Shown here: positions 1 through 43,540 of the stretch, one piece after another
Numbering within the stretch: the first letter of the stretch is position 1
How the letters are laid out: each line of letters opens with the position of its first letter
Assembly: GCA_048886305.1 (NCBI GenBank)
Contig: JBHLKV010000004.1
Span: 1 to 43,540, forward strand
Source: Candidatus Hodarchaeota archaeon
Lineage (GTDB): Archaea; Asgardarchaeota; Lokiarchaeia; Sigyniarchaeales; SOKP01
Reading direction: 5' to 3'
DNA: 43,540 bases
Notes under the pieces: model-generated
Database searches by the model: none
The model's input: the letters and a program-made list of their open reading frames with translations, nothing else
What the model was told of the DNA's origin: nothing
Made by a program: the position numbers and the translations under genes

Positions 1-2
1 CA

Positions 3-1148
3 TTCAATTTAGTTAAATTTAATAAGGATACGTTTGAAGCTATAAGAGAAATTAGTAATACCTTAAATATCCCTTCGGAGTTAATCCAATATTCAGGATT
101 AAAAGATAAATGTTCTATTAGTTCTCAGAAAGTTTCTATTAAAGGAAATTTTATAGAAAAACTAAGAGATTTAAAATTTGATGATATACATATCAGAGAC
201 ATTAGTTCTTCTAAAAAATCTGTTAAATTAGGAAGTCATTGGGGCAATTATTTTACTATAGTAATCAGAAATATCGAAAACAAGGAAAATTTAGAAAATG
301 GGATTAAAGAAATATTAAATTTCTTAATTAAATATGGATTTCCGAATTACTTTGGCCTCCAGAGATTTGGTACCTTTAGACCGAATTCTCATTTAATTGG
401 TCGATATTTATTGGAAAACAATTACGAAAATGCTTTTAATGAATTTGTTATAGCTACTTATTCTACAGAGTCTCAGGAATCAATAAAAGTAAGAAAAAAC
501 CTAGAGAAGAACAAAAATTTTGAAAAAGCATACTTGAATTTACCATCTGGTCTATCCTATGAAAGAAAAATGCTTAAACATTTAATAGACAATCCAGGAG
601 ATTATGAAGGGTGCATATCAACTTTACCTTTTGATTTAAAGAGGTTGTTAATAAGTTCTTTCCAATCTTATCTATTTAATAAGATGATTTCTTTACGATA
701 TCATAAAGGTTTCTCTTTATTTGAACCTTTAAATGGTGATGTTATTAGCATATTAGACGATGAAAATGGTAATGTAACTCAAGTTAAATATATATATGGC
801 GGTGATTATGATGATTATCTAAAACGGGCTTTAAAGCTTAATCGGGCTGCTATTATCGCTCCTATTATTGGTTATGACACTGATATGGGCAAATTTCCAC
901 TCTTTAAAACTTTTTACGATGTTATTCTAGAACAGGAAAACATAGAACAAAATATTTTTAAACAAAAACTATTAGAAACAATCGAATTTAGAGGATCGAC
1001 TAGAGCGATGATGATAAAACCAGTTGCTTTAAAACTAATAGAAATTATAGATGATGAATTCCATAGGAACAGGAAAAAGGTAAAGATTGCATTTTCTATT
1101 CAAAAAGGGTCTTATGCCACGATGCTTCTTAGAGAAATTATTAAATAA
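3..1148 (+). CDS. truD: tRNA pseudouridine(13) synthase TruD, 5'-truncated by window edge
   Basis: Frame is open from base 3 (FNLVKFNKDTFEAIREIS...). Contains catalytic GLKDK, GFPNYFGLQRFG, SSFQSYLFN and C-terminal FSIQKGSYATMLLRE motifs. The ORF-track start at 411 is internal. Confidence 0.93.
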   Translation, partial: FNLVKFNKDTFEAIREISNTLNIPSELIQYSGLKDKCSISSQKVSIKGNFIEKLRDLKFDDIHIRDISSSKKSVKLGSHWGNYFTIVIRNIENKENLENGIKEILNFLIKYGFPNYFGLQRFGTFRPNSHLIGRYLLENNYENAFNEFVIATYSTESQESIKVRKNLEKNKNFEKAYLNLPSGLSYERKMLKHLIDNPGDYEGCISTLPFDLKRLLISSFQSYLFNKMISLRYHKGFSLFEPLNGDVISILDDENGNVTQVKYIYGGDYDDYLKRALKLNRAAIIAPIIGYDTDMGKFPLFKTFYDVILEQENIEQNIFKQKLLETIEFRGSTRAMMIKPVALKLIEIIDDEFHRNRKKVKIAFSIQKGSYATMLLREIIK

Positions 1149-2712
1149 TTCCATCGATATTGTATTCTTGAATTGTTTCAATACCAAAAATATCAATAAC
1201 TTTTATTAAAACATTATAGGATTTTTCTTTAGTGAAATTATAACCTATTGAGATTAGTTTTAAATCTCGATTTTTTGGAGTTCTATAGGAAAACCACATA
1301 ACCGTGAAAATATCACTTTTATTATCAAAATCTATTGCCCAATAATCGATCCAATCTGACCATTTTTTAATATTTTTTTTAAGTTTAACAGAAATTAAAT
1401 TTTCATAGGGAAAAGAATAGTCAATCAATTTAAAGAACATCATATTTTCCTTTTTTTCGATTTTTACTTTGAAACTAGGTTTTTCGAAAGTATTGAAATT
1501 AACTTTATGATCAACACTTTCTGCCAAGAATTCTGTTGGGATTAACTGTTTTTTTTCGGCTTTATTGATTTGATATATTTTAAATGGTCGAATACTTTTT
1601 CCATAAATATTTTTCCAATTTAATATATCATTACTATTATAAATATCGAGCAACCTTTTCTTTGTTATATGAATGGCGTGCATAGCTATATCGCAACCAA
1701 TCCAACGTCTACTAAGTTTTTCTGCAACTGCTAAAGTGGTACCTGAACCACAAAAAAAATCAGCAATAAGATCATTCTTATTTGTAGATGCTAATATAAT
1801 CCGTTTTAATAGGCGTTCTGGCTTTTGAGTGGAAAAACCTTGATATTCTATCGTATTTGCTCTTACATAGGGGATATCATTCCATACATCTCGCGGGAAA
1901 ATACCTTTTTCTTTGATATATACTTTTTGTGATAATTTCTTACCGTTATGACTTCCACCTCGATAATAATAAATCCCTTTCTCATCTTGCTTTAATGCTT
2001 TTTTGACTCGATCTGAATATTCCATGTAAATATTTGGATCATCATTAAAGGTGTAATCATTTGATTTAGTATAAAATAATAGAACATCAAAGGAACGTAT
2101 ATAGAATCGTCTGGTTTGGACAGAAGCAGCAGGATATGCCCATATTATTTCATTTCTAAAATTATCGACTCCAAAAAGTTCATCCATAAGTACCTTTATA
2201 TAATGACCCATATGCCAATCAAGATGTACGTAGATGCTTCCTTCTTGGCTTAGAAGTTCTTTCATTAACAACAACCTTTCATACATAAAATTAAGATATG
2301 ATTCAAAACCTTCTTTCCATGTATCACGATAAGCAGTTTTTCTTAACCATTTACTTGAACTTTTAGAAGCTTCACTTTCACCTATTTGTATAATATAATT
2401 AAAATCTCCACCTGTAGCAAAGGGCGGATCAAAATATATAAGGTTAACTTTTTCTCTAAAATTTTGTAATAAAAATTTCATTACTTCATAATTATCTGCC
2501 CAATAAAGCTGATTTTCCCAGCTTTGCTCTTTTTCAAGATTTATTACTTCATTTTCACCAATATGATAAATTAAATTAGGTTCTCGCCGAATATTTTCAT
2601 TTATAGGAGATATTATTGATTCGATTACTTTAAATTCACCCTTTTTCTCATGCTTCAATGAATTCAGAAATTCAGTAGCTTTTCTTTTGCCTTCCCAATT
2701 AAATTTTACCAT
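1141..2712 (-). CDS. Site-specific DNA methyltransferase (N6-A/N4-C, beta-class, type III Mod-like)
   Basis: Motif IV DPPF precedes motif I DFFCGSGTT; also GSIYVHLDW, NFRNEIIW, TQKPERLLKRII, and a Mod-like C-terminus (IDYWAIDF, VIDIFG). Confidence 0.88.
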   Translation of the reverse strand: MVKFNWEGKRKATEFLNSLKHEKKGEFKVIESIISPINENIRREPNLIYHIGENEVINLEKEQSWENQLYWADNYEVMKFLLQNFREKVNLIYFDPPFATGGDFNYIIQIGESEASKSSSKWLRKTAYRDTWKEGFESYLNFMYERLLLMKELLSQEGSIYVHLDWHMGHYIKVLMDELFGVDNFRNEIIWAYPAASVQTRRFYIRSFDVLLFYTKSNDYTFNDDPNIYMEYSDRVKKALKQDEKGIYYYRGGSHNGKKLSQKVYIKEKGIFPRDVWNDIPYVRANTIEYQGFSTQKPERLLKRIILASTNKNDLIADFFCGSGTTLAVAEKLSRRWIGCDIAMHAIHITKKRLLDIYNSNDILNWKNIYGKSIRPFKIYQINKAEKKQLIPTEFLAESVDHKVNFNTFEKPSFKVKIEKKENMMFFKLIDYSFPYENLISVKLKKNIKKWSDWIDYWAIDFDNKSDIFTVMWFSYRTPKNRDLKLISIGYNFTKEKSYNVLIKVIDIFGIETIQEYNIDGII

Positions 2713-2800
2713 ATTACCACTTAATAAGATGGCAAAAATTTAATTTTTATTCAACTTTATGCAAAATTAATTATTAAAAATTACAATTGGTTACAGAATA

Positions 2801-4120
2801 ATGCTGGATGAGTTAGGTGATTGGAGAAAAACGCATTATACAAAAGAAGTTTCTCCTGAATTAGATGACCAAGAAATCATATTAGGTGGATGGGTTAGAA
2901 ATTATAGAGATTTGGGTGGTTTAAAATTCATAAATCTTCAAGATAAGTACGGAGAACGTCAAATTACTTTAAAAAAAGGTGAAGTTTCTGATGAGCTTTT
3001 TGAAAAAGCCAAGCTTGGATATCAATATTGTATTATGGTTAAAGGTAGAGTTAAAACCTTCAAAAAAGCTCCAGGAGGAGTCGAGATAATCCCCTCAGAG
3101 ATAAAAATCCTAAATAAAACTCCTGAAAAACTTCCTATTGATATGACAGGCGAAACTATATCGGAACTAGATTTGAGATTAAATAATCGACCTTTGGATC
3201 TAAGATCACAGAGAAATCAAGCAATTTTTGATATTAGAGGCCAAGTGTTAAATTCTATTAGAAAATTTTTAACTGAGAGAGACTTTACTGAAATAACAAC
3301 TCCAAAAATAATTGGCTCTGCCACAGAAGGAGGTACAGAGTTATTTCCGATTATGTATTTTGATAAAGAAGCTTTTTTGACACAATCTGCTCAACTTTAT
3401 AAAGAACAACTTAGTGGTGTTTACGAACGAGTTTATGAAATTAGCCCCGCTTTTAGGGCAGAGAAAAGTCGTACAAAGCGACATGTATGTGAAATTTTTA
3501 CTTTAGATGTAGAGATGGCTTTTTCAAATATGTATGATGTTCTAAAGGTATTAGAAGAATTAGTTCATGATGTTATTAAGGATATCAGAGAGAATCAAAT
3601 TACTGCTTTAAAATTTCTAAATATGGAGAATAGAACTATTATTCCTGAAATTCCTTTTCCCAGATATAAATATGATGAGATTCTTGAACTAATAGAAAAG
3701 AAATTTAGTCTCAATATAGAATGGGGTGAAGATATATCAACCGAAGCTTATCGTAAATTAGGCGATGAATTAACAGAATATTATTATATTACTCACTGGC
3801 CGATGATGATAAAGCCATTTTATATTTTACCTTCAAAAGATCCAAAATATAGCGAATCTTTCGACCTCCAAATGGGATGGCTTGAATTAACTTCAGGTGG
3901 AACGCGAGTTCATAATAAAGATCAGTTAATTGCTGCACTTGAATCTAAAGGCTTAACCTCTCTATCCTTTAAGTCCCACCTTAAAGCATTTGATTTCGGA
4001 ATGCCTCCTCATGCCGGATTTGGCTTAGGAATAGACCGTTGGATTACGTTCTTATGCGGGTTAGATGATATTCGGGAATCAATACTTTATCCACGTACTC
4101 CAGATCGCTTAACTCCTTAG
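2801..4120 (+). CDS. aspS: Aspartate--tRNA ligase (archaeal type)
   Basis: OB-fold [20 protein letters not shown], motif 2 FRAEKS..RH, motif 3 [15 protein letters not shown]-terminal [10 protein letters not shown]. Confidence 0.96.
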
Positions 4121-4163
4121 TTTATTAAAATCTAAAATTACTAACATTGTCAATATTTAAATT

Positions 4164-5087
4164 ATGAGTGAAGATTATATTCAAGATTATATTAAGGCTG
4201 GAAAAGCAGTAATAGCTGCCAAGAAGTTAGCAAGGAAACTCATTCATCCGGGGGCTTTATTTTTAGAAATTGCTAATAATTGCGAAGCTGAAATAATAAA
4301 AAACGGGGCAAGTTTATCCTTTCCTATTAATATGTCTTTAAATGAGATAGCTGCTCATTATAGCCCACCAATTGATGATGATACTATTGTTCCAGAAAGT
4401 GGTTTGCTAAAAATTGATTTGGGGGCTCATTATAATGGATATATTGCAGATTCTGCTTTTACAGTTAATATTGATGAAGATCCAAAGCTACAAAATTATA
4501 TTGATGCCGCAGAAGAAGGTCTTGAAGCTGCAATTGCGCTCTTTAAGCCAGGCACTAAATTATATGAGTTAGGAGGTGCAATTGAAGAAAAAATTAAAAA
4601 TTTTGGTTTAAAACCAATTAGAAATCTTGGTGGTCATGAATTAAAGCAATATAATCTCCATGCAGGTTCATTTATACCAAATTATTTAGAAAAAAGTCAT
4701 AACAATATATTAAAAGCCGGAGATGCATTTGCATGTGAACCATTCGCAACTTCAGGAGAAGGATTTGTTGAAAATGGAAAACATGCCTATATCTATCGAT
4801 TTGTGAAAAGAGTTAAGAAAAATATGTCCTATGAGCTACAAAACTATATGAATAAAATTGAACAAAATTTCAAACGACTTCCATTTTCTCCAAGATGGAT
4901 CGAAAATAGCAATTTAATACCTAAGAGTAGAATAATGAGAATTATCGTTGATGATTTTCAAAACAAATATCATATCCTCGATAAATATCCTATTTTAATA
5001 GAAAGAAGACGTGAACCAGTAGCTCAACAAGAACATACAATAGTAATTGATTGGGAAGGGAATACAATTGTCACCACTAAAGAATGA
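4164..5087 (+). CDS. map: Type II methionine aminopeptidase
   Basis: SFPINMSLNEIAAHY, KIDLGAHYNGYIADSAFT, NLGGH, EPF, AQQEHT metal-ligand motifs. Confidence 0.95.
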   Translation: MSEDYIQDYIKAGKAVIAAKKLARKLIHPGALFLEIANNCEAEIIKNGASLSFPINMSLNEIAAHYSPPIDDDTIVPESGLLKIDLGAHYNGYIADSAFTVNIDEDPKLQNYIDAAEEGLEAAIALFKPGTKLYELGGAIEEKIKNFGLKPIRNLGGHELKQYNLHAGSFIPNYLEKSHNNILKAGDAFACEPFATSGEGFVENGKHAYIYRFVKRVKKNMSYELQNYMNKIEQNFKRLPFSPRWIENSNLIPKSRIMRIIVDDFQNKYHILDKYPILIERRREPVAQQEHTIVIDWEGNTIVTTKE

Positions 5088-5919
5088 CCTTAAAGATAAA
5101 TTATCTGTTGTCATTTTATGTGCTGGAGAGGGAACAAGACTTAAAAAAATTACAAAAATAACTCCAAAGCCATTAATAAAAATAGTAAAATTAAATGGTA
5201 TTTCAATTCTCCATCATACTATTAATAATTTAATTAAATTTGAAATAAGCAAAATTGGAATTACTATTGGTTATTTAGGAGATATTATCCATGATTTTAT
5301 TTCGACTTTTAAAAAAAATAACCAAAACTTACAAGATAAATTAATAATAATAGATACTGAAAATCAGTATAAATTTGGTCCACTGTACTCATTTTTATCG
5401 ATAACCAAAAATCATGATTTCTTTTCATCGAGCAATTACTACTTAGTAATTCCAGGTGATACTATTTTTGATTATAACATATTCAAAGACGTTTTATCTA
5501 TACTTTCTAATAACTTTCATTCAATTAAGGAATATCCTTTTGTATTTTATAGGAAGATAGGATTAAAACCATTAGAAAAACTATATGATATAACTAGAAT
5601 GATTTCTAATGCTGAAATTGCAAAAATAGGTTCAGAAATTATTTTAAGAAAAATTTCTCAATTAAAAGTTGGGGAAATTACTCCTGATAATGTTTTAAAT
5701 CAATTAATACCTATTAATGTATTTAGTTACGATTCAATTAATGAAATCTTAAATTTAAATCGAGAAAAATTAAGTAAAACAATTTGGGAAACTTTAAACT
5801 ATATGATTTTTAATGGAAAGAAAGTCCTTGCTTTTGAAATTGAGAATAAATACGATTTTTATGATATTGATTATGCAGATGATACAAAAAAAATCAAAAA
5901 AAAAAAAGATGGACAATAG
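5068..5919 (+). CDS. NTP-transferase family (sugar-phosphate nucleotidyltransferase-like)
   Basis: VILCAGEGTRL...TPKPLI signature, GD motif, C-terminal YDID. Start uncertain (TTG 5047 or TTG 5068). Confidence 0.8.
   Translation: MSPLKNDLKDKLSVVILCAGEGTRLKKITKITPKPLIKIVKLNGISILHHTINNLIKFEISKIGITIGYLGDIIHDFISTFKKNNQNLQDKLIIIDTENQYKFGPLYSFLSITKNHDFFSSSNYYLVIPGDTIFDYNIFKDVLSILSNNFHSIKEYPFVFYRKIGLKPLEKLYDITRMISNAEIAKIGSEIILRKISQLKVGEITPDNVLNQLIPINVFSYDSINEILNLNREKLSKTIWETLNYMIFNGKKVLAFEIENKYDFYDIDYADDTKKIKKKKDGQ
5886..5907 (-). terminator. Oligo-U terminator of the putative ncRNA
   Basis: U12-GA-U8 on the minus strand immediately after the terminal helix; overlaps the lysine-rich tail of the convergent CDS. 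Confidence 0.55.
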
Positions 5920-6343
5920 GAACTCAGATTTTGCTCAGATTTGTAGTTAGTAAGAAATCAATGATTACATACCACTATGATCCAAATCTGTAATCAAAGC
6001 TCCTATTTTTAATGTTAGACTCTGTTTCAGTGTCTCGTGTTTCAAAAAAAAGTACACACTCGACAAGAATTTGGGTAACAAAGTCTGTGGGTCTCAATTT
6101 TCATTAGTAAATTAATGATTTGAGTGTAAATCCATTAAAGCTGTTATCAAGCGCTCGCTTGGATGTTTATCTTTAGTAAATAACTTTAGAAAAGATACAG
6201 AGTATTTGCTTACTCCTGAAATATCAAATAAAAAATTATTGTCGTAAAAAACGGTTACATTAGAAAAATTGTTACAACTTTGTCGATATTCGTATTGATT
6301 TTATGTAACTACTCCAATGCATTATTAGACCTATTATCCATCC
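5908..6343 (-). ncRNA. Putative novel ~435-nt structured non-coding RNA
   Basis: No ORF >=60 aa. The 5' end (6342-6330) pairs with the 3' end (5920-5908) over 13 bp with a U-G wobble on the minus strand only. About 10 further helices found by eye, plus an upstream TATA and a downstream U12 tract. Confidence 0.72.
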
Positions 6344-6366
6344 AATTAGATATATAACAATTTGAC

Positions 6367-6381
6367 TATTTAAATGTTATT
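6367..6381 (-). promoter_or_regulatory. Archaeal BRE/TATA promoter for the putative ncRNA
   Basis: Minus strand reads AATAACA-TTTAAATA; the box ends 24 nt upstream of G6343, typical archaeal spacing. AT-rich background lowers specificity. Confidence 0.55.
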
Positions 6382-6480
6382 ATTAATATTTAAAGATTAT
6401 TTATCCTTTTAAAGCACAAATTTTAAAGATTTTCTATTTTGAAATAATATATAAATCTGAATTCACTTTATTTATAAAAC

Positions 6481-6867
6481 ATGTCAGATCAAGGACAAAT
6501 ACCTATTAAAATTGAATTGTTTGGCATTGGATCGTTAGAAGGTCATATTATTCGGCATATAGCACCTCTTTCAGCAGACGTAATTCTTAATAAAATGCCT
6601 ATTATCCTTCGGGGACGATTTAGCTTCGGATCTAAAAAATACTGGACACTACCTGGTATAGAAATTTATAAAGGACTAAATCCTAAGTCAGTTTCAGAAG
6701 TCAAAGAGGGGGATATTGTATATAATCCTAAATCTGATGAATTAATAATAATTATAGAAGCTCTTGAAATGTCAAATAAGGTAAATATAGTAGGAAAAGT
6801 GGTAAGGAATCTAAAATTATTATTAAAAGCAAGGAATGGATTAACTACTAAAATTCTTAGGATATAG
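6481..6867 (+). CDS. Cyclophilin-like fold protein (TM1367/DUF369-like)
   Basis: APLSADVILNKMPI, VKEGDIVYNP, VNIVGKV pattern. Confidence 0.65.
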   Translation: MSDQGQIPIKIELFGIGSLEGHIIRHIAPLSADVILNKMPIILRGRFSFGSKKYWTLPGIEIYKGLNPKSVSEVKEGDIVYNPKSDELIIIIEALEMSNKVNIVGKVVRNLKLLLKARNGLTTKILRI

Positions 6868-6892
6868 ATTAAATAAAATACATAGTTTAAAC

Positions 6893-7678
6893 ATGGCTAT
6901 TTCGAGAAGTCTATCGATTGTGTTTCTGCTATTTTATGTTAGCGTTATAATATATTTGTTATTGTATTTATTTGTCCCCGATTTTCAAGAGGTTATAAAT
7001 AATTCAAGACAAAAATTAGCTTACATAACAGAGGGTACAAATTATTTTTGGGCACTTTTTATCTCCCTGTTTATATGTCTTCTTGGTAGTGCTAGTATCG
7101 GATTTCCTGTGCCTTTTCCCTTTATCCTCTTTTTCTTTTCAAATTCAATCATCGCAGAATTTGGGGGTAGTGGTGTAATACTAATCTTTGGACTTGGGAT
7201 CGCTGGTGGGTTAGGTGCTGCATTAGGCGAACTTACAAGTTTTTTATTGGGAAGAGGAGCTCAGAAAATTAGTTCTATATCTGAATCAAAAACTTTAGAA
7301 AATGTTCAGGGGTTTGGTAGATTAGTCTTAGAGCATCCAAAAAGTATGTATCTATATATATTTATTGCGGCAGCTCTTCCAATTCCGGATGATCCCCTAT
7401 GGATAGCTTTAGGAATGTCAAAGGAAAAAATAAATTTTGTTAAGTGCCTTCTTTTTGGATGGATTGGTAAAAATGTTACGACCTTATTTTATGTTTTTCT
7501 CCCCATTTTGATTAATTTAGGAATAGCTGCTTCTGAAGTCGAGCTTAATGATGTTTCAAGCGTTATAACTGAAGCATTAATGCTTATAGCTACTCTTACA
7601 ATTATGTTTTTTATTTTGGCATTTGATTGGAATAAGTTTATTGATAAAAGAAGTAAAACCAAAGCTAAAGAGGATTAA
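6893..7678 (+). CDS. DedA/VTT (SNARE-associated) family membrane protein
   Basis: GGLGAALGELTSFLLGRG and AALPIPDDPLWIALG motifs; multiple TM segments. Confidence 0.8.
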   Translation: MAISRSLSIVFLLFYVSVIIYLLLYLFVPDFQEVINNSRQKLAYITEGTNYFWALFISLFICLLGSASIGFPVPFPFILFFFSNSIIAEFGGSGVILIFGLGIAGGLGAALGELTSFLLGRGAQKISSISESKTLENVQGFGRLVLEHPKSMYLYIFIAAALPIPDDPLWIALGMSKEKINFVKCLLFGWIGKNVTTLFYVFLPILINLGIAASEVELNDVSSVITEALMLIATLTIMFFILAFDWNKFIDKRSKTKAKED

Positions 7679-7697
7679 AACAGAAGATTATATAGTG

Positions 7698-7868
7698 CTA
7701 TTGATTGTTATTTAAACAGTTTTTGCATACAAAGACAATTTTTCTTTTTTTTTTAGAATTTTCATCATAATAAACACGTTTATAAATAAAATTCTTACAT
7801 ATCTCACAAACTGCTTGAGTACGTGTTTCTTCTAATAATGGACCTAAATGTTTAAAATTAGTAGTCAT
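7698..7868 (-). CDS. Small C4 zinc-finger protein, 56 aa (not in ORF track)
   Basis: Translated by hand: MTTNFKHLGPLLEETRTQAVCEICKNFIYKRVYYDENSKKKRKIVFVCKNCLNNNQ*. Two CxxC pairs; ATG lies 4 nt after the Alba stop. Confidence 0.75.
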   Translation of the reverse strand: MTTNFKHLGPLLEETRTQAVCEICKNFIYKRVYYDENSKKKRKIVFVCKNCLNNNQ

Positions 7869-7872
7869 GGAA

Positions 7873-8199
7873 TTAAGTAAATGATTTCATTTTGAGCGTA
7901 ATTTCAATTTTAGAAATAAGATCCTTTTTGTTTTTATTATTTTCATTTTTTCTCCTGTAGTTTCCTCCTTGTCCTTTGTTAATAAATGGACGACTCCCCA
8001 AAGACACATTTGCGATTTCTAAACTAGGATACATTCTATGCTTAAGAATTTCTGCAACTTCTACGGCAGTACTGATTTCTTCCCCTTCTCCTTTTATTAA
8101 AAGGGCTTTTTTACCGCCCGATAATGCAAAAATCGCATCTTTTATTGTTTTTTCTTTTTCAGCTCTCTTTTTTATGATGAGTGTTGTTTCATTTGCCAT
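7873..8199 (-). CDS. Alba-family nucleic-acid-binding protein (divergent)
   Basis: IKGEGEEISTAVEVAEILK and ISKIEITL match Alba KARG.AIS.AVDVAE and VS.IEI.L patterns. Confidence 0.8.
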   Translation of the reverse strand: MANETTLIIKKRAEKEKTIKDAIFALSGGKKALLIKGEGEEISTAVEVAEILKHRMYPSLEIANVSLGSRPFINKGQGGNYRRKNENNKNKKDLISKIEITLKMKSFT

Positions 8200-8414
8200 G
8201 ATAGAAAATCAGTAGTAAAAATATTTTCTAATTAATTGAAAAGAAGTATGATATAACAATTAATACTCCAATTAATATAAAATTTTGTTAAATTCTTAAA
8301 CTGATATAAGATCTCGCAATATTTAAGTTTTAAAAAAAGATTTGAAAAAATATTCAATATGTCGAATGTTCTTAATATCTAATTAAGATATTTCAAGAAA
8401 TTAATTTAAATAAA

Positions 8415-9536
8415 TTAGGCGAGAAAATTTAGTTCTGCTCTTGAATTTAGCTCTTCCAATACTTTATTATATTCAGAACTTCTTTCTTCAAAATATTCGA
8501 TTACTTTTCTTTCATCAGTATCTAAGTAATCATAATAGGGAAATATTACCTCTATACGTTTAGAAAAATCATTCATTAATCGTTCGTACCATTCATTAGG
8601 TTTTTTCAACAAATTTTGGACTTTTTTTCGCAGTTTTTCTTTTCGTATTTCATATTTTTCTTGCTCATTATTTTCGATTAACTTATCTAATTCATCATAA
8701 ATATCGGATATTACATTCTCTAATTTTTCCCTAAATTTAGGAATTCGATATGATTTTTTGAAAAAAGCAGGATCCCATTCATATAGATAACGTTCATCCT
8801 CTCCAGCCTCTTGTTCATCGTCAGTTACTATTATATCTTCTCTGGGTACTAAAATTAATCCAAAATTTCTTTGTAATTGAGCCAATGCTTTCTTACGGAG
8901 AATTTCATCAATATAATTGATCTCATCTATTACTTTATCCATGTTTTTATTGATTTTTTCCACTTCTTTTTCAGAATTTTTGAGCATTACTTCTTTCTTT
9001 AACTCATATTTCAATTCGATAAGATTATAAGTAGAAGAAATGCCCCTATGTGGGTCCTTTAATCTTAACCCTGCTATTCCTAAATAATGTGCATCTGATT
9101 TTGTTTCACAATGATCAAAGACTAATCCAAGAGCATACGGATTCGGGATTTGGTAACCTAATTGAGTCATACAGTCAATTGGAGAATAAAAAAAACCAAA
9201 ACCAGGATGTGTGTGCCACCAACCAATTATAAAGTCATTTCTTCTATCTTGAATAGATCTTTCAAAGACGGAGGCATCTATCTGTGCCATATCAACGTAT
9301 TGTTTATTTTCATATTTTACTCCTGCTCTATCTCCAACTACCATTGGAATTGCATCTTTTACTATAACTTCAGCTTCATTTTCTATTGATCCTATTAAAA
9401 TACCATATACTTCTCGCCATTTACTCTCATCTAAACGATCATTTGCATATCTTATAGCATAACCATAAATTTTTCTATATGCTTTATATGTCAAACGAGC
9501 AGGTGAATAGTAAGGATCAATCTTTTTCTTTTTCAT
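8415..9536 (-). CDS. MPN+/JAMM metalloisopeptidase (Rpn11/CSN5-like) with helical C-terminus
   Basis: EVYGILIG and IIGWWHTHPGFGFFYSPIDCMTQ give an intact E...HxH-x7-SxxD motif. Confidence 0.88.
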   Translation of the reverse strand: MKKKKIDPYYSPARLTYKAYRKIYGYAIRYANDRLDESKWREVYGILIGSIENEAEVIVKDAIPMVVGDRAGVKYENKQYVDMAQIDASVFERSIQDRRNDFIIGWWHTHPGFGFFYSPIDCMTQLGYQIPNPYALGLVFDHCETKSDAHYLGIAGLRLKDPHRGISSTYNLIELKYELKKEVMLKNSEKEVEKINKNMDKVIDEINYIDEILRKKALAQLQRNFGLILVPREDIIVTDDEQEAGEDERYLYEWDPAFFKKSYRIPKFREKLENVISDIYDELDKLIENNEQEKYEIRKEKLRKKVQNLLKKPNEWYERLMNDFSKRIEVIFPYYDYLDTDERKVIEYFEERSSEYNKVLEELNSRAELNFLA

Positions 9537-9648
9537 TATTTCTTTTTTTTTTAAAACTTTATTTCTTATTCTATATAGAATTTAAATAAAGATTTCATAT
9601 ATAAATTGTTTTAATGTAAAAAATCTTTTTAAAAAAAAGAGTTTAGAC

Positions 9649-10194
9649 ATGAAAAGAGTTGTAGCTATTTGCGGTCTTCCCGGTGCTGGTAAAAGTACAG
9701 CGATAGATGCTATAAAAAATTTAGGATCTGTTATAATAATGGGTGATATTATTAGAAATGAGGCAAAGAAAAATAACCTTGAACCTACAAGTGAAAATTT
9801 AGGTAAAATTGCCAAGGAATTAAGAATAAAATACGGTCCTAATATTATTGCTGAAAAATGTGTAGAGTTAATAAAGAATCAATCTAATGACATAATATTT
9901 ATTGATGGATTGAGATCTATGGCTGAGGTAAAGGTTTTTCGAAAACACTGGAAATTCCCTATAATTGCAATTGCTCTAGAAGAGAAAGCACGATTTAAAA
10001 GACTTTTTGAAAGAGCTCGAAGTGATGATCCAAAAAATATTGATGATTTGAAAGGGAGAGACAAAAGAGAAATTGAATTTGGTCTTGAAGAGGTTTTAGA
10101 TAATGCGGATTACACCATTAAAAATGATTCAACGAGAGAAGATCTTAAAGAAAGAATTAGAAAATTAGTTTTAGATTTAATTCATAATTATTAA
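9649..10194 (+). CDS. UPF0200 / dephospho-CoA kinase-like P-loop kinase
   Basis: GLPGAGKST Walker A, MGDIIR, IDGLRS..E, RDKREIEFG. Confidence 0.8.
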   Translation: MKRVVAICGLPGAGKSTAIDAIKNLGSVIIMGDIIRNEAKKNNLEPTSENLGKIAKELRIKYGPNIIAEKCVELIKNQSNDIIFIDGLRSMAEVKVFRKHWKFPIIAIALEEKARFKRLFERARSDDPKNIDDLKGRDKREIEFGLEEVLDNADYTIKNDSTREDLKERIRKLVLDLIHNY

Positions 10195-10206
10195 GGAAAA
10201 GATATT

Positions 10207-11115
10207 CTATTTTAAATAATCTACAATTATTTTTGCTAAAGAAACTGTACTTACTTCATTGTCAATTGAGTCAGTACCAATTATTTTATCTGCGCCTGCT
10301 TTCAATATTCTATATTTAGCTTGATCTAACAATAATGCGTGCGTAGCTACAGCATAAATTCTATTGGCACCACTTTCTCTTGCTAATTTAATTGCTGTTG
10401 CCATAGTACCTCCTGTTGCAATAATATCGTCAGAAATGACAACATCTTTCCCTTTAAGACTCAACTTTCCTGACATCTTAATTTCACCAGTTTTAACATC
10501 TCTACTTTTCTCAAACATGTCAACAGGAATATTTTCTCCAAAATATTTTGCAAAAGCTTTTGATCTCTCAATTGCTCCTTTATCAGGTGATACCACAACG
10601 ATATCTTCTGCTCCAAGAGCCTTTATATTATCTGCTAGAAGCTTCATTGAGTCAATATTAATTGCTTTGCATGAGCATTCCTCTAAAACCATTGGAGCAT
10701 GAGCATCTACAGTATAAAATTCATCTATTCCTAAGGAATTAATAAGATGTATAATAACATTACCAAATTGAGTTTCTCCTGGCCGAAATATTTTATCTTG
10801 ACGAGCATACGCAAGATAGGGGACAACAACAATAATCTTTTCTGCTCCCATACGTTTAACAGAACTAATCATCATAAAAAGTTCCATTAATCTTGCATTT
10901 TGATTGTAGTTTGCACTAGGTCCCGTTGATTGTACAATAATAACTTCTTTTCCCGCAATTATAGTCTCATCTTCTATATTAATTCTTAGGTAGTTTTCCC
11001 CATCTGGAAATTTCTTAACTTCAGCATTTATTGCTTCGATTTCTAATTCTTTTGCGATCTTTACTCCAAGTAATTGAGATGCGGGTCCAACAATTAATAA
11101 ACGATTTCTTTCCAT
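10207..11115 (-). CDS. prs: Ribose-phosphate pyrophosphokinase
   Basis: KFPDGE, PYLAYARQDK, VSPDKGA, DDIIATGGTM. Confidence 0.95.
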   Translation of the reverse strand: MERNRLLIVGPASQLLGVKIAKELEIEAINAEVKKFPDGENYLRINIEDETIIAGKEVIIVQSTGPSANYNQNARLMELFMMISSVKRMGAEKIIVVVPYLAYARQDKIFRPGETQFGNVIIHLINSLGIDEFYTVDAHAPMVLEECSCKAINIDSMKLLADNIKALGAEDIVVVSPDKGAIERSKAFAKYFGENIPVDMFEKSRDVKTGEIKMSGKLSLKGKDVVISDDIIATGGTMATAIKLARESGANRIYAVATHALLLDQAKYRILKAGADKIIGTDSIDNEVSTVSLAKIIVDYLK

Positions 11116-11147
11116 TTCTCCTCACTAATTGTCAATTTAATTTTTCT

Positions 11148-11870
11148 TTATTCTAACTTTTTTAAAAATTCAAGAGAATATTTAAAAATTTCTTCTCGAT
11201 GACCTTTAAAAGAGTGTCCTCCACTATCAAACTCAATTGCATTTTCATCATTTAATCCAAGCTTTTCTTTTATTTGATGAAAATTATCAAAAGGGATTCT
11301 ATCATCATCCTTACAATGTGCAATTAATATTCTCTGATTTAAAGGATCTTCTCTTAAAAAATATTTAGGACTTATTTTTTTAATAATATCTTCTTGAAAA
11401 TTTACTGCAGTCGTATGATAATCATATCTAGTACAAAGAGCTATCAATTTCTTCGCTCTATGATCAATATAGCCGTTCGTTAGAATTATTGCGCCCCCCA
11501 TACTTCTGCCAAATAAAAATATTTGCTCTTCTAAAAGCCTATCGGACTGATTCTCAATAATCCAATCAAACACTAAGTGTATATCTGCAAATATTTGTAA
11601 TATCATTTTATACCATAATGAACCTGTCTGTTTTTTAGTTTCTCCATGAGCTCGATAATCATAGGATAAAACATAATATCCTGCCTTAGCAAATTTTTCA
11701 GAATGAGATTTTACAAATGGTGTTTCTCTATGATCCCATAAACCACCTAAGATTACAATAAAAGGAGCTTTTGAGGGAGTATCTAAAGTATAATATATTG
11801 ACCCTTTAAGAGCGATATTACCCGAATTTACCGGAATATCAATATTTTCGATTATTATCTCTCGCATCAT
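11148..11870 (-). CDS. Alpha/beta hydrolase
   Basis: DYRAHGE, nucleophile elbow GRSMGG, acid DDRIP, His GGHSF. Confidence 0.88.
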   Translation of the reverse strand: MMREIIIENIDIPVNSGNIALKGSIYYTLDTPSKAPFIVILGGLWDHRETPFVKSHSEKFAKAGYYVLSYDYRAHGETKKQTGSLWYKMILQIFADIHLVFDWIIENQSDRLLEEQIFLFGRSMGGAIILTNGYIDHRAKKLIALCTRYDYHTTAVNFQEDIIKKISPKYFLREDPLNQRILIAHCKDDDRIPFDNFHQIKEKLGLNDENAIEFDSGGHSFKGHREEIFKYSLEFLKKLE

Positions 11871-11879
11871 GAAAATAGA

Positions 11880-12320
11880 TTAGAATGTTCTATATTTATA
11901 TTTTTCAATTAATCTTCTTAAAGTTCTTATAGCAAGCTCGGCACAATGTTTATGGTCTTCTGGAAGACCATTTAAAGCCATATCTATATCTTTTTCTTTT
12001 AGGTTCTCAGCAAAATCTATGGATCTTCCTTCGATTAGCATAGTTGTTTGACTTCCACATGCAACAGTAGCACCACATCCATCAGTAATAAAATTAGCTT
12101 TTTCAATTTTATTATTTTTGATTTTTAAAAAAAATTGCATTGTATCACCACAAGGGCCTTCATAAGCATGACTTTTAGTTATTTCTTCATCAGGAGGTTT
12201 ACCCCAATTTCTTGGGCTATGGTATAAATCTATAATTGTCTCATTAAACTCCTTGAGTTCGTTTTCAATTATCTCTTTCTGAAGTTTATTAACAAATTCA
12301 TCAAATTCATCCCTAACCAT
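11880..12320 (-). CDS. IscU/NifU-like Fe-S scaffold protein
   Basis: PRNWG, PCGDTM, DGCGAT, HCAELA: three conserved Cys. Confidence 0.88.
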   Translation of the reverse strand: MVRDEFDEFVNKLQKEIIENELKEFNETIIDLYHSPRNWGKPPDEEITKSHAYEGPCGDTMQFFLKIKNNKIEKANFITDGCGATVACGSQTTMLIEGRSIDFAENLKEKDIDMALNGLPEDHKHCAELAIRTLRRLIEKYKYRTF

Positions 12321-12356
12321 AAGCTACTTATCCCTCTTGAATTTTAAAATAATAAT

Positions 12357-12635
12357 TTATTTTTCTGAATGTGATAATGTATGTTTTTCTAAACGTTTAG
12401 CATCCTCTGGATTATTTGTATACTTCTTAACTATCTCAATTATTTTTTCGTTTAATTCTTTATGTTCTGTTAGACAATTAGTTGTATTCAAAAATTCTTC
12501 TCCACGACGAATTACAGCAGTATTTTCTGTTACTTTAATTAATTCTGTTGCGATTACACCATTAATGTAGATTAAATCGGCAAGCATATTTTTAATATAT
12601 AGCAGTAGTGCAATTTGCTCTTTTGTGATAGACAT
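12357..12635 (-). CDS. Hypothetical protein
   Basis: ATG-started 92-aa ORF co-oriented with the iscU-hydrolase-prs run; no motif recognised. Confidence 0.65.
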   Translation of the reverse strand: MSITKEQIALLLYIKNMLADLIYINGVIATELIKVTENTAVIRRGEEFLNTTNCLTEHKELNEKIIEIVKKYTNNPEDAKRLEKHTLSHSEK

Positions 12636-12812
12636 AATTAGATAAAGTTTCCCTATAATAAAAATTACTGTTAAAAATTAAGATATAATTATTAGTAAAG
12701 ATAATTATTAATCAAAATTAAAGTTTTAATTGATAAATCAGATAAAGATAACAATTAAGGTGGAAATACTTTCGATTATAAAGACTTTCATGATGGGTTA
12801 TTTTCCTTAGGG

Positions 12813-13280
12813 TTGGTTTTAATTTTATTTTCACTAACTTTTATGGTAGGATCCATTCTTCTAAAACCCTATATTGCATTAGATCCTAATGATAGAGATT
12901 TTATAATAATTTTATGTCTCATCAATATTGTGTTTTGTATATATTACTTAATGGAAATTATTCGATTAGAAAAAGTATTTAAATTAGAGAATAAAAATAT
13001 TATCAGATTTGGCAAAAGATTAGGAATCGTCACCGTGCTTTATACTCCTCATTTCTTTTTCTTAATCTCACTGTTCTTTAAAGACTTACATAATTTAGAA
13101 ATAATGATGACTGTTCTGATCTCTCTTATAGAAGCTTTGCTAATTGGTGTAGCACTAAAGGAAGTTTATGATCTTGTATTCTTAGAAGAATCACAGAGAA
13201 ATTTTAAAATAGAAGAAAATCGAAAAAAATATATAGAAAAAGAAAAGAAACCAATAGCTGAGGAGATTGATGATTTCTAA
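12813..13280 (+). CDS. Hypothetical membrane protein (~4 TM)
   Basis: Hydrophobic segments and charged tail; TTG start, nearest in-frame stop at 12756. Confidence 0.65.
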   Translation: MVLILFSLTFMVGSILLKPYIALDPNDRDFIIILCLINIVFCIYYLMEIIRLEKVFKLENKNIIRFGKRLGIVTVLYTPHFFFLISLFFKDLHNLEIMMTVLISLIEALLIGVALKEVYDLVFLEESQRNFKIEENRKKYIEKEKKPIAEEIDDF

Positions 13281-13300
13281 TTACTTATAATTAGAGTGTT

Positions 13301-14533
13301 CTACTTTTTTGCTAGTTTTTCTATAGCAGATTCAATCATGTTTAATTTAATGGAGTATTTTTCCATCAGTTCAGCGAACTTATCAATACCTATTTCTTTA
13401 TTTTCTTTTAATAGTTTTAACTCGTTTATGGTTCTAACTATTGCTGCTCTCTTATCTGCTAATTGTTCACGTTTACTGTATGGTATTTTCTGTTCTAATT
13501 TTTTTCTCTGAAAAGATTTGAATCTCTTTATATTAAGGTCTTTTGGCACAAATTTTGTTAAATAAATTGTTGATTTTGGTACAAATGGGGCTAAATTCTC
13601 TGGAATTATTATTATAGGTTCTGGATCTTGGATTTTTTTAATATCTTCATACTCTAATTGTTCCACATCACTCTCTTTAAGATTTTCCTTCACTATTGAC
13701 AGATTTAAATCTATATTTTCTTTTTCTTCACTTGAAATTGAAAGATTTTGAACCATATTTTCCCAAATATCTTTTGCTTTTATAAAATACCAAAGTGCTT
13801 TTTGTTGCAGTTTTCTAACTTTCTCTTGATTTATGTCTGTTAGTGAGGATTCTAATGATGCTTTAGCTTTAAGAGAGCATGATTTTCCCATATCATAATG
13901 AAATTGTGCTCTTATTTGTTGTTTTTTTTTCTCTTCATGCTTTTTTAAATAGAATAAACGTTTTGATAAAGCAGAAAGTCCTGAATATAATTTTGAAGCA
14001 AAATATATATTATTATTTTTTTCTTCCTGTAAGGCTGAGATGCTTTGAGCTAAAATTCTAGCTTCCTCAGAATTTAATTCAAGATTATCAGAAGACAATG
14101 CTATGCCTTTTTCATTTTGATAAATAGCTGCTGCGGTAAAATATGCTGCAGTTTTATAAATCTTACTACATTCAGTCATAGCAACAATAGAATTTTCCCA
14201 TTCTTCATCTTCTTCAAATCTTTCGGAAAGTTGGGAGTAGGCTCTTGCCATAATCCATAATACTCTTCCACACTCAAACATTATATCTTGAATTTGAATT
14301 TCTCGATTCTCAATCGGATCATAAAAAACAGGAGTAATATCTAGTTCCTTTAAAATTCTTATATGGTTTTCACTCTCGTAGTTAATATTCAATATTTTAG
14401 TATATTCTTGAATATAATTTAGATCATCTAAATTAAAGCGTTCATCTTCTTTTTCTAATGCGTCTTCTATTTTTTTAATCGAGAAGTGAAGATACCTAAT
14501 ACGTTGCATTAGTTCATCTGGAAAAAAAGACAT
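13301..14533 (-). CDS. Probable Bro1-like domain protein with C-terminal steadiness-box-like helical hairpin
   Basis: FYDPI...DIMFECGRVLWIMARAYSQL resembles Bro1 F.WYD...SL.FEK..VLFN.AAL.SQ; ARILAQ and ASKL resemble LAQAQE and IAKL. C-terminal AIVRTINEL...EIGIDKF resembles the TSG101/Vps23 SB. By-eye comparison only. Confidence 0.55.
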   Translation of the reverse strand: MSFFPDELMQRIRYLHFSIKKIEDALEKEDERFNLDDLNYIQEYTKILNINYESENHIRILKELDITPVFYDPIENREIQIQDIMFECGRVLWIMARAYSQLSERFEEDEEWENSIVAMTECSKIYKTAAYFTAAAIYQNEKGIALSSDNLELNSEEARILAQSISALQEEKNNNIYFASKLYSGLSALSKRLFYLKKHEEKKKQQIRAQFHYDMGKSCSLKAKASLESSLTDINQEKVRKLQQKALWYFIKAKDIWENMVQNLSISSEEKENIDLNLSIVKENLKESDVEQLEYEDIKKIQDPEPIIIIPENLAPFVPKSTIYLTKFVPKDLNIKRFKSFQRKKLEQKIPYSKREQLADKRAAIVRTINELKLLKENKEIGIDKFAELMEKYSIKLNMIESAIEKLAKK

Positions 14534-14667
14534 AATAAATTCCTAAAGTTTTTTATTAAAGTTAGTTAAATAAGATAATTAAATCATCATTTTAAAACTA
14601 ATCTATAATAATATTTTTATGAGAACTTGATGTAGTGAACTCTAAAAATCATTAATGTACATAAATA

Positions 14668-15978
14668 ATGAATGAAAATTATGTTTTTATCTTTGAATTT
14701 GTATCCGGTGGTGGTTTTAATCAAGTTGATATACCCTCTTCCTTATTTTGTGAAGGATTTGGTATGTTAAGATCTATTATTGCTGATTTTAAAGCGTTGG
14801 ATTTCAATATTAGTACAATACTAGATTACCGAATCTACTTTTTATCAAATTTGTTGGAAGTGGATGTAATTCATAAAGTTGAAGCTAAAGAAAATTACCT
14901 CAATATTTTTAAGAATCAAGTTAGAAATTGTAAGTATATTTTTATAATTGCTCCAGAATCTTCGAATATCTTATATGAATTAACTGAAATCGCTAAAAAT
15001 TATAAAAAGATAATATTGAGTGTAGATTTAGAAGGCATTAAACTAGGTACATCAAAAATATTGACTTACAGTTTTTTCAAAAAAAATAAATTAAATACTC
15101 CAAAAACATATCTAATATCCATAAAGAATAAAAAACTTGATTTAGAATTCATTATACAAAAATTTAAAGAATTTAAATGCCCTATTATAATTAAACCTGA
15201 AGATGGGGTTGGAGCAGAATCGATTTATTATTTTGGAAGTGAAAATCAAATAAGAGAGTTCTTTCAAGGTTTGGATAATAGGTTTGAATATAATAGGCCC
15301 TATATACTTCAAGAATTTATTGATGGAAGAGATCTAAGTATTTCTTTAATCGGTAATTCATCCAATTTAAAATCTCAAATCACTTTTTTAAGTATTAATT
15401 CCCAAGATGTAGAAATAACCAACCTTAAAACTAAGTCTGAATATTTTGGAGGATATACACCACTGGAAGATCAAGAAGAAATACTAATTTATTTATCTGA
15501 AATATTTAATAAAATTAATCTATCCAAATTTACAGGGTATTATGGTATTGATTTCATACAAAAAAAAAATAGAATCCTTCATTTTTTGGAAATCAATCCA
15601 AGATTAACAACATCCTATATAGGACTTAGAAATGTGATTGACATTAATCCAGTTGAGCTAATAATAAATTCAAAATTAAATTCAATGACACCTGTAAAAT
15701 TAAAATATCATAGTCATTCAAATTTTTCTAGAGTAGAGCTCATTTATACTGGATCTAAATCAATTAACGAAATCAAAGAGTCATTATTACCAAAATTACT
15801 GATTATGATCTCTGAACTTGTTACTCCTCCAATTTCATTTAATGAATCAAAATTCTTTTCTTGTTTTCTCGCAACCAAAACAAAAGATTTTAAGTCGTCA
15901 ATAAAGAGATTGAATGATATTTTCAATACTTTAAAAAAATTTGATTTTAAAGTGCTTAAATCAAGGTTAATAAAATAA
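14668..15978 (+). CDS. ATP-grasp ligase, MfnD (tyramine--glutamate ligase)-like
   Basis: EFVSGGG...EGFGML N-terminus, IIAPE, IKPEDGVG, QEFIDG, EINPRLTTSYIGL. Confidence 0.7.
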   Translation: MNENYVFIFEFVSGGGFNQVDIPSSLFCEGFGMLRSIIADFKALDFNISTILDYRIYFLSNLLEVDVIHKVEAKENYLNIFKNQVRNCKYIFIIAPESSNILYELTEIAKNYKKIILSVDLEGIKLGTSKILTYSFFKKNKLNTPKTYLISIKNKKLDLEFIIQKFKEFKCPIIIKPEDGVGAESIYYFGSENQIREFFQGLDNRFEYNRPYILQEFIDGRDLSISLIGNSSNLKSQITFLSINSQDVEITNLKTKSEYFGGYTPLEDQEEILIYLSEIFNKINLSKFTGYYGIDFIQKKNRILHFLEINPRLTTSYIGLRNVIDINPVELIINSKLNSMTPVKLKYHSHSNFSRVELIYTGSKSINEIKESLLPKLLIMISELVTPPISFNESKFFSCFLATKTKDFKSSIKRLNDIFNTLKKFDFKVLKSRLIK

Positions 15979-16831
15979 TGGTAAAACCACCATAATGTAA
16001 TAATAGAGAAACACTCAAGGTCGTTTCGATTTTTAATCCTTTCTTTACACTCATACTATAGGATAAAAGCCATAATGACCAAACTTGAAAAATAATCATT
16101 AAGACTTTATCTAAAAAATTAATAATAGAAATATAAAAAATTTCAGTAAAAACAAAAATATAGTGTAGTAATAGATATAAAATAGTAGGGAAAAATATAA
16201 TTGCAAATGATACAAAAAAATATAACGTATTTTCATTTTTATCATAAACTAGACGAGAAATACCTTCAATAATAACAAAATATATTATAAAATTTAACAA
16301 AAAACTAAGCATTAAAAAAATTTGAAAGTTAAATTCTAAATTATTTTCATTAGTATCTATGAAAAATAGTAACAAGGGATAAAATTGGTTTAATCGACTT
16401 AGTATTGTCCCAATTATTAATATGCTAACTGAGATCAAAATTGTATATATTCTATCTTCTTTTGTAAATTGAATAAATCTTTTAGATGTTACACTTCTTA
16501 AAAAACGAGATTTAAATTCTCTAATTGCAAAACCTTTCTCTCTAATTAATTCAATATCATCTTTTAGAGAATTATAAGCATGAATACCTAGTTCTTTTAG
16601 ATAATATTTTTTATCTTCTTTTTGTTCGATTAATTCAGATAAAGTATCCAAATGATGATAAATTGTGCCCGTACTTACTCCTAATTCTTTTTTAAGCAGG
16701 GTAAATGAAGAAAATTCATTATCTCCAATTATTTTTATAATTTTTCTCCGTATTTCATGACCTAATGCGTAGTAAAAACGTCCTTCTACATCCTGACTAT
16801 CGTTTTGATTTGATTTTTCATTACTATCCAT
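15956..16831 (-). CDS. ArsR-like winged-HTH fused to multi-TM (Yip1-like) domain
   Basis: ALGHEIRRKII...SFTLLKKELGVSTGTIYHHLDTL wHTH followed by ~5 TM helices. Confidence 0.75.
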   Translation of the reverse strand: MDSNEKSNQNDSQDVEGRFYYALGHEIRRKIIKIIGDNEFSSFTLLKKELGVSTGTIYHHLDTLSELIEQKEDKKYYLKELGIHAYNSLKDDIELIREKGFAIREFKSRFLRSVTSKRFIQFTKEDRIYTILISVSILIIGTILSRLNQFYPLLLFFIDTNENNLEFNFQIFLMLSFLLNFIIYFVIIEGISRLVYDKNENTLYFFVSFAIIFFPTILYLLLHYIFVFTEIFYISIINFLDKVLMIIFQVWSLWLLSYSMSVKKGLKIETTLSVSLLLHYGGFTIILLTLI

Positions 16832-16846
16832 ATTGATCGTTAAATT

Positions 16847-17284
16847 TTATCCTGATTCTTTCTCCTTTGTTGATAATATATTTATTACATTAATTATAAT
16901 TAACAGAAAACCGGTTAAGAACATATAAAAACCAACTCCTGAACTCGAGATATAATCAATTTCTTGAGAGAGAAAATCGATTAAAAAAATTAATAGGAAC
17001 CCTATACCAACAGAAGTTAAAATTACTGATTTGATTCTGAGTTTAAAATCGTAGACAACAATAATGCAGGCAGCTAAAGAAATGATGCCACCTAAAATTG
17101 GAAATAAATAAAAAAAGGAATCTTCGATTTCAAATCTAGTAGCAATCACAAATCTGTCTACTAATGTGTAATTAGAAGTCCAATAAAAAAATTCAGATAA
17201 TATAAGTAATATTGAACCCGTGAGTCCGAAAATTATAAAATCCAAATTTTTTTTAAGCTTAATTTGAAATTTTACTTTCTCCAT
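16847..17284 (-). CDS. Hypothetical membrane protein (~4 TM)
   Basis: Four hydrophobic segments; 15 nt upstream of the HTH-TM gene. Confidence 0.7.
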   Translation of the reverse strand: MEKVKFQIKLKKNLDFIIFGLTGSILLILSEFFYWTSNYTLVDRFVIATRFEIEDSFFYLFPILGGIISLAACIIVVYDFKLRIKSVILTSVGIGFLLIFLIDFLSQEIDYISSSGVGFYMFLTGFLLIIINVINILSTKEKESG

Positions 17285-17393
17285 ATTGAAAAACTATAAA
17301 AATTCAAAAGGAATATAATAAAAATAAAATTTAGCAAATATATTTTTTTTTGAATTTTTTGATAAATAACGAATTACTATAATTTGAGTAAAA

Positions 17394-18773
17394 ATGTCAT
17401 CACAAATGGAAATAGAAGTAAAAACTGAATCACCCCCCCTTTTTAATTATTTACAACAAGAGATCCCCCTTGAGGATATAAGAGATTATGCCTCTCCTAG
17501 ACGTATAACTTCTATAGATTTTCTTAAAGGATTTGCAATAATTTTTGTAATTTTAGCACACACTTCTCAAGGATGGCTTGATTCTGAATCTAGATATCTT
17601 TATGGACTCTTATTTGCTTTGTTAGATATTCTTGGTCCTTCATTATTTGTGTTTCTTTCAGCACTTAGTGTCATATTTAGCATTAAACGGAAGGAAGGTG
17701 TTTTACCGAATAAGATAATCCGAAACCGTATTTTTACACGTGGAGTAGTAATGATAATTATTGGAATGATTACAAATTTAGTAGGTATTGATCCTGTAAC
17801 GGGAGAAGTTGTGGTAATTATATTTGGGTGGAATATTATTACATTTATAGGTTTTACTCAAATATTTTCCTTCTATATATTAAAACTTAAAAAGAAGTGG
17901 CGGATAATAATTGGTTTAGTCATTATTATTAGTTCACCTTATATTCGAGCATTTTTGTATGAAGGTAAAGAAGCGGGAAATATTATAATAAGTTTCTTTC
18001 ATTATATTGTCACTTCACCTACCCCTCATTTAACTCTCATCCCCTGGATTTCTATCTGTTTTATTTCTACCATTTTTGGTGAATATATTTTTGAGGCAAT
18101 GAATAAAGGAACAGATGATGCCTATATAGGGCTATTCCGAATATTTCTAGTTTGGGGGATTACCTTTATCATAATAGGAATTTTTGCTCCCCTTCCTCAG
18201 TTTGGCTTTGAATTACAAACTGCTGATAGTATTGTAGGAGGATTGGCTGAATACCCTCATATACATTTGTTAGAAGTTGCTAATAACCAAGATTTTTTTG
18301 AACTTCCTGGAATGCCATTATTTCTAATAAGAGGAACAAGTGCTAATATGTTTTATAACCAAGGTGCGGCATTGACAATTATTGCCATATTTTTTTACTT
18401 TATTGATATTAAGGAGAAATCAAACGATTTCACTAATGCACTAATATATTATGGTAAAGTCTCCTTAAGTCTATTTTTATTACATTTTTTATTTATACCT
18501 CTTTTTATTGATCGATTTGGAGTAGCGCTATATCTTATGATTGGTCTTTCATATGTAGGTTTTTTAGGAATTCTAATGTATATTTGGATGGAATATGCTA
18601 ATGGAGTAGGTTCACCTGAATATCTTATGGTGCAACTTGGAAGAATTGGACAGAAATCAGGAGAAGCAGTAAAGAAGACTACTAAAAAAGTATATGCTAA
18701 AATTAAGAAACACGAAAGAGTCAAAAAGATGGAAGATTTTATGAAAAAATTAAGTAAAGACAAAGAGAATTAA
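17394..18773 (+). CDS. Membrane acyltransferase, HGSNAT/DUF1624 family (copy 1)
   Basis: RITSIDFLKGFAIIFVILAH signature, F.FLS, YGKVSLSLFLLH; ~10 TM. Confidence 0.78.
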   Translation: MSSQMEIEVKTESPPLFNYLQQEIPLEDIRDYASPRRITSIDFLKGFAIIFVILAHTSQGWLDSESRYLYGLLFALLDILGPSLFVFLSALSVIFSIKRKEGVLPNKIIRNRIFTRGVVMIIIGMITNLVGIDPVTGEVVVIIFGWNIITFIGFTQIFSFYILKLKKKWRIIIGLVIIISSPYIRAFLYEGKEAGNIIISFFHYIVTSPTPHLTLIPWISICFISTIFGEYIFEAMNKGTDDAYIGLFRIFLVWGITFIIIGIFAPLPQFGFELQTADSIVGGLAEYPHIHLLEVANNQDFFELPGMPLFLIRGTSANMFYNQGAALTIIAIFFYFIDIKEKSNDFTNALIYYGKVSLSLFLLHFLFIPLFIDRFGVALYLMIGLSYVGFLGILMYIWMEYANGVGSPEYLMVQLGRIGQKSGEAVKKTTKKVYAKIKKHERVKKMEDFMKKLSKDKEN

Positions 18774-18779
18774 TCCTAA

Positions 18780-20054
18780 ATGAAATCTATTCAATATTTT
18801 TTTATACTTGCTTGCTTCGTAAATTTTTGTTACTTAATTCTAACCTTTTTTTTCTTCTATTTCTTAGATAGTCCTATAATGAATAAAAATACTAATGATT
18901 ACCTAACTTATTATAATGCAGGTCTACTTGTAATTAAAGATTTGCCCAATTTATATAATCCTTCAAAATATCTTTTTCCGTTCAGATATTTCCCTATTTC
19001 CGCTTATATTTTTACTCCTTTCTCAATATTGGGATTTGAAGTAGGATATTTTGTTTTTCAAATATTCAATTTTCTTTTAAATATCATTATCATTTATCTC
19101 ATTTATAAGATCATCCAATTATATTCAAATTTAAACAAAGAATTAAATCTCAATTATAAATTAGAGAATTTTAAAGATATCTTTATTAAACCTGAGAATA
19201 ACAGTATTCTTTATCAATCCGCTATATTGATTATAATGCTCCCTCAATTTATGAATTATTTTTTGGGACAAATCAATACTATAGTTTCTATTTTTATTCT
19301 AACTTCAGTTTTTTATTTCTTAAAAGAAGATGATATGAGTAACTTTATTGGAGGTTTAATGTTAGGTTTGGGTATTCTAATTAAACCCACTCTTATTATT
19401 TTAATACCTTTTATTTTACCTATATATTACTCTAAAAGCACAAAAAAAATTGACTTTCAATTTAAAACTACAATTATTAGGCTTTCTGGTACATTAATTT
19501 TATTGCTAATCTCTGGTATTTATTTTTTAGCTTCCCCTAGTTTGCTAAAAGGATTTATTGAGGTTAATTTTACAGGAAACTATACAACTTTTGTTGGAGA
19601 TGTAGATATAAATGCTTCTTTTAGTCTTACTCGAAACCTTATTACTCTTTTTCAACTGATTGAATTCAATGTAAGCAATTTTATTATTTTTTTTATAACA
19701 ATTTTATTATTTATGATTCCAATATTAATATATTTTGTACTTTCATCGAATAGGACAAATAGATTAATTGATGGATATTTAATTGGAATTAGTGTCATAT
19801 TAATCACCTATTATGATTCTTGGCCACATTATTTAGTTATATTAACCCCATTCATAGTTCTTTTTACATTAATTAATAAGAATTTTAAATATTATGAAAT
19901 AATTAGATTTGTACATCATTTTTTGGCTATATTAGTGGTAATATCATGGGGTATCTTTTATATTACGTATGAGTTCTTTCCATTCAATTTATGTGGTTTG
20001 ATCTTATTACTTGTACTTTATTTTACGTTAATTATTTTTTATAAGCAACAATAA
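18780..20054 (+). CDS. GT87-like (GT-C fold) glycosyltransferase
   Basis: DYLTYY.AG, LY...FRYFP..AYIFTPF, GQIN, LGILIKP, WPHYL; polytopic. Confidence 0.78.
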   Translation: MKSIQYFFILACFVNFCYLILTFFFFYFLDSPIMNKNTNDYLTYYNAGLLVIKDLPNLYNPSKYLFPFRYFPISAYIFTPFSILGFEVGYFVFQIFNFLLNIIIIYLIYKIIQLYSNLNKELNLNYKLENFKDIFIKPENNSILYQSAILIIMLPQFMNYFLGQINTIVSIFILTSVFYFLKEDDMSNFIGGLMLGLGILIKPTLIILIPFILPIYYSKSTKKIDFQFKTTIIRLSGTLILLLISGIYFLASPSLLKGFIEVNFTGNYTTFVGDVDINASFSLTRNLITLFQLIEFNVSNFIIFFITILLFMIPILIYFVLSSNRTNRLIDGYLIGISVILITYYDSWPHYLVILTPFIVLFTLINKNFKYYEIIRFVHHFLAILVVISWGIFYITYEFFPFNLCGLILLLVLYFTLIIFYKQQ

Positions 20055-20132
20055 TAAAGAATTAAAATAATATCTTCTTAATTCTTTTTAATCTTTATTT
20101 AATTGAGTTTTAATTATAATAGGATAATCATA

Positions 20133-21482
20133 ATGTCATCTCCAATTGAAAAAGTTCAAAGCGCAGAAACACCACCACTAGTGGAATATTTAAAAGAAGA
20201 GGTTCCTATTGAAGATATCAGGGATGTGTCATCACCTAAGCGAATTGCTTCAATAGATTTTGTTAAGGGATTTGCTATGTGTTTTATAATTTTAGCACAT
20301 TCAGCACTTGCTTGGTTCGATGATGATTGGAGGTACATATATGGTCTTGTTTTTGCTTTTTTAGATATATTGGGTCCCTCCTTATTCGTTTTCCTTTCAG
20401 CTCTTAGTGTTATTTTCAGCATTAAGCGAAAGAAGGGCAAATTATCGTCTAAAATAATACGTAATCGGATTTTAACTCGGGGGATTATAATTATTATAAT
20501 AGGTATCCTTTTTAATCCAATGTCGTTATATACTTCTGGTGAAGACATTGCATTTCCTTTGAATCTATGGGGTTGGAATTTTCTTGTATTCATAGGTTTC
20601 TCACAAATATTTTCTTATTATGTGTTAAAATTTGGTAAAATTGCGAGAGCTGCAATAGGCACTATAATTATTTTCATTTCACCTTATATCAGGGATTTTC
20701 TATTTACTTATAAGGATGATAACGTCGGTATATGGATATTACATTTCCTAATAACATCTCCACTCCCCCAGGTACCTGTACTACCTTGGCTTGCAATATG
20801 TTTTATTTCCACAATATTCGGAGAATATCTTTATGATGCTATGATAATTGGAACTGATGAATCATATAGAAAACTGTTTAAAATTTTTGTAAGATGGGGT
20901 GTCTTCCTAGTCCTTCTAGGCCTTACATTAGGCTTTTGGTTACATAAGTTTTCGGATTATGAATCCCAAGCCTTTTTAGATTTTAAATCAGAGTATTTAC
21001 ATATTGATTTACTAAGACTTGCCAATCAACAGGATTATTATCAGTTTCTTGGAATGCCAGATTTCATGGTAAGAAATACCATGTCAAATATGTTTTATAA
21101 TCTTGGTGCTGCACTTCTCATCATTGCCGTGAGTTTTTATTACATTGATATAAAGAAAAAATCTAATCAATTCTCAAAAATGCTTATATATTACGGGAAA
21201 GTTAGTTTATCACTATTTTTAATTCAATATCTATTTCTTCCCTTATATATTGGACAATTTTCGATAGTATTTTTCCCTATTATGTGGGTTGCTTATTGTG
21301 GATTTCTTGGTTTGATGATGTATATATGGATGGAGTATTTTAATGGAGTGGGGTCTCCTGAATGGATTATGGTTCAACTAGGAAAAGTAGGACAAAAAAC
21401 GGAAGAATTTGTTAAGAAAGAAACTCATATGATTGCAGAAAAAGCAAAAGAAACTATTCATAAATTAAAAAAAGAGGAATAA
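20133..21482 (+). CDS. Membrane acyltransferase, HGSNAT/DUF1624 family (copy 2)
   Basis: RIASIDFVKGFAMCFIILAH; paralog of 17394..18773. ATG 20133 preferred because the N-termini then align (MSS...ETPPL vs MSS...ESPPL). Confidence 0.78.
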   Translation: MSSPIEKVQSAETPPLVEYLKEEVPIEDIRDVSSPKRIASIDFVKGFAMCFIILAHSALAWFDDDWRYIYGLVFAFLDILGPSLFVFLSALSVIFSIKRKKGKLSSKIIRNRILTRGIIIIIIGILFNPMSLYTSGEDIAFPLNLWGWNFLVFIGFSQIFSYYVLKFGKIARAAIGTIIIFISPYIRDFLFTYKDDNVGIWILHFLITSPLPQVPVLPWLAICFISTIFGEYLYDAMIIGTDESYRKLFKIFVRWGVFLVLLGLTLGFWLHKFSDYESQAFLDFKSEYLHIDLLRLANQQDYYQFLGMPDFMVRNTMSNMFYNLGAALLIIAVSFYYIDIKKKSNQFSKMLIYYGKVSLSLFLIQYLFLPLYIGQFSIVFFPIMWVAYCGFLGLMMYIWMEYFNGVGSPEWIMVQLGKVGQKTEEFVKKETHMIAEKAKETIHKLKKEE

Positions 21483-21682
21483 AACTAAACCTTAAAATTA
21501 TCAGTTTGTTATATAATTATAAATACCTTCAAGATAACATATAAATATCTATAATATAATATATCAAATATAAATAACACTCTATATTTTTTAGAAGAAA
21601 TCTTAGAATATTAGAGTCCAAATAAATAAAAATTTAAAGGGATATATTAAACATATCAAATCGTAAAAGAGGTTAATAGAAA

Positions 21683-22204
21683 TTGCAATCCAACCAATAT
21701 AAGTTCAAGATAACACTTTTCGGTCCGGGTGGTGTAGGAAAAACGTCACTGCTTCTCCGTTATATTAAGGATTACTTTAGTGATGATTTAAAAAAAACCA
21801 TTGGAAGTAATTTTCTGATCAAAGATGTTGAAATCGAAGGGAAACAAGTTCGCCTTCTCCTATGGGATATTGGTGGTCAACCGCAATTCCACAAACTTCG
21901 TACAATTTATTTTAAAGGAAGTAATGGAGCATTAGGGGTTTTTGATTTATCTTCAAGTCAATCACTTTTAAAAATTCCCGGCTGGATAAGTTCTATAAAG
22001 AAATCAGTAAAAAGAACAATTCCAATGATCCTATTAGGAAATAAGCTTGATCTAGATAGAGATGTTGATAAAGCAGAAGCTGAGGATTTATCTAAAAGAC
22101 TAGGATGTGAGTATTTAGAAACTTCAGCAAAAACAGGAGAAAATGTTGAACAAGCTTTTGAATCAATTGCTAAAGCATGCTTAAGCAGTGCTCTTTCTGA
22201 ATAA
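21683..22204 (+). CDS. Rab-like small GTPase (Ras superfamily)
   Basis: G1 GPGGVGKT, G2 TIG, G3 WDIGGQ, G4 NKLD, G5 ETSAK. Confidence 0.95.
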   Translation: MQSNQYKFKITLFGPGGVGKTSLLLRYIKDYFSDDLKKTIGSNFLIKDVEIEGKQVRLLLWDIGGQPQFHKLRTIYFKGSNGALGVFDLSSSQSLLKIPGWISSIKKSVKRTIPMILLGNKLDLDRDVDKAEAEDLSKRLGCEYLETSAKTGENVEQAFESIAKACLSSALSE

Positions 22205-22209
22205 AAATG

Positions 22210-22830
22210 CTATATATTTATTTTTAAGCTCTTAAGTTCACTAATAAGATCTTCTAGATATGTGAATTTTATTCCAATTATCCCTAATTCCCTTGCTGAA
22301 CGTATGTTATTTAACCCATCATCAATAAAAACAATTTCTTCAGGTTTACATCCTGCCTTTTGGATTGCTAATTTAAATAATCTTGGATCTGGTTTTGTCA
22401 TATGTACTTCGAAGGATAAAATAAGCTCATCAAAAAATTCCACAATTTCCTTATTTTGTTCCAATAAATAATGCCAATGGCTTGAATTTACATTGGATAG
22501 ACATAAAAGCTTAATATTATTTTGTTCTTTTAGATTTTTTATTAGTGTAAGAAGCTCTTCCTTTATATGAGAAATTACTGAGTTAAATGAATCAAAAAAT
22601 TGTTCTTGATTTAATGCACAAGTTTGTAATAATTCACATGCTTGAGAATAAAATTCTTCATTTGTTATTTTACCTTGATGGTAAATATCTGATTGTCGCC
22701 AAAATTCAAGAAGTAAAGAAGAATTCGGTGTATTTAGAGGAGAAATTTCTATTACATCCTTGAAAAATCTACTAAAGTCGAGTTCTACTACTACTCCTCC
22801 TAGATCAAAAATAATAGCTTTTATTGTCAT
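22210..22830 (-). CDS. HAD-superfamily hydrolase (YihX-like)
   Basis: FDLGGV, LSN, KPDPRLF, FIDD...N. Confidence 0.9.
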   Translation of the reverse strand: MTIKAIIFDLGGVVVELDFSRFFKDVIEISPLNTPNSSLLLEFWRQSDIYHQGKITNEEFYSQACELLQTCALNQEQFFDSFNSVISHIKEELLTLIKNLKEQNNIKLLCLSNVNSSHWHYLLEQNKEIVEFFDELILSFEVHMTKPDPRLFKLAIQKAGCKPEEIVFIDDGLNNIRSARELGIIGIKFTYLEDLISELKSLKINI

Positions 22831-22869
22831 TGTTTTACAATATTATAATCGGTTTTAAATTAATGATAG

Positions 22870-24930
22870 CTAATGTCTAAAATACACTTTGCTAGAGAAT
22901 TTTCGAAATGGGATTGGGAGTTTATACTTAGGAAACCCACTTGTATCCTCTTCGAGCATTTTATATAATTCACCTAACTTTATATTATTGAATTGTTTAG
23001 AAGTACTTTTTTTTGGTCCAAAAGGTTGACCAATTAATCTCTTTCTTACTGAAATTGTTTGATTATCTTGTTCATTCTTACCAATTATAACTGTATATGG
23101 AATCCATTCAACTTCTGCTTGTCTGATCTTTTTATTTAAGGTTTCATTTCGGTCATCAAAATCAGCTCTATAAGATTCCTTATTTACCATTTCTAGAATT
23201 TTTTCAGCATAAGCATTTTGATTTTCACTGACAGTAATAATTCTTATTTGAATTGGAGATAACCATGTTTTAAATCCCGGTACTAGCTTATCTTTATTTC
23301 GAATAGCACTTTCAATTAAACCCCATAAAACTCTTTCTAATCCGCCTGTGGGAGAATTATGTAATATAATTGGATGTTTAATTCTACCATCAGTATCAGT
23401 AAAGGAAATATTATACTTTTCTCTTTTCTTGCCTTCATTATCAATCATATATTCCAATGAACTCTCGACATCAATCTGGTTTGTGGCTAATGTAGCACTT
23501 TTATTATGAGCTGAAAGTACATTTCTTTCAAGTTTTAATATATAATAATAGTACCTATCTTCCCATAATTCTAATAGGACAGGGTGTCGTTCTGTTTTGA
23601 TTAAATCGATAATCCAATCCTTATTTTCCTCGTAAAAATCTCGTGTAACTCGAAATATAACATAAGTTTTTATACCTAAATCGTTTTCCAGATTCTTAAT
23701 TAAATCATATTGATTTATAAACTCTTCAATTGAAGATTCCAAACCTTTACACATAGTATGAAGATCAGGCATGATAAAACCACGTAATCTATATAATCCA
23801 GACAGTTCACCTTCTTGTTCTCTTCGAAAAGCATATTGTTCAAATTCATATGCTCTCAACGGAAAATAATGAGGTTTTAAATTCATTTGGGAGAATAAGT
23901 CAAATAGAAGGAAATCACTCGCATATCTTAAAATGTATCTGTCTTTTCCCGATTCAAGCCAATAACTTCTAGCTGGAAATCGAGCTGTTTGAGCAGTCAA
24001 TTTTTTATTTTTTACTGTGTACATGATTGGGGTCTCAATAAGTATTGCTCCATAATCTATTAATCTCTCTTCTACAAAATTTTTAATTAAATTCTTCATA
24101 ATGACTCCTTTAGTATACCATCTGAAATTTCCAGCATCAGTATTCGGATCAAAATCTACCAATTCAAAATCTTTCATCACCTTTATATGAGCTGGTTCAA
24201 ATGATTTATCTATTTTCCTAGAACCTAATTCTGATTTTAAGAATAAATAAAAATCTTGATCTTTTACTTCTTTAGGTGGTATCAGTTCATTACTTTCATC
24301 GAATTCTAAATTTACTTCATTACCTGCAGTTGTAATTATTTTAAATACTGAATTTTTAATTTGTTCTTCAGGTTTAATAGCCAATTTAACATCTCTATAC
24401 ATTTCTGCCATTTCATGACCCAAACAGTTAACTTTAAATGATTTATACCATCCAAATGGAGAAAATCTTGCTTCAATACCTCTTTCTTCTAAGAATTTGG
24501 CTATTTTGGGACAGACCTCCATAGCTTTTTTGTCATTGCTAAGAAATTTGCTTAAATGTGCCCATGGATAAACTAAGACTCTATCAACACGATACATATC
24601 ACGATCTTTAATAAGTTCTAATAATTTTCTTGGTTTACCTTTAATCTCACCTTTCTCAATTTTTGTATTGTATTCTCTTATCTCTTCATTTTTTTCCCGT
24701 AGTTTTTCGGGAAATCCCGTAATTTGTAGTATTGCCTCTTCAATTTCGTCTGCTCCTTGGCTAGCAATTAAATCAGTATCATAAGTATCTTGATCTTCTA
24801 CAGAGACATAAGCTACTAAAACTAATCCATCCATTTTTATGAAATTTTCAGAAAAATCTTGAGGATTGCTGGTAGCTTCCTTATTTTTAATAACTTCGAC
24901 GCCCTCAGAATGAATTAATAAAATTTTCAT
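22870..24930 (-). CDS. thrS: Threonine--tRNA ligase (archaeal editing domain)
   Basis: MKILLIHS, VYPWAHLS, PFGWYKSF editing domain; FRREQEGEL, MPDLHT, ILHNSPTGGLER; anticodon-binding domain. Confidence 0.95.
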   Translation of the reverse strand: MKILLIHSEGVEVIKNKEATSNPQDFSENFIKMDGLVLVAYVSVEDQDTYDTDLIASQGADEIEEAILQITGFPEKLREKNEEIREYNTKIEKGEIKGKPRKLLELIKDRDMYRVDRVLVYPWAHLSKFLSNDKKAMEVCPKIAKFLEERGIEARFSPFGWYKSFKVNCLGHEMAEMYRDVKLAIKPEEQIKNSVFKIITTAGNEVNLEFDESNELIPPKEVKDQDFYLFLKSELGSRKIDKSFEPAHIKVMKDFELVDFDPNTDAGNFRWYTKGVIMKNLIKNFVEERLIDYGAILIETPIMYTVKNKKLTAQTARFPARSYWLESGKDRYILRYASDFLLFDLFSQMNLKPHYFPLRAYEFEQYAFRREQEGELSGLYRLRGFIMPDLHTMCKGLESSIEEFINQYDLIKNLENDLGIKTYVIFRVTRDFYEENKDWIIDLIKTERHPVLLELWEDRYYYYILKLERNVLSAHNKSATLATNQIDVESSLEYMIDNEGKKREKYNISFTDTDGRIKHPIILHNSPTGGLERVLWGLIESAIRNKDKLVPGFKTWLSPIQIRIITVSENQNAYAEKILEMVNKESYRADFDDRNETLNKKIRQAEVEWIPYTVIIGKNEQDNQTISVRKRLIGQPFGPKKSTSKQFNNIKLGELYKMLEEDTSGFPKYKLPIPFRKFSSKVYFRH

Positions 24931-25056
24931 TGTTATCTCCCTTTTTTTTTTCCCTACTAAATCTTTAATGAAAAATCCTAAATATTTTACTTCTTTTTGA
25001 AATATAATTACATTTAAAATTCAAATGAATTATAACTAAAATAATTATCTATAAGG

Positions 25057-25677
25057 ATGACACTTAAAAATATTTTTTCAGAATTAACTGAATCATTAGA
25101 CAAATTAGATCTCGATAGAGAAGAGATTTTAAAAATATCTCGAATTATAATTCGAGATTGTGGTATTGCGATAAAGTCAATCCATCGGAAAGAATTCGAT
25201 CAATATAAGGTAAAAATACAATCGGTAAAAAATAATCATGAGAAACTGACAATATTGGTGAATAAAAGCCTTGGTATTTTTTATAAATACTTGAAAACAC
25301 CGGAACAAGAATATGCAGAAGCAGTTGCGTTTTACGCAATTACCTTAAAAAAAGATCTCCCTTCTCCTAGTGAAATGAAAATTGATCCATTAAATTTTGC
25401 ATTAGGGTTAGCTGATGTTGTAGGCGAACTACGGAGATATGCATTAGATAATATAAGAGATTCTCAAGTGGAAGATCTCAATGAAATATTAGAAAATATG
25501 GATGATATTTATTCTAATTTATTTTCACTCGATTATCCTTCAGGATTAATACAAGATTTAAGACAAAAAACTGATCGAGCAAGATTGATTATTGAAAAAA
25601 CTAGAGGAGATATATCAATATCTCTTCAGATGAATGATCTAAAAAGATGTATTCAAGATAATGTAAAGGAGGATTAA
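25057..25677 (+). CDS. Translin/TRAX family protein
   Basis: REEILKISR, QEYAEA, LGLADVVGELRR, LRQKTD. Confidence 0.88.
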   Translation: MTLKNIFSELTESLDKLDLDREEILKISRIIIRDCGIAIKSIHRKEFDQYKVKIQSVKNNHEKLTILVNKSLGIFYKYLKTPEQEYAEAVAFYAITLKKDLPSPSEMKIDPLNFALGLADVVGELRRYALDNIRDSQVEDLNEILENMDDIYSNLFSLDYPSGLIQDLRQKTDRARLIIEKTRGDISISLQMNDLKRCIQDNVKED

Positions 25678-25709
25678 TCCTTTCATAATTAATTTAATGA
25701 AGATTTAAA

Positions 25710-27269
25710 ATGCCTTTTGATTTTGAGAAGATCAAACGAGAGAGTATAGTTAATTATGAGGAAGCATGGCTAGATACAAAAAAGCTGCTAAAACTGAAAG
25801 GAAAATATTTCAATTTAGAAAAGAAAGGGAAATCTCATATTGTAAATGATTTTATCTCTGAAGCAAGAGTAAAGATGATATCGTTAGGATTTGAAGAATT
25901 AATTCTACCAATGTTTGTTGAAGAGGAGGAAATCTATAAACAGTATGGTCCAGAAGCAGCTTTAATTCTTGATCGGCTATTTTATGTAGCTGGGCTTCCA
26001 CGTCCTGATATCGGTATTTCTAAAGAAAAAATTAATAAAATTCGAGAGATAGTGCCTAAATTTGAGGATATCGATTCTTTAAAACAAATATTTAGGGATT
26101 ATAAAAAAGGTAAGATAGAAGCTGATGATTTTATTGAAACTTTTATCAATAAACTGGGTTTTAAAGAAAGTGAAGCATCTGAAATAATTGACAAAATATT
26201 TCCTGAATTAAAACAGTTAAAACCTATACCTACAAAAACAACCCTAAGAAGCCATACCACAGCATTGTGGTTTAAAGTATTACGTAATTTGTTTAGAGCA
26301 AAAAGATTACCTTTACAATATTTTACTATAGCTCCAAAATTTAGAAGAGAGCAGAAGATTGATGCGACCCATTTGTATTGTTCTAATACTTTATCAATTG
26401 TAATTATGGCTGAAGAAATTTCACTTGAAGATTGTCAAAGGATTGCCTCAGAAATTTGTGAAAATATTGGTTTTAAAAATAGTAAGACTGAAATTAAAAA
26501 AGCTACTTCAAAATATTATGCTCCTCAAACTGAATTTGAAATTTTTGTTGAACATCCAAAAACAAGAGAATGGATAGAAATTGGAGACGGAGGTTTTTAT
26601 AGCCCTGTTAGTCTTGCTCAATATGAGATTGCATATCCTGTATTTAATATTGGTTTTGGAGTAGAACGAATTTGTATGATAAAAGCAGAAGTTGAAGATA
26701 TAAGAAAAATAGTTTATCCCTATTTTTTTGAAGATATCTCCTTTTCTGATGAACAAATTAGTAAAGGTATCAAATACAAAAAGATACCATTTACTGAAAA
26801 AGGAATTGAAATTAAAAATGCTATAATTAAGGCAGCAATTAATCATAAAGATGATTTTGCGCCAGTTGAAATTAATGCTTGGAAAGGTATTATTAAGGAT
26901 CGAACTATTGAAGTAACTATTTGGGAAAGAGATAAAGGAGTTAAGCTTCTTGGTCCAGCATGTTTAAATAAAATCTGGGTAAAAGAGGGGAACATTTTAG
27001 GTTTATCTCAAGAAGAGAGACCTTCTGGAGGTATTGATACTGGAATGACATATTTAGAAGGAATTGCCTCAGAAATGGCTTATAATATTGAAATCCTGTT
27101 AGATCAAAACAAATATGAATACGAACATAGAGTAAAGATGTGCTATAGAGCCTCAGAAATCAATATTGAAGTTGATGATATTATTCAAGAGTTCATCCAT
27201 TCAAAACAGAAAAAGATTGATTTAAGAGGACCAGTTTTTATTGGTCTTTCATTTAATGTTAAAGGATAA
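25710..27269 (+). CDS. sepS: O-phosphoserine--tRNA(Cys) ligase
   Basis: YKQYGPEAALILDRLFY..GLPRPDIG, TLRSHTT, FRREQKIDATHL, SKYY, LLGPA, IDLRGPVF. Confidence 0.93.
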   Translation: MPFDFEKIKRESIVNYEEAWLDTKKLLKLKGKYFNLEKKGKSHIVNDFISEARVKMISLGFEELILPMFVEEEEIYKQYGPEAALILDRLFYVAGLPRPDIGISKEKINKIREIVPKFEDIDSLKQIFRDYKKGKIEADDFIETFINKLGFKESEASEIIDKIFPELKQLKPIPTKTTLRSHTTALWFKVLRNLFRAKRLPLQYFTIAPKFRREQKIDATHLYCSNTLSIVIMAEEISLEDCQRIASEICENIGFKNSKTEIKKATSKYYAPQTEFEIFVEHPKTREWIEIGDGGFYSPVSLAQYEIAYPVFNIGFGVERICMIKAEVEDIRKIVYPYFFEDISFSDEQISKGIKYKKIPFTEKGIEIKNAIIKAAINHKDDFAPVEINAWKGIIKDRTIEVTIWERDKGVKLLGPACLNKIWVKEGNILGLSQEERPSGGIDTGMTYLEGIASEMAYNIEILLDQNKYEYEHRVKMCYRASEINIEVDDIIQEFIHSKQKKIDLRGPVFIGLSFNVKG

Positions 27270-27303
27270 TTGATTAATAAAATAGATAATTAAGTGAAAT
27301 TAG

Positions 27304-27750
27304 ATGAAAAAAAAAATCTTAATTGCTGGAACGTTCGATATTTTGCATCCGGGACATATTTATCTGATAAATGAAGCGGCAAAACTAGGTGATGTATATA
27401 TTGTGATAGCTACTGACAAAAATAGAGAATTATATTCTGGAGAAGCTCCAATTGTGCCGGAACAACAAAGATTTGAAATGATGAAAAGTATAAAAAATGT
27501 TAAAGACGTAAAATTAGGACGACATGATAATGATACCCTTAGAACAGTTGAAGAGATAAATCCAGATATTATACTCCTAGGACCTGATCAAAAATTTAGT
27601 GCCCAAAAACTTCAAAATGCTCTTAAAATGAAAGGATTGAATCATATAGAGGTAAGAAGATTAGAAAAATATTATGATAAATTCAAATTACATAGCTCTA
27701 GTCTTATTAAAAAGAAAATAATTGAAAAATATAAGAAGAACCAATCATAA
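27304..27750 (+). CDS. ribL: Archaeal FAD synthase (cytidylyltransferase family)
   Basis: GTFDILHPGH, PDIILLGPDQ, SSS..K; adjacent to ribK. Confidence 0.8.
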   Translation: MKKKILIAGTFDILHPGHIYLINEAAKLGDVYIVIATDKNRELYSGEAPIVPEQQRFEMMKSIKNVKDVKLGRHDNDTLRTVEEINPDIILLGPDQKFSAQKLQNALKMKGLNHIEVRRLEKYYDKFKLHSSSLIKKKIIEKYKKNQS

Positions 27751-27759
27751 AGAGGTATT

Positions 27760-28467
27760 ATGTCAGAAGAAAAGGAAATTACTCCGGAAAACTATGCAAA
27801 CTGGTTTGCTCTTTATCATCTATCTCAAAATATTGGAAGCCAAAAAGCAATTCATATTAGTAGCGTAGAGTTTGGAAAGGTATTAAATTTATCTCAACAA
27901 ACAGCGTCAAGAAGAATTAATACTTTAGAAGATATCGGATGGATTGAGAGAAAGATTGAAGCAAAAGAACAAATAATAAGAATAACTAAGAAAGGTGCTG
28001 ATGTAATACTTGCTATGTATAAAAGTTTGAAGCAAATTTTAGAAAATATTTTAATTGTGGGGGAGGTTACAACAGGGATAGGAGAGGGTCATTATTATGT
28101 CAAAATCAAAAACTATCTTAATCAGTTTCAAGAAAAATTAAAATTCGTTCCTTTTTTTGGAACATTAAATCTTCAATTAAGTGATCTTAACTATGAATTA
28201 CTAATGGAAAATTTGAAAAATCGAATCCCCGTTAAAATCGAAGGATTTAAAGATGTTGAGGAGGGACGGACCTTCGGTTCAGTTGATTGTTATTATTGTT
28301 TTGTCTCTCGTTTAGATAATCAAGAAAAGAGAGTAAATGCCGTAGTATTATTAATTAAACGAACGCATCATAAGAGAAATATTGTTGAGATCTTAGCAGA
28401 ACCTTATTTAAGAGATGTATTGAATTTACATGATGGTGATAGAGTAAGAATTGAATTAATAAAATAG
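27760..28467 (+). CDS. ribK: CTP-dependent riboflavin kinase with N-terminal wHTH (RbkR type)
   Basis: SQQTASRRI HTH; GEVTTGIGEGHYY, PFFGTLN, RTHH, LRDVLNLHDGDRV. Confidence 0.92.
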   Translation: MSEEKEITPENYANWFALYHLSQNIGSQKAIHISSVEFGKVLNLSQQTASRRINTLEDIGWIERKIEAKEQIIRITKKGADVILAMYKSLKQILENILIVGEVTTGIGEGHYYVKIKNYLNQFQEKLKFVPFFGTLNLQLSDLNYELLMENLKNRIPVKIEGFKDVEEGRTFGSVDCYYCFVSRLDNQEKRVNAVVLLIKRTHHKRNIVEILAEPYLRDVLNLHDGDRVRIELIK

Positions 28468-28479
28468 TAATTTTTTTAC

Positions 28480-29103
28480 TTATTGTTCATTTACTTCTTT
28501 CTTTATTTGATTATTAATTTTTACAAACCTAAATATTGCTGTTCCAATTACAAGCCACATAAAAACAAAAAGAAGCTCATCCATAAATCCAAAAAAAAAA
28601 GCAATTAACAGTGTTATAAAAATATAAAATAGTCTCTCTGATCTGGCCATTAATCCAATATCAAAATCTCCTTTAAAAAATACATAAGCTCTTGCTCTAG
28701 TGTAACTTATCATAATTGAACCTAAAAAGGCTATAGTTACTATTAATTTCATATCAAAAAGATTCCAGAGCATCTTATCCCAACAATACACTAGAAGCCC
28801 ATAAAAAATAATGAATTCTGAAAATCTGTCCATAATAGAATCGAAAAAACCACCAAAAGGTGAGCTTTTTCCTGTTAATCTAGCGATAGTACCATCAACT
28901 CCATCCATGATCCCAGTAATAAATATAAAAATTGCTGAAAACAAAGGACTAGAGAAAAAAATAAGAGAGATAGTACTAAGTATAGCAAAAAAGAACATAA
29001 ACATTGTAGCTAAATTTGGTGTAATATGAATTTTAATAAAACATTTAGCTAGAATCTCAACTAAGGGTCGAAAAATATATCTTACCCTAAATTTCGAAGG
29101 CAT
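28480..29103 (-). CDS. CDP-alcohol phosphatidyltransferase (archaetidylinositol-phosphate synthase-like)
   Basis: ITPN; DGVDGTIAR...GGFFDSIMDR signature; SYTRARA, GLMARSER. Confidence 0.88.
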   Translation of the reverse strand: MPSKFRVRYIFRPLVEILAKCFIKIHITPNLATMFMFFFAILSTISLIFFSSPLFSAIFIFITGIMDGVDGTIARLTGKSSPFGGFFDSIMDRFSEFIIFYGLLVYCWDKMLWNLFDMKLIVTIAFLGSIMISYTRARAYVFFKGDFDIGLMARSERLFYIFITLLIAFFFGFMDELLFVFMWLVIGTAIFRFVKINNQIKKEVNEQ

Positions 29104-29223
29104 TATATCAAATTTTTTTGATTCTTTGAAGATTTTAATATCTTGATTATAATATAATTTTTTTATTTTGGTACTTTTACAATAAATAATTAATTTAAAA
29201 TTTTTAATAAAAAGTGGAAATTC

Positions 29224-29532
29224 TTGAAATTACGTTTAATCTTAAAAACAAGAACTAAGAAAGATAAAGAAATTTGCTTGAAATTTAACATAGCACCCAG
29301 TAAACATATTGGTTTTATTAATTTTATTAATTTAGCTCTTAAAGAAGATAAGCCTATTACTATTTCTTTTGAAAAAATTTCTAAATCTGGACAAAAAGAA
29401 GAAAGCAAGATTTATGGTGAATTTAAATTTACTGGTAAAGATTCAGCAAGATTAGAACAATTAGAAGAGGATATACAAGAAGCAGAAAAGAGAAGAAAAA
29501 AGCAACAAGAGAGAAGAAAACATAAACAATAA
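29224..29532 (+). CDS. Hypothetical basic protein
   Basis: TTG-started 102-aa ORF with a charged helical tail; fills the gap between two minus-strand genes. Confidence 0.6.
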   Translation: MKLRLILKTRTKKDKEICLKFNIAPSKHIGFINFINLALKEDKPITISFEKISKSGQKEESKIYGEFKFTGKDSARLEQLEEDIQEAEKRRKKQQERRKHKQ

Positions 29533-29561
29533 TTAGAATGCAAATTAATGGTCTAATCTCT

Positions 29562-30326
29562 TTAAAATAATGATATAAAACCTAATTTTATTAAATTTTT
29601 TGAAATATTGTAGACCTTTTCTGGTTCAATATTCAAATCTTTTGCAATCAATTCAATCGATTTTCTCCCATCAATCTGATAGAAAATTTTATGAGAAGTC
29701 TCACCAGTTAAGTAAAACTTAGGGTTAATTTTTTTGGATATTGTGAAACGAGGAATATATGCATAATATTCTGGAGACGAAACATTTTTTTCTTCTATTT
29801 CATCTACTCTGGCAATTACTGAGTTTGCGGTATCTTCGATCTTAATTCCTAAACTACTAAGAACATCATTAACGTTTTGATTAGACTTCGGTTTAATTTC
29901 ATCTTGCTCTTCATTTATGTATATCATAATCTCCTGTTCAAATGATTTAAAAGTATCTTTTCTCCCACTCCACTCTAAAATTTGATTATGATTATATTGT
30001 TGTAAAAATGTTTTAGAAATTTTTTTTAAGACACCTTGTACGGTTAATCCCTTGGAATTTTCATCATATGTCGCTAAGAATATTAAATTTGGAATGCTGG
30101 GATCTCTCAGAAAAGATACTTTTAAGTTATTATTTCCTAATTTTAGTTCACTAATATTTCCTAAATCCTCAAAGGAATCTGAAAATGAATTCAATGCCGA
30201 AAAAAAGCCTGATGCCATAATAAGGTTATCTCCTTGAGTGAATAGTGTTTGAGAACTAGAAGATTCATTAAAACTCTTGGATAATAACGGTAAGCCATCC
30301 CGAATAATCACAATATCGCAAATCAT
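29562..30326 (-). CDS. Longin-like domain + C-terminal winged helix (NPRL2-like architecture)
   Basis: IVIIRDGLPLLSKSF...SGFFSALNSFS longin-like N-terminus; QIDGRKSIELIAKDL...KNLIKLGFI wHTH. Confidence 0.65.
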   Translation of the reverse strand: MICDIVIIRDGLPLLSKSFNESSSSQTLFTQGDNLIMASGFFSALNSFSDSFEDLGNISELKLGNNNLKVSFLRDPSIPNLIFLATYDENSKGLTVQGVLKKISKTFLQQYNHNQILEWSGRKDTFKSFEQEIMIYINEEQDEIKPKSNQNVNDVLSSLGIKIEDTANSVIARVDEIEEKNVSSPEYYAYIPRFTISKKINPKFYLTGETSHKIFYQIDGRKSIELIAKDLNIEPEKVYNISKNLIKLGFISLF

Positions 30327-30479
30327 AATTTCAGAATAGTTAAATATAAAAATCTCAAAATTTTTGAGAATATTCTCATCGAATCATTAAAATCTATATA
30401 ATAGTGAAAAAAAAAGAGTTATAATACTTCTGTAATACCAGAGTAACATAATTTTGTTATGTAATAATATTCTCATATA

Positions 30480-31553
30480 ATGATTCATATCAAATCTCCC
30501 GGCAGAATTTGTTTATTTGGGGAACATCAAGATTACTTATTATACCCAGTAATTTCTATGGCAATTAATAAATATATTTACTTAAAAGCAGAACGGATTT
30601 CATCTAAGAAACTTCTTATAGAACTCCCGGATATAAATGATAAAATAGAAATTGAATTGAATGATAAGGAATTAGAATATTATTCAAAGAGAGATTATTT
30701 AAGAAGTGCGTATAATCAATTATTAAGGAAGGGAATCAAATTTAAAAGAGGTTTCAAGGTAGAAATAACAGGAGATATCCCAATTAATGCTGGAGTAGCA
30801 AGTTCTTCTGCTCTTATAATAGCTTGGTTATATTTTTTAAATTTAATATGTGAAGATAACCTAGATCCATTTCAATTAGCAATGGAAGGTTATAATACAG
30901 AAGTTAAAGAGTTTAATGAAGCAGGCGGTATGATGGATCATTTTACTTCTATATATGGGAATATAGTTTATTTAGAACCTGAAACTCCTGTCCCTAAATT
31001 TATAAATAAGAGATGCCAACTTGAAGGTTTTGTATTAGGAAATTCCTTGGAAGAAAAAGATACTGTAGAAGATTTATTTAAAGTAAAAAGATTAGCTATT
31101 AAATCATTTGAAGTATTAAAGGAGATTATGCCAAGTTTTAACCAATACACAACTTCTATCGAAGAACTAAACCAATATTTACCTAATCTTAAAAATGATT
31201 ATCAAGAAAAGATCATTGGAAATTTAACGAATCGTGATCTTACAATAAAAGCTAAAAGTTTAATTTTTAATACAAGGCACTCAAAAAATTTTTACCAAGA
31301 ATTAGGTACTTTATTGAATTTACAACATCAACAACTTAAAAACAATATTAAAATCTCTACAAAAAAAATTGATAAAATGATCTCTAATTGTTTAGAAAAA
31401 GGTGCACTAGGAGCAAAAATAAATGGTTCAGGATTTGGAGGTACAATGTTTTCTCTTTTCCCAAAAAATCAAGAGTTATTGATAAAAGCTATAGAAAATG
31501 CTGGTGGTGAAGCATTTACTATAACCACGAGTAGTGGTGTCGAAACTTATTAA
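30480..31553 (+). CDS. GHMP kinase, galactokinase-like
   Basis: SPGRICLFGEHQDY, PINAGVASSSA, GMMD, GAKINGSGFGG. Confidence 0.87.
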   Translation: MIHIKSPGRICLFGEHQDYLLYPVISMAINKYIYLKAERISSKKLLIELPDINDKIEIELNDKELEYYSKRDYLRSAYNQLLRKGIKFKRGFKVEITGDIPINAGVASSSALIIAWLYFLNLICEDNLDPFQLAMEGYNTEVKEFNEAGGMMDHFTSIYGNIVYLEPETPVPKFINKRCQLEGFVLGNSLEEKDTVEDLFKVKRLAIKSFEVLKEIMPSFNQYTTSIEELNQYLPNLKNDYQEKIIGNLTNRDLTIKAKSLIFNTRHSKNFYQELGTLLNLQHQQLKNNIKISTKKIDKMISNCLEKGALGAKINGSGFGGTMFSLFPKNQELLIKAIENAGGEAFTITTSSGVETY

Positions 31554-31571
31554 AAAGTCGACTTGAGAAAT

Positions 31572-31982
31572 TTATTCCCTTATAAAAATAGTATCAAAAT
31601 CTTCTCCAATTGCTCGAGCAATCTTTAGTAATTCTTTTTCGTTGAACTTAAGTGACAATTGCTCGTCGTTTAAATCCTTTAATCCTATTAATCTCTCTGT
31701 TTTAACTCCCGATTTTAGAGATATATCTTCTAATTCATCTAATGTTTTACTTCCCAATACATCTTTAATTATAGGTTCAAAATAGAAAATTTCTTCTATT
31801 TTTTTATTGAATATTTCTGCAATTTTTAGAGATAATGTTAAAGAAGGATTATATGATCCTTTTTCTAAAAAATAAATCGTTTGGCGAGAAACACCTACTA
31901 AGTCGGCTAATTCTTGCTGTTTAAGATTTCTCTCATCTCTCAGTTCTTTTATCCTTGTTACTAATTTCTTCCTAAACTTCAG
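31572..31982 (-). CDS. XRE/Cro-family HTH regulator, 136 aa, probable CTG start (ORF track shows only the last 61 aa)
   Basis: Frame open upstream of 31757: LKFRKKLVTRIKELRDERNLKQQELADLVGVSRQTIYFLEKGSYNPSLTLSLKIAEIF. An in-frame TAG lies 3 codons before CTG 31982. Confidence 0.85.
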   Translation of the reverse strand: MKFRKKLVTRIKELRDERNLKQQELADLVGVSRQTIYFLEKGSYNPSLTLSLKIAEIFNKKIEEIFYFEPIIKDVLGSKTLDELEDISLKSGVKTERLIGLKDLNDEQLSLKFNEKELLKIARAIGEDFDTIFIRE

Positions 31983-32050
31983 TGTTTCCTAACCTATTCA
32001 ATATGTTGTTCTTAAAATGAAAATAAAATAAAAAAAATAAAATCTTAAAA

Positions 32051-32899
32051 TTAAACCATTTTAAAGAGATCTTCGATTCTACAATTCAATGCTTCTGCAA
32101 TTTTATATGCTAATGTTAAACTGGGATTATATCTACCTTCTTCCAAATAATTAATGGTTTGAATAGGAACTCCTACTTTTTCAGCCAATTGAGCAGTTGA
32201 CATGCTAATCTTCTCTCTTAACTCTTTTATTGAAGTCTTTAGTTTTTCTGCTTCTCGCATTTTTGAAAGAATATAGCTAATGAAGTTGTCAAAAGCAAGT
32301 TCTTCAGGTTTGAATATTTTATCCTCTAACCCAGAGGGAACAGTAGAATACTTTGTCATCATTTCTTTTATTTTGTGTTCGATGATATTGGGGTCTTTAA
32401 GACCAGGAATATACCCCTCTGGTCGCGATATCCCCTTTTGAGCACTTGCAGCAGCAGCAGTTGATCCAGCAGTCTCAACTTTGACTGTAAATGTCTTAAA
32501 CATTCTATCAAAAACACCATTTGCTATGTTAATATTCTGAATTCGACTATAAGGAATAGTTGCTCTCACTTGTGTAAAAACGCCATGATTAATCAGGATG
32601 TTATCTTCTGATATTTTATAAGAGAATTTCTGTACATAAGCGGAGTAATACCAAATCTGTATTATCATTAATACTATAAAAGGTGTTATGAATACAAATA
32701 AAATTGTTAGTAGTATCACAACGATATTGAAATTTTCAGGATTTATCCCATCCTCAGTAACTATGTTCCAAGAAATGAATAATGCTATTACAGTAGCTGC
32801 ACTAAGTATCAAAAGAAAAATTAATCCTCCCTTTAATACTTCTTTATTTCTATAACTGTTTGAAATCGTCCCTTCGAATGAAAAATTTTCTTTATCCAT
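32051..32899 (-). CDS. Membrane protein: 2 TM + bacterial PH (bPH_2/YdbS-like) domain + C-terminal XRE HTH
   Basis: YKISED...GVFT...IPYSRIQNI...V.VETAG PH motif; IKELREK...QLAEKVGV..QTINYLEEGRYNPSL HTH. Confidence 0.85.
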   Translation of the reverse strand: MDKENFSFEGTISNSYRNKEVLKGGLIFLLILSAATVIALFISWNIVTEDGINPENFNIVVILLTILFVFITPFIVLMIIQIWYYSAYVQKFSYKISEDNILINHGVFTQVRATIPYSRIQNINIANGVFDRMFKTFTVKVETAGSTAAAASAQKGISRPEGYIPGLKDPNIIEHKIKEMMTKYSTVPSGLEDKIFKPEELAFDNFISYILSKMREAEKLKTSIKELREKISMSTAQLAEKVGVPIQTINYLEEGRYNPSLTLAYKIAEALNCRIEDLFKMV

Positions 32900-32935
32900 T
32901 TTTTCCTCCTTTTTTTAAAAAATTATAATTCATTC

Positions 32936-32957
32936 TATGTTAAATAAACTTAACATA
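32936..32957. promoter_or_regulatory. Palindromic operator candidate TATGTTAA-N6-TTAACATA
   Basis: Perfect 8-bp inverted repeat 36 nt upstream of the PH-HTH start codon. Confidence 0.65.
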
Positions 32958-33001
32958 AATATTTAAATGTTTCGATCGTTGAAGAAACTGAATTTAAAAG
33001 C

Positions 33002-33020
33002 GTTAATAAAACTTAACATA
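33002..33020. promoter_or_regulatory. Second operator copy GTTAA-N6-TTAAC(ATA)
   Basis: Same spacing and the same AAACTTAACATAA right half as 32936-32957. Confidence 0.55.
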
Positions 33021-33162
33021 AGGTCATTTTAAAAAAGAAAAAGGATTAAACAGAAAAACTTACACCTTTTTATATGAAAAACTAGAAGTTCTAATGTACT
33101 TAATACAAAATTATTAAAATGAAAATTCTAGTCGACTTTTTTATTTTGGGTGATCACATAGA

Positions 33163-33672
33163 GTGAATCAAATCTTAGAAAGAGTTATTATATTCTTAGA
33201 TCATGCCAATATCTTCCATAATGTCGCAAAATTGAATATAAGAATTAATTATAAGAAATTAAAAGAAATCCTAACAAAGGATAATCACTTAGTAGGCGTT
33301 TTTACATATATGGGAATTCCAGAAAAAGTTTTTCCCAAGAAACGTAATTTTCTTAATTATTTAAATTCTCAGGGATTTATTATTCAGCCTAGGCCTATTA
33401 AAATATCACCTAATGGTAAAAAAGAGCAAAAAGGGGTTGATATCTTCATTTATAAAGATATTGTTGAGTTAGCAGAGGAAGATGCTTATGATAAAGCTAT
33501 TCTAGTAAGCGGAGATGCTGATTTCGTCGATGTGGTGAAAAGTTTAAAAAAATATAATAAAAGAATCGAGATCTGGAGTTTTAGGAAATCTCTTTCGAAT
33601 CTATTAAAAGACGAAGCAGGAAAGGAGAACGTTCATTATATTGATGACATTTTGTATCAAATTAAATATTGA
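33163..33672 (+). CDS. NYN (LabA/DUF88, PIN-like) domain protein
   Basis: FLDHANI, QKGVD, LVSGDADF acidic motifs; GGTGAT SD-like element before GTG. Confidence 0.9.
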   Translation: MNQILERVIIFLDHANIFHNVAKLNIRINYKKLKEILTKDNHLVGVFTYMGIPEKVFPKKRNFLNYLNSQGFIIQPRPIKISPNGKKEQKGVDIFIYKDIVELAEEDAYDKAILVSGDADFVDVVKSLKKYNKRIEIWSFRKSLSNLLKDEAGKENVHYIDDILYQIKY

Positions 33673-33726
33673 AAATATAAAAAATTATCGAAGTTTAAAT
33701 AATTCTATCAAAAGCAATTATTGTTT

Positions 33727-33880
33727 CAAAGATAGAAACCTCATTATAGAGAGAATAATAAGAAGAGTTGCAAAAAGCAATTTAAATGTTCGCTAAATTT
33801 TTTCCCTTCGATAAAAACGACTCTTCTCAAATATTCTCTCGCTTATATGAGTTACTTTGTAAATGATTATCCTTTTTTTT
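33727..33880 (+). ncRNA. Candidate rod-like hairpin RNA / long imperfect inverted repeat
   Basis: Nested arms GAGAGAATA/TATTCTCTC, AGAAGAGTTG/CGACTCTTCT, CTCAT/ATGAG, CAAAG/CTTTG; followed by T8. Confidence 0.45.
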
Positions 33881-33980
33881 CTAAAAAAATCAAAGTTAAT
33901 AAAAAATGGACTAATCAAAAAATATATACTAAAATTAATAATAATCTGTAAAATCTTTTAAAAAAATTGAGTTGAGAATA

Positions 33981-34547
33981 GTGTCAAGTGATAAATATAG
34001 ACATCGTTATTATTATAAAGAAAAATATGAAGCTGCTATTGGGACCTTCGCTGTGGCTATAGTTTTTGTTTTTGTGGCGATTCTTTCTTTAGTTTTTATG
34101 GCATTCGAAATTGAATTCATTGGACTTGCCGGCTGGGGATACTGGATGTTTATTCCGGCGTTCTTTATCTTTATCGGCGGATTCAACCAACTTTATACTA
34201 ACTACAAATATAAACAAGTAGTTAAAAATGCTTTAGCCCAAAGAAATTACCAAGGAACTTATAAACTTGAACATATTGCCCTCGAGATAGGAATGAGACC
34301 AAAGGATTTGCTAAGGGTCTTATTAGATCTGCGAACTCGTGGTTTAGTCCAATATAGTTTTAACCCTGATACTGGAGAAATAATTTTAGGAAAAGGAATT
34401 TCATATACCAAATCAGAAGAATATAGTCCCCCAGAAAAGGGATTAGAAGCTCCTATACAAACAGAAGGGAAAAATTACTGTGTTTATTGCGGTCATAAAT
34501 TAGAAGCAAGAGCAAATTTTTGTCCAAATTGTGGTTCAAAACTATAA
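33981..34547 (+). CDS. Membrane protein with 2 TM, wHTH-like segment and C-terminal zinc ribbon
   Basis: LEHIALEIGM...LLDLRTRGLV wHTH-like; CVYCG...CPNCG. Start GTG 33981 or TTG 33972. Confidence 0.75.
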   Translation: MSSDKYRHRYYYKEKYEAAIGTFAVAIVFVFVAILSLVFMAFEIEFIGLAGWGYWMFIPAFFIFIGGFNQLYTNYKYKQVVKNALAQRNYQGTYKLEHIALEIGMRPKDLLRVLLDLRTRGLVQYSFNPDTGEIILGKGISYTKSEEYSPPEKGLEAPIQTEGKNYCVYCGHKLEARANFCPNCGSKL

Positions 34548-34634
34548 CTGTTTTACGATTAATTAAATTTTTTTTTCACTTAAATATTTTAAAGCAATCA
34601 TTTGGTTTATTTAAAATGAGAACCTATTGAAATT

Positions 34635-35660
34635 ATGAGAAGATTTTATGTTCCTGAACCTAATTCTGGAGGGCTAATCCTTTCCTACAAATGCAGTGGA
34701 GAATGTAAACACTGCATGTACTTATGTTCTCCAAAATGGAGTAATGATTGGATAAATAAGAAAGACCTGGAATCATTGTTAACAAATCTATCTGAAAGAA
34801 TCCAACCTGCCCCTTTTGGAGCAGATAATGTAAGCCTTAATTATGGGCTTCATTTAACAGGAGGAGAGCCGTTCCTAAACTATGATCTATTGTTAAATAG
34901 TATAGAAATTGCTAATAATTTAAGAATTCCCTCTCTTTTTGTTGAAACTAATTGTTATTGGTGTCAGAATGATAATGTTACTAAAGAAAAATTATTAAAG
35001 CTAAAAAAAGCAGGTTTAAAAGGTATATTGATTAGCGTAAATCCTTTTATTCTTGAATATGTTCCATTTGAACATACAAAAAGAGCTATAAAATTTAGTA
35101 CGGAAATTTTTGGTGATAATCTTATGATTTATCAGATTTATTATTATCATCAATTTATTAATTTGAATATCAATGAGAGTTTACCTCTTGAAAAATATTT
35201 AAAGCTTACGAGTTTAAATGATCTAAAAAGAAAAGTCGAATTCTTTTGGATGGGAAGAGCTCCATATAAGCTTCAAGAATTATATAAGAAATATCCATTA
35301 AAACAATTTTTAAATGAGAATTGTGCTTCTGAATTAGTACGTTCCTGGCATTGTCATTTTGATAATTATGGAAATTATATGCCTGGATATTGTGGAGGTT
35401 TATCTTGGGGAAATGTTCGACAACTTAATTCTTTATGTGACGAGGGAATTGATATTGATAATTATCCAATTTTAAAAGCTTTAATTTTTGGAAAATTAAA
35501 TGATCTATATTCACTAGCAGTTGAACGTTTCGGATACAAAGAAATTCCAGAAGGATATATTTCAAAATGTCACATTTGCTTTGATATAAGAAGAAAAATG
35601 ATATCAAAAATTAATGAATTTAAAGAACTAAAGCCAATTGAATTTTATATACACATTTAA
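34635..35660 (+). CDS. Radical SAM protein
   Basis: CSGECKHC (CxxxCxxC), LTGGEPF, ETN; further C-terminal cysteines (CHIC). Confidence 0.9.
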   Translation: MRRFYVPEPNSGGLILSYKCSGECKHCMYLCSPKWSNDWINKKDLESLLTNLSERIQPAPFGADNVSLNYGLHLTGGEPFLNYDLLLNSIEIANNLRIPSLFVETNCYWCQNDNVTKEKLLKLKKAGLKGILISVNPFILEYVPFEHTKRAIKFSTEIFGDNLMIYQIYYYHQFINLNINESLPLEKYLKLTSLNDLKRKVEFFWMGRAPYKLQELYKKYPLKQFLNENCASELVRSWHCHFDNYGNYMPGYCGGLSWGNVRQLNSLCDEGIDIDNYPILKALIFGKLNDLYSLAVERFGYKEIPEGYISKCHICFDIRRKMISKINEFKELKPIEFYIHI

Positions 35661-35702
35661 AAAAAATTAAATTTATTTAAAATTATAAAATGAAAGGTTA
35701 TA

Positions 35703-37118
35703 TTAAGTAACCAAGACTTTTTCTTTTTTTTCTGAATGTAGTTTTCTAGCTTCCTGTGTTAATTTATTGTATTTTTCTTTATTGATGGGAAAATAAGTCA
35801 TAGCTATAATTCCAATGATTAAAAATATTATTGGTAAAATTACCATGAGACTTCGTAACCCAAACTCTACTGCATATTCAGCTGTACTAAGATCGAAGAT
35901 ATTCCAATCTGTACCTATAAAAACTAATCCTATTGATAAGAATACTACCACATTAGAGAATTTTACGATAAAACCATTTATTCCATAGAAATTACCTTCT
36001 CTTCTAACTCCTGTTTTTAACTCATCTTCATCTATGATTGCAGCAATCGTTATATCTCTAACAATTAATACTCCTGCTAGCCCTATTCCTAATATGAAGA
36101 AGAATATAAATCCTAAGACGGCACCCTTAATGAACATGAGAGGTAGCAGAGTTATAATAAATATTATCAACGATAAGATATAAGATCCTTTAGCACCGAG
36201 TTTATTTACTATTAAGCGCCATGGGAATACAAAGATAGCTGCAGCAACAAAACCAACACCAAGAATTAAAGAGAGTATTGTAGCATCTGAAACACCTAAA
36301 CAAACCGCTCCATAAATGGGCATGATCGTAGGAATCATATTGAAGGCATACCAAAGCGCAAAATTTCCAAACACGTATAGTTTGAAAGATTTGTGTCTAA
36401 ATGTATATTTTAATGCTTGTGTAAAAGTTGGAGCCCTTTCATGATCCTTAGAAAATTCAACTCTTTCCTTTAATCCAAATTTAATAAACACAAAAGCGCT
36501 AATTGCACAGATAATTGATATCGCAATTGCAGCAATTATATATTGCATGAAAGTATCGCGAAGAGGGACATCTTCACTTGTGAAGCTTTCAATAATGAAT
36601 CCTGGCAATAAGAAAGCTATCAATAATGAAAGAACTTGGAAAAACTGAATTGAATTATTTGCCTTAGCTCTTTGATCTAAATCTCGAAACATCTCTGGAA
36701 ACAGACTCGTTTGATTCAATGAAAACATCGTATAAAATAATTCCCAAACTATAATTATTGTTAAGAAATAGATAAAAGCCAATGCTTTAGGTTCTGAAGG
36801 CGCAGTAAATAAAAGAATATTTATTACAAGTAGAGGTATGATACCAATAATGATGAACGGTTTTCTACGACCCATTTTGAGGTTTGATCGATCAGAAATC
36901 GCTCCCAACATTGGATCATTAATAGCATTCCAGATTGCCCAGATTATGAAACCAATAGCTATAAATCCAGCGGGTAAGTCTATAATGGAAAAATAGAACG
37001 TGAAAATGAGGAATGTGAAAAATTGTAAGAAGATAACATCAGTAAAACCAGCAAAACTGTACAACACTGCTTTTTTTAATGTGTATTCTTCTTCATTACC
37101 TGTCTTTTCTTCTGTCAT
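35703..37118 (-). CDS. MFS transporter, GPH (MelB-like) family
   Basis: WNAINDPMLGAISDR...GRRKPF, IIDEDELKTGVRREG; ~12 TM. Confidence 0.9.
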   Translation of the reverse strand: MTEEKTGNEEEYTLKKAVLYSFAGFTDVIFLQFFTFLIFTFYFSIIDLPAGFIAIGFIIWAIWNAINDPMLGAISDRSNLKMGRRKPFIIIGIIPLLVINILLFTAPSEPKALAFIYFLTIIIVWELFYTMFSLNQTSLFPEMFRDLDQRAKANNSIQFFQVLSLLIAFLLPGFIIESFTSEDVPLRDTFMQYIIAAIAISIICAISAFVFIKFGLKERVEFSKDHERAPTFTQALKYTFRHKSFKLYVFGNFALWYAFNMIPTIMPIYGAVCLGVSDATILSLILGVGFVAAAIFVFPWRLIVNKLGAKGSYILSLIIFIITLLPLMFIKGAVLGFIFFFILGIGLAGVLIVRDITIAAIIDEDELKTGVRREGNFYGINGFIVKFSNVVVFLSIGLVFIGTDWNIFDLSTAEYAVEFGLRSLMVILPIIFLIIGIIAMTYFPINKEKYNKLTQEARKLHSEKKEKVLVT

Positions 37119-37330
37119 TTTAATTCCATTTTGGTATTTTTTTTAAAATTAATATTAAATTGTTTGCGATATATATAAATAAATTTTTTTCCCCCAATTA
37201 CATGAAATGGATTGAGTAAATTTTCCTTAAAAGTAAATAACTAATAATTCTAATAAATTCGCAGAGGCTTTTTTTTTAAATAGTTAGTAAATCCTACTAA
37301 AATCAAATTGAAATTTCTACGGGTTGATAC

Positions 37331-37813
37331 ATAATTTCTAAAGGTTTTATTAGCAAAGAATTATCTAATCAAATCTTCGGAAATGAATTAAGGTTAGAAG
37401 AATCAAATAGTTTAGACCAACCAAAATTTCAAAATCCTATTTTTAACCAAATTTCTGAACTGGTTTCAGAGTTATTAAAGCAAAAGGACTCAAATGAAAA
37501 TTTTTATACAATTTCAGATTTAATAATCTCATCATTAATAGCATATGAAAACAGATATCCGGTAAAGATTAATCAAAATATCAATAATACTTATGAAAAT
37601 TACCTTCACAAGAGTAATCCTTTGGAAAGCGATAATGCAGCAGAAGAGTATCTTATTATTTCAAATGATATTCACTCTTTATTATCTAATTGTACCAATT
37701 TAACTAACAATCAAAAATTAGAGTTTTGTAATAGTCAGAGATACTTTATGAAATTATTTTTGAAAGATATGTTGATTAAAATTAACAATAAACAGTACAA
37801 GTCAAAGAAATAA
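37331..37813 (+). CDS. Hypothetical protein; frame much longer than the 63-aa track ORF, start uncertain
   Basis: Frame is stop-free from 37328 to 37813 but has no ATG/GTG/TTG before 37622. ATA 37331 and ATT 37334 follow an SD-like GGTTGAT. Confidence 0.45.
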   Translation: MISKGFISKELSNQIFGNELRLEESNSLDQPKFQNPIFNQISELVSELLKQKDSNENFYTISDLIISSLIAYENRYPVKINQNINNTYENYLHKSNPLESDNAAEEYLIISNDIHSLLSNCTNLTNNQKLEFCNSQRYFMKLFLKDMLIKINNKQYKSKK

Positions 37814-37840
37814 AAAGTAATAAAAAGTAAAAAAAAAAAT

Positions 37841-38542
37841 TTAAGTCTTAAGTCCAAGATATAACCATATGGCATAAGTCATCATGACTACTCTTATAAA
37901 GCCAATAGCCACACCTATTGGAAGTATTGAATCTAACGCACCGGTCAAGACAAAAATAATAAATCCAATAGCCAAGAACAAAAATTTCCTTCTTAAATCG
38001 CCTGTTGCTTGTTTAGCTTTTATTAAAAAGCCAATTCCTAAGAAAAACAATGTAGAAATTAAAAAGATGGCAACTAATAAAAAAGTTGGATGTTCCCTAA
38101 CAAAACTGGCATCTATTAAATCTTCACCAGGATTATCAAGTGTAAACTCGAATGAATGGTTTGTATTAAACCAAAGAAACATTTCAAAAGCGATACCTAA
38201 TGCTAAGAAGATCACTACGATAACCCATTTTCCTTTAGGCCAAATTAATTCACCTCCTAAGTACATTGAGACAAGTAAAGCTGGAGCGACCCACATATAA
38301 CTTAAAATCGAATAAACCTGAATTGGATCTATATTTTTTTCTGTAGTAAGCACAAAAATGAGATCAATGGAAGGTCCTAGCCATAAAAGACCTGTAAAAA
38401 ACATAGTAAGAGCTGCAACACCAAGAAGCTTTGCTTTTAGTTTTATGGCTTTGTACAGAGAGAATAACCCAAATAGAGTTGCTGATAGAACAATACCAGC
38501 CGCAGTTATACCATCCAACATTCCTTCTGGAGTGATAGTCAT
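37841..38542 (-). CDS. Hypothetical ~7-TM membrane protein
   Basis: About seven hydrophobic helices; no soluble output domain. Confidence 0.75.
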   Translation of the reverse strand: MTITPEGMLDGITAAGIVLSATLFGLFSLYKAIKLKAKLLGVAALTMFFTGLLWLGPSIDLIFVLTTEKNIDPIQVYSILSYMWVAPALLVSMYLGGELIWPKGKWVIVVIFLALGIAFEMFLWFNTNHSFEFTLDNPGEDLIDASFVREHPTFLLVAIFLISTLFFLGIGFLIKAKQATGDLRRKFLFLAIGFIIFVLTGALDSILPIGVAIGFIRVVMMTYAIWLYLGLKT

Positions 38543-38658
38543 TTTTAAATTTGCACCAATTTTAATAATTAATTAATTCTTGATAGAAGTAATATAATTA
38601 TTTATTATCATATCATTTTATTTATAATTATATTTTTTAGCAATATTGGAAAAAATAT

Positions 38659-39246
38659 TCAAAGTCTTATGTAAAAATAGGTTGAGACCTCTTTATTTCC
38701 CTTCTTCTGTTTAAGTTCATATTCATGCTTTAAATACGAATTCAAACCCTCTAAAGGATATTTGTGAGATATAACAATTGCATCCTTTTTTGCTGTAGAA
38801 AACACATGTTTTAAGTTTTTCTGCATTTTGGGAAAGGAATAGATATATATAAAATCAAATTTTTTCAAATTTTTTTGATAAAGATCTGTTAATTCGATTT
38901 TAATATTTTTTGCTATTTTTTTTTTATATTTCACTTTTAATATTTCAATTTTTTTTTTGGCTTCTTTAATCAAATTTGGATTAATTTCTATTCCAAAAGA
39001 TTTTATACCATAATTTAAAGCAGAATATATAATGACCGTGGCAACACCCGCTCCTAAATCAATCAGTTTTTGATTAGAGTTTTTTATTAAACCAAATCTA
39101 TCCTTTAGGATTTGAAATATTGCTTTTAAAAGGTCTGGTGAGGTTTCTAAGAAGGGCAAATCCAATTGAGAGATAAAATTTGACCAAATTATTCTGGGCA
39201 TAGAAGATCTACTAAATTTTTTTATATTTTTCCCAATCTCATTCAT
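38659..39246 (-). CDS. Class I SAM-dependent methyltransferase (FAM173/DOT1-like small MTase)
   Basis: LPFLET, LIDLGAG, GIEINP, DFIYIY, VISHKYP. Confidence 0.75.
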   Translation of the reverse strand: MNEIGKNIKKFSRSSMPRIIWSNFISQLDLPFLETSPDLLKAIFQILKDRFGLIKNSNQKLIDLGAGVATVIIYSALNYGIKSFGIEINPNLIKEAKKKIEILKVKYKKKIAKNIKIELTDLYQKNLKKFDFIYIYSFPKMQKNLKHVFSTAKKDAIVISHKYPLEGLNSYLKHEYELKQKKGNKEVSTYFYIRL

Positions 39247-39455
39247 TGCTTATTATAATCCCTTATCATTAAAGTTTAAGTATTATTTTGAAATGTTTGG
39301 AAAGAATTGAATTATTAACACTGAGATTATTTTAATTTCCTATTTTTCAAACTTTTAACCATTACAAATGTTATTAGTATGAAATAGTTAAAAAAGAGGG
39401 TTAGATACCTATCAAATATTTAAACACTGATTTTTGATATTTCGGTATTTTAGTA

Positions 39456-40478
39456 ATGGCTAACATTTTAGTTACTGGCGGTACTGGATTTATTGGTGTC
39501 CCATTAGTAAAGAAATTGAATGAGTTAGGTCATAATTTAAAAATCTTAATAAGAGAGAGTAGTAATACTGAACCTTTTCAAAATCTTAATAATATCGAAT
39601 ATATAACTGGTGATGTTCGGGACATTGATAGTTTATATAAAGCAGTAGATAATGTTGAAATTATTTATCATCTTGCGGCTTACACAGGAATATGGGCAAA
39701 AAGTAAATCAATTTACCATGATATTAATGTAAAGGGAACAGAAAATATCGCTAAAGTTGTTCTTGAAAATAATCTAAAATTATTTTATGTTAGTTCTTTC
39801 ACTGCTTTAGGTCCTACTCCTCCAGACCCTGTTGATGAAACGTATGAAAAAGAACATTTTTATATGGAATATGAGAAATCAAAATTTCAGGCAAAAAAAT
39901 TAGTGAAAAGTTTTATACCAAAAGGCTTGAAAATTGTAATATTCTATCCAGGAATTGTATATGGTCCAGGAGATTTTAATATTTTTGGAAGAATGCTTTT
40001 TGATGTTATGAGGGGAAAAACTCTTCCCTTAGGTGTATGTCCTGGAAAAGGAGAATCAATAACTTGCCTTTCGTATGTTAACGATTTAGCAGATACTTTT
40101 GTAAACGTAATCAACAGAGAAGATCTTTTTGGAGAAGAATTTATTCTTGGTGGAGAAAATATTAAATTTAGAGAATATCTGGATTTAATTGCTAAAATTG
40201 GTAGAAATAAAAAGGCAAAAAAGCTTCCATTCTGGGTTACAATGGTTTACGCATGGTTATTGGAAGTAAAAGCTTTTTTCAATAAAAAAGTACCCTATTT
40301 GACACGACCCACACTAAGAGCAATTAAGTACCATAGAGCATATTCTTCAAAAAAAGCTGTAGAAAAATTAGGTTTTAAAATTACTCCTTTAGAAGAAGGA
40401 TTACGTGAAACTATAGCATGGTATAAGAATTATATCGAAAAAGAAAAAAAAAATAGGAATAAGAATGTGTTAAAATGA
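39456..40478 (+). CDS. Extended SDR / NAD-dependent epimerase-dehydratase (HpnA/DFR-like)
   Basis: TGGTGFIG, HLAA, YEKSK (YxxxK), PGIVYGPGD. Confidence 0.9.
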   Translation: MANILVTGGTGFIGVPLVKKLNELGHNLKILIRESSNTEPFQNLNNIEYITGDVRDIDSLYKAVDNVEIIYHLAAYTGIWAKSKSIYHDINVKGTENIAKVVLENNLKLFYVSSFTALGPTPPDPVDETYEKEHFYMEYEKSKFQAKKLVKSFIPKGLKIVIFYPGIVYGPGDFNIFGRMLFDVMRGKTLPLGVCPGKGESITCLSYVNDLADTFVNVINREDLFGEEFILGGENIKFREYLDLIAKIGRNKKAKKLPFWVTMVYAWLLEVKAFFNKKVPYLTRPTLRAIKYHRAYSSKKAVEKLGFKITPLEEGLRETIAWYKNYIEKEKKNRNKNVLK

Positions 40479-40945
40479 CAGAAGAAAAATTAACAAGCCA
40501 AATTGTAGATGAGAAAGCATATAAAACAGAAATAGCTAGAAAATACACTAAATTTCTTTCGAAATATCCTGAGATTTTCTCAGATTTAATAAACGGTTCG
40601 AATTTTGATTTTGCGCTTTATAATTCAATTGAAACATATGATAAGGAATCTCCAGTTGATATATTTAATGTATATAGAAATGGAAATGGAATTGAAATAA
40701 AACCAGGAAGAGCAGTTGATTCAGATTTGGAACTAGCACTCTCGGTGGATGCAGTTAAAAAATTAATCAAAACAAAAACGAAAGTAGAATATGCTCAACT
40801 TTTAGGATCATTTTATGATAATCCAGATGAAGAAAAAGGCTGGATTGATTTTGTGTTGCTAAAAAGAACGCAAACATTAATTAATATGGGCTATGGAAAA
40901 TTTGCCCAGACTGCTGGTATCCTCAAAGATGATGACCATCTTTAA
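40475..40945 (+). CDS. Hypothetical protein, possible SCP2-like fold
   Basis: IEIKPGRAVDSDLELALSVDAVKKLI resembles the SCP2 'G....pD..l.......l' motif; ATGA overlap with the SDR gene. Confidence 0.55.
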   Translation: MTEEKLTSQIVDEKAYKTEIARKYTKFLSKYPEIFSDLINGSNFDFALYNSIETYDKESPVDIFNVYRNGNGIEIKPGRAVDSDLELALSVDAVKKLIKTKTKVEYAQLLGSFYDNPDEEKGWIDFVLLKRTQTLINMGYGKFAQTAGILKDDDHL

Positions 40946-40997
40946 AGTATTTTAAATTCTTTTTAAATAATTATTAGAAATATTATTAGAATAAATA

Positions 40998-42506
40998 ATG
41001 GTAATTAAATCTATGGCAAAAGTTCAAGAATTGGAAATAAAAAATAAATACACTGGTGAACTTATAGGATCTATTCCTGCTGACACACCAGAAACAGTTA
41101 AAGCGAAAATCAAGAAAGTACATAAAAATCAATATTTATTAAAAGAAATGGATTTTTTTGAACGAGCTCAACTTCTTTCTAAATTTGCTACTAAATTGCG
41201 TTTTAAAAAATCCAAATTAAAGGATTTGGTAGTTTCTGAAGGTGGCTTGCCAATCAAATATTCTGAATGGGAATTAAATATTGTAATGAATGGTTTTAAA
41301 TTCTGTGATTGGTATTATCAATTCCTAGAAGAAAAATCTTTAACGAGCATAGAAGGGGAGCAATTGGCTAAAATAAGATATATTCCTCATGGATTAGCAG
41401 CATGCATTTCTCCTCGAAATACCCCAATAAGTTTACCTCTTTATCAATTAGGAGCGAATTATTTAGTTGGTAATGGAGCTATTGTGAAGCCATCCACAGC
41501 TTGTCCATTAACTATGTTAGAAGCCTATTCTTTAATGGAAGAAATGGATTTACCTGCTCTAGGAGCTTTAGATTTAGTTATTGCTCCAGGGGAATGGGCC
41601 GTAGATGAATTTCTTAAGTCTCCATTAGTTAAAACTTTGATGACGATTACAGCGTCTCATACAGCAAAGGATATCTTGGTGCGATATGGTAGATTCCTGA
41701 AAAAAACTGTAGATAAATCAATGGGAGTTCCTATGTACACTCAACCATTTAAACACTTTTTTTTTGAATGCGCTGGAAATGATGCTGGAATTGTCATGGA
41801 TGATGTAAATTTAGAACAAGTTGCTAAGTGGAATGTAATGGCTAGTTATACTAATTCTGGACAACAGTGTTTCTCGATGAAGCGAATAATCGTTCATAAA
41901 AATATCTACGACCAATATATAGAATGTCTTGTGAAGGAAATTGAAAATTTAAAATATGGAGATCCAACTGATCCGGATACAGATATCGGTCCATTGGGAA
42001 GTAGGAGAATCCTGATGATGATGGAGGTGATGGTGAACGATGCAAAAAAATTCGGGACAAAAATTTTCATAGGAGGGGAGAAGATTGATACTGGAGAAGA
42101 TTATGGATTATTTTATAAACCCACTTTAGTTGAAATAAAACCGGAATTATGTGAAGATCTAACGACAGCTCCATTTTTATGGCGTGAAGAAGCCTTTGGG
42201 CCTGTTCGTTCTATTACAAAAGCTAATGATATGAAAGATGCAATAAGGTTAGCAAATGCCAGTAATTATGGTATGAGGGCAGTTGTTTATACTTCTAATC
42301 TAAAAAACATTGAAATTTTTAAGAATGAATTAGAAGCTGCGAATATTTATATTAATGCTAGACCTATGCTTGTTGATATTACAGTTTCGCTTGGTGGAAT
42401 TAAAGATTCTGCTTATCCAGCAGGATGTAAATATTATCCTCAGGAATTAGTATATGGAAAGTATATTTATGATGGTACTCCATTAAATTTAGAGAAAATT
42501 AAATAA
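40998..42506 (+). CDS. Aldehyde dehydrogenase family protein (divergent)
   Basis: VKPS, ECAGND (catalytic Glu), NSGQQC (catalytic Cys), EEAFGPV, ANASNYG, GGIKDS. Confidence 0.9.
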   Translation: MVIKSMAKVQELEIKNKYTGELIGSIPADTPETVKAKIKKVHKNQYLLKEMDFFERAQLLSKFATKLRFKKSKLKDLVVSEGGLPIKYSEWELNIVMNGFKFCDWYYQFLEEKSLTSIEGEQLAKIRYIPHGLAACISPRNTPISLPLYQLGANYLVGNGAIVKPSTACPLTMLEAYSLMEEMDLPALGALDLVIAPGEWAVDEFLKSPLVKTLMTITASHTAKDILVRYGRFLKKTVDKSMGVPMYTQPFKHFFFECAGNDAGIVMDDVNLEQVAKWNVMASYTNSGQQCFSMKRIIVHKNIYDQYIECLVKEIENLKYGDPTDPDTDIGPLGSRRILMMMEVMVNDAKKFGTKIFIGGEKIDTGEDYGLFYKPTLVEIKPELCEDLTTAPFLWREEAFGPVRSITKANDMKDAIRLANASNYGMRAVVYTSNLKNIEIFKNELEAANIYINARPMLVDITVSLGGIKDSAYPAGCKYYPQELVYGKYIYDGTPLNLEKIK

Positions 42507-42524
42507 TAGCAATTAGTTTTCACG

Positions 42525-42932
42525 ATGGAAGCAGAAGAATTATATAATAAACTGAAAACTTACTTTCCGAATAATTTGGATTTAATGAGATATTTAAATG
42601 TTAACGCTTGTTGGGAATATTATATTACAGAAAATTCTATAAATGAAGAAGTTTTCAAATTGCACTACTTCTTATACAAAAAAAAAGAGAATATGTTAGA
42701 GATAACAATAAAAAATCCTGGCATTGAACCTGATTTAATTCTATATTTTACTGAAAAAGCAATTTTAGATTTAATTAAGGGGAATCCGAGTGCGGATGAA
42801 TATTATCTTCGCTATCGTGAAGTAATGAATAATCCTAAACCTGGGATTGCATTGGATAATAAAATAAATAAACCAAGATTGAAGCTTTGGAAAATAGGTT
42901 ATAAAAAGTGGCAATCAGATTTCAAATTCTAA
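42525..42932 (+). CDS. Hypothetical protein, possible SCP2-like fold; distant paralog of 40475..40945
   Basis: EPDLILYFTEKAILDLI...EY...LWKIGYKKW parallels DSDLELALSVDAVKKLI...EY...LINMGYGKF. Confidence 0.55.
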   Translation: MEAEELYNKLKTYFPNNLDLMRYLNVNACWEYYITENSINEEVFKLHYFLYKKKENMLEITIKNPGIEPDLILYFTEKAILDLIKGNPSADEYYLRYREVMNNPKPGIALDNKINKPRLKLWKIGYKKWQSDFKF

Positions 42933-43061
42933 AGTAATTTATCTAATAAATTTCTAAATTTATTGAAAATTTAGAATTAATAAAAAGACAAATATAAAAT
43001 CATTGATATTAAATATCATCAAATTTTAATTTATTAAAACAAATTAAAATCAGTGGTAGAT

Positions 43062-43540
43062 ATGAATAAAGAAGATATATGTTTTTTGCCTGCTTATGAA
43101 ATGAGAGACAAAATAATAACTCAAGAACTTGCTTCTCAAGAGATTACTGAAACTATTATCGAAAGAATTGAAAAAATAAATCCAGTAATTAATGCTTATT
43201 GTACTCTCACCTTCAATTTAGCGAGAGATATGGCAAAGAAAGCTGATGAAGCAGTAAAAAAAGGTGAAAAATTGGGATTATTACATGGAATTCCAACTTC
43301 GATAAAAGATCTAATGTTTACTAAAGGAATAAGAACTACATTTGGATCATTAATGTATGAAAACTTTATACCGGAAGAGGATGATATTGCTGTAAAACGT
43401 TTAAAAGATGCTGGATGTGTAATGTTAGGAAAAACAAATACTCCTGAATTAGGTTATGCTGGTTCTACTCATAATCGCGTTTTTGGAGAGAGTAAAAATC
43501 CTTGGAAATTAGATAGAACTCCTGGAGGATCAACAGGGGG
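43062..43540 (+). CDS. Amidase-signature family enzyme, 3'-truncated by window edge
   Basis: Translated by hand: MNKEDICFLPAYEM...LHGIPTSIKDL...GKTNTPELG...NPWKLDRTPGGSTG. Confidence 0.9.
   Translation, partial: MNKEDICFLPAYEMRDKIITQELASQEITETIIERIEKINPVINAYCTLTFNLARDMAKKADEAVKKGEKLGLLHGIPTSIKDLMFTKGIRTTFGSLMYENFIPEEDDIAVKRLKDAGCVMLGKTNTPELGYAGSTHNRVFGESKNPWKLDRTPGGSTG

Follow-up and report, generated by a model that had tools for sequence, protein, structure and literature searches.

A probable single-copy non-coding RNA gene with paired ends in one family of Asgard archaea

The window, a stretch of 43,540 nucleotides at the start of contig JBHLKV010000004.1 of Candidatus Hodarchaeota archaeon (assembly GCA_048886305.1), very probably holds a genuine non-coding RNA (ncRNA) gene on its minus strand. 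The gene is inherited vertically and in single copy within one family of the Promethearchaeia (Asgard archaea). In nine or more of the 13 genera of this family, homologues of about 360 to 630 nt occupy the same place in the chromosome. In 86 genomes the promoter, the 5' end, an end-clamping helix and a U-run terminator are conserved jointly, once per genome. The named relatives are metagenome-assembled genomes (MAGs) of Promethearchaeota/Promethearchaeia. An earlier note on this DNA had proposed that the minus strand of an Asgard genome encodes a large ncRNA that is transcribed independently and belongs to no class that could be named. Conservation, synteny, covariation of the terminal helix and the lack of a reading frame bear this out. 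What appears to be new is an RNA family without detectable relative; its general kind, a stable end-clamped ncRNA, is a familiar one. The features of the locus are as follows.

5047-5919, plus strand: convergent neighbour, an open reading frame of the NTP_transferase family whose tail overlaps the 3' end of the RNA
5896-6343, minus strand: the ncRNA gene, comprising the inferred start G6343 (placed by the spacing from the TATA box), the body and the U12 tail
5896-5907, minus strand: U12 run, the oligo-U terminator
5908-5920, minus strand: 3' strand of the terminal helix P1, CCUAUUGUCCAUC (family core CUAUURUCC)
5921-6013, minus strand: 3' domain J/K/L, with AAUAGGAGCUUUGAUU, the K hairpin and AAUCUGAGUU, adjoining the 3' strand of P1
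6030-6070, minus strand: hairpin H/I, AUUCUUGUCGAG, a U8 loop (6051-6044) and GAAACACGAGACAC, based on per-genus consensus folds and pair counts, and paired in the minimum free energy (MFE) fold
6077-6309, no strand: 233-nt contig of run X12, inside the RNA
6092-6331, no strand: 240-nt contig of metatranscriptome run X20, inside the RNA
6168-6215, minus strand: two local hairpins (6215-6200 and 6197-6168), stable in this sequence with pair probabilities of 0.7-1.0 and shared with the closest relative alone
6230-6251, minus strand: two U6 runs at RNA positions of about 98 and 114, matching a family U-run at about 95-114
6311-6320, minus strand: block B, GCAUUGGAGU (family consensus GCAUUGGUUU)
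6330-6343, minus strand: 5' strand of P1, GGAUGGAUAAUAGG (family core GGAYAAUAG)
6367-6381, minus strand: promoter, with a BRE-like, purine-rich stretch just ahead of the TATA box TTTAAATA (6374-6367)
6481-6867, plus strand: divergent neighbour p128, 128 aa, weakly cyclophilin-like (PF04126, E 0.003, below the cut-off)

The TATA box lies about 24 nt upstream of G6343, as the earlier note had it, and the promoter consensus TTAATAAnAAnATTTAAATA is kept in the homologue alignments. By its spacing from the conserved BRE/TATA promoter, the start falls on the first G of GGAYAAUAG. Counted from G6343 through the last base of the terminal helix, the window's copy measures about 436 nt. The U12 run directly after this helix was likewise read correctly (5907-5896), and homologues have their U-run after CUAUURUCC. 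Cross-genus peptide comparison found no reading frame conserved across genera at the locus, which speaks against a protein-coding gene or small open reading frame. The peptide matches that do occur span 19-30 aa, fall on both strands in shifting frames and coincide with conserved nucleotide blocks.

P1 covaries across the homologues. The 5' end forms a helix of at least 11 bp with the 3' end (CUAUURUCC), and the oligo-U terminator follows directly. In the window, all 13 pairs proposed between 6342-6330 and 5920-5908 are canonical, including one U-G. The outer seven have ensemble probabilities of 0.97-1.0 and the inner six, which compete with an internal AAUAGG, of 0.03-0.63. Among 54 distinct end pairs, one P1 pair reads CG in 42, UG in six, UA in six and CA in none, and a second reads GC (21), UA (21), AU (8), UG (2) or AC (2). 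P1 cells are paired at 85%, compared with 33-57% when the partners are slid. Where the inner AGG is lost, P1 is extended outward through the U-tail (GAAAAGGACAAU / AUUGUCCUUUUC). The two ends could also be read at the level of DNA, as the 9-bp terminal inverted repeats of a domesticated transposon remnant or as part of an array of protein-binding palindromes, for instance a replication origin. The conserved inverted repeat GGACAATAG ... CTATTGTCC encloses a variable, A+T-rich interior with T-runs, and palindromic TTTCAnTGAAA-like words, which we take to resemble origin-recognition boxes, occur near the 3' end in genera g15 and g23. Yet the U-G intermediates in P1 (6/54 distinct ends) and the G-U pairs in the 3' hairpins of g23 would be mismatches in DNA. 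The TATA box also keeps a fixed distance before the first repeat, the U-run comes directly after the second, and the helix extends through the U-tail. Covariance-model scores are strongly strand-asymmetric, RNA-labelled runs cover the locus, and there is one copy per genome in a fixed place, all of which makes a DNA-level element extremely unlikely. Miniature inverted-repeat transposable elements (MITEs) share the conserved 9-bp terminal inverted repeats, the variable A+T-rich interior and the length of a few hundred bases; the Asgard RNA differs in that it is bordered by a promoter and a terminator and shows U-G intermediates of the RNA type. A MITE is ruled out by the single copy per genome, the syntenic place and the lack of dispersed copies. 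The earlier note had named such copies as the sign of a MITE, and in the 2.98-Mb source genome the gene is single-copy, with all remaining matches at most 40 nt long and of low complexity.

The gene was found in this family only. Out of 400 genomes of the phylum, a strict pattern of promoter and 5' motif (TTTAWATA 18-30 nt before the motif) matched 86, every one of them in this family, and a control pattern matched none. The strict pattern had no match in 265 genomes of 32 other families. The 5' motif alone was found in 100/134 family genomes and 9/13 genera, and R1, a covariance model of the 3' domain, found one match each in 89 of 135, scoring 80-126 bits forward against 31-37 bits in reverse (82.7 bits on 5904-6013 of the window). 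Conservation at syntenic loci of relatives, whose lack the earlier note had named among the signs against the RNA, is present. The closest relative (G012) shows 79% identity to the window's copy over the full length, and both RNA ends were matched in many genomes of the same genus. The window's copy represents a divergent sub-lineage, in which one strand of the conserved E/F stem is lost. In the sister family f2 there were two matches to the 5' motif, both without promoter and without 3' end. Five genomes of f2 and f4 have no comparable gene-free gap downstream of map; two closed f2 genomes have zero gap there and one has 360 nt. Viral carriage was considered as well. The 5' motif occurs in at least 119 IMG/VR stretches, and with a TATA box or 3' end in none of the 80 loci examined, these matches were put down to chance. 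DNA runs X1 and X2, of which X1 may be the sample that the genome came from, place the locus in sediment metagenomes, which is all that they show.

The gene order map, NTP_transferase, RNA (on the opposite strand), p128 and VTT was found at 15/16 RNA-holding loci of the same genus, the sixteenth ending at a contig edge, and at 20/20 loci of three other genera. Such constancy might suggest a cis-acting element, working by antisense or collision on the convergent map-NTP_transferase operon or as a promoter region shared with the divergent p128-VTT operon. The convergent layout is constant, the divergent one holds in most genera, and in the window the NTP_transferase frame overlaps the 3' end of the RNA. 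However, the RNA stays in place in g16, where NTP_transferase is lost, and in g15, where p128-VTT lies about 9.5 kb away. Interference would need neither covariation nor conserved internal modules, and the RNA ends in a strong terminator ahead of the neighbour. We regard a cis-acting role as very unlikely.

The interior of the RNA cannot be aligned between distant genera. It contains several hairpins that are conserved inside single genera and from one genus to another, and several of the inner helices covary, more modestly than P1. The 3' domain has 93.9% of cells paired (51 sequences) and is mostly invariant, with double changes in only 3/23 pairs. A hairpin domain stops 0-5 nt short of the 3' strand of P1 in 20/21 representatives, with sequences that are unrelated between genera. 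Consensus folds comprise 63 pairs in g1 (90.7% paired) and 75 pairs in g22 (89.5% paired), percentages that are partly circular because the consensus structures derive from the same alignments. Doubly changed cells number 35 in g1 against 14.0 in shuffles, and 30 in g22 against 12.2, values reached in 0/500 shuffles each. Pairs with double changes number 10 against 6.8 (reached in 20/500) and 11 against 7.7 (14/500), respectively. RNAalifold on the raw alignment of 16 sequences recovered the 3' domain only, and the column-pair scan was noisy. The MFE folds of single homologues agree only on P1, hairpin C, stem E/F and the 3' domain.

Most of the inner fold drawn in the earlier note does not survive comparison with ensemble probabilities and with G012. 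Two helices said to zip the ends further inward (6312-6306/5949-5943 and 6301-6294/5962-5955) are complementary on paper but have ensemble probabilities of 0.0, and G012 breaks them at 1/7 and 3/8 pairs without compensation. A long-range helix at 6286-6280/6066-6060 fares the same, with probability 0.0 and two of seven pairs broken in G012 without compensation. Four of seven proposed local hairpins reach at least 0.5 (6215-6200, 6197-6168, 6161-6148 and 6124-6093) and the other three at most 0.03; of the four, two are partly or wholly deleted in G012. The description as highly structured was overstated, considering the background G+C and the modest folding z-scores. The G+C of the RNA is 0.300 in a genome of 0.298, compared with 0.464 for RNase P RNA and 0.449 for SRP RNA of the same genome. 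The folding z-score was -4.35 for the minus strand and -3.86 for the plus strand, and eight homologues ranged from -1.1 to -4.8. On its own, folding energy counts for little and leaves the strand undecided. The real evidence lies in conservation, covariation and the strand asymmetry of the covariance-model scores.

Block B is the most conserved element after P1 in all genera, with GCAUUGGUUU near-invariant while the remainder diverges. The RNA might therefore be a trans-acting regulator, in which GCAUUGGUUU near the 5' end would act as a seed pairing with target RNAs. An unclamped 5' isoform of about 110 nt could arise at the U-run near position 100, and the full-length form would hide its 5' end in P1. 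The predicted intramolecular partners of block B vary by genus, as expected if none were real. Most genera also have a run of at least six U at positions 64-114, with 1.75 U runs per RNA observed against 0.74 expected by composition. In other genera, the loop of hairpin D contains the family U-run at about 95-114, and g1 and g22 have the run near position 100 in the loop of a hairpin. The conserved internal runs of U6 to U12 should act as archaeal terminators, and internal termination may give shorter isoforms without the end clamp. Against a seed, the mean predicted unpaired probability of block B is 0.36, under the whole-RNA mean of 0.43; the block is neither steadily open nor steadily bound to one partner, and in g12 and g16 it pairs with the 3' region beside P1 at probabilities of 0.5-1.0. 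The genome yielded no target. In it, CTCCAATGC, which is complementary to block B, occurs 19 times against once for the reversed word, a poor control, and the excess of complementary words sits in ordinary coding contexts. The MAG contains neither SSU nor LSU rRNA. Lengths of 360-630 nt and conserved 3' modules far exceed what a seed carrier needs. In the window's type, a contig from an RNA run also spans the two U6 runs. A trans-acting regulatory RNA is, on balance, unlikely.

Runs X20 and X12 cover neither 5600-6040 nor 6348-6900 and neither of the flanking genes; both are labelled metatranscriptome, their contigs show no strand, ends or level, and one of the runs may be DNA.

Comparison with known RNAs yielded no relative. 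Among the 4227 families of Rfam 15, none matched the window at the gathering score, so the scan proposed in the earlier note gave no strong match. At E<=10 the window had three chance-level matches only (ES056 sRNA and two C/D snoRNA families, E 1.6-8.7). Eight homologue loci from eight genera gave two unrelated matches at E<=5, both outside the RNA gene. Canonical RNase P, SRP, tRNA and tmRNA had been reported absent here, which holds. ARAGORN finds no gene in 5700-6600, ruling out tRNA and tmRNA at the locus. Archaeal RNase P RNA (RF00373) has no match in the window even at E<=10, and the genome's own lies on another contig (G000:C182:4373-4695, 130.5 bits, model positions 1-288). RNase P RNA resembles the present RNA in being single-copy, several hundred nucleotides long, transcribed from its own promoter and paired at its ends in a closing helix; it differs in G+C (0.46 vs 0.30 here), and its family model is unmatched here. 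To the eye, the window's copy shows a P4-like complementarity, but its relatives do not conserve it. Archaeal SRP RNA (RF01857) has no match at the locus, and a full-length match of 82.4 bits lies on another contig (G000:C63:7174-7494).

Box C/D sRNAs matched only at E 3.9-8.7, with 18 bits against cut-offs of 45-48, and both size and architecture are wrong for them. These weak matches came from words like UGAU and CUGA within the 3' domain of the window's copy, and the D-like CUGA reads CGGA in 46/51 homologues aligned to the 3'-domain model. A kink-turn in the J/L helix was rejected, as this part of the RNA forms an ordinary helix that includes two U-G pairs. Y RNAs share a conserved terminal helix, a variable interior and an oligo-U tail. 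Yet the Asgard RNA is four to six times longer, and the Rfam scans gave no Y_RNA match. Nor did the source genome (G000, 94% complete) give a match to PF05731 (TROVE), the domain of Ro60, with control matches in Deinococcus and Bacteroides. OLE, GOLLD, ROOL and raiA are large orphan structured RNAs of bacteria, and RNAs of the HgcC type are orphan archaeal RNAs of A+T-rich genomes. These resemble the present RNA in being large, lineage-restricted, conserved, independently transcribed and without an assigned biochemical function. The present RNA differs in being archaeal, of background G+C and with a fast-evolving interior, and neither the window nor the eight homologues gave an Rfam match.

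The parallel with the large bacterial orphan RNAs might point to a catalytic or self-assembling RNA whose conserved modules build a tertiary core or link one copy to another. This would agree with its size, its lineage restriction, its single copy, its end clamp and the invariant sequence of its helices and internal loops. Background G+C, weak z-scores, the lack of a core conserved family-wide beyond the termini and the lack of matches to Rfam ribozyme families make a catalytic RNA very improbable. We suggest instead a stable, independently transcribed, vertically inherited ncRNA that acts as the scaffold of a lineage-specific ribonucleoprotein (RNP), an explanation that, taken whole, has about an even chance of being right. 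The P1 clamp would shield both termini from exonucleases. Sequence-invariant helices, internal loops and U-rich loops would be putative protein-binding sites, from which a scaffolding role would follow. On that mode of action by itself we are more tentative, and would put scaffolding somewhat below even. The background G+C, the modest z-scores, the interior that defies alignment, the scarce covariation of the 3' domain, the internal U-runs, the limits of the RNA-run contigs and the lost E/F strand of the window's lineage all count against this explanation. A more specific version, in which the RNA would found a new class of large Asgard RNP RNAs with U-rich loops recruiting SmAP/Lsm rings in snRNP-like fashion and GCAUUGGUUU as an RNA-recognising element, is improbable. 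An Sm site would read R-A-U(4-6)-G-R, single-stranded between stems; of the 93 U-runs in the 12 commonest flank types, 30 are followed by G.

The abstracts retrieved in a full-text literature search mention no lineage-specific structured ncRNA of Asgard archaea beyond the universal RNAs (rRNA, tRNA, RNase P, SRP and guide sRNAs). That a large RNA of single copy has a strong promoter of its own, keeps one chromosomal place throughout the family and carries invariant terminal and internal motifs implies a housekeeping-type function, one that has escaped the protein-centred annotation of these genomes. With this RNA comes a defined transcript that can be looked for in enrichments and metatranscriptomes; it could also serve to fish for its protein partners and to mark the family. 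If its partners were Sm-like or other eukaryote-like RNA-binding proteins, the RNA would bear on the origin of RNP machines before eukaryotes.

A single-copy, vertically inherited transcription unit lies on the minus strand of the Hodarchaeota contig, and in its product the two termini are base-paired and several helices are conserved. The gap between the flanking NTP_transferase-family and 128-aa ORFs is about 560 nt long and, as the earlier note had stated, contains no ORF of note. The promoter-like box, complementary ends and U12 described in that note are all present on the minus strand, and the locus is laid out as follows.

5047-5919, plus strand: NTP_transferase-family ORF
6481-6867, plus strand: 128-aa ORF (p128)
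6374-6367, minus strand: TATA box TTTAAATA
6343-6330, minus strand: 5' strand of the terminal helix P1, GGAUGGAUAAUAGG, complementary to CCUAUUGUCCAUC
5920-5908, minus strand: 3' strand of P1, CCUAUUGUCCAUC
5907-5896, minus strand: U12, directly after the 3' strand of P1

At 5863-5919, the NTP_transferase ORF crosses an A-run, which on the opposite strand is the RNA terminator, and ends within the 3' helix of the RNA. Relatives align only as far as residue 271 of 290, so the final 19 codons may be non-coding. For the p128 protein, cyclophilin-like matches are all sub-threshold (PF04126, E 0.003; PF18050, E 0.032); it is kept across the family as well as, at ~33% identity, in the sister family. 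An Alba-domain and a JAB/MPN-domain gene (7873-9536) lie two and three genes past the RNA, in an order kept in other genera.

The element is conserved at the same place in the syntenic gaps of relatives. The closest of 40 relatives, G012, shares 79% identity along the whole element, and many same-genus genomes match the promoter-plus-5' end and the 3' domain at correct spacing. The element sits between NTP_transferase and p128 in 15 of 16 same-genus loci holding the RNA, the sixteenth being truncated by a contig end. The order aspS-map-NTP_transferase-gap-p128-VTT(-Alba-JAB) is kept in 20/20 loci fetched from the genera g22, g21 and g19. The RNA is still convergent to map-NTP_transferase though p128 lies ~9.5 kb off (g15) or NTP_transferase is missing (g16). 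With the RNA persisting through such rearrangements, a cis-acting element serving the neighbouring genes appears very improbable. Alignments show the promoter TTAATAAnAAnATTTAAATA conserved ~24 nt upstream of the 5' end; the RNA itself has conserved blocks along its length, and its 3' helix is followed by a U-run. The assignment to an Asgard host stands given the MAG names of 33 p128-bearing loci (20 Promethearchaeota archaeon, 4 Promethearchaeia archaeon, 5 uncultured archaeon, 2 Hodarchaeota and 2 Thorarchaeota).

A covariance model of the 3' domain (R1; 109 positions, 23 pairs) matches 89 of 135 family genomes, once per genome (g1 48/53 plus the window's own genome, g22 34/42, g21 5/10, g19 1/1, and none in nine other genera). 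Sense-strand scores are 80-126 bits, and second matches occur only on the antisense strand of these loci, scoring 31-37 bits. Genera without an R1 match nevertheless have the gene. Of 134 family genomes, 100 contain the 5' signature GGAYAAUAG-N(2-16)-CAUUGG (g12 5/5, g14 1/1, g15 4/6, g16 4/4, g19 1/1, g21 8/10, g22 38/42, g23 4/7, g1 35/53; none in g13, g17, g18 and g20), in a search with ~15 control-pattern matches across 154 genomes. A TATA box precedes the 5' motif by 24-25 nt in 23 of 28 loci checked, and CUAUURUCC plus a U-run follows 359-632 nt downstream in 17 of these 23. The two 5'-motif matches of the sister family f2 have neither TATA box nor CUAUURUCC/U-run, and in five genomes of f2 and a further family, f4, the region after map shows no comparable gap. 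The strict pattern TTTAWATA-N(18-30)-GGAYAATAG-N(2-16)-CATTGG was found in 86 of 400 phylum genomes, all in the family and none among 265 genomes of 32 other families; the control pattern gave zero matches. It matches once per genome, with one exception on two contigs. In that genome (G120, g22), the RNA gene is on G120:C57:2856-2908 and G120:C117:483-535; the 5' regions of the two are nearly identical and the 3' domain is matched twice. Instead of a second gene, this may be an assembly duplicate or a sign of strain heterogeneity. Dispersed copies, which would have pointed to a MITE or other repeat, are absent from the assembly that holds the window (2.98 Mb in 293 contigs, 94% complete), where the RNA stretch is single-copy and remaining matches are ≤40 nt and low-complexity.

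The terminal helix is borne out by pair changes across 54 distinct end pairs, drawn from 67 sequences anchored at GGAYA / CUAUURUCC. Each of its 11 positions is 70-100% canonical, and 85% of cells pair, against 33-57% with the partner strand slid by 1-3. The fourth pair is CG in 42, UG in 6, UA in 6 and CA in 0, with U-A found in three genera (g12, g19, g23); the tenth is GC in 21, UA in 21, AU in 8, UG in 2 and AC in 2. With pair counts of this kind, an element acting at the DNA level is barely credible. Sequences without the inner AGG extend P1 outward via the U-tail (GAAAAGGACAAU / AUUGUCCUUUUC). Of 21 representatives (ten genera), 20 have a local hairpin domain that ends within 0-5 nt of the P1 3' strand, in sequences unrelated between genera (g23 GUUCCAUUGGAAU / GUUUCAAUGGAAC with G-U pairs; g1 GCUUUGAU / AUCGGAGC). 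The 5' segment (AAUAG..GCAUUGG) resembles block J (AAUAGGAGCUUUGAU) and each could pair with the 3' strand, which would account for the lower probability of the inner P1 pairs. A switch between conformations or an ancient duplication within the RNA is conceivable. At L122 (G043, g12), two words complement the 3' segment CUAAUGCAAA, namely block B, the conserved element after P1 (UUUGCAUUGG), and a second, similar word further in (AUUGCAUUAA); this duality (RNA positions ~20-30 and 68-77) parallels that of block B and block J in g1 and g22.

The earlier note was right that the gap encodes a non-coding RNA, while its detailed fold was largely wrong. Its three inner long-range helices have an ensemble probability of zero and are broken without compensation in G012. 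Among its seven local hairpins, three are not predicted and two more are deleted in G012. Consensus folds of g1 and g22 instead give one shared helix set: P1, hairpin C, hairpin D enclosing the first U-run, a long E/F stem (UGUUCC-UGU-AGUGCU ... AGCACU-UU-GGAGCA), hairpin H/I enclosing the second U-run, and the 3' domain. The g1 fold has 63 pairs (90.7% paired) with double changes in 10 pairs and 35 cells, against 6.8 pairs and 14.0 cells in shuffles (observed values reached by 20/500 and 0/500). The g22 fold has 75 pairs (89.5% paired) with double changes in 11 pairs and 30 cells, against 7.7 and 12.2 (14/500 and 0/500). Both sets of figures are supportive rather than proof, since the counts were made on the very alignments of related sequences that yielded the structures. 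The 3' domain (J/K/L; 51 sequences) is 93.9% paired and largely invariant, with double changes in only 3 of 23 pairs.

Distant genera share only the promoter, P1, GCAUUGGUUU, a U-run near position 100 (missing in g12) and the 3'-terminal hairpin. The window's lineage is divergent, with the E/F 5' strand missing in the window's genome (UGUUCCUGUAGUGC) and the E/F 3' strand missing in G012 (AGCACUUUGGAGCA). The stem, otherwise conserved, is thus broken in two complementary ways (window 6140-6220; L009 of G012, ~1700-1800). Two g1 loci, L017 (G022) and L058 (G073), have short forms of 365 and 399 nt as excised, which are without block B, hairpin C and much of the 5' region and retain the promoter, P1, stem E/F and the 3' domain. 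RNAfold gives -105.2 kcal/mol for 6343-5896 (z = -4.35) and z = -3.86 for the plus strand, so the strand cannot be told from folding energy. Describing the RNA as highly structured was an overstatement: its G+C of 0.300 is at the genome level of 0.298 (RNase P RNA 0.464, SRP RNA 0.449), and eight homologues fold just 1.1-4.8 sd better than dinucleotide shuffles. At this fold strength, a catalytic or self-assembling RNA seems improbable.

Stop-free frames are short (median longest frame per RNA, 53 aa), and no reading frame conserved across genera was found; cross-genus peptide matches are 19-30 aa, on both strands, in shifting frames and located at conserved nucleotide blocks. Twenty public runs have words in common with 5600-6900, two of them labelled metatranscriptomic. 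Run X20 (RNA-seq cDNA) gives a 240-nt contig over 6092-6331 with 7 differences, and X12, which may be DNA, a 233-nt contig over 6077-6309 with 2 differences. Both leave 5600-6040 and 6348-6900 uncovered, while the DNA runs X1 and X2 cover 30/30 and 27/30 bins of the stretch. The contigs give neither strand, ends nor level, and are thus a hint, not proof, of expression restricted to the RNA gene. A regulatory RNA that carries a seed, and may have short isoforms terminating at U-runs, is an unlikely though not negligible alternative; the X20 contig spans both U6 runs at 6251-6230.

We tentatively prefer an RNP scaffold, based on the likely stabilising role of the end clamp and the signs of protein recognition. 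The clamp would stabilise the RNA, and proteins might recognise the invariant helices (P1, E/F, J/L), small U/G-rich internal loops and U-rich hairpin loops, as suggested by the invariance of all these elements. Runs of at least six U occur 1.75 times per RNA against 0.74 expected; within the commonest flank types, a G follows only a minority of runs (30/93). A possible binding of Sm-like proteins is suggested only by these U-runs.

Every testable known family fails on some defining feature. Rfam 15 gives no match in the whole window at gathering score, and at E<=10 only three chance-level ones (ES056 sRNA and two C/D snoRNA families, E 1.6-8.7). ARAGORN finds neither tRNA nor tmRNA. The genome's RNase P RNA (G000:C182:4373-4695; 130.5 bits, full model) and SRP RNA (G000:C63:7174-7494, L029; 82.4 bits, full model) lie elsewhere, in line with the absence of these signatures reported earlier. 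Standard Rfam annotation would overlook this SRP RNA because its score is below the gathering score of 96.5. The defining feature of C/D sRNAs is lacking, and the TROVE protein expected for a Y RNA was not found. Other end-clamped stable RNAs are alike in general style, but the RNA belongs to none of them. A full-text literature search found no description of such an RNA in Asgard archaea, though some supplement may still hold an unnamed candidate. Rfam models assign the eight homologues to no family either. Matching none of the known families tested, in the window or in these homologues, the RNA is new as a family, a real new ncRNA family of Promethearchaeia.

Follow-up and report, generated by a model that had tools for sequence, protein, structure and literature searches.

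A predicted Bro1-fold domain joined to a C-terminal helical hairpin in an Asgard archaeal protein family

Does an Asgard archaeon encode, on a single polypeptide, both a Bro1 domain and an ESCRT-I-type steadiness box (SB), and what would such a protein do? Bro1 domains recruit ESCRT-III, and SB hairpins assemble the ESCRT-I headpiece; in eukaryotes, ALIX and TSG101 are separate proteins. Eukaryotic Bro1/ALIX provides a second route beside ESCRT-I/ESCRT-II to start ESCRT-III assembly, and this route serves cytokinesis, virus budding, and endosomal sorting. For Asgard archaea, the text of a survey of ESCRT in archaea published in 2024 (PMC10936438) states that Bro1/ALIX orthologues cannot be identified. 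Eme et al. 2023 (PMC10307638) assert that homologues of Bro1, a regulator of ESCRT-III, are encoded by Asgard archaea; in the main text, neither accessions nor lineages, architectures, or a method are named for them.

The gene in question lies in the window, the whole stretch of 43,540 nucleotides that was analysed, and its product is termed P0001 (Table 1). An earlier note on this DNA had proposed it to be a Bro1 domain fused to an SB. A search at E ≤ 1e-3 detected 691 homologous database proteins; identity was 74–94% among the 120 matches listed, and the homologues in this range were full-length. The genome itself carries a single copy of the gene, as indicated by tblastn. Matches also occur in 137 of the 400 phylum genomes searched. 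Sequence comparison thus indicates a real gene that is held under constraint.

Table 1. Features of P0001 by residue and by position in the window
Feature	Residues	Window positions	Strand	Basis or remark
Complete CDS	1-410, then stop codon	13301..14533	minus	One ATG-started ORF; ORF list and translation
Predicted Bro1-fold domain	1-322	13568..14533	minus	AlphaFold2 model, Foldseek, VIA-align
Helices of the predicted Bro1 fold	6-27, 35-48, 57-63, 84-108, 112-135, 148-172			AlphaFold2 model
Further helices of the predicted Bro1 fold	176-196, 201-228, 236-263, 268-286			AlphaFold2 model
Beta hairpin of the predicted Bro1 fold	69-72/77-80			AlphaFold2 model
Extended Pro-rich segment	299-322	13568..13639	minus	AlphaFold2 model, alignment A1, conservation profile
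Connector	323-353	13475..13567	minus	Helices 323-327 and 333-343, then low-confidence 344-352
Antiparallel helical hairpin	354-410 (helices 354-377, 383-409)	13304..13474	minus	AlphaFold2 model, profiles, fold ranks
FYDPI	70-74			Translation
DIMFECGRVLW	83-93			Translation
ARAYSQL	96-102			Translation
SKIYKTAAYF	123-132			Translation
LSSDNL	146-151			Translation
RILAQ	159-163			Translation
ASKL	179-182			Translation
Pro-rich stretch quoted by the earlier note	303-319			Translation
C-terminal stretch quoted by the earlier note	364-396			Translation

Predicted fold of the N-terminal domain

The structure of P0001 was modelled with AlphaFold2 from an alignment of 25 sequences and without templates, giving a pLDDT of 87.3 and a pTM of 0.74. 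The model shows a Bro1-type architecture, that is, an elongated TPR-like solenoid of helices (about 350 residues in Bro1 domains) with a small beta element near the N terminus and an extended segment at the C-terminal end. A Foldseek search of this model against 350,542 PDB chains yielded 21 matches at E ≤ 1e-3. All 17 matches listed within ranks 1–20 were Bro1 domains (E 9.6e-7 to 1.3e-4), including those of yeast Bro1, ALIX, BROX, and HD-PTP, and the first non-Bro1 match listed was a designed repeat at E 9.4e-3; the TM-scores to Bro1 were modest at 0.36–0.50, with an rmsd of 7–12. Furthermore, VIA-align gave Z scores of 20.8–22.8 against all 16 solved Bro1-domain entries, aligning model residues 1 to 318–321 with chain residues from about 19–24 to 345–362. 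The rmsd was 3.9–4.6 over 277–299 residues for 15 of the 16 entries; for full-length ALIX (2oev), where the alignment extended past the domain, it was 33.9 over 342 residues. Among unrelated folds, SRP68-RBD scored best (Z 12.2), and TPR proteins reached Z values of about 10–11. The likeness to Bro1 goes beyond chance and beyond a match to generic TPR or helical repeats, as Z was 21–23 to Bro1 domains versus 10–12 to such repeats, and the Foldseek ranking bears out the BRO1 match that the earlier note had expected of such a search. These data strongly support that the N-terminal ~320 residues of P0001 form a complete Bro1 domain by predicted fold.

The earlier note had read a Bro1 pattern into residues ~70–200 on the basis of short motifs, and every string that it quoted is present in the translation (Table 1). 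The assignment to Bro1 is upheld by the fold match, but the span has to be widened, because the AlphaFold2 model and the VIA-align range put the fold at residues 1–320. Nor does the "Pro-rich linker" between two domains survive: in the model and in the VIA-align alignments, this segment is the terminal extended part that closes the Bro1 fold. It falls within the range aligned to Bro1 chains, reaching chain residues 345–362, and the model gives it neither helix nor strand, apart from residues 295–298. P306, P311, E312, and P319 within it are invariant in the family, and N313 is nearly so (alignment A1). Elsewhere in the domain, the invariant residues of the family include D83, E87, F132, L146, L151, E156, R159, Q163, G185, L186, R192, and W257. 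The connector that follows has a pLDDT below 50 at residues 344–352, and the conservation profile marks it as the least conserved portion of the C-terminal half.

Curated sequence models gave no match to P0001 at threshold. Pfam BRO1 (PF03097), whose gathering score is 35.1 bits, matched neither P0001 nor anything else in its genome at E ≤ 10, and none of 400 genomes of the phylum gave a match above this score. NCBIfam gave one sub-threshold match only (0.19); this match and those to Profilin (0.0033), DUF5375, HetR_C, and Ldh_1_C were attributed to chance because all lay below their cut-offs and none was common to the family. A BRO1 signal was found in distant relatives. P0156, a full-length relative of P0001 (E 1.5e-21, 26% identity), matched Pfam BRO1 at E 3.2e-8 with 33.3 bits, against the cut-off of 35.1, over profile positions 33–208. 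It is the one of 21 scanned family members that reached this score, and PF03097 is the Pfam family precomputed for it. L040, likewise a distant relative, matched BRO1 at 5e-4 (19.5 bits), and the matches of the two relatives are collinear. When P0156 was used to search for paralogues and homologues, only P0156 itself and P0151 were retrieved. The weak Pfam BRO1 matches inspected elsewhere in the phylum were rejected: L109, L111, and L113 are TPR-like and unrelated to the P0001 family, and only one of them scored against family profile A2 (E 78). L110 and L112 are other proteins of greater length.

Language-model search led to the same domain. In the ESM Atlas, the cluster of P0001 itself is auto-named "putative BRO1 domain-containing protein", and the nearest named clusters are eukaryotic BRO1 (0.85 and 0.84), palC (0.83), and ALIX-like (0.82), scores that, being below 0.9, count as leads only. 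Sequence searches of the PDB with P0001 and two family profiles retrieved no Bro1 chain and no ESCRT-I chain. P0001 had 0 matches at E ≤ 10; profile A1 matched only helix-hairpin-helix (HhH) proteins, via the N termini of the long forms of the family, and profile A2 matched only a designed consensus TPR (0.0045) and the GCN4 coiled coil (0.067).

The C-terminal hairpin

Folded alone, the C-terminal hairpin of P0001 reached a pLDDT of 94.9. Foldseek with this hairpin placed ESCRT-I (Vps23/TSG101) chains at 9 of the top 10 ranks (TM 0.80–0.90, E 0.17–0.73), and VIA-align likewise put Vps23/TSG101 first (Z 9.7–9.8, rmsd 1.2–1.4). Although Vps23/TSG101 led in both searches, unrelated hairpins tied with them: 88 chains reached Z ≥ 8 in VIA-align, and unrelated coiled-coil hairpins lay within 1 Z unit of Vps23. 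As a fold, the hairpin is generic.

Profile comparisons were then considered. Pfam Vps23_core matched neither P0001 at E ≤ 10 nor any of 16 family tails at E ≤ 1; scanned over the genome at E ≤ 1, it matched on contigs C11, C54, and C108 and not at the window. The ESM Atlas gave no usable match to residues 345–410. An HMM of the family hairpin, dominated by sequences of the genome family f1, retrieved only itself from the 10,993 ORFs of the genome, the next best E being 0.11. With an alignment of six hairpins (A3), the N terminus of the Vps28-like protein was detected in the genome at 0.0018 and P0001 at 0.0034, the latter ranking 5 of 10,993 ORFs. The hhalign score of A3 against A2, 96.4%, is partly circular because five of the six A3 rows had been picked through matches to A2, the profile of the P0001 family, and the test was therefore rebuilt with hairpins chosen by synteny.

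The resulting independent profile was built without the P0001 family, from a seed of 24 synteny-selected tails of the gene adjoining ESCRT-IIIB, and was iterated within the genome. In a database of 11,169 sequences it matched, in register, the family members P0176 (2.9e-6), P0124 (4.1e-6), P0151 (2.4e-4), and P0156 (4.9e-4). Compared by hhalign with the family tail, it scored 94.7% (P 6.3e-8) over 56 columns in register, versus at most 0.8% for five helical segments of the same proteins used as controls; the short subfamily of P0001 alone scored 8.2% (P 0.004). Supportively, the median score of real family hairpins was 9.9 bits, compared with 0.9 bits for shuffled ones, and P0001 itself scored 9.2 bits. 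In searches of the genome, the independent hairpin profiles did not retrieve the P0001 ORF, and the N terminus of the Vps28-like protein was not recovered either. The C-terminal SB of the earlier note is thus backed by an in-register profile link at the level of the family; Vps23_core gave no match, and the link is weak for the subfamily of P0001 taken alone (8.2%). A steadiness-box-like nature of the hairpin is moderately supported.

What else carries this hairpin? Members of the class include Asgard Vps23-like and Vps28-like proteins and Zn-ribbon/PH/coiled-coil "SB" proteins. A UEV-plus-Vps23_core protein is also among them, one UEV protein links the class to Pfam Vps23_core at 4.7e-4, and a search of the PDB with the class reached yeast Vps23 at E 0.005. 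Other bearers of this hairpin type are a homologue of ribophorin I, one CDC48_N protein, one transmembrane protein, and several proteins that are uncharacterised; since the ribophorin I homologue bears it, the type is not specific to ESCRT-I. Furthermore, the hairpin profile matched the solved cytoplasmic domain of archaeal OST1 at 1.6e-8, a domain that, according to PMC11417166, pulled down ribosomes. CdvA-domain matches on the hairpin, found in 2 of 21 family members (best E 0.021), were too weak to use.

Proposed role and competing explanations

To our knowledge, binding to the tail of an ESCRT-III protein is common to all Bro1 domains characterised. By analogy with the eukaryotic roles of Bro1 domains and SB hairpins, P0001 may be a cytosolic two-module adaptor that regulates ESCRT-III through its Bro1 domain and its hairpin, in parallel to ESCRT-II, a reading to which we assign a probability of about 0.5. 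The concave face of the Bro1 domain, which holds CHMP4 peptides in the co-crystals of ALIX, BROX, and HD-PTP (3c3o, 3um3, 5mk2), would bind the acidic C-terminal tail of the Snf7/CHMP4-type ESCRT-IIIB encoded on contig C11, and the hairpin would pack against hairpins of the same type. The latter could belong to other copies of P0001, leading to dimerisation, or to the Vps28-like protein (contig C2) and the Zn-ribbon/PH/coiled-coil/SB protein (contig C11). With either pairing, P0001 might act at a membrane site, nucleating the assembly of ESCRT-III or regulating it, parallel to ESCRT-II. The candidate partners are present in the genome. Its ESCRT-IIIB matched 9fn1_U, deposited as a Vps20/32/60-like protein (ESCRT-III), at E 2.8e-101, and an L-x-Y motif in its tail, located after helix 5 and before the end that binds Vps4, is invariant; the tail of a family-f3 ESCRT-IIIB lacks the L-x-Y-I-P-E motif. 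ESCRT-IIIA and Vps4, a Vps28-like protein, and ESCRT-II are encoded as well. The earlier note had envisaged a single-chain bridge from ESCRT-I to ESCRT-III that would bypass ESCRT-II, which this genome does encode.

The genomic context and distribution of the gene bear on this proposal. P0001 is encoded among housekeeping genes, and its synteny comprises an ATP-grasp gene together with housekeeping genes in all 10 of the loci taken from other genera. None of the 44 ORFs scanned in the window belongs to an ESCRT family; the ESCRT genes of the genome lie on contigs C55, C11, C2, and C26, in agreement with the earlier note, which had placed the gene outside an ESCRT cluster. Of the 134 f1 genomes, 127 gave a match to the Bro1-like family, the seven others being 64–93% complete; elsewhere in the phylum, the family was mostly not found. 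In the sister family f3, none of 14 genomes gave a match at E ≤ 1e-5 and none of 5 at E ≤ 1, whereas ESCRT-IIIB occurs in 14 of 14, indicating that ESCRT-III works there without the Bro1-like family.

A somewhat less probable explanation is that P0001 is a Bro1-fold scaffold outside ESCRT, in which the solenoid would bind some other peptide ligand and the hairpin would be a general oligomerisation or docking module of the kind seen on many unrelated proteins in this lineage. Besides the absence of ESCRT neighbours, the conserved housekeeping synteny, and the f3 pattern, this explanation draws on the presence of the hairpin on the ribophorin I homologue, the CDC48_N and transmembrane proteins, and several uncharacterised ones, and on the profile match to the OST1 domain reported to bind ribosomes (PMC11417166). 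The fold match, however, spans the whole Bro1 domain including its terminal extended segment, Vps28-like and Vps23-like proteins belong to the same hairpin class, and ESCRT partners are encoded in the genome. The ESCRT-III tail binding known to us for characterised Bro1 domains also speaks against it.

The long paralogues found in sister genomes raise another explanation. In these proteins, an N-terminal HhH module and a basic linker are added to the two-module core: HHH_5 lies at the extreme N terminus, followed by a basic low-complexity linker, in 9 of 13 full-length long relatives scanned. The N-terminal part of the family profile correspondingly matched the HhH regions of RadA, Rad51, NusA, and L32e in the PDB, weakly (best E 0.0023). 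Many f1 genomes carry long forms beside the short one, in some cases arranged in tandem, and a quick, midpoint-rooted tree placed the short forms as one clade (SH-aLRT 100) among the long ones. The long form, and perhaps the ancestral protein, might tether ESCRT-III to nucleic acid through its HhH module, as a functional analogue of CdvA or chromatin-directed recruitment, and the short form would be a derivative without the tether. The weak CdvA-domain matches on the hairpin and a CdvA filament tied among its fold matches (Z 9.2) lean the same way. We consider this improbable, as P0001 has no HhH module and tblastn found no long paralogue in its genome. Moreover, the same module heads unrelated proteins there (an aIF2-gamma-like GTPase, RadA, and others) and may be a lineage-wide appendage irrelevant to ESCRT, and the tree was a quick search rooted at its midpoint.

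Least probable of all, and very unlikely in our judgement, is that the Bro1 likeness reflects convergence or a modelling artefact, with AlphaFold2 drawing a generic TPR-like repeat to the Bro1 shape: the lack of any curated model at threshold, the designed consensus TPR as the only non-coiled-coil PDB sequence match of the family profile (0.0045), the modest Foldseek TM-scores, and the 25-sequence alignment would fit it, but the model used no templates, its Z scores to Bro1 stand far above those to helical repeats, TPR included, Bro1 features that are not repeats (the beta hairpin near the N terminus and the extended end segment) are matched as well, Pfam BRO1 matched two distant relatives collinearly, and the language-model search reached BRO1 clusters independently.

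Relation to known systems and possible ancestry

Compared with the eukaryotic Bro1, ALIX, HD-PTP, and BROX proteins (PF03097), P0001 has the same predicted fold across the whole domain, a similar domain length of about 320–360 residues, and, in common with them, a beta hairpin near the N terminus, a helical core resembling TPRs, and an extended end that contains Pro. Unlike them, it is archaeal, shares just 11–16% sequence identity, which is below Pfam detection, and lacks a V domain, a Pro-rich C-terminal region, a PTP/PDZ module, and a CAAX box; its Bro1-fold domain is instead followed by a 57-residue helical hairpin. With the ESCRT-I steadiness box (Vps23/TSG101, PF09454, and the hairpins of Vps28/Vps37), P0001 shares a two-helix antiparallel C-terminal hairpin of about 57 residues, and its family tail is in register with Asgard SB-type hairpins at the profile level. 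This hairpin, however, sits on a Bro1 domain rather than on a UEV domain and stalk, gives no Vps23_core match in P0001, and has structural scores that overlap those of unrelated hairpins. The Asgard multidomain "SB" proteins, for instance those with Zn-ribbon, PH, coiled-coil, and SB, carry the same C-terminal hairpin type, and Makarova et al. 2024 (PMC10936438) proposed that they dock on ESCRT-I hairpins, with their other domains choosing the partners. The partner domains given in the main text of that paper are TPR, Ig-like, and HTH/PCI, and Bro1 is not among them.

An adaptor for membrane remodelling that has been regarded as eukaryotic may thus have a counterpart in archaea. On a far-reaching and rather unlikely reading, the Bro1/ALIX arm predates eukaryotes and first existed as one polypeptide, in which a hairpin of the ESCRT-I headpiece type was joined to a Bro1 recruiter of ESCRT-III, with a nucleic-acid tether added in the long form. 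If this were true, a physically coupled archaeal adaptor would be the ancestor of both ESCRT-I and the Bro1 route, two inputs that act separately and in parallel on ESCRT-III in eukaryotes. Whether a Bro1 route existed before eukaryotes, and how it was wired to ESCRT-I, can now be addressed by binding and structure experiments.

The analysis yields a concrete, well-conserved Asgard gene family with a predicted Bro1 fold over the whole domain and defined boundaries. Its architectures are not eukaryotic ones, namely Bro1 with an SB-type hairpin and, in the paralogues, HhH-Bro1-hairpin; its phyletic pattern is sharp, and candidate partners are encoded in the same genome. Given that curated models miss the family, as none of the 400 genomes passes the Pfam cut-off, surveys built on such models will under-count it. 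In the public records, the homologues of P0001 are labelled Promethearchaeota or Lokiarchaeota.

Predicted fold of P0001

Every peptide string that the earlier note had quoted for P0001, the 410-aa product under study, was present in its sequence (residues 70-74, 83-102, 123-132, 146-163, 179-182, 303-319 and 364-396). Database searching at E<=1e-3 returned 691 matching proteins; the 120 of these that were listed showed 74-94% identity, were 363-432 aa long and, where named, were each a "hypothetical protein" of a MAG that in most cases bore the label Promethearchaeota or Lokiarchaeota. Furthermore, when 1.84 billion cluster representatives were scanned in full with HMMER, 55 relatives came up, of which 27 reached E<=1e-30. 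These matches indicated that the gene is clearly real and under strong purifying constraint. The G+C content of the window was about 28%, and the two antisense ORFs found within the gene are probably chance frames or by-products of its AT-rich coding strand.

AlphaFold2, run without templates on an alignment of 25 relatives (A1), gave a confident model of P0001 (pLDDT 87.3, pTM 0.74; table). When the model was compared with 350,542 PDB chains by Foldseek, 21 matches reached E<=1e-3. The rows listed from ranks 1-20 were all Bro1 domains, with yeast Bro1 (9.6e-7) followed by ALIX, BROX and HD-PTP, and the next row listed was a designed helical repeat at 9.4e-3. By VIA-align, all 16 Bro1-domain entries were placed at Z 20.8-22.8, with an rmsd of 3.9-4.6 across 277-299 residues for 15 of the 16; the rmsd of 33.9 across 342 residues for full-length ALIX (2oev) arose because that alignment extends past the Bro1 domain. 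The top unrelated fold, SRP68-RBD, reached Z 12.2, and the TPR proteins sNASP and LGN about 10-11. AlphaFold followed by Foldseek, the check that the earlier note had proposed for the N terminus, put Bro1 domains on top, with TPR proteins well below them in VIA-align. That note had seen a Bro1 pattern in residues 70-200; the fold was matched, but the extent needed revision, because VIA-align covered model residues 1 to 318-321, equivalent to about 19-24 to 345-362 of the Bro1 chains, and hence a complete domain. The proline-rich stretch, previously taken for a linker, falls within this aligned range; no other short stretch of the family is better conserved, N313 being almost invariant and P306, P311, E312 and P319 fully so. 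Sequence identity to solved Bro1 domains was, however, 11-16%. On this model, we read residues 1-320 as a genuine, very divergent Bro1 domain, visible by fold and not by sequence.

P0001 itself had nothing significant in Pfam, NCBIfam or PDB sequence searches, and Pfam BRO1 (PF03097) matched nowhere in the source genome even at E<=10. Weaker lines of evidence agreed with the Bro1 fold. P0156, a 405-aa relative collinear with P0001 residues 18-404 (E 1.5e-21), matched profile positions 33-208 of BRO1 at E 3.2e-8, its 33.3 bits lying just below the cut-off of 35.1, and carries PF03097 as its precomputed label. The distant relative L040 matched BRO1 at 5e-4. The P0001 cluster in the ESM Atlas bears the automatic name "putative BRO1 domain-containing protein", and the closest named clusters were eukaryotic BRO1 clusters, palC and an ALIX-like cluster, at scores of 0.82-0.85 that the Atlas rates as leads only. 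Against the assignment, just one of the 21 family members scanned had a BRO1 match, and the BRO1 cut-off was exceeded in none of 400 genomes of the phylum. The few weak BRO1 matches elsewhere in the phylum were set aside: L109 and L111/L113, which were inspected, are TPR-like and unrelated to the P0001-family profile (A2), and the remaining two are different, longer proteins outside the family. The Bro1 idea for Asgard proteins is not wholly new, because Eme et al. 2023 (PMC10307638) reported Asgard homologues of Bro1, in a main text that gives no details, and because of the automatic cluster name. A 2024 survey by Makarova et al. (PMC10936438) states that Asgard archaea have no identifiable Bro1/ALIX orthologue. 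In the literature, supplements and figures aside, we found no paper characterising an Asgard Bro1-domain protein, nor whole-domain evidence of the fold or the architecture of Bro1 plus the C-terminal hairpin.

The C-terminal hairpin

Residues 350-410 modelled alone formed a two-helix hairpin with a pLDDT of 94.9. Foldseek found no match to it at E<=1e-3; 9 of its top 10 were ESCRT-I headpiece or core chains, comprising human 6vme chains B, G, I, F and H (E 0.17-0.38, TM 0.83-0.88, identity 23-25%) and yeast 2f6m_C, 2caz_A, 2caz_D and 2f66_A, and the other was a phage-integrase coiled coil. Vps23 also led when VIA-align was run independently on 48,161 representative chains, with 2caz_D (Z 9.8, rmsd 1.2), 2p22_A (9.8) and 2f66_A (9.7); 2f66_A, 2caz_A and 2p22_A bear the Vps23 entry name STP22. 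Human 6vme_B scored Z 9.2 (rmsd 1.0). A CdvA filament and an archaeal OST1 tail scored 9.2 as well and an integrase coiled coil 9.4, all of them tied with Vps23 to within one Z unit. Because 88 chains reached Z>=8 and unrelated hairpins tied, the modelled structure is consistent with a steadiness box (SB), the ESCRT-I hairpin, without discriminating it from other hairpins.

A2 positions 351-408 alone matched C-terminal hairpins of other proteins in five genomes of other families, the carriers being identified by Pfam and by reading of the sequences (table). An alignment of these hairpins with a source-genome homologue (A3) gave 96.4% against A2, a partly circular result, because A2 had picked five of its six rows. 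An independent profile was seeded by 24 tails of the gene convergent with ESCRT-IIIB at loci of f1, the taxonomic family of the source genome, leaving the P0001 family unused. Iteration on the source genome at E<=0.01 added four carriers, on contigs C12, C40, C108 and C2; C190 gave a weaker, fragmentary match. In a database of 11,169 sequences, this profile matched P0001 relatives in register (P0176 2.9e-6, the long form P0124 4.1e-6, P0151 2.4e-4, P0155 3.7e-4 and P0156 4.9e-4), and hhalign against the family tail gave 94.7% (P 6.3e-8, 56 columns). When the family tail was restricted to subsets, hhalign gave 82.8% with f1 members, 86.0% with long forms and 94.1% with the three distant members, and five other helical segments from the same proteins, used as controls, gave <=0.8%. 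The median score of 153 family hairpins was 9.9 bits, versus 0.9 for 765 shuffled and 2.0 for reversed ones. The independent results were nevertheless mixed: hhalign for the short subfamily of P0001 alone gave 8.2% (P 0.004, in register), the P0001 hairpin scored 9.2 bits, and independent profiles searched on the source genome did not retrieve the P0001 ORF. Only the partly circular A3 retrieved it, at rank 5 of 10,993 ORFs (E 0.0034), just below the N-terminal hairpin of the Vps28-like protein (0.0018). Pfam Vps23_core at E<=1 matched three other contigs of this genome and none at the window.

The hairpin class matched yeast Vps23 at E 0.005-0.026 and, more strongly, 8whn (1.6e-8), the solved cytoplasmic domain of archaeal OST1/ribophorin I, described in PMC11417166 as having pulled down ribosomes. 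The ribophorin I homologue of the source genome (Pfam 2.3e-11) bears the same hairpin type. Makarova et al. (PMC10936438) use "SB" for such hairpins of Asgard proteins. Given the family-level profile links, the Vps23 tie and the stronger OST1 tie, the P0001 tail is best called "SB-type": it shares family-level homology with Asgard SB hairpins, has diverged in the P0001 subfamily and represents a module that is not confined to ESCRT-I. At least five other source-genome proteins end in an SB-type hairpin (table), among them the ribophorin I homologue and a Zn-ribbon/PH/coiled-coil protein whose gene is convergent with ESCRT-IIIB.

Genomic setting and distribution of the family

As the earlier note had stated, the P0001 gene lies outside an ESCRT cluster, ESCRT families being found in 0 of the 44 window ORFs scanned. 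Its neighbours encode NifU, a hydrolase, PRPP synthase, an ATP-grasp enzyme, acyltransferases and tRNA synthetases. At each of ten loci from other genera, the family gene was divergent from the same ATP-grasp gene in a broadly conserved block, which speaks for vertical inheritance and not an operon. The source genome (94% complete, 293 contigs) has a full ESCRT set outside the window (table), its ESCRT-IIIB matching a chain deposited as a Vps20/32/60-like protein (ESCRT-III) at E 2.8e-101. Since ESCRT-II is present, any bypass of it, as had been supposed, would run in parallel with it rather than replace it.

Across the phylum, A2 matched at E<=1e-5 in 137 of the 400 genomes. Matches occurred in 127 of 134 f1 genomes, the other seven being 64-93% complete, and there were nine matches outside f1. 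Among five of these nine that were inspected, four had a Bro1-like region, two of them with a Zn ribbon replacing the hairpin, and the fifth had the hairpin match alone, in a different protein. In the sister family f3, ESCRT-IIIB was present in 14 of 14 genomes, and the Bro1-like family was found neither in any of the 14 at E<=1e-5 nor in any of five searched at E<=1, three of which are closed genomes. Bro1-like proteins of other Asgard families have differing ends (L040-L043; table), forms of ~375 aa carrying a terminal Zn ribbon instead of the hairpin and forms of 521 aa an acidic repeat plus an extra C-terminal region; the proline-containing motif closing the fold is retained in distant members.

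Many f1 genomes encode two to three paralogues, some of ~650-730 aa, the long ones lying alongside the short form and at times in tandem pairs (table); the source genome has the short form only. In nine of the 13 long forms that were scanned, the N terminus is an HHH_5 helix-hairpin-helix (HhH) domain, and a basic, low-complexity linker comes next. In a quick, midpoint-rooted tree, the short forms were one clade among long forms (SH-aLRT 100). Neither the HhH-bearing paralogues nor the restriction of most of the family to one taxonomic family of the phylum was found in the article texts searched. The same HhH module heads unrelated source-genome proteins and looks like a lineage-wide appendage.

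Table. Coordinates of P0001, its modelled elements and related loci (C, contigs of the source genome unless a G genome is named)
Feature	Location	Strand	Description
P0001 ORF	window 13301-14533	-	410 codons, ATG start
Antisense ORF	window 13296-13511	+	71 codons
Antisense ORF	window 13879-14061	+	60 codons
P0001 model (AlphaFold2)	N-terminal start		three helices
P0001 model	69-72 / 77-80		beta hairpin
P0001 model	to 286		seven long helices
P0001 model	299-322		extended segment
P0001 model	344-352		disordered, after two short helices
P0001 model	354-409		two-helix hairpin
ESCRT genes	C55		EAP30, Vps25, Vps4, CHMP1-3-like ESCRT-IIIA
ESCRT gene	C11		CHMP4-7-like ESCRT-IIIB, adjoins Zn-ribbon/PH/SB gene
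ESCRT gene	C2		Vps28-like
A2-matched carriers	other families		two proteins, 507-515 aa: Zn ribbons, PH/GRAM-like domain, coiled coil, terminal hairpin (E 9.8e-7, 6.5e-4)
A2-matched carrier	other families		248 aa, UQ_con/UEV; Vps23_core 4.7e-4 exactly on hairpin (A2 E 9.4e-4)
A2-matched carriers	other families		one CDC48_N protein, one transmembrane protein
SB-type hairpin proteins	C40:6347-8209; C12:20148-21425; C108:1261-2673; C2:14005-14937; C11:23717-25843		
HhH-headed proteins	C137:3993-5564; C30:2947-4047; C97:3107-3592; C125:2227-3462		include aIF2-gamma-like GTPase, FKBP-like (by eye), small Zn-ribbon protein, RadA
Family paralogues, f1	G246:C15:6138-7361/8653-9867		
Family paralogues, f1	G235:C276:554-1777/2983-4197		
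Family paralogues, f1	G236:C26:5901-7124/9256-10470		
Bro1-like, other families	G092:C257; G091:C8; G308:C93; G306:C284		L042; L043; L040; L041
VTT-domain membrane protein	window 6893-7678	+	
JAB/MPN protein	window 8415-9536	-	373 aa
Ras-family small GTPase	window 21683-22204	+	eukaryote-like type (Pfam Ras, E 1.6e-47)
Translin-family protein	window 25057-25677	+	
DOT1-like methyltransferase	window 38659-39246	-	small

A possible role beside ESCRT-III

By analogy with eukaryotic families, we propose, with a probability of about 0.5, that the Bro1 domain of P0001 would bind the ESCRT-IIIB tail, that its hairpin would pack with its own copies or with the Vps28-like or Zn-ribbon/PH/SB hairpins, and that P0001 would thereby place or regulate ESCRT-III polymerisation. 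The analysis itself showed both predicted folds, the family-level hairpin homology, the presence of candidate partners and the strong purifying constraint. The f1 ESCRT-IIIB tails (L055-L084) have an invariant L-x-Y in an acidic motif, D-[DE]-L-x-Y-[IL]-[PS]-E, in the stretch that separates helix 5 from the terminal, Vps4-binding helix, whereas the f3 tails (L095-L108) have another motif there, of the S-L-Y type; this difference, a correlation only, would fit a lineage-specific docking site. The main rival, a tentative but serious one, keeps the Bro1 fold with a non-ESCRT partner and makes the hairpin a general docking or oligomerisation module, the hairpin type being carried also by OST1. A nucleic-acid-tethered role for the family, suggested by the long paralogues, seems unlikely. 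Least probable of all is that the Bro1 resemblance reflects convergence or a model artefact.

Besides its Ras-family GTPase, the window holds four other eukaryote-flavoured genes (table), encoding JAB/MPN, VTT-domain, DOT1-like and Translin-family proteins.
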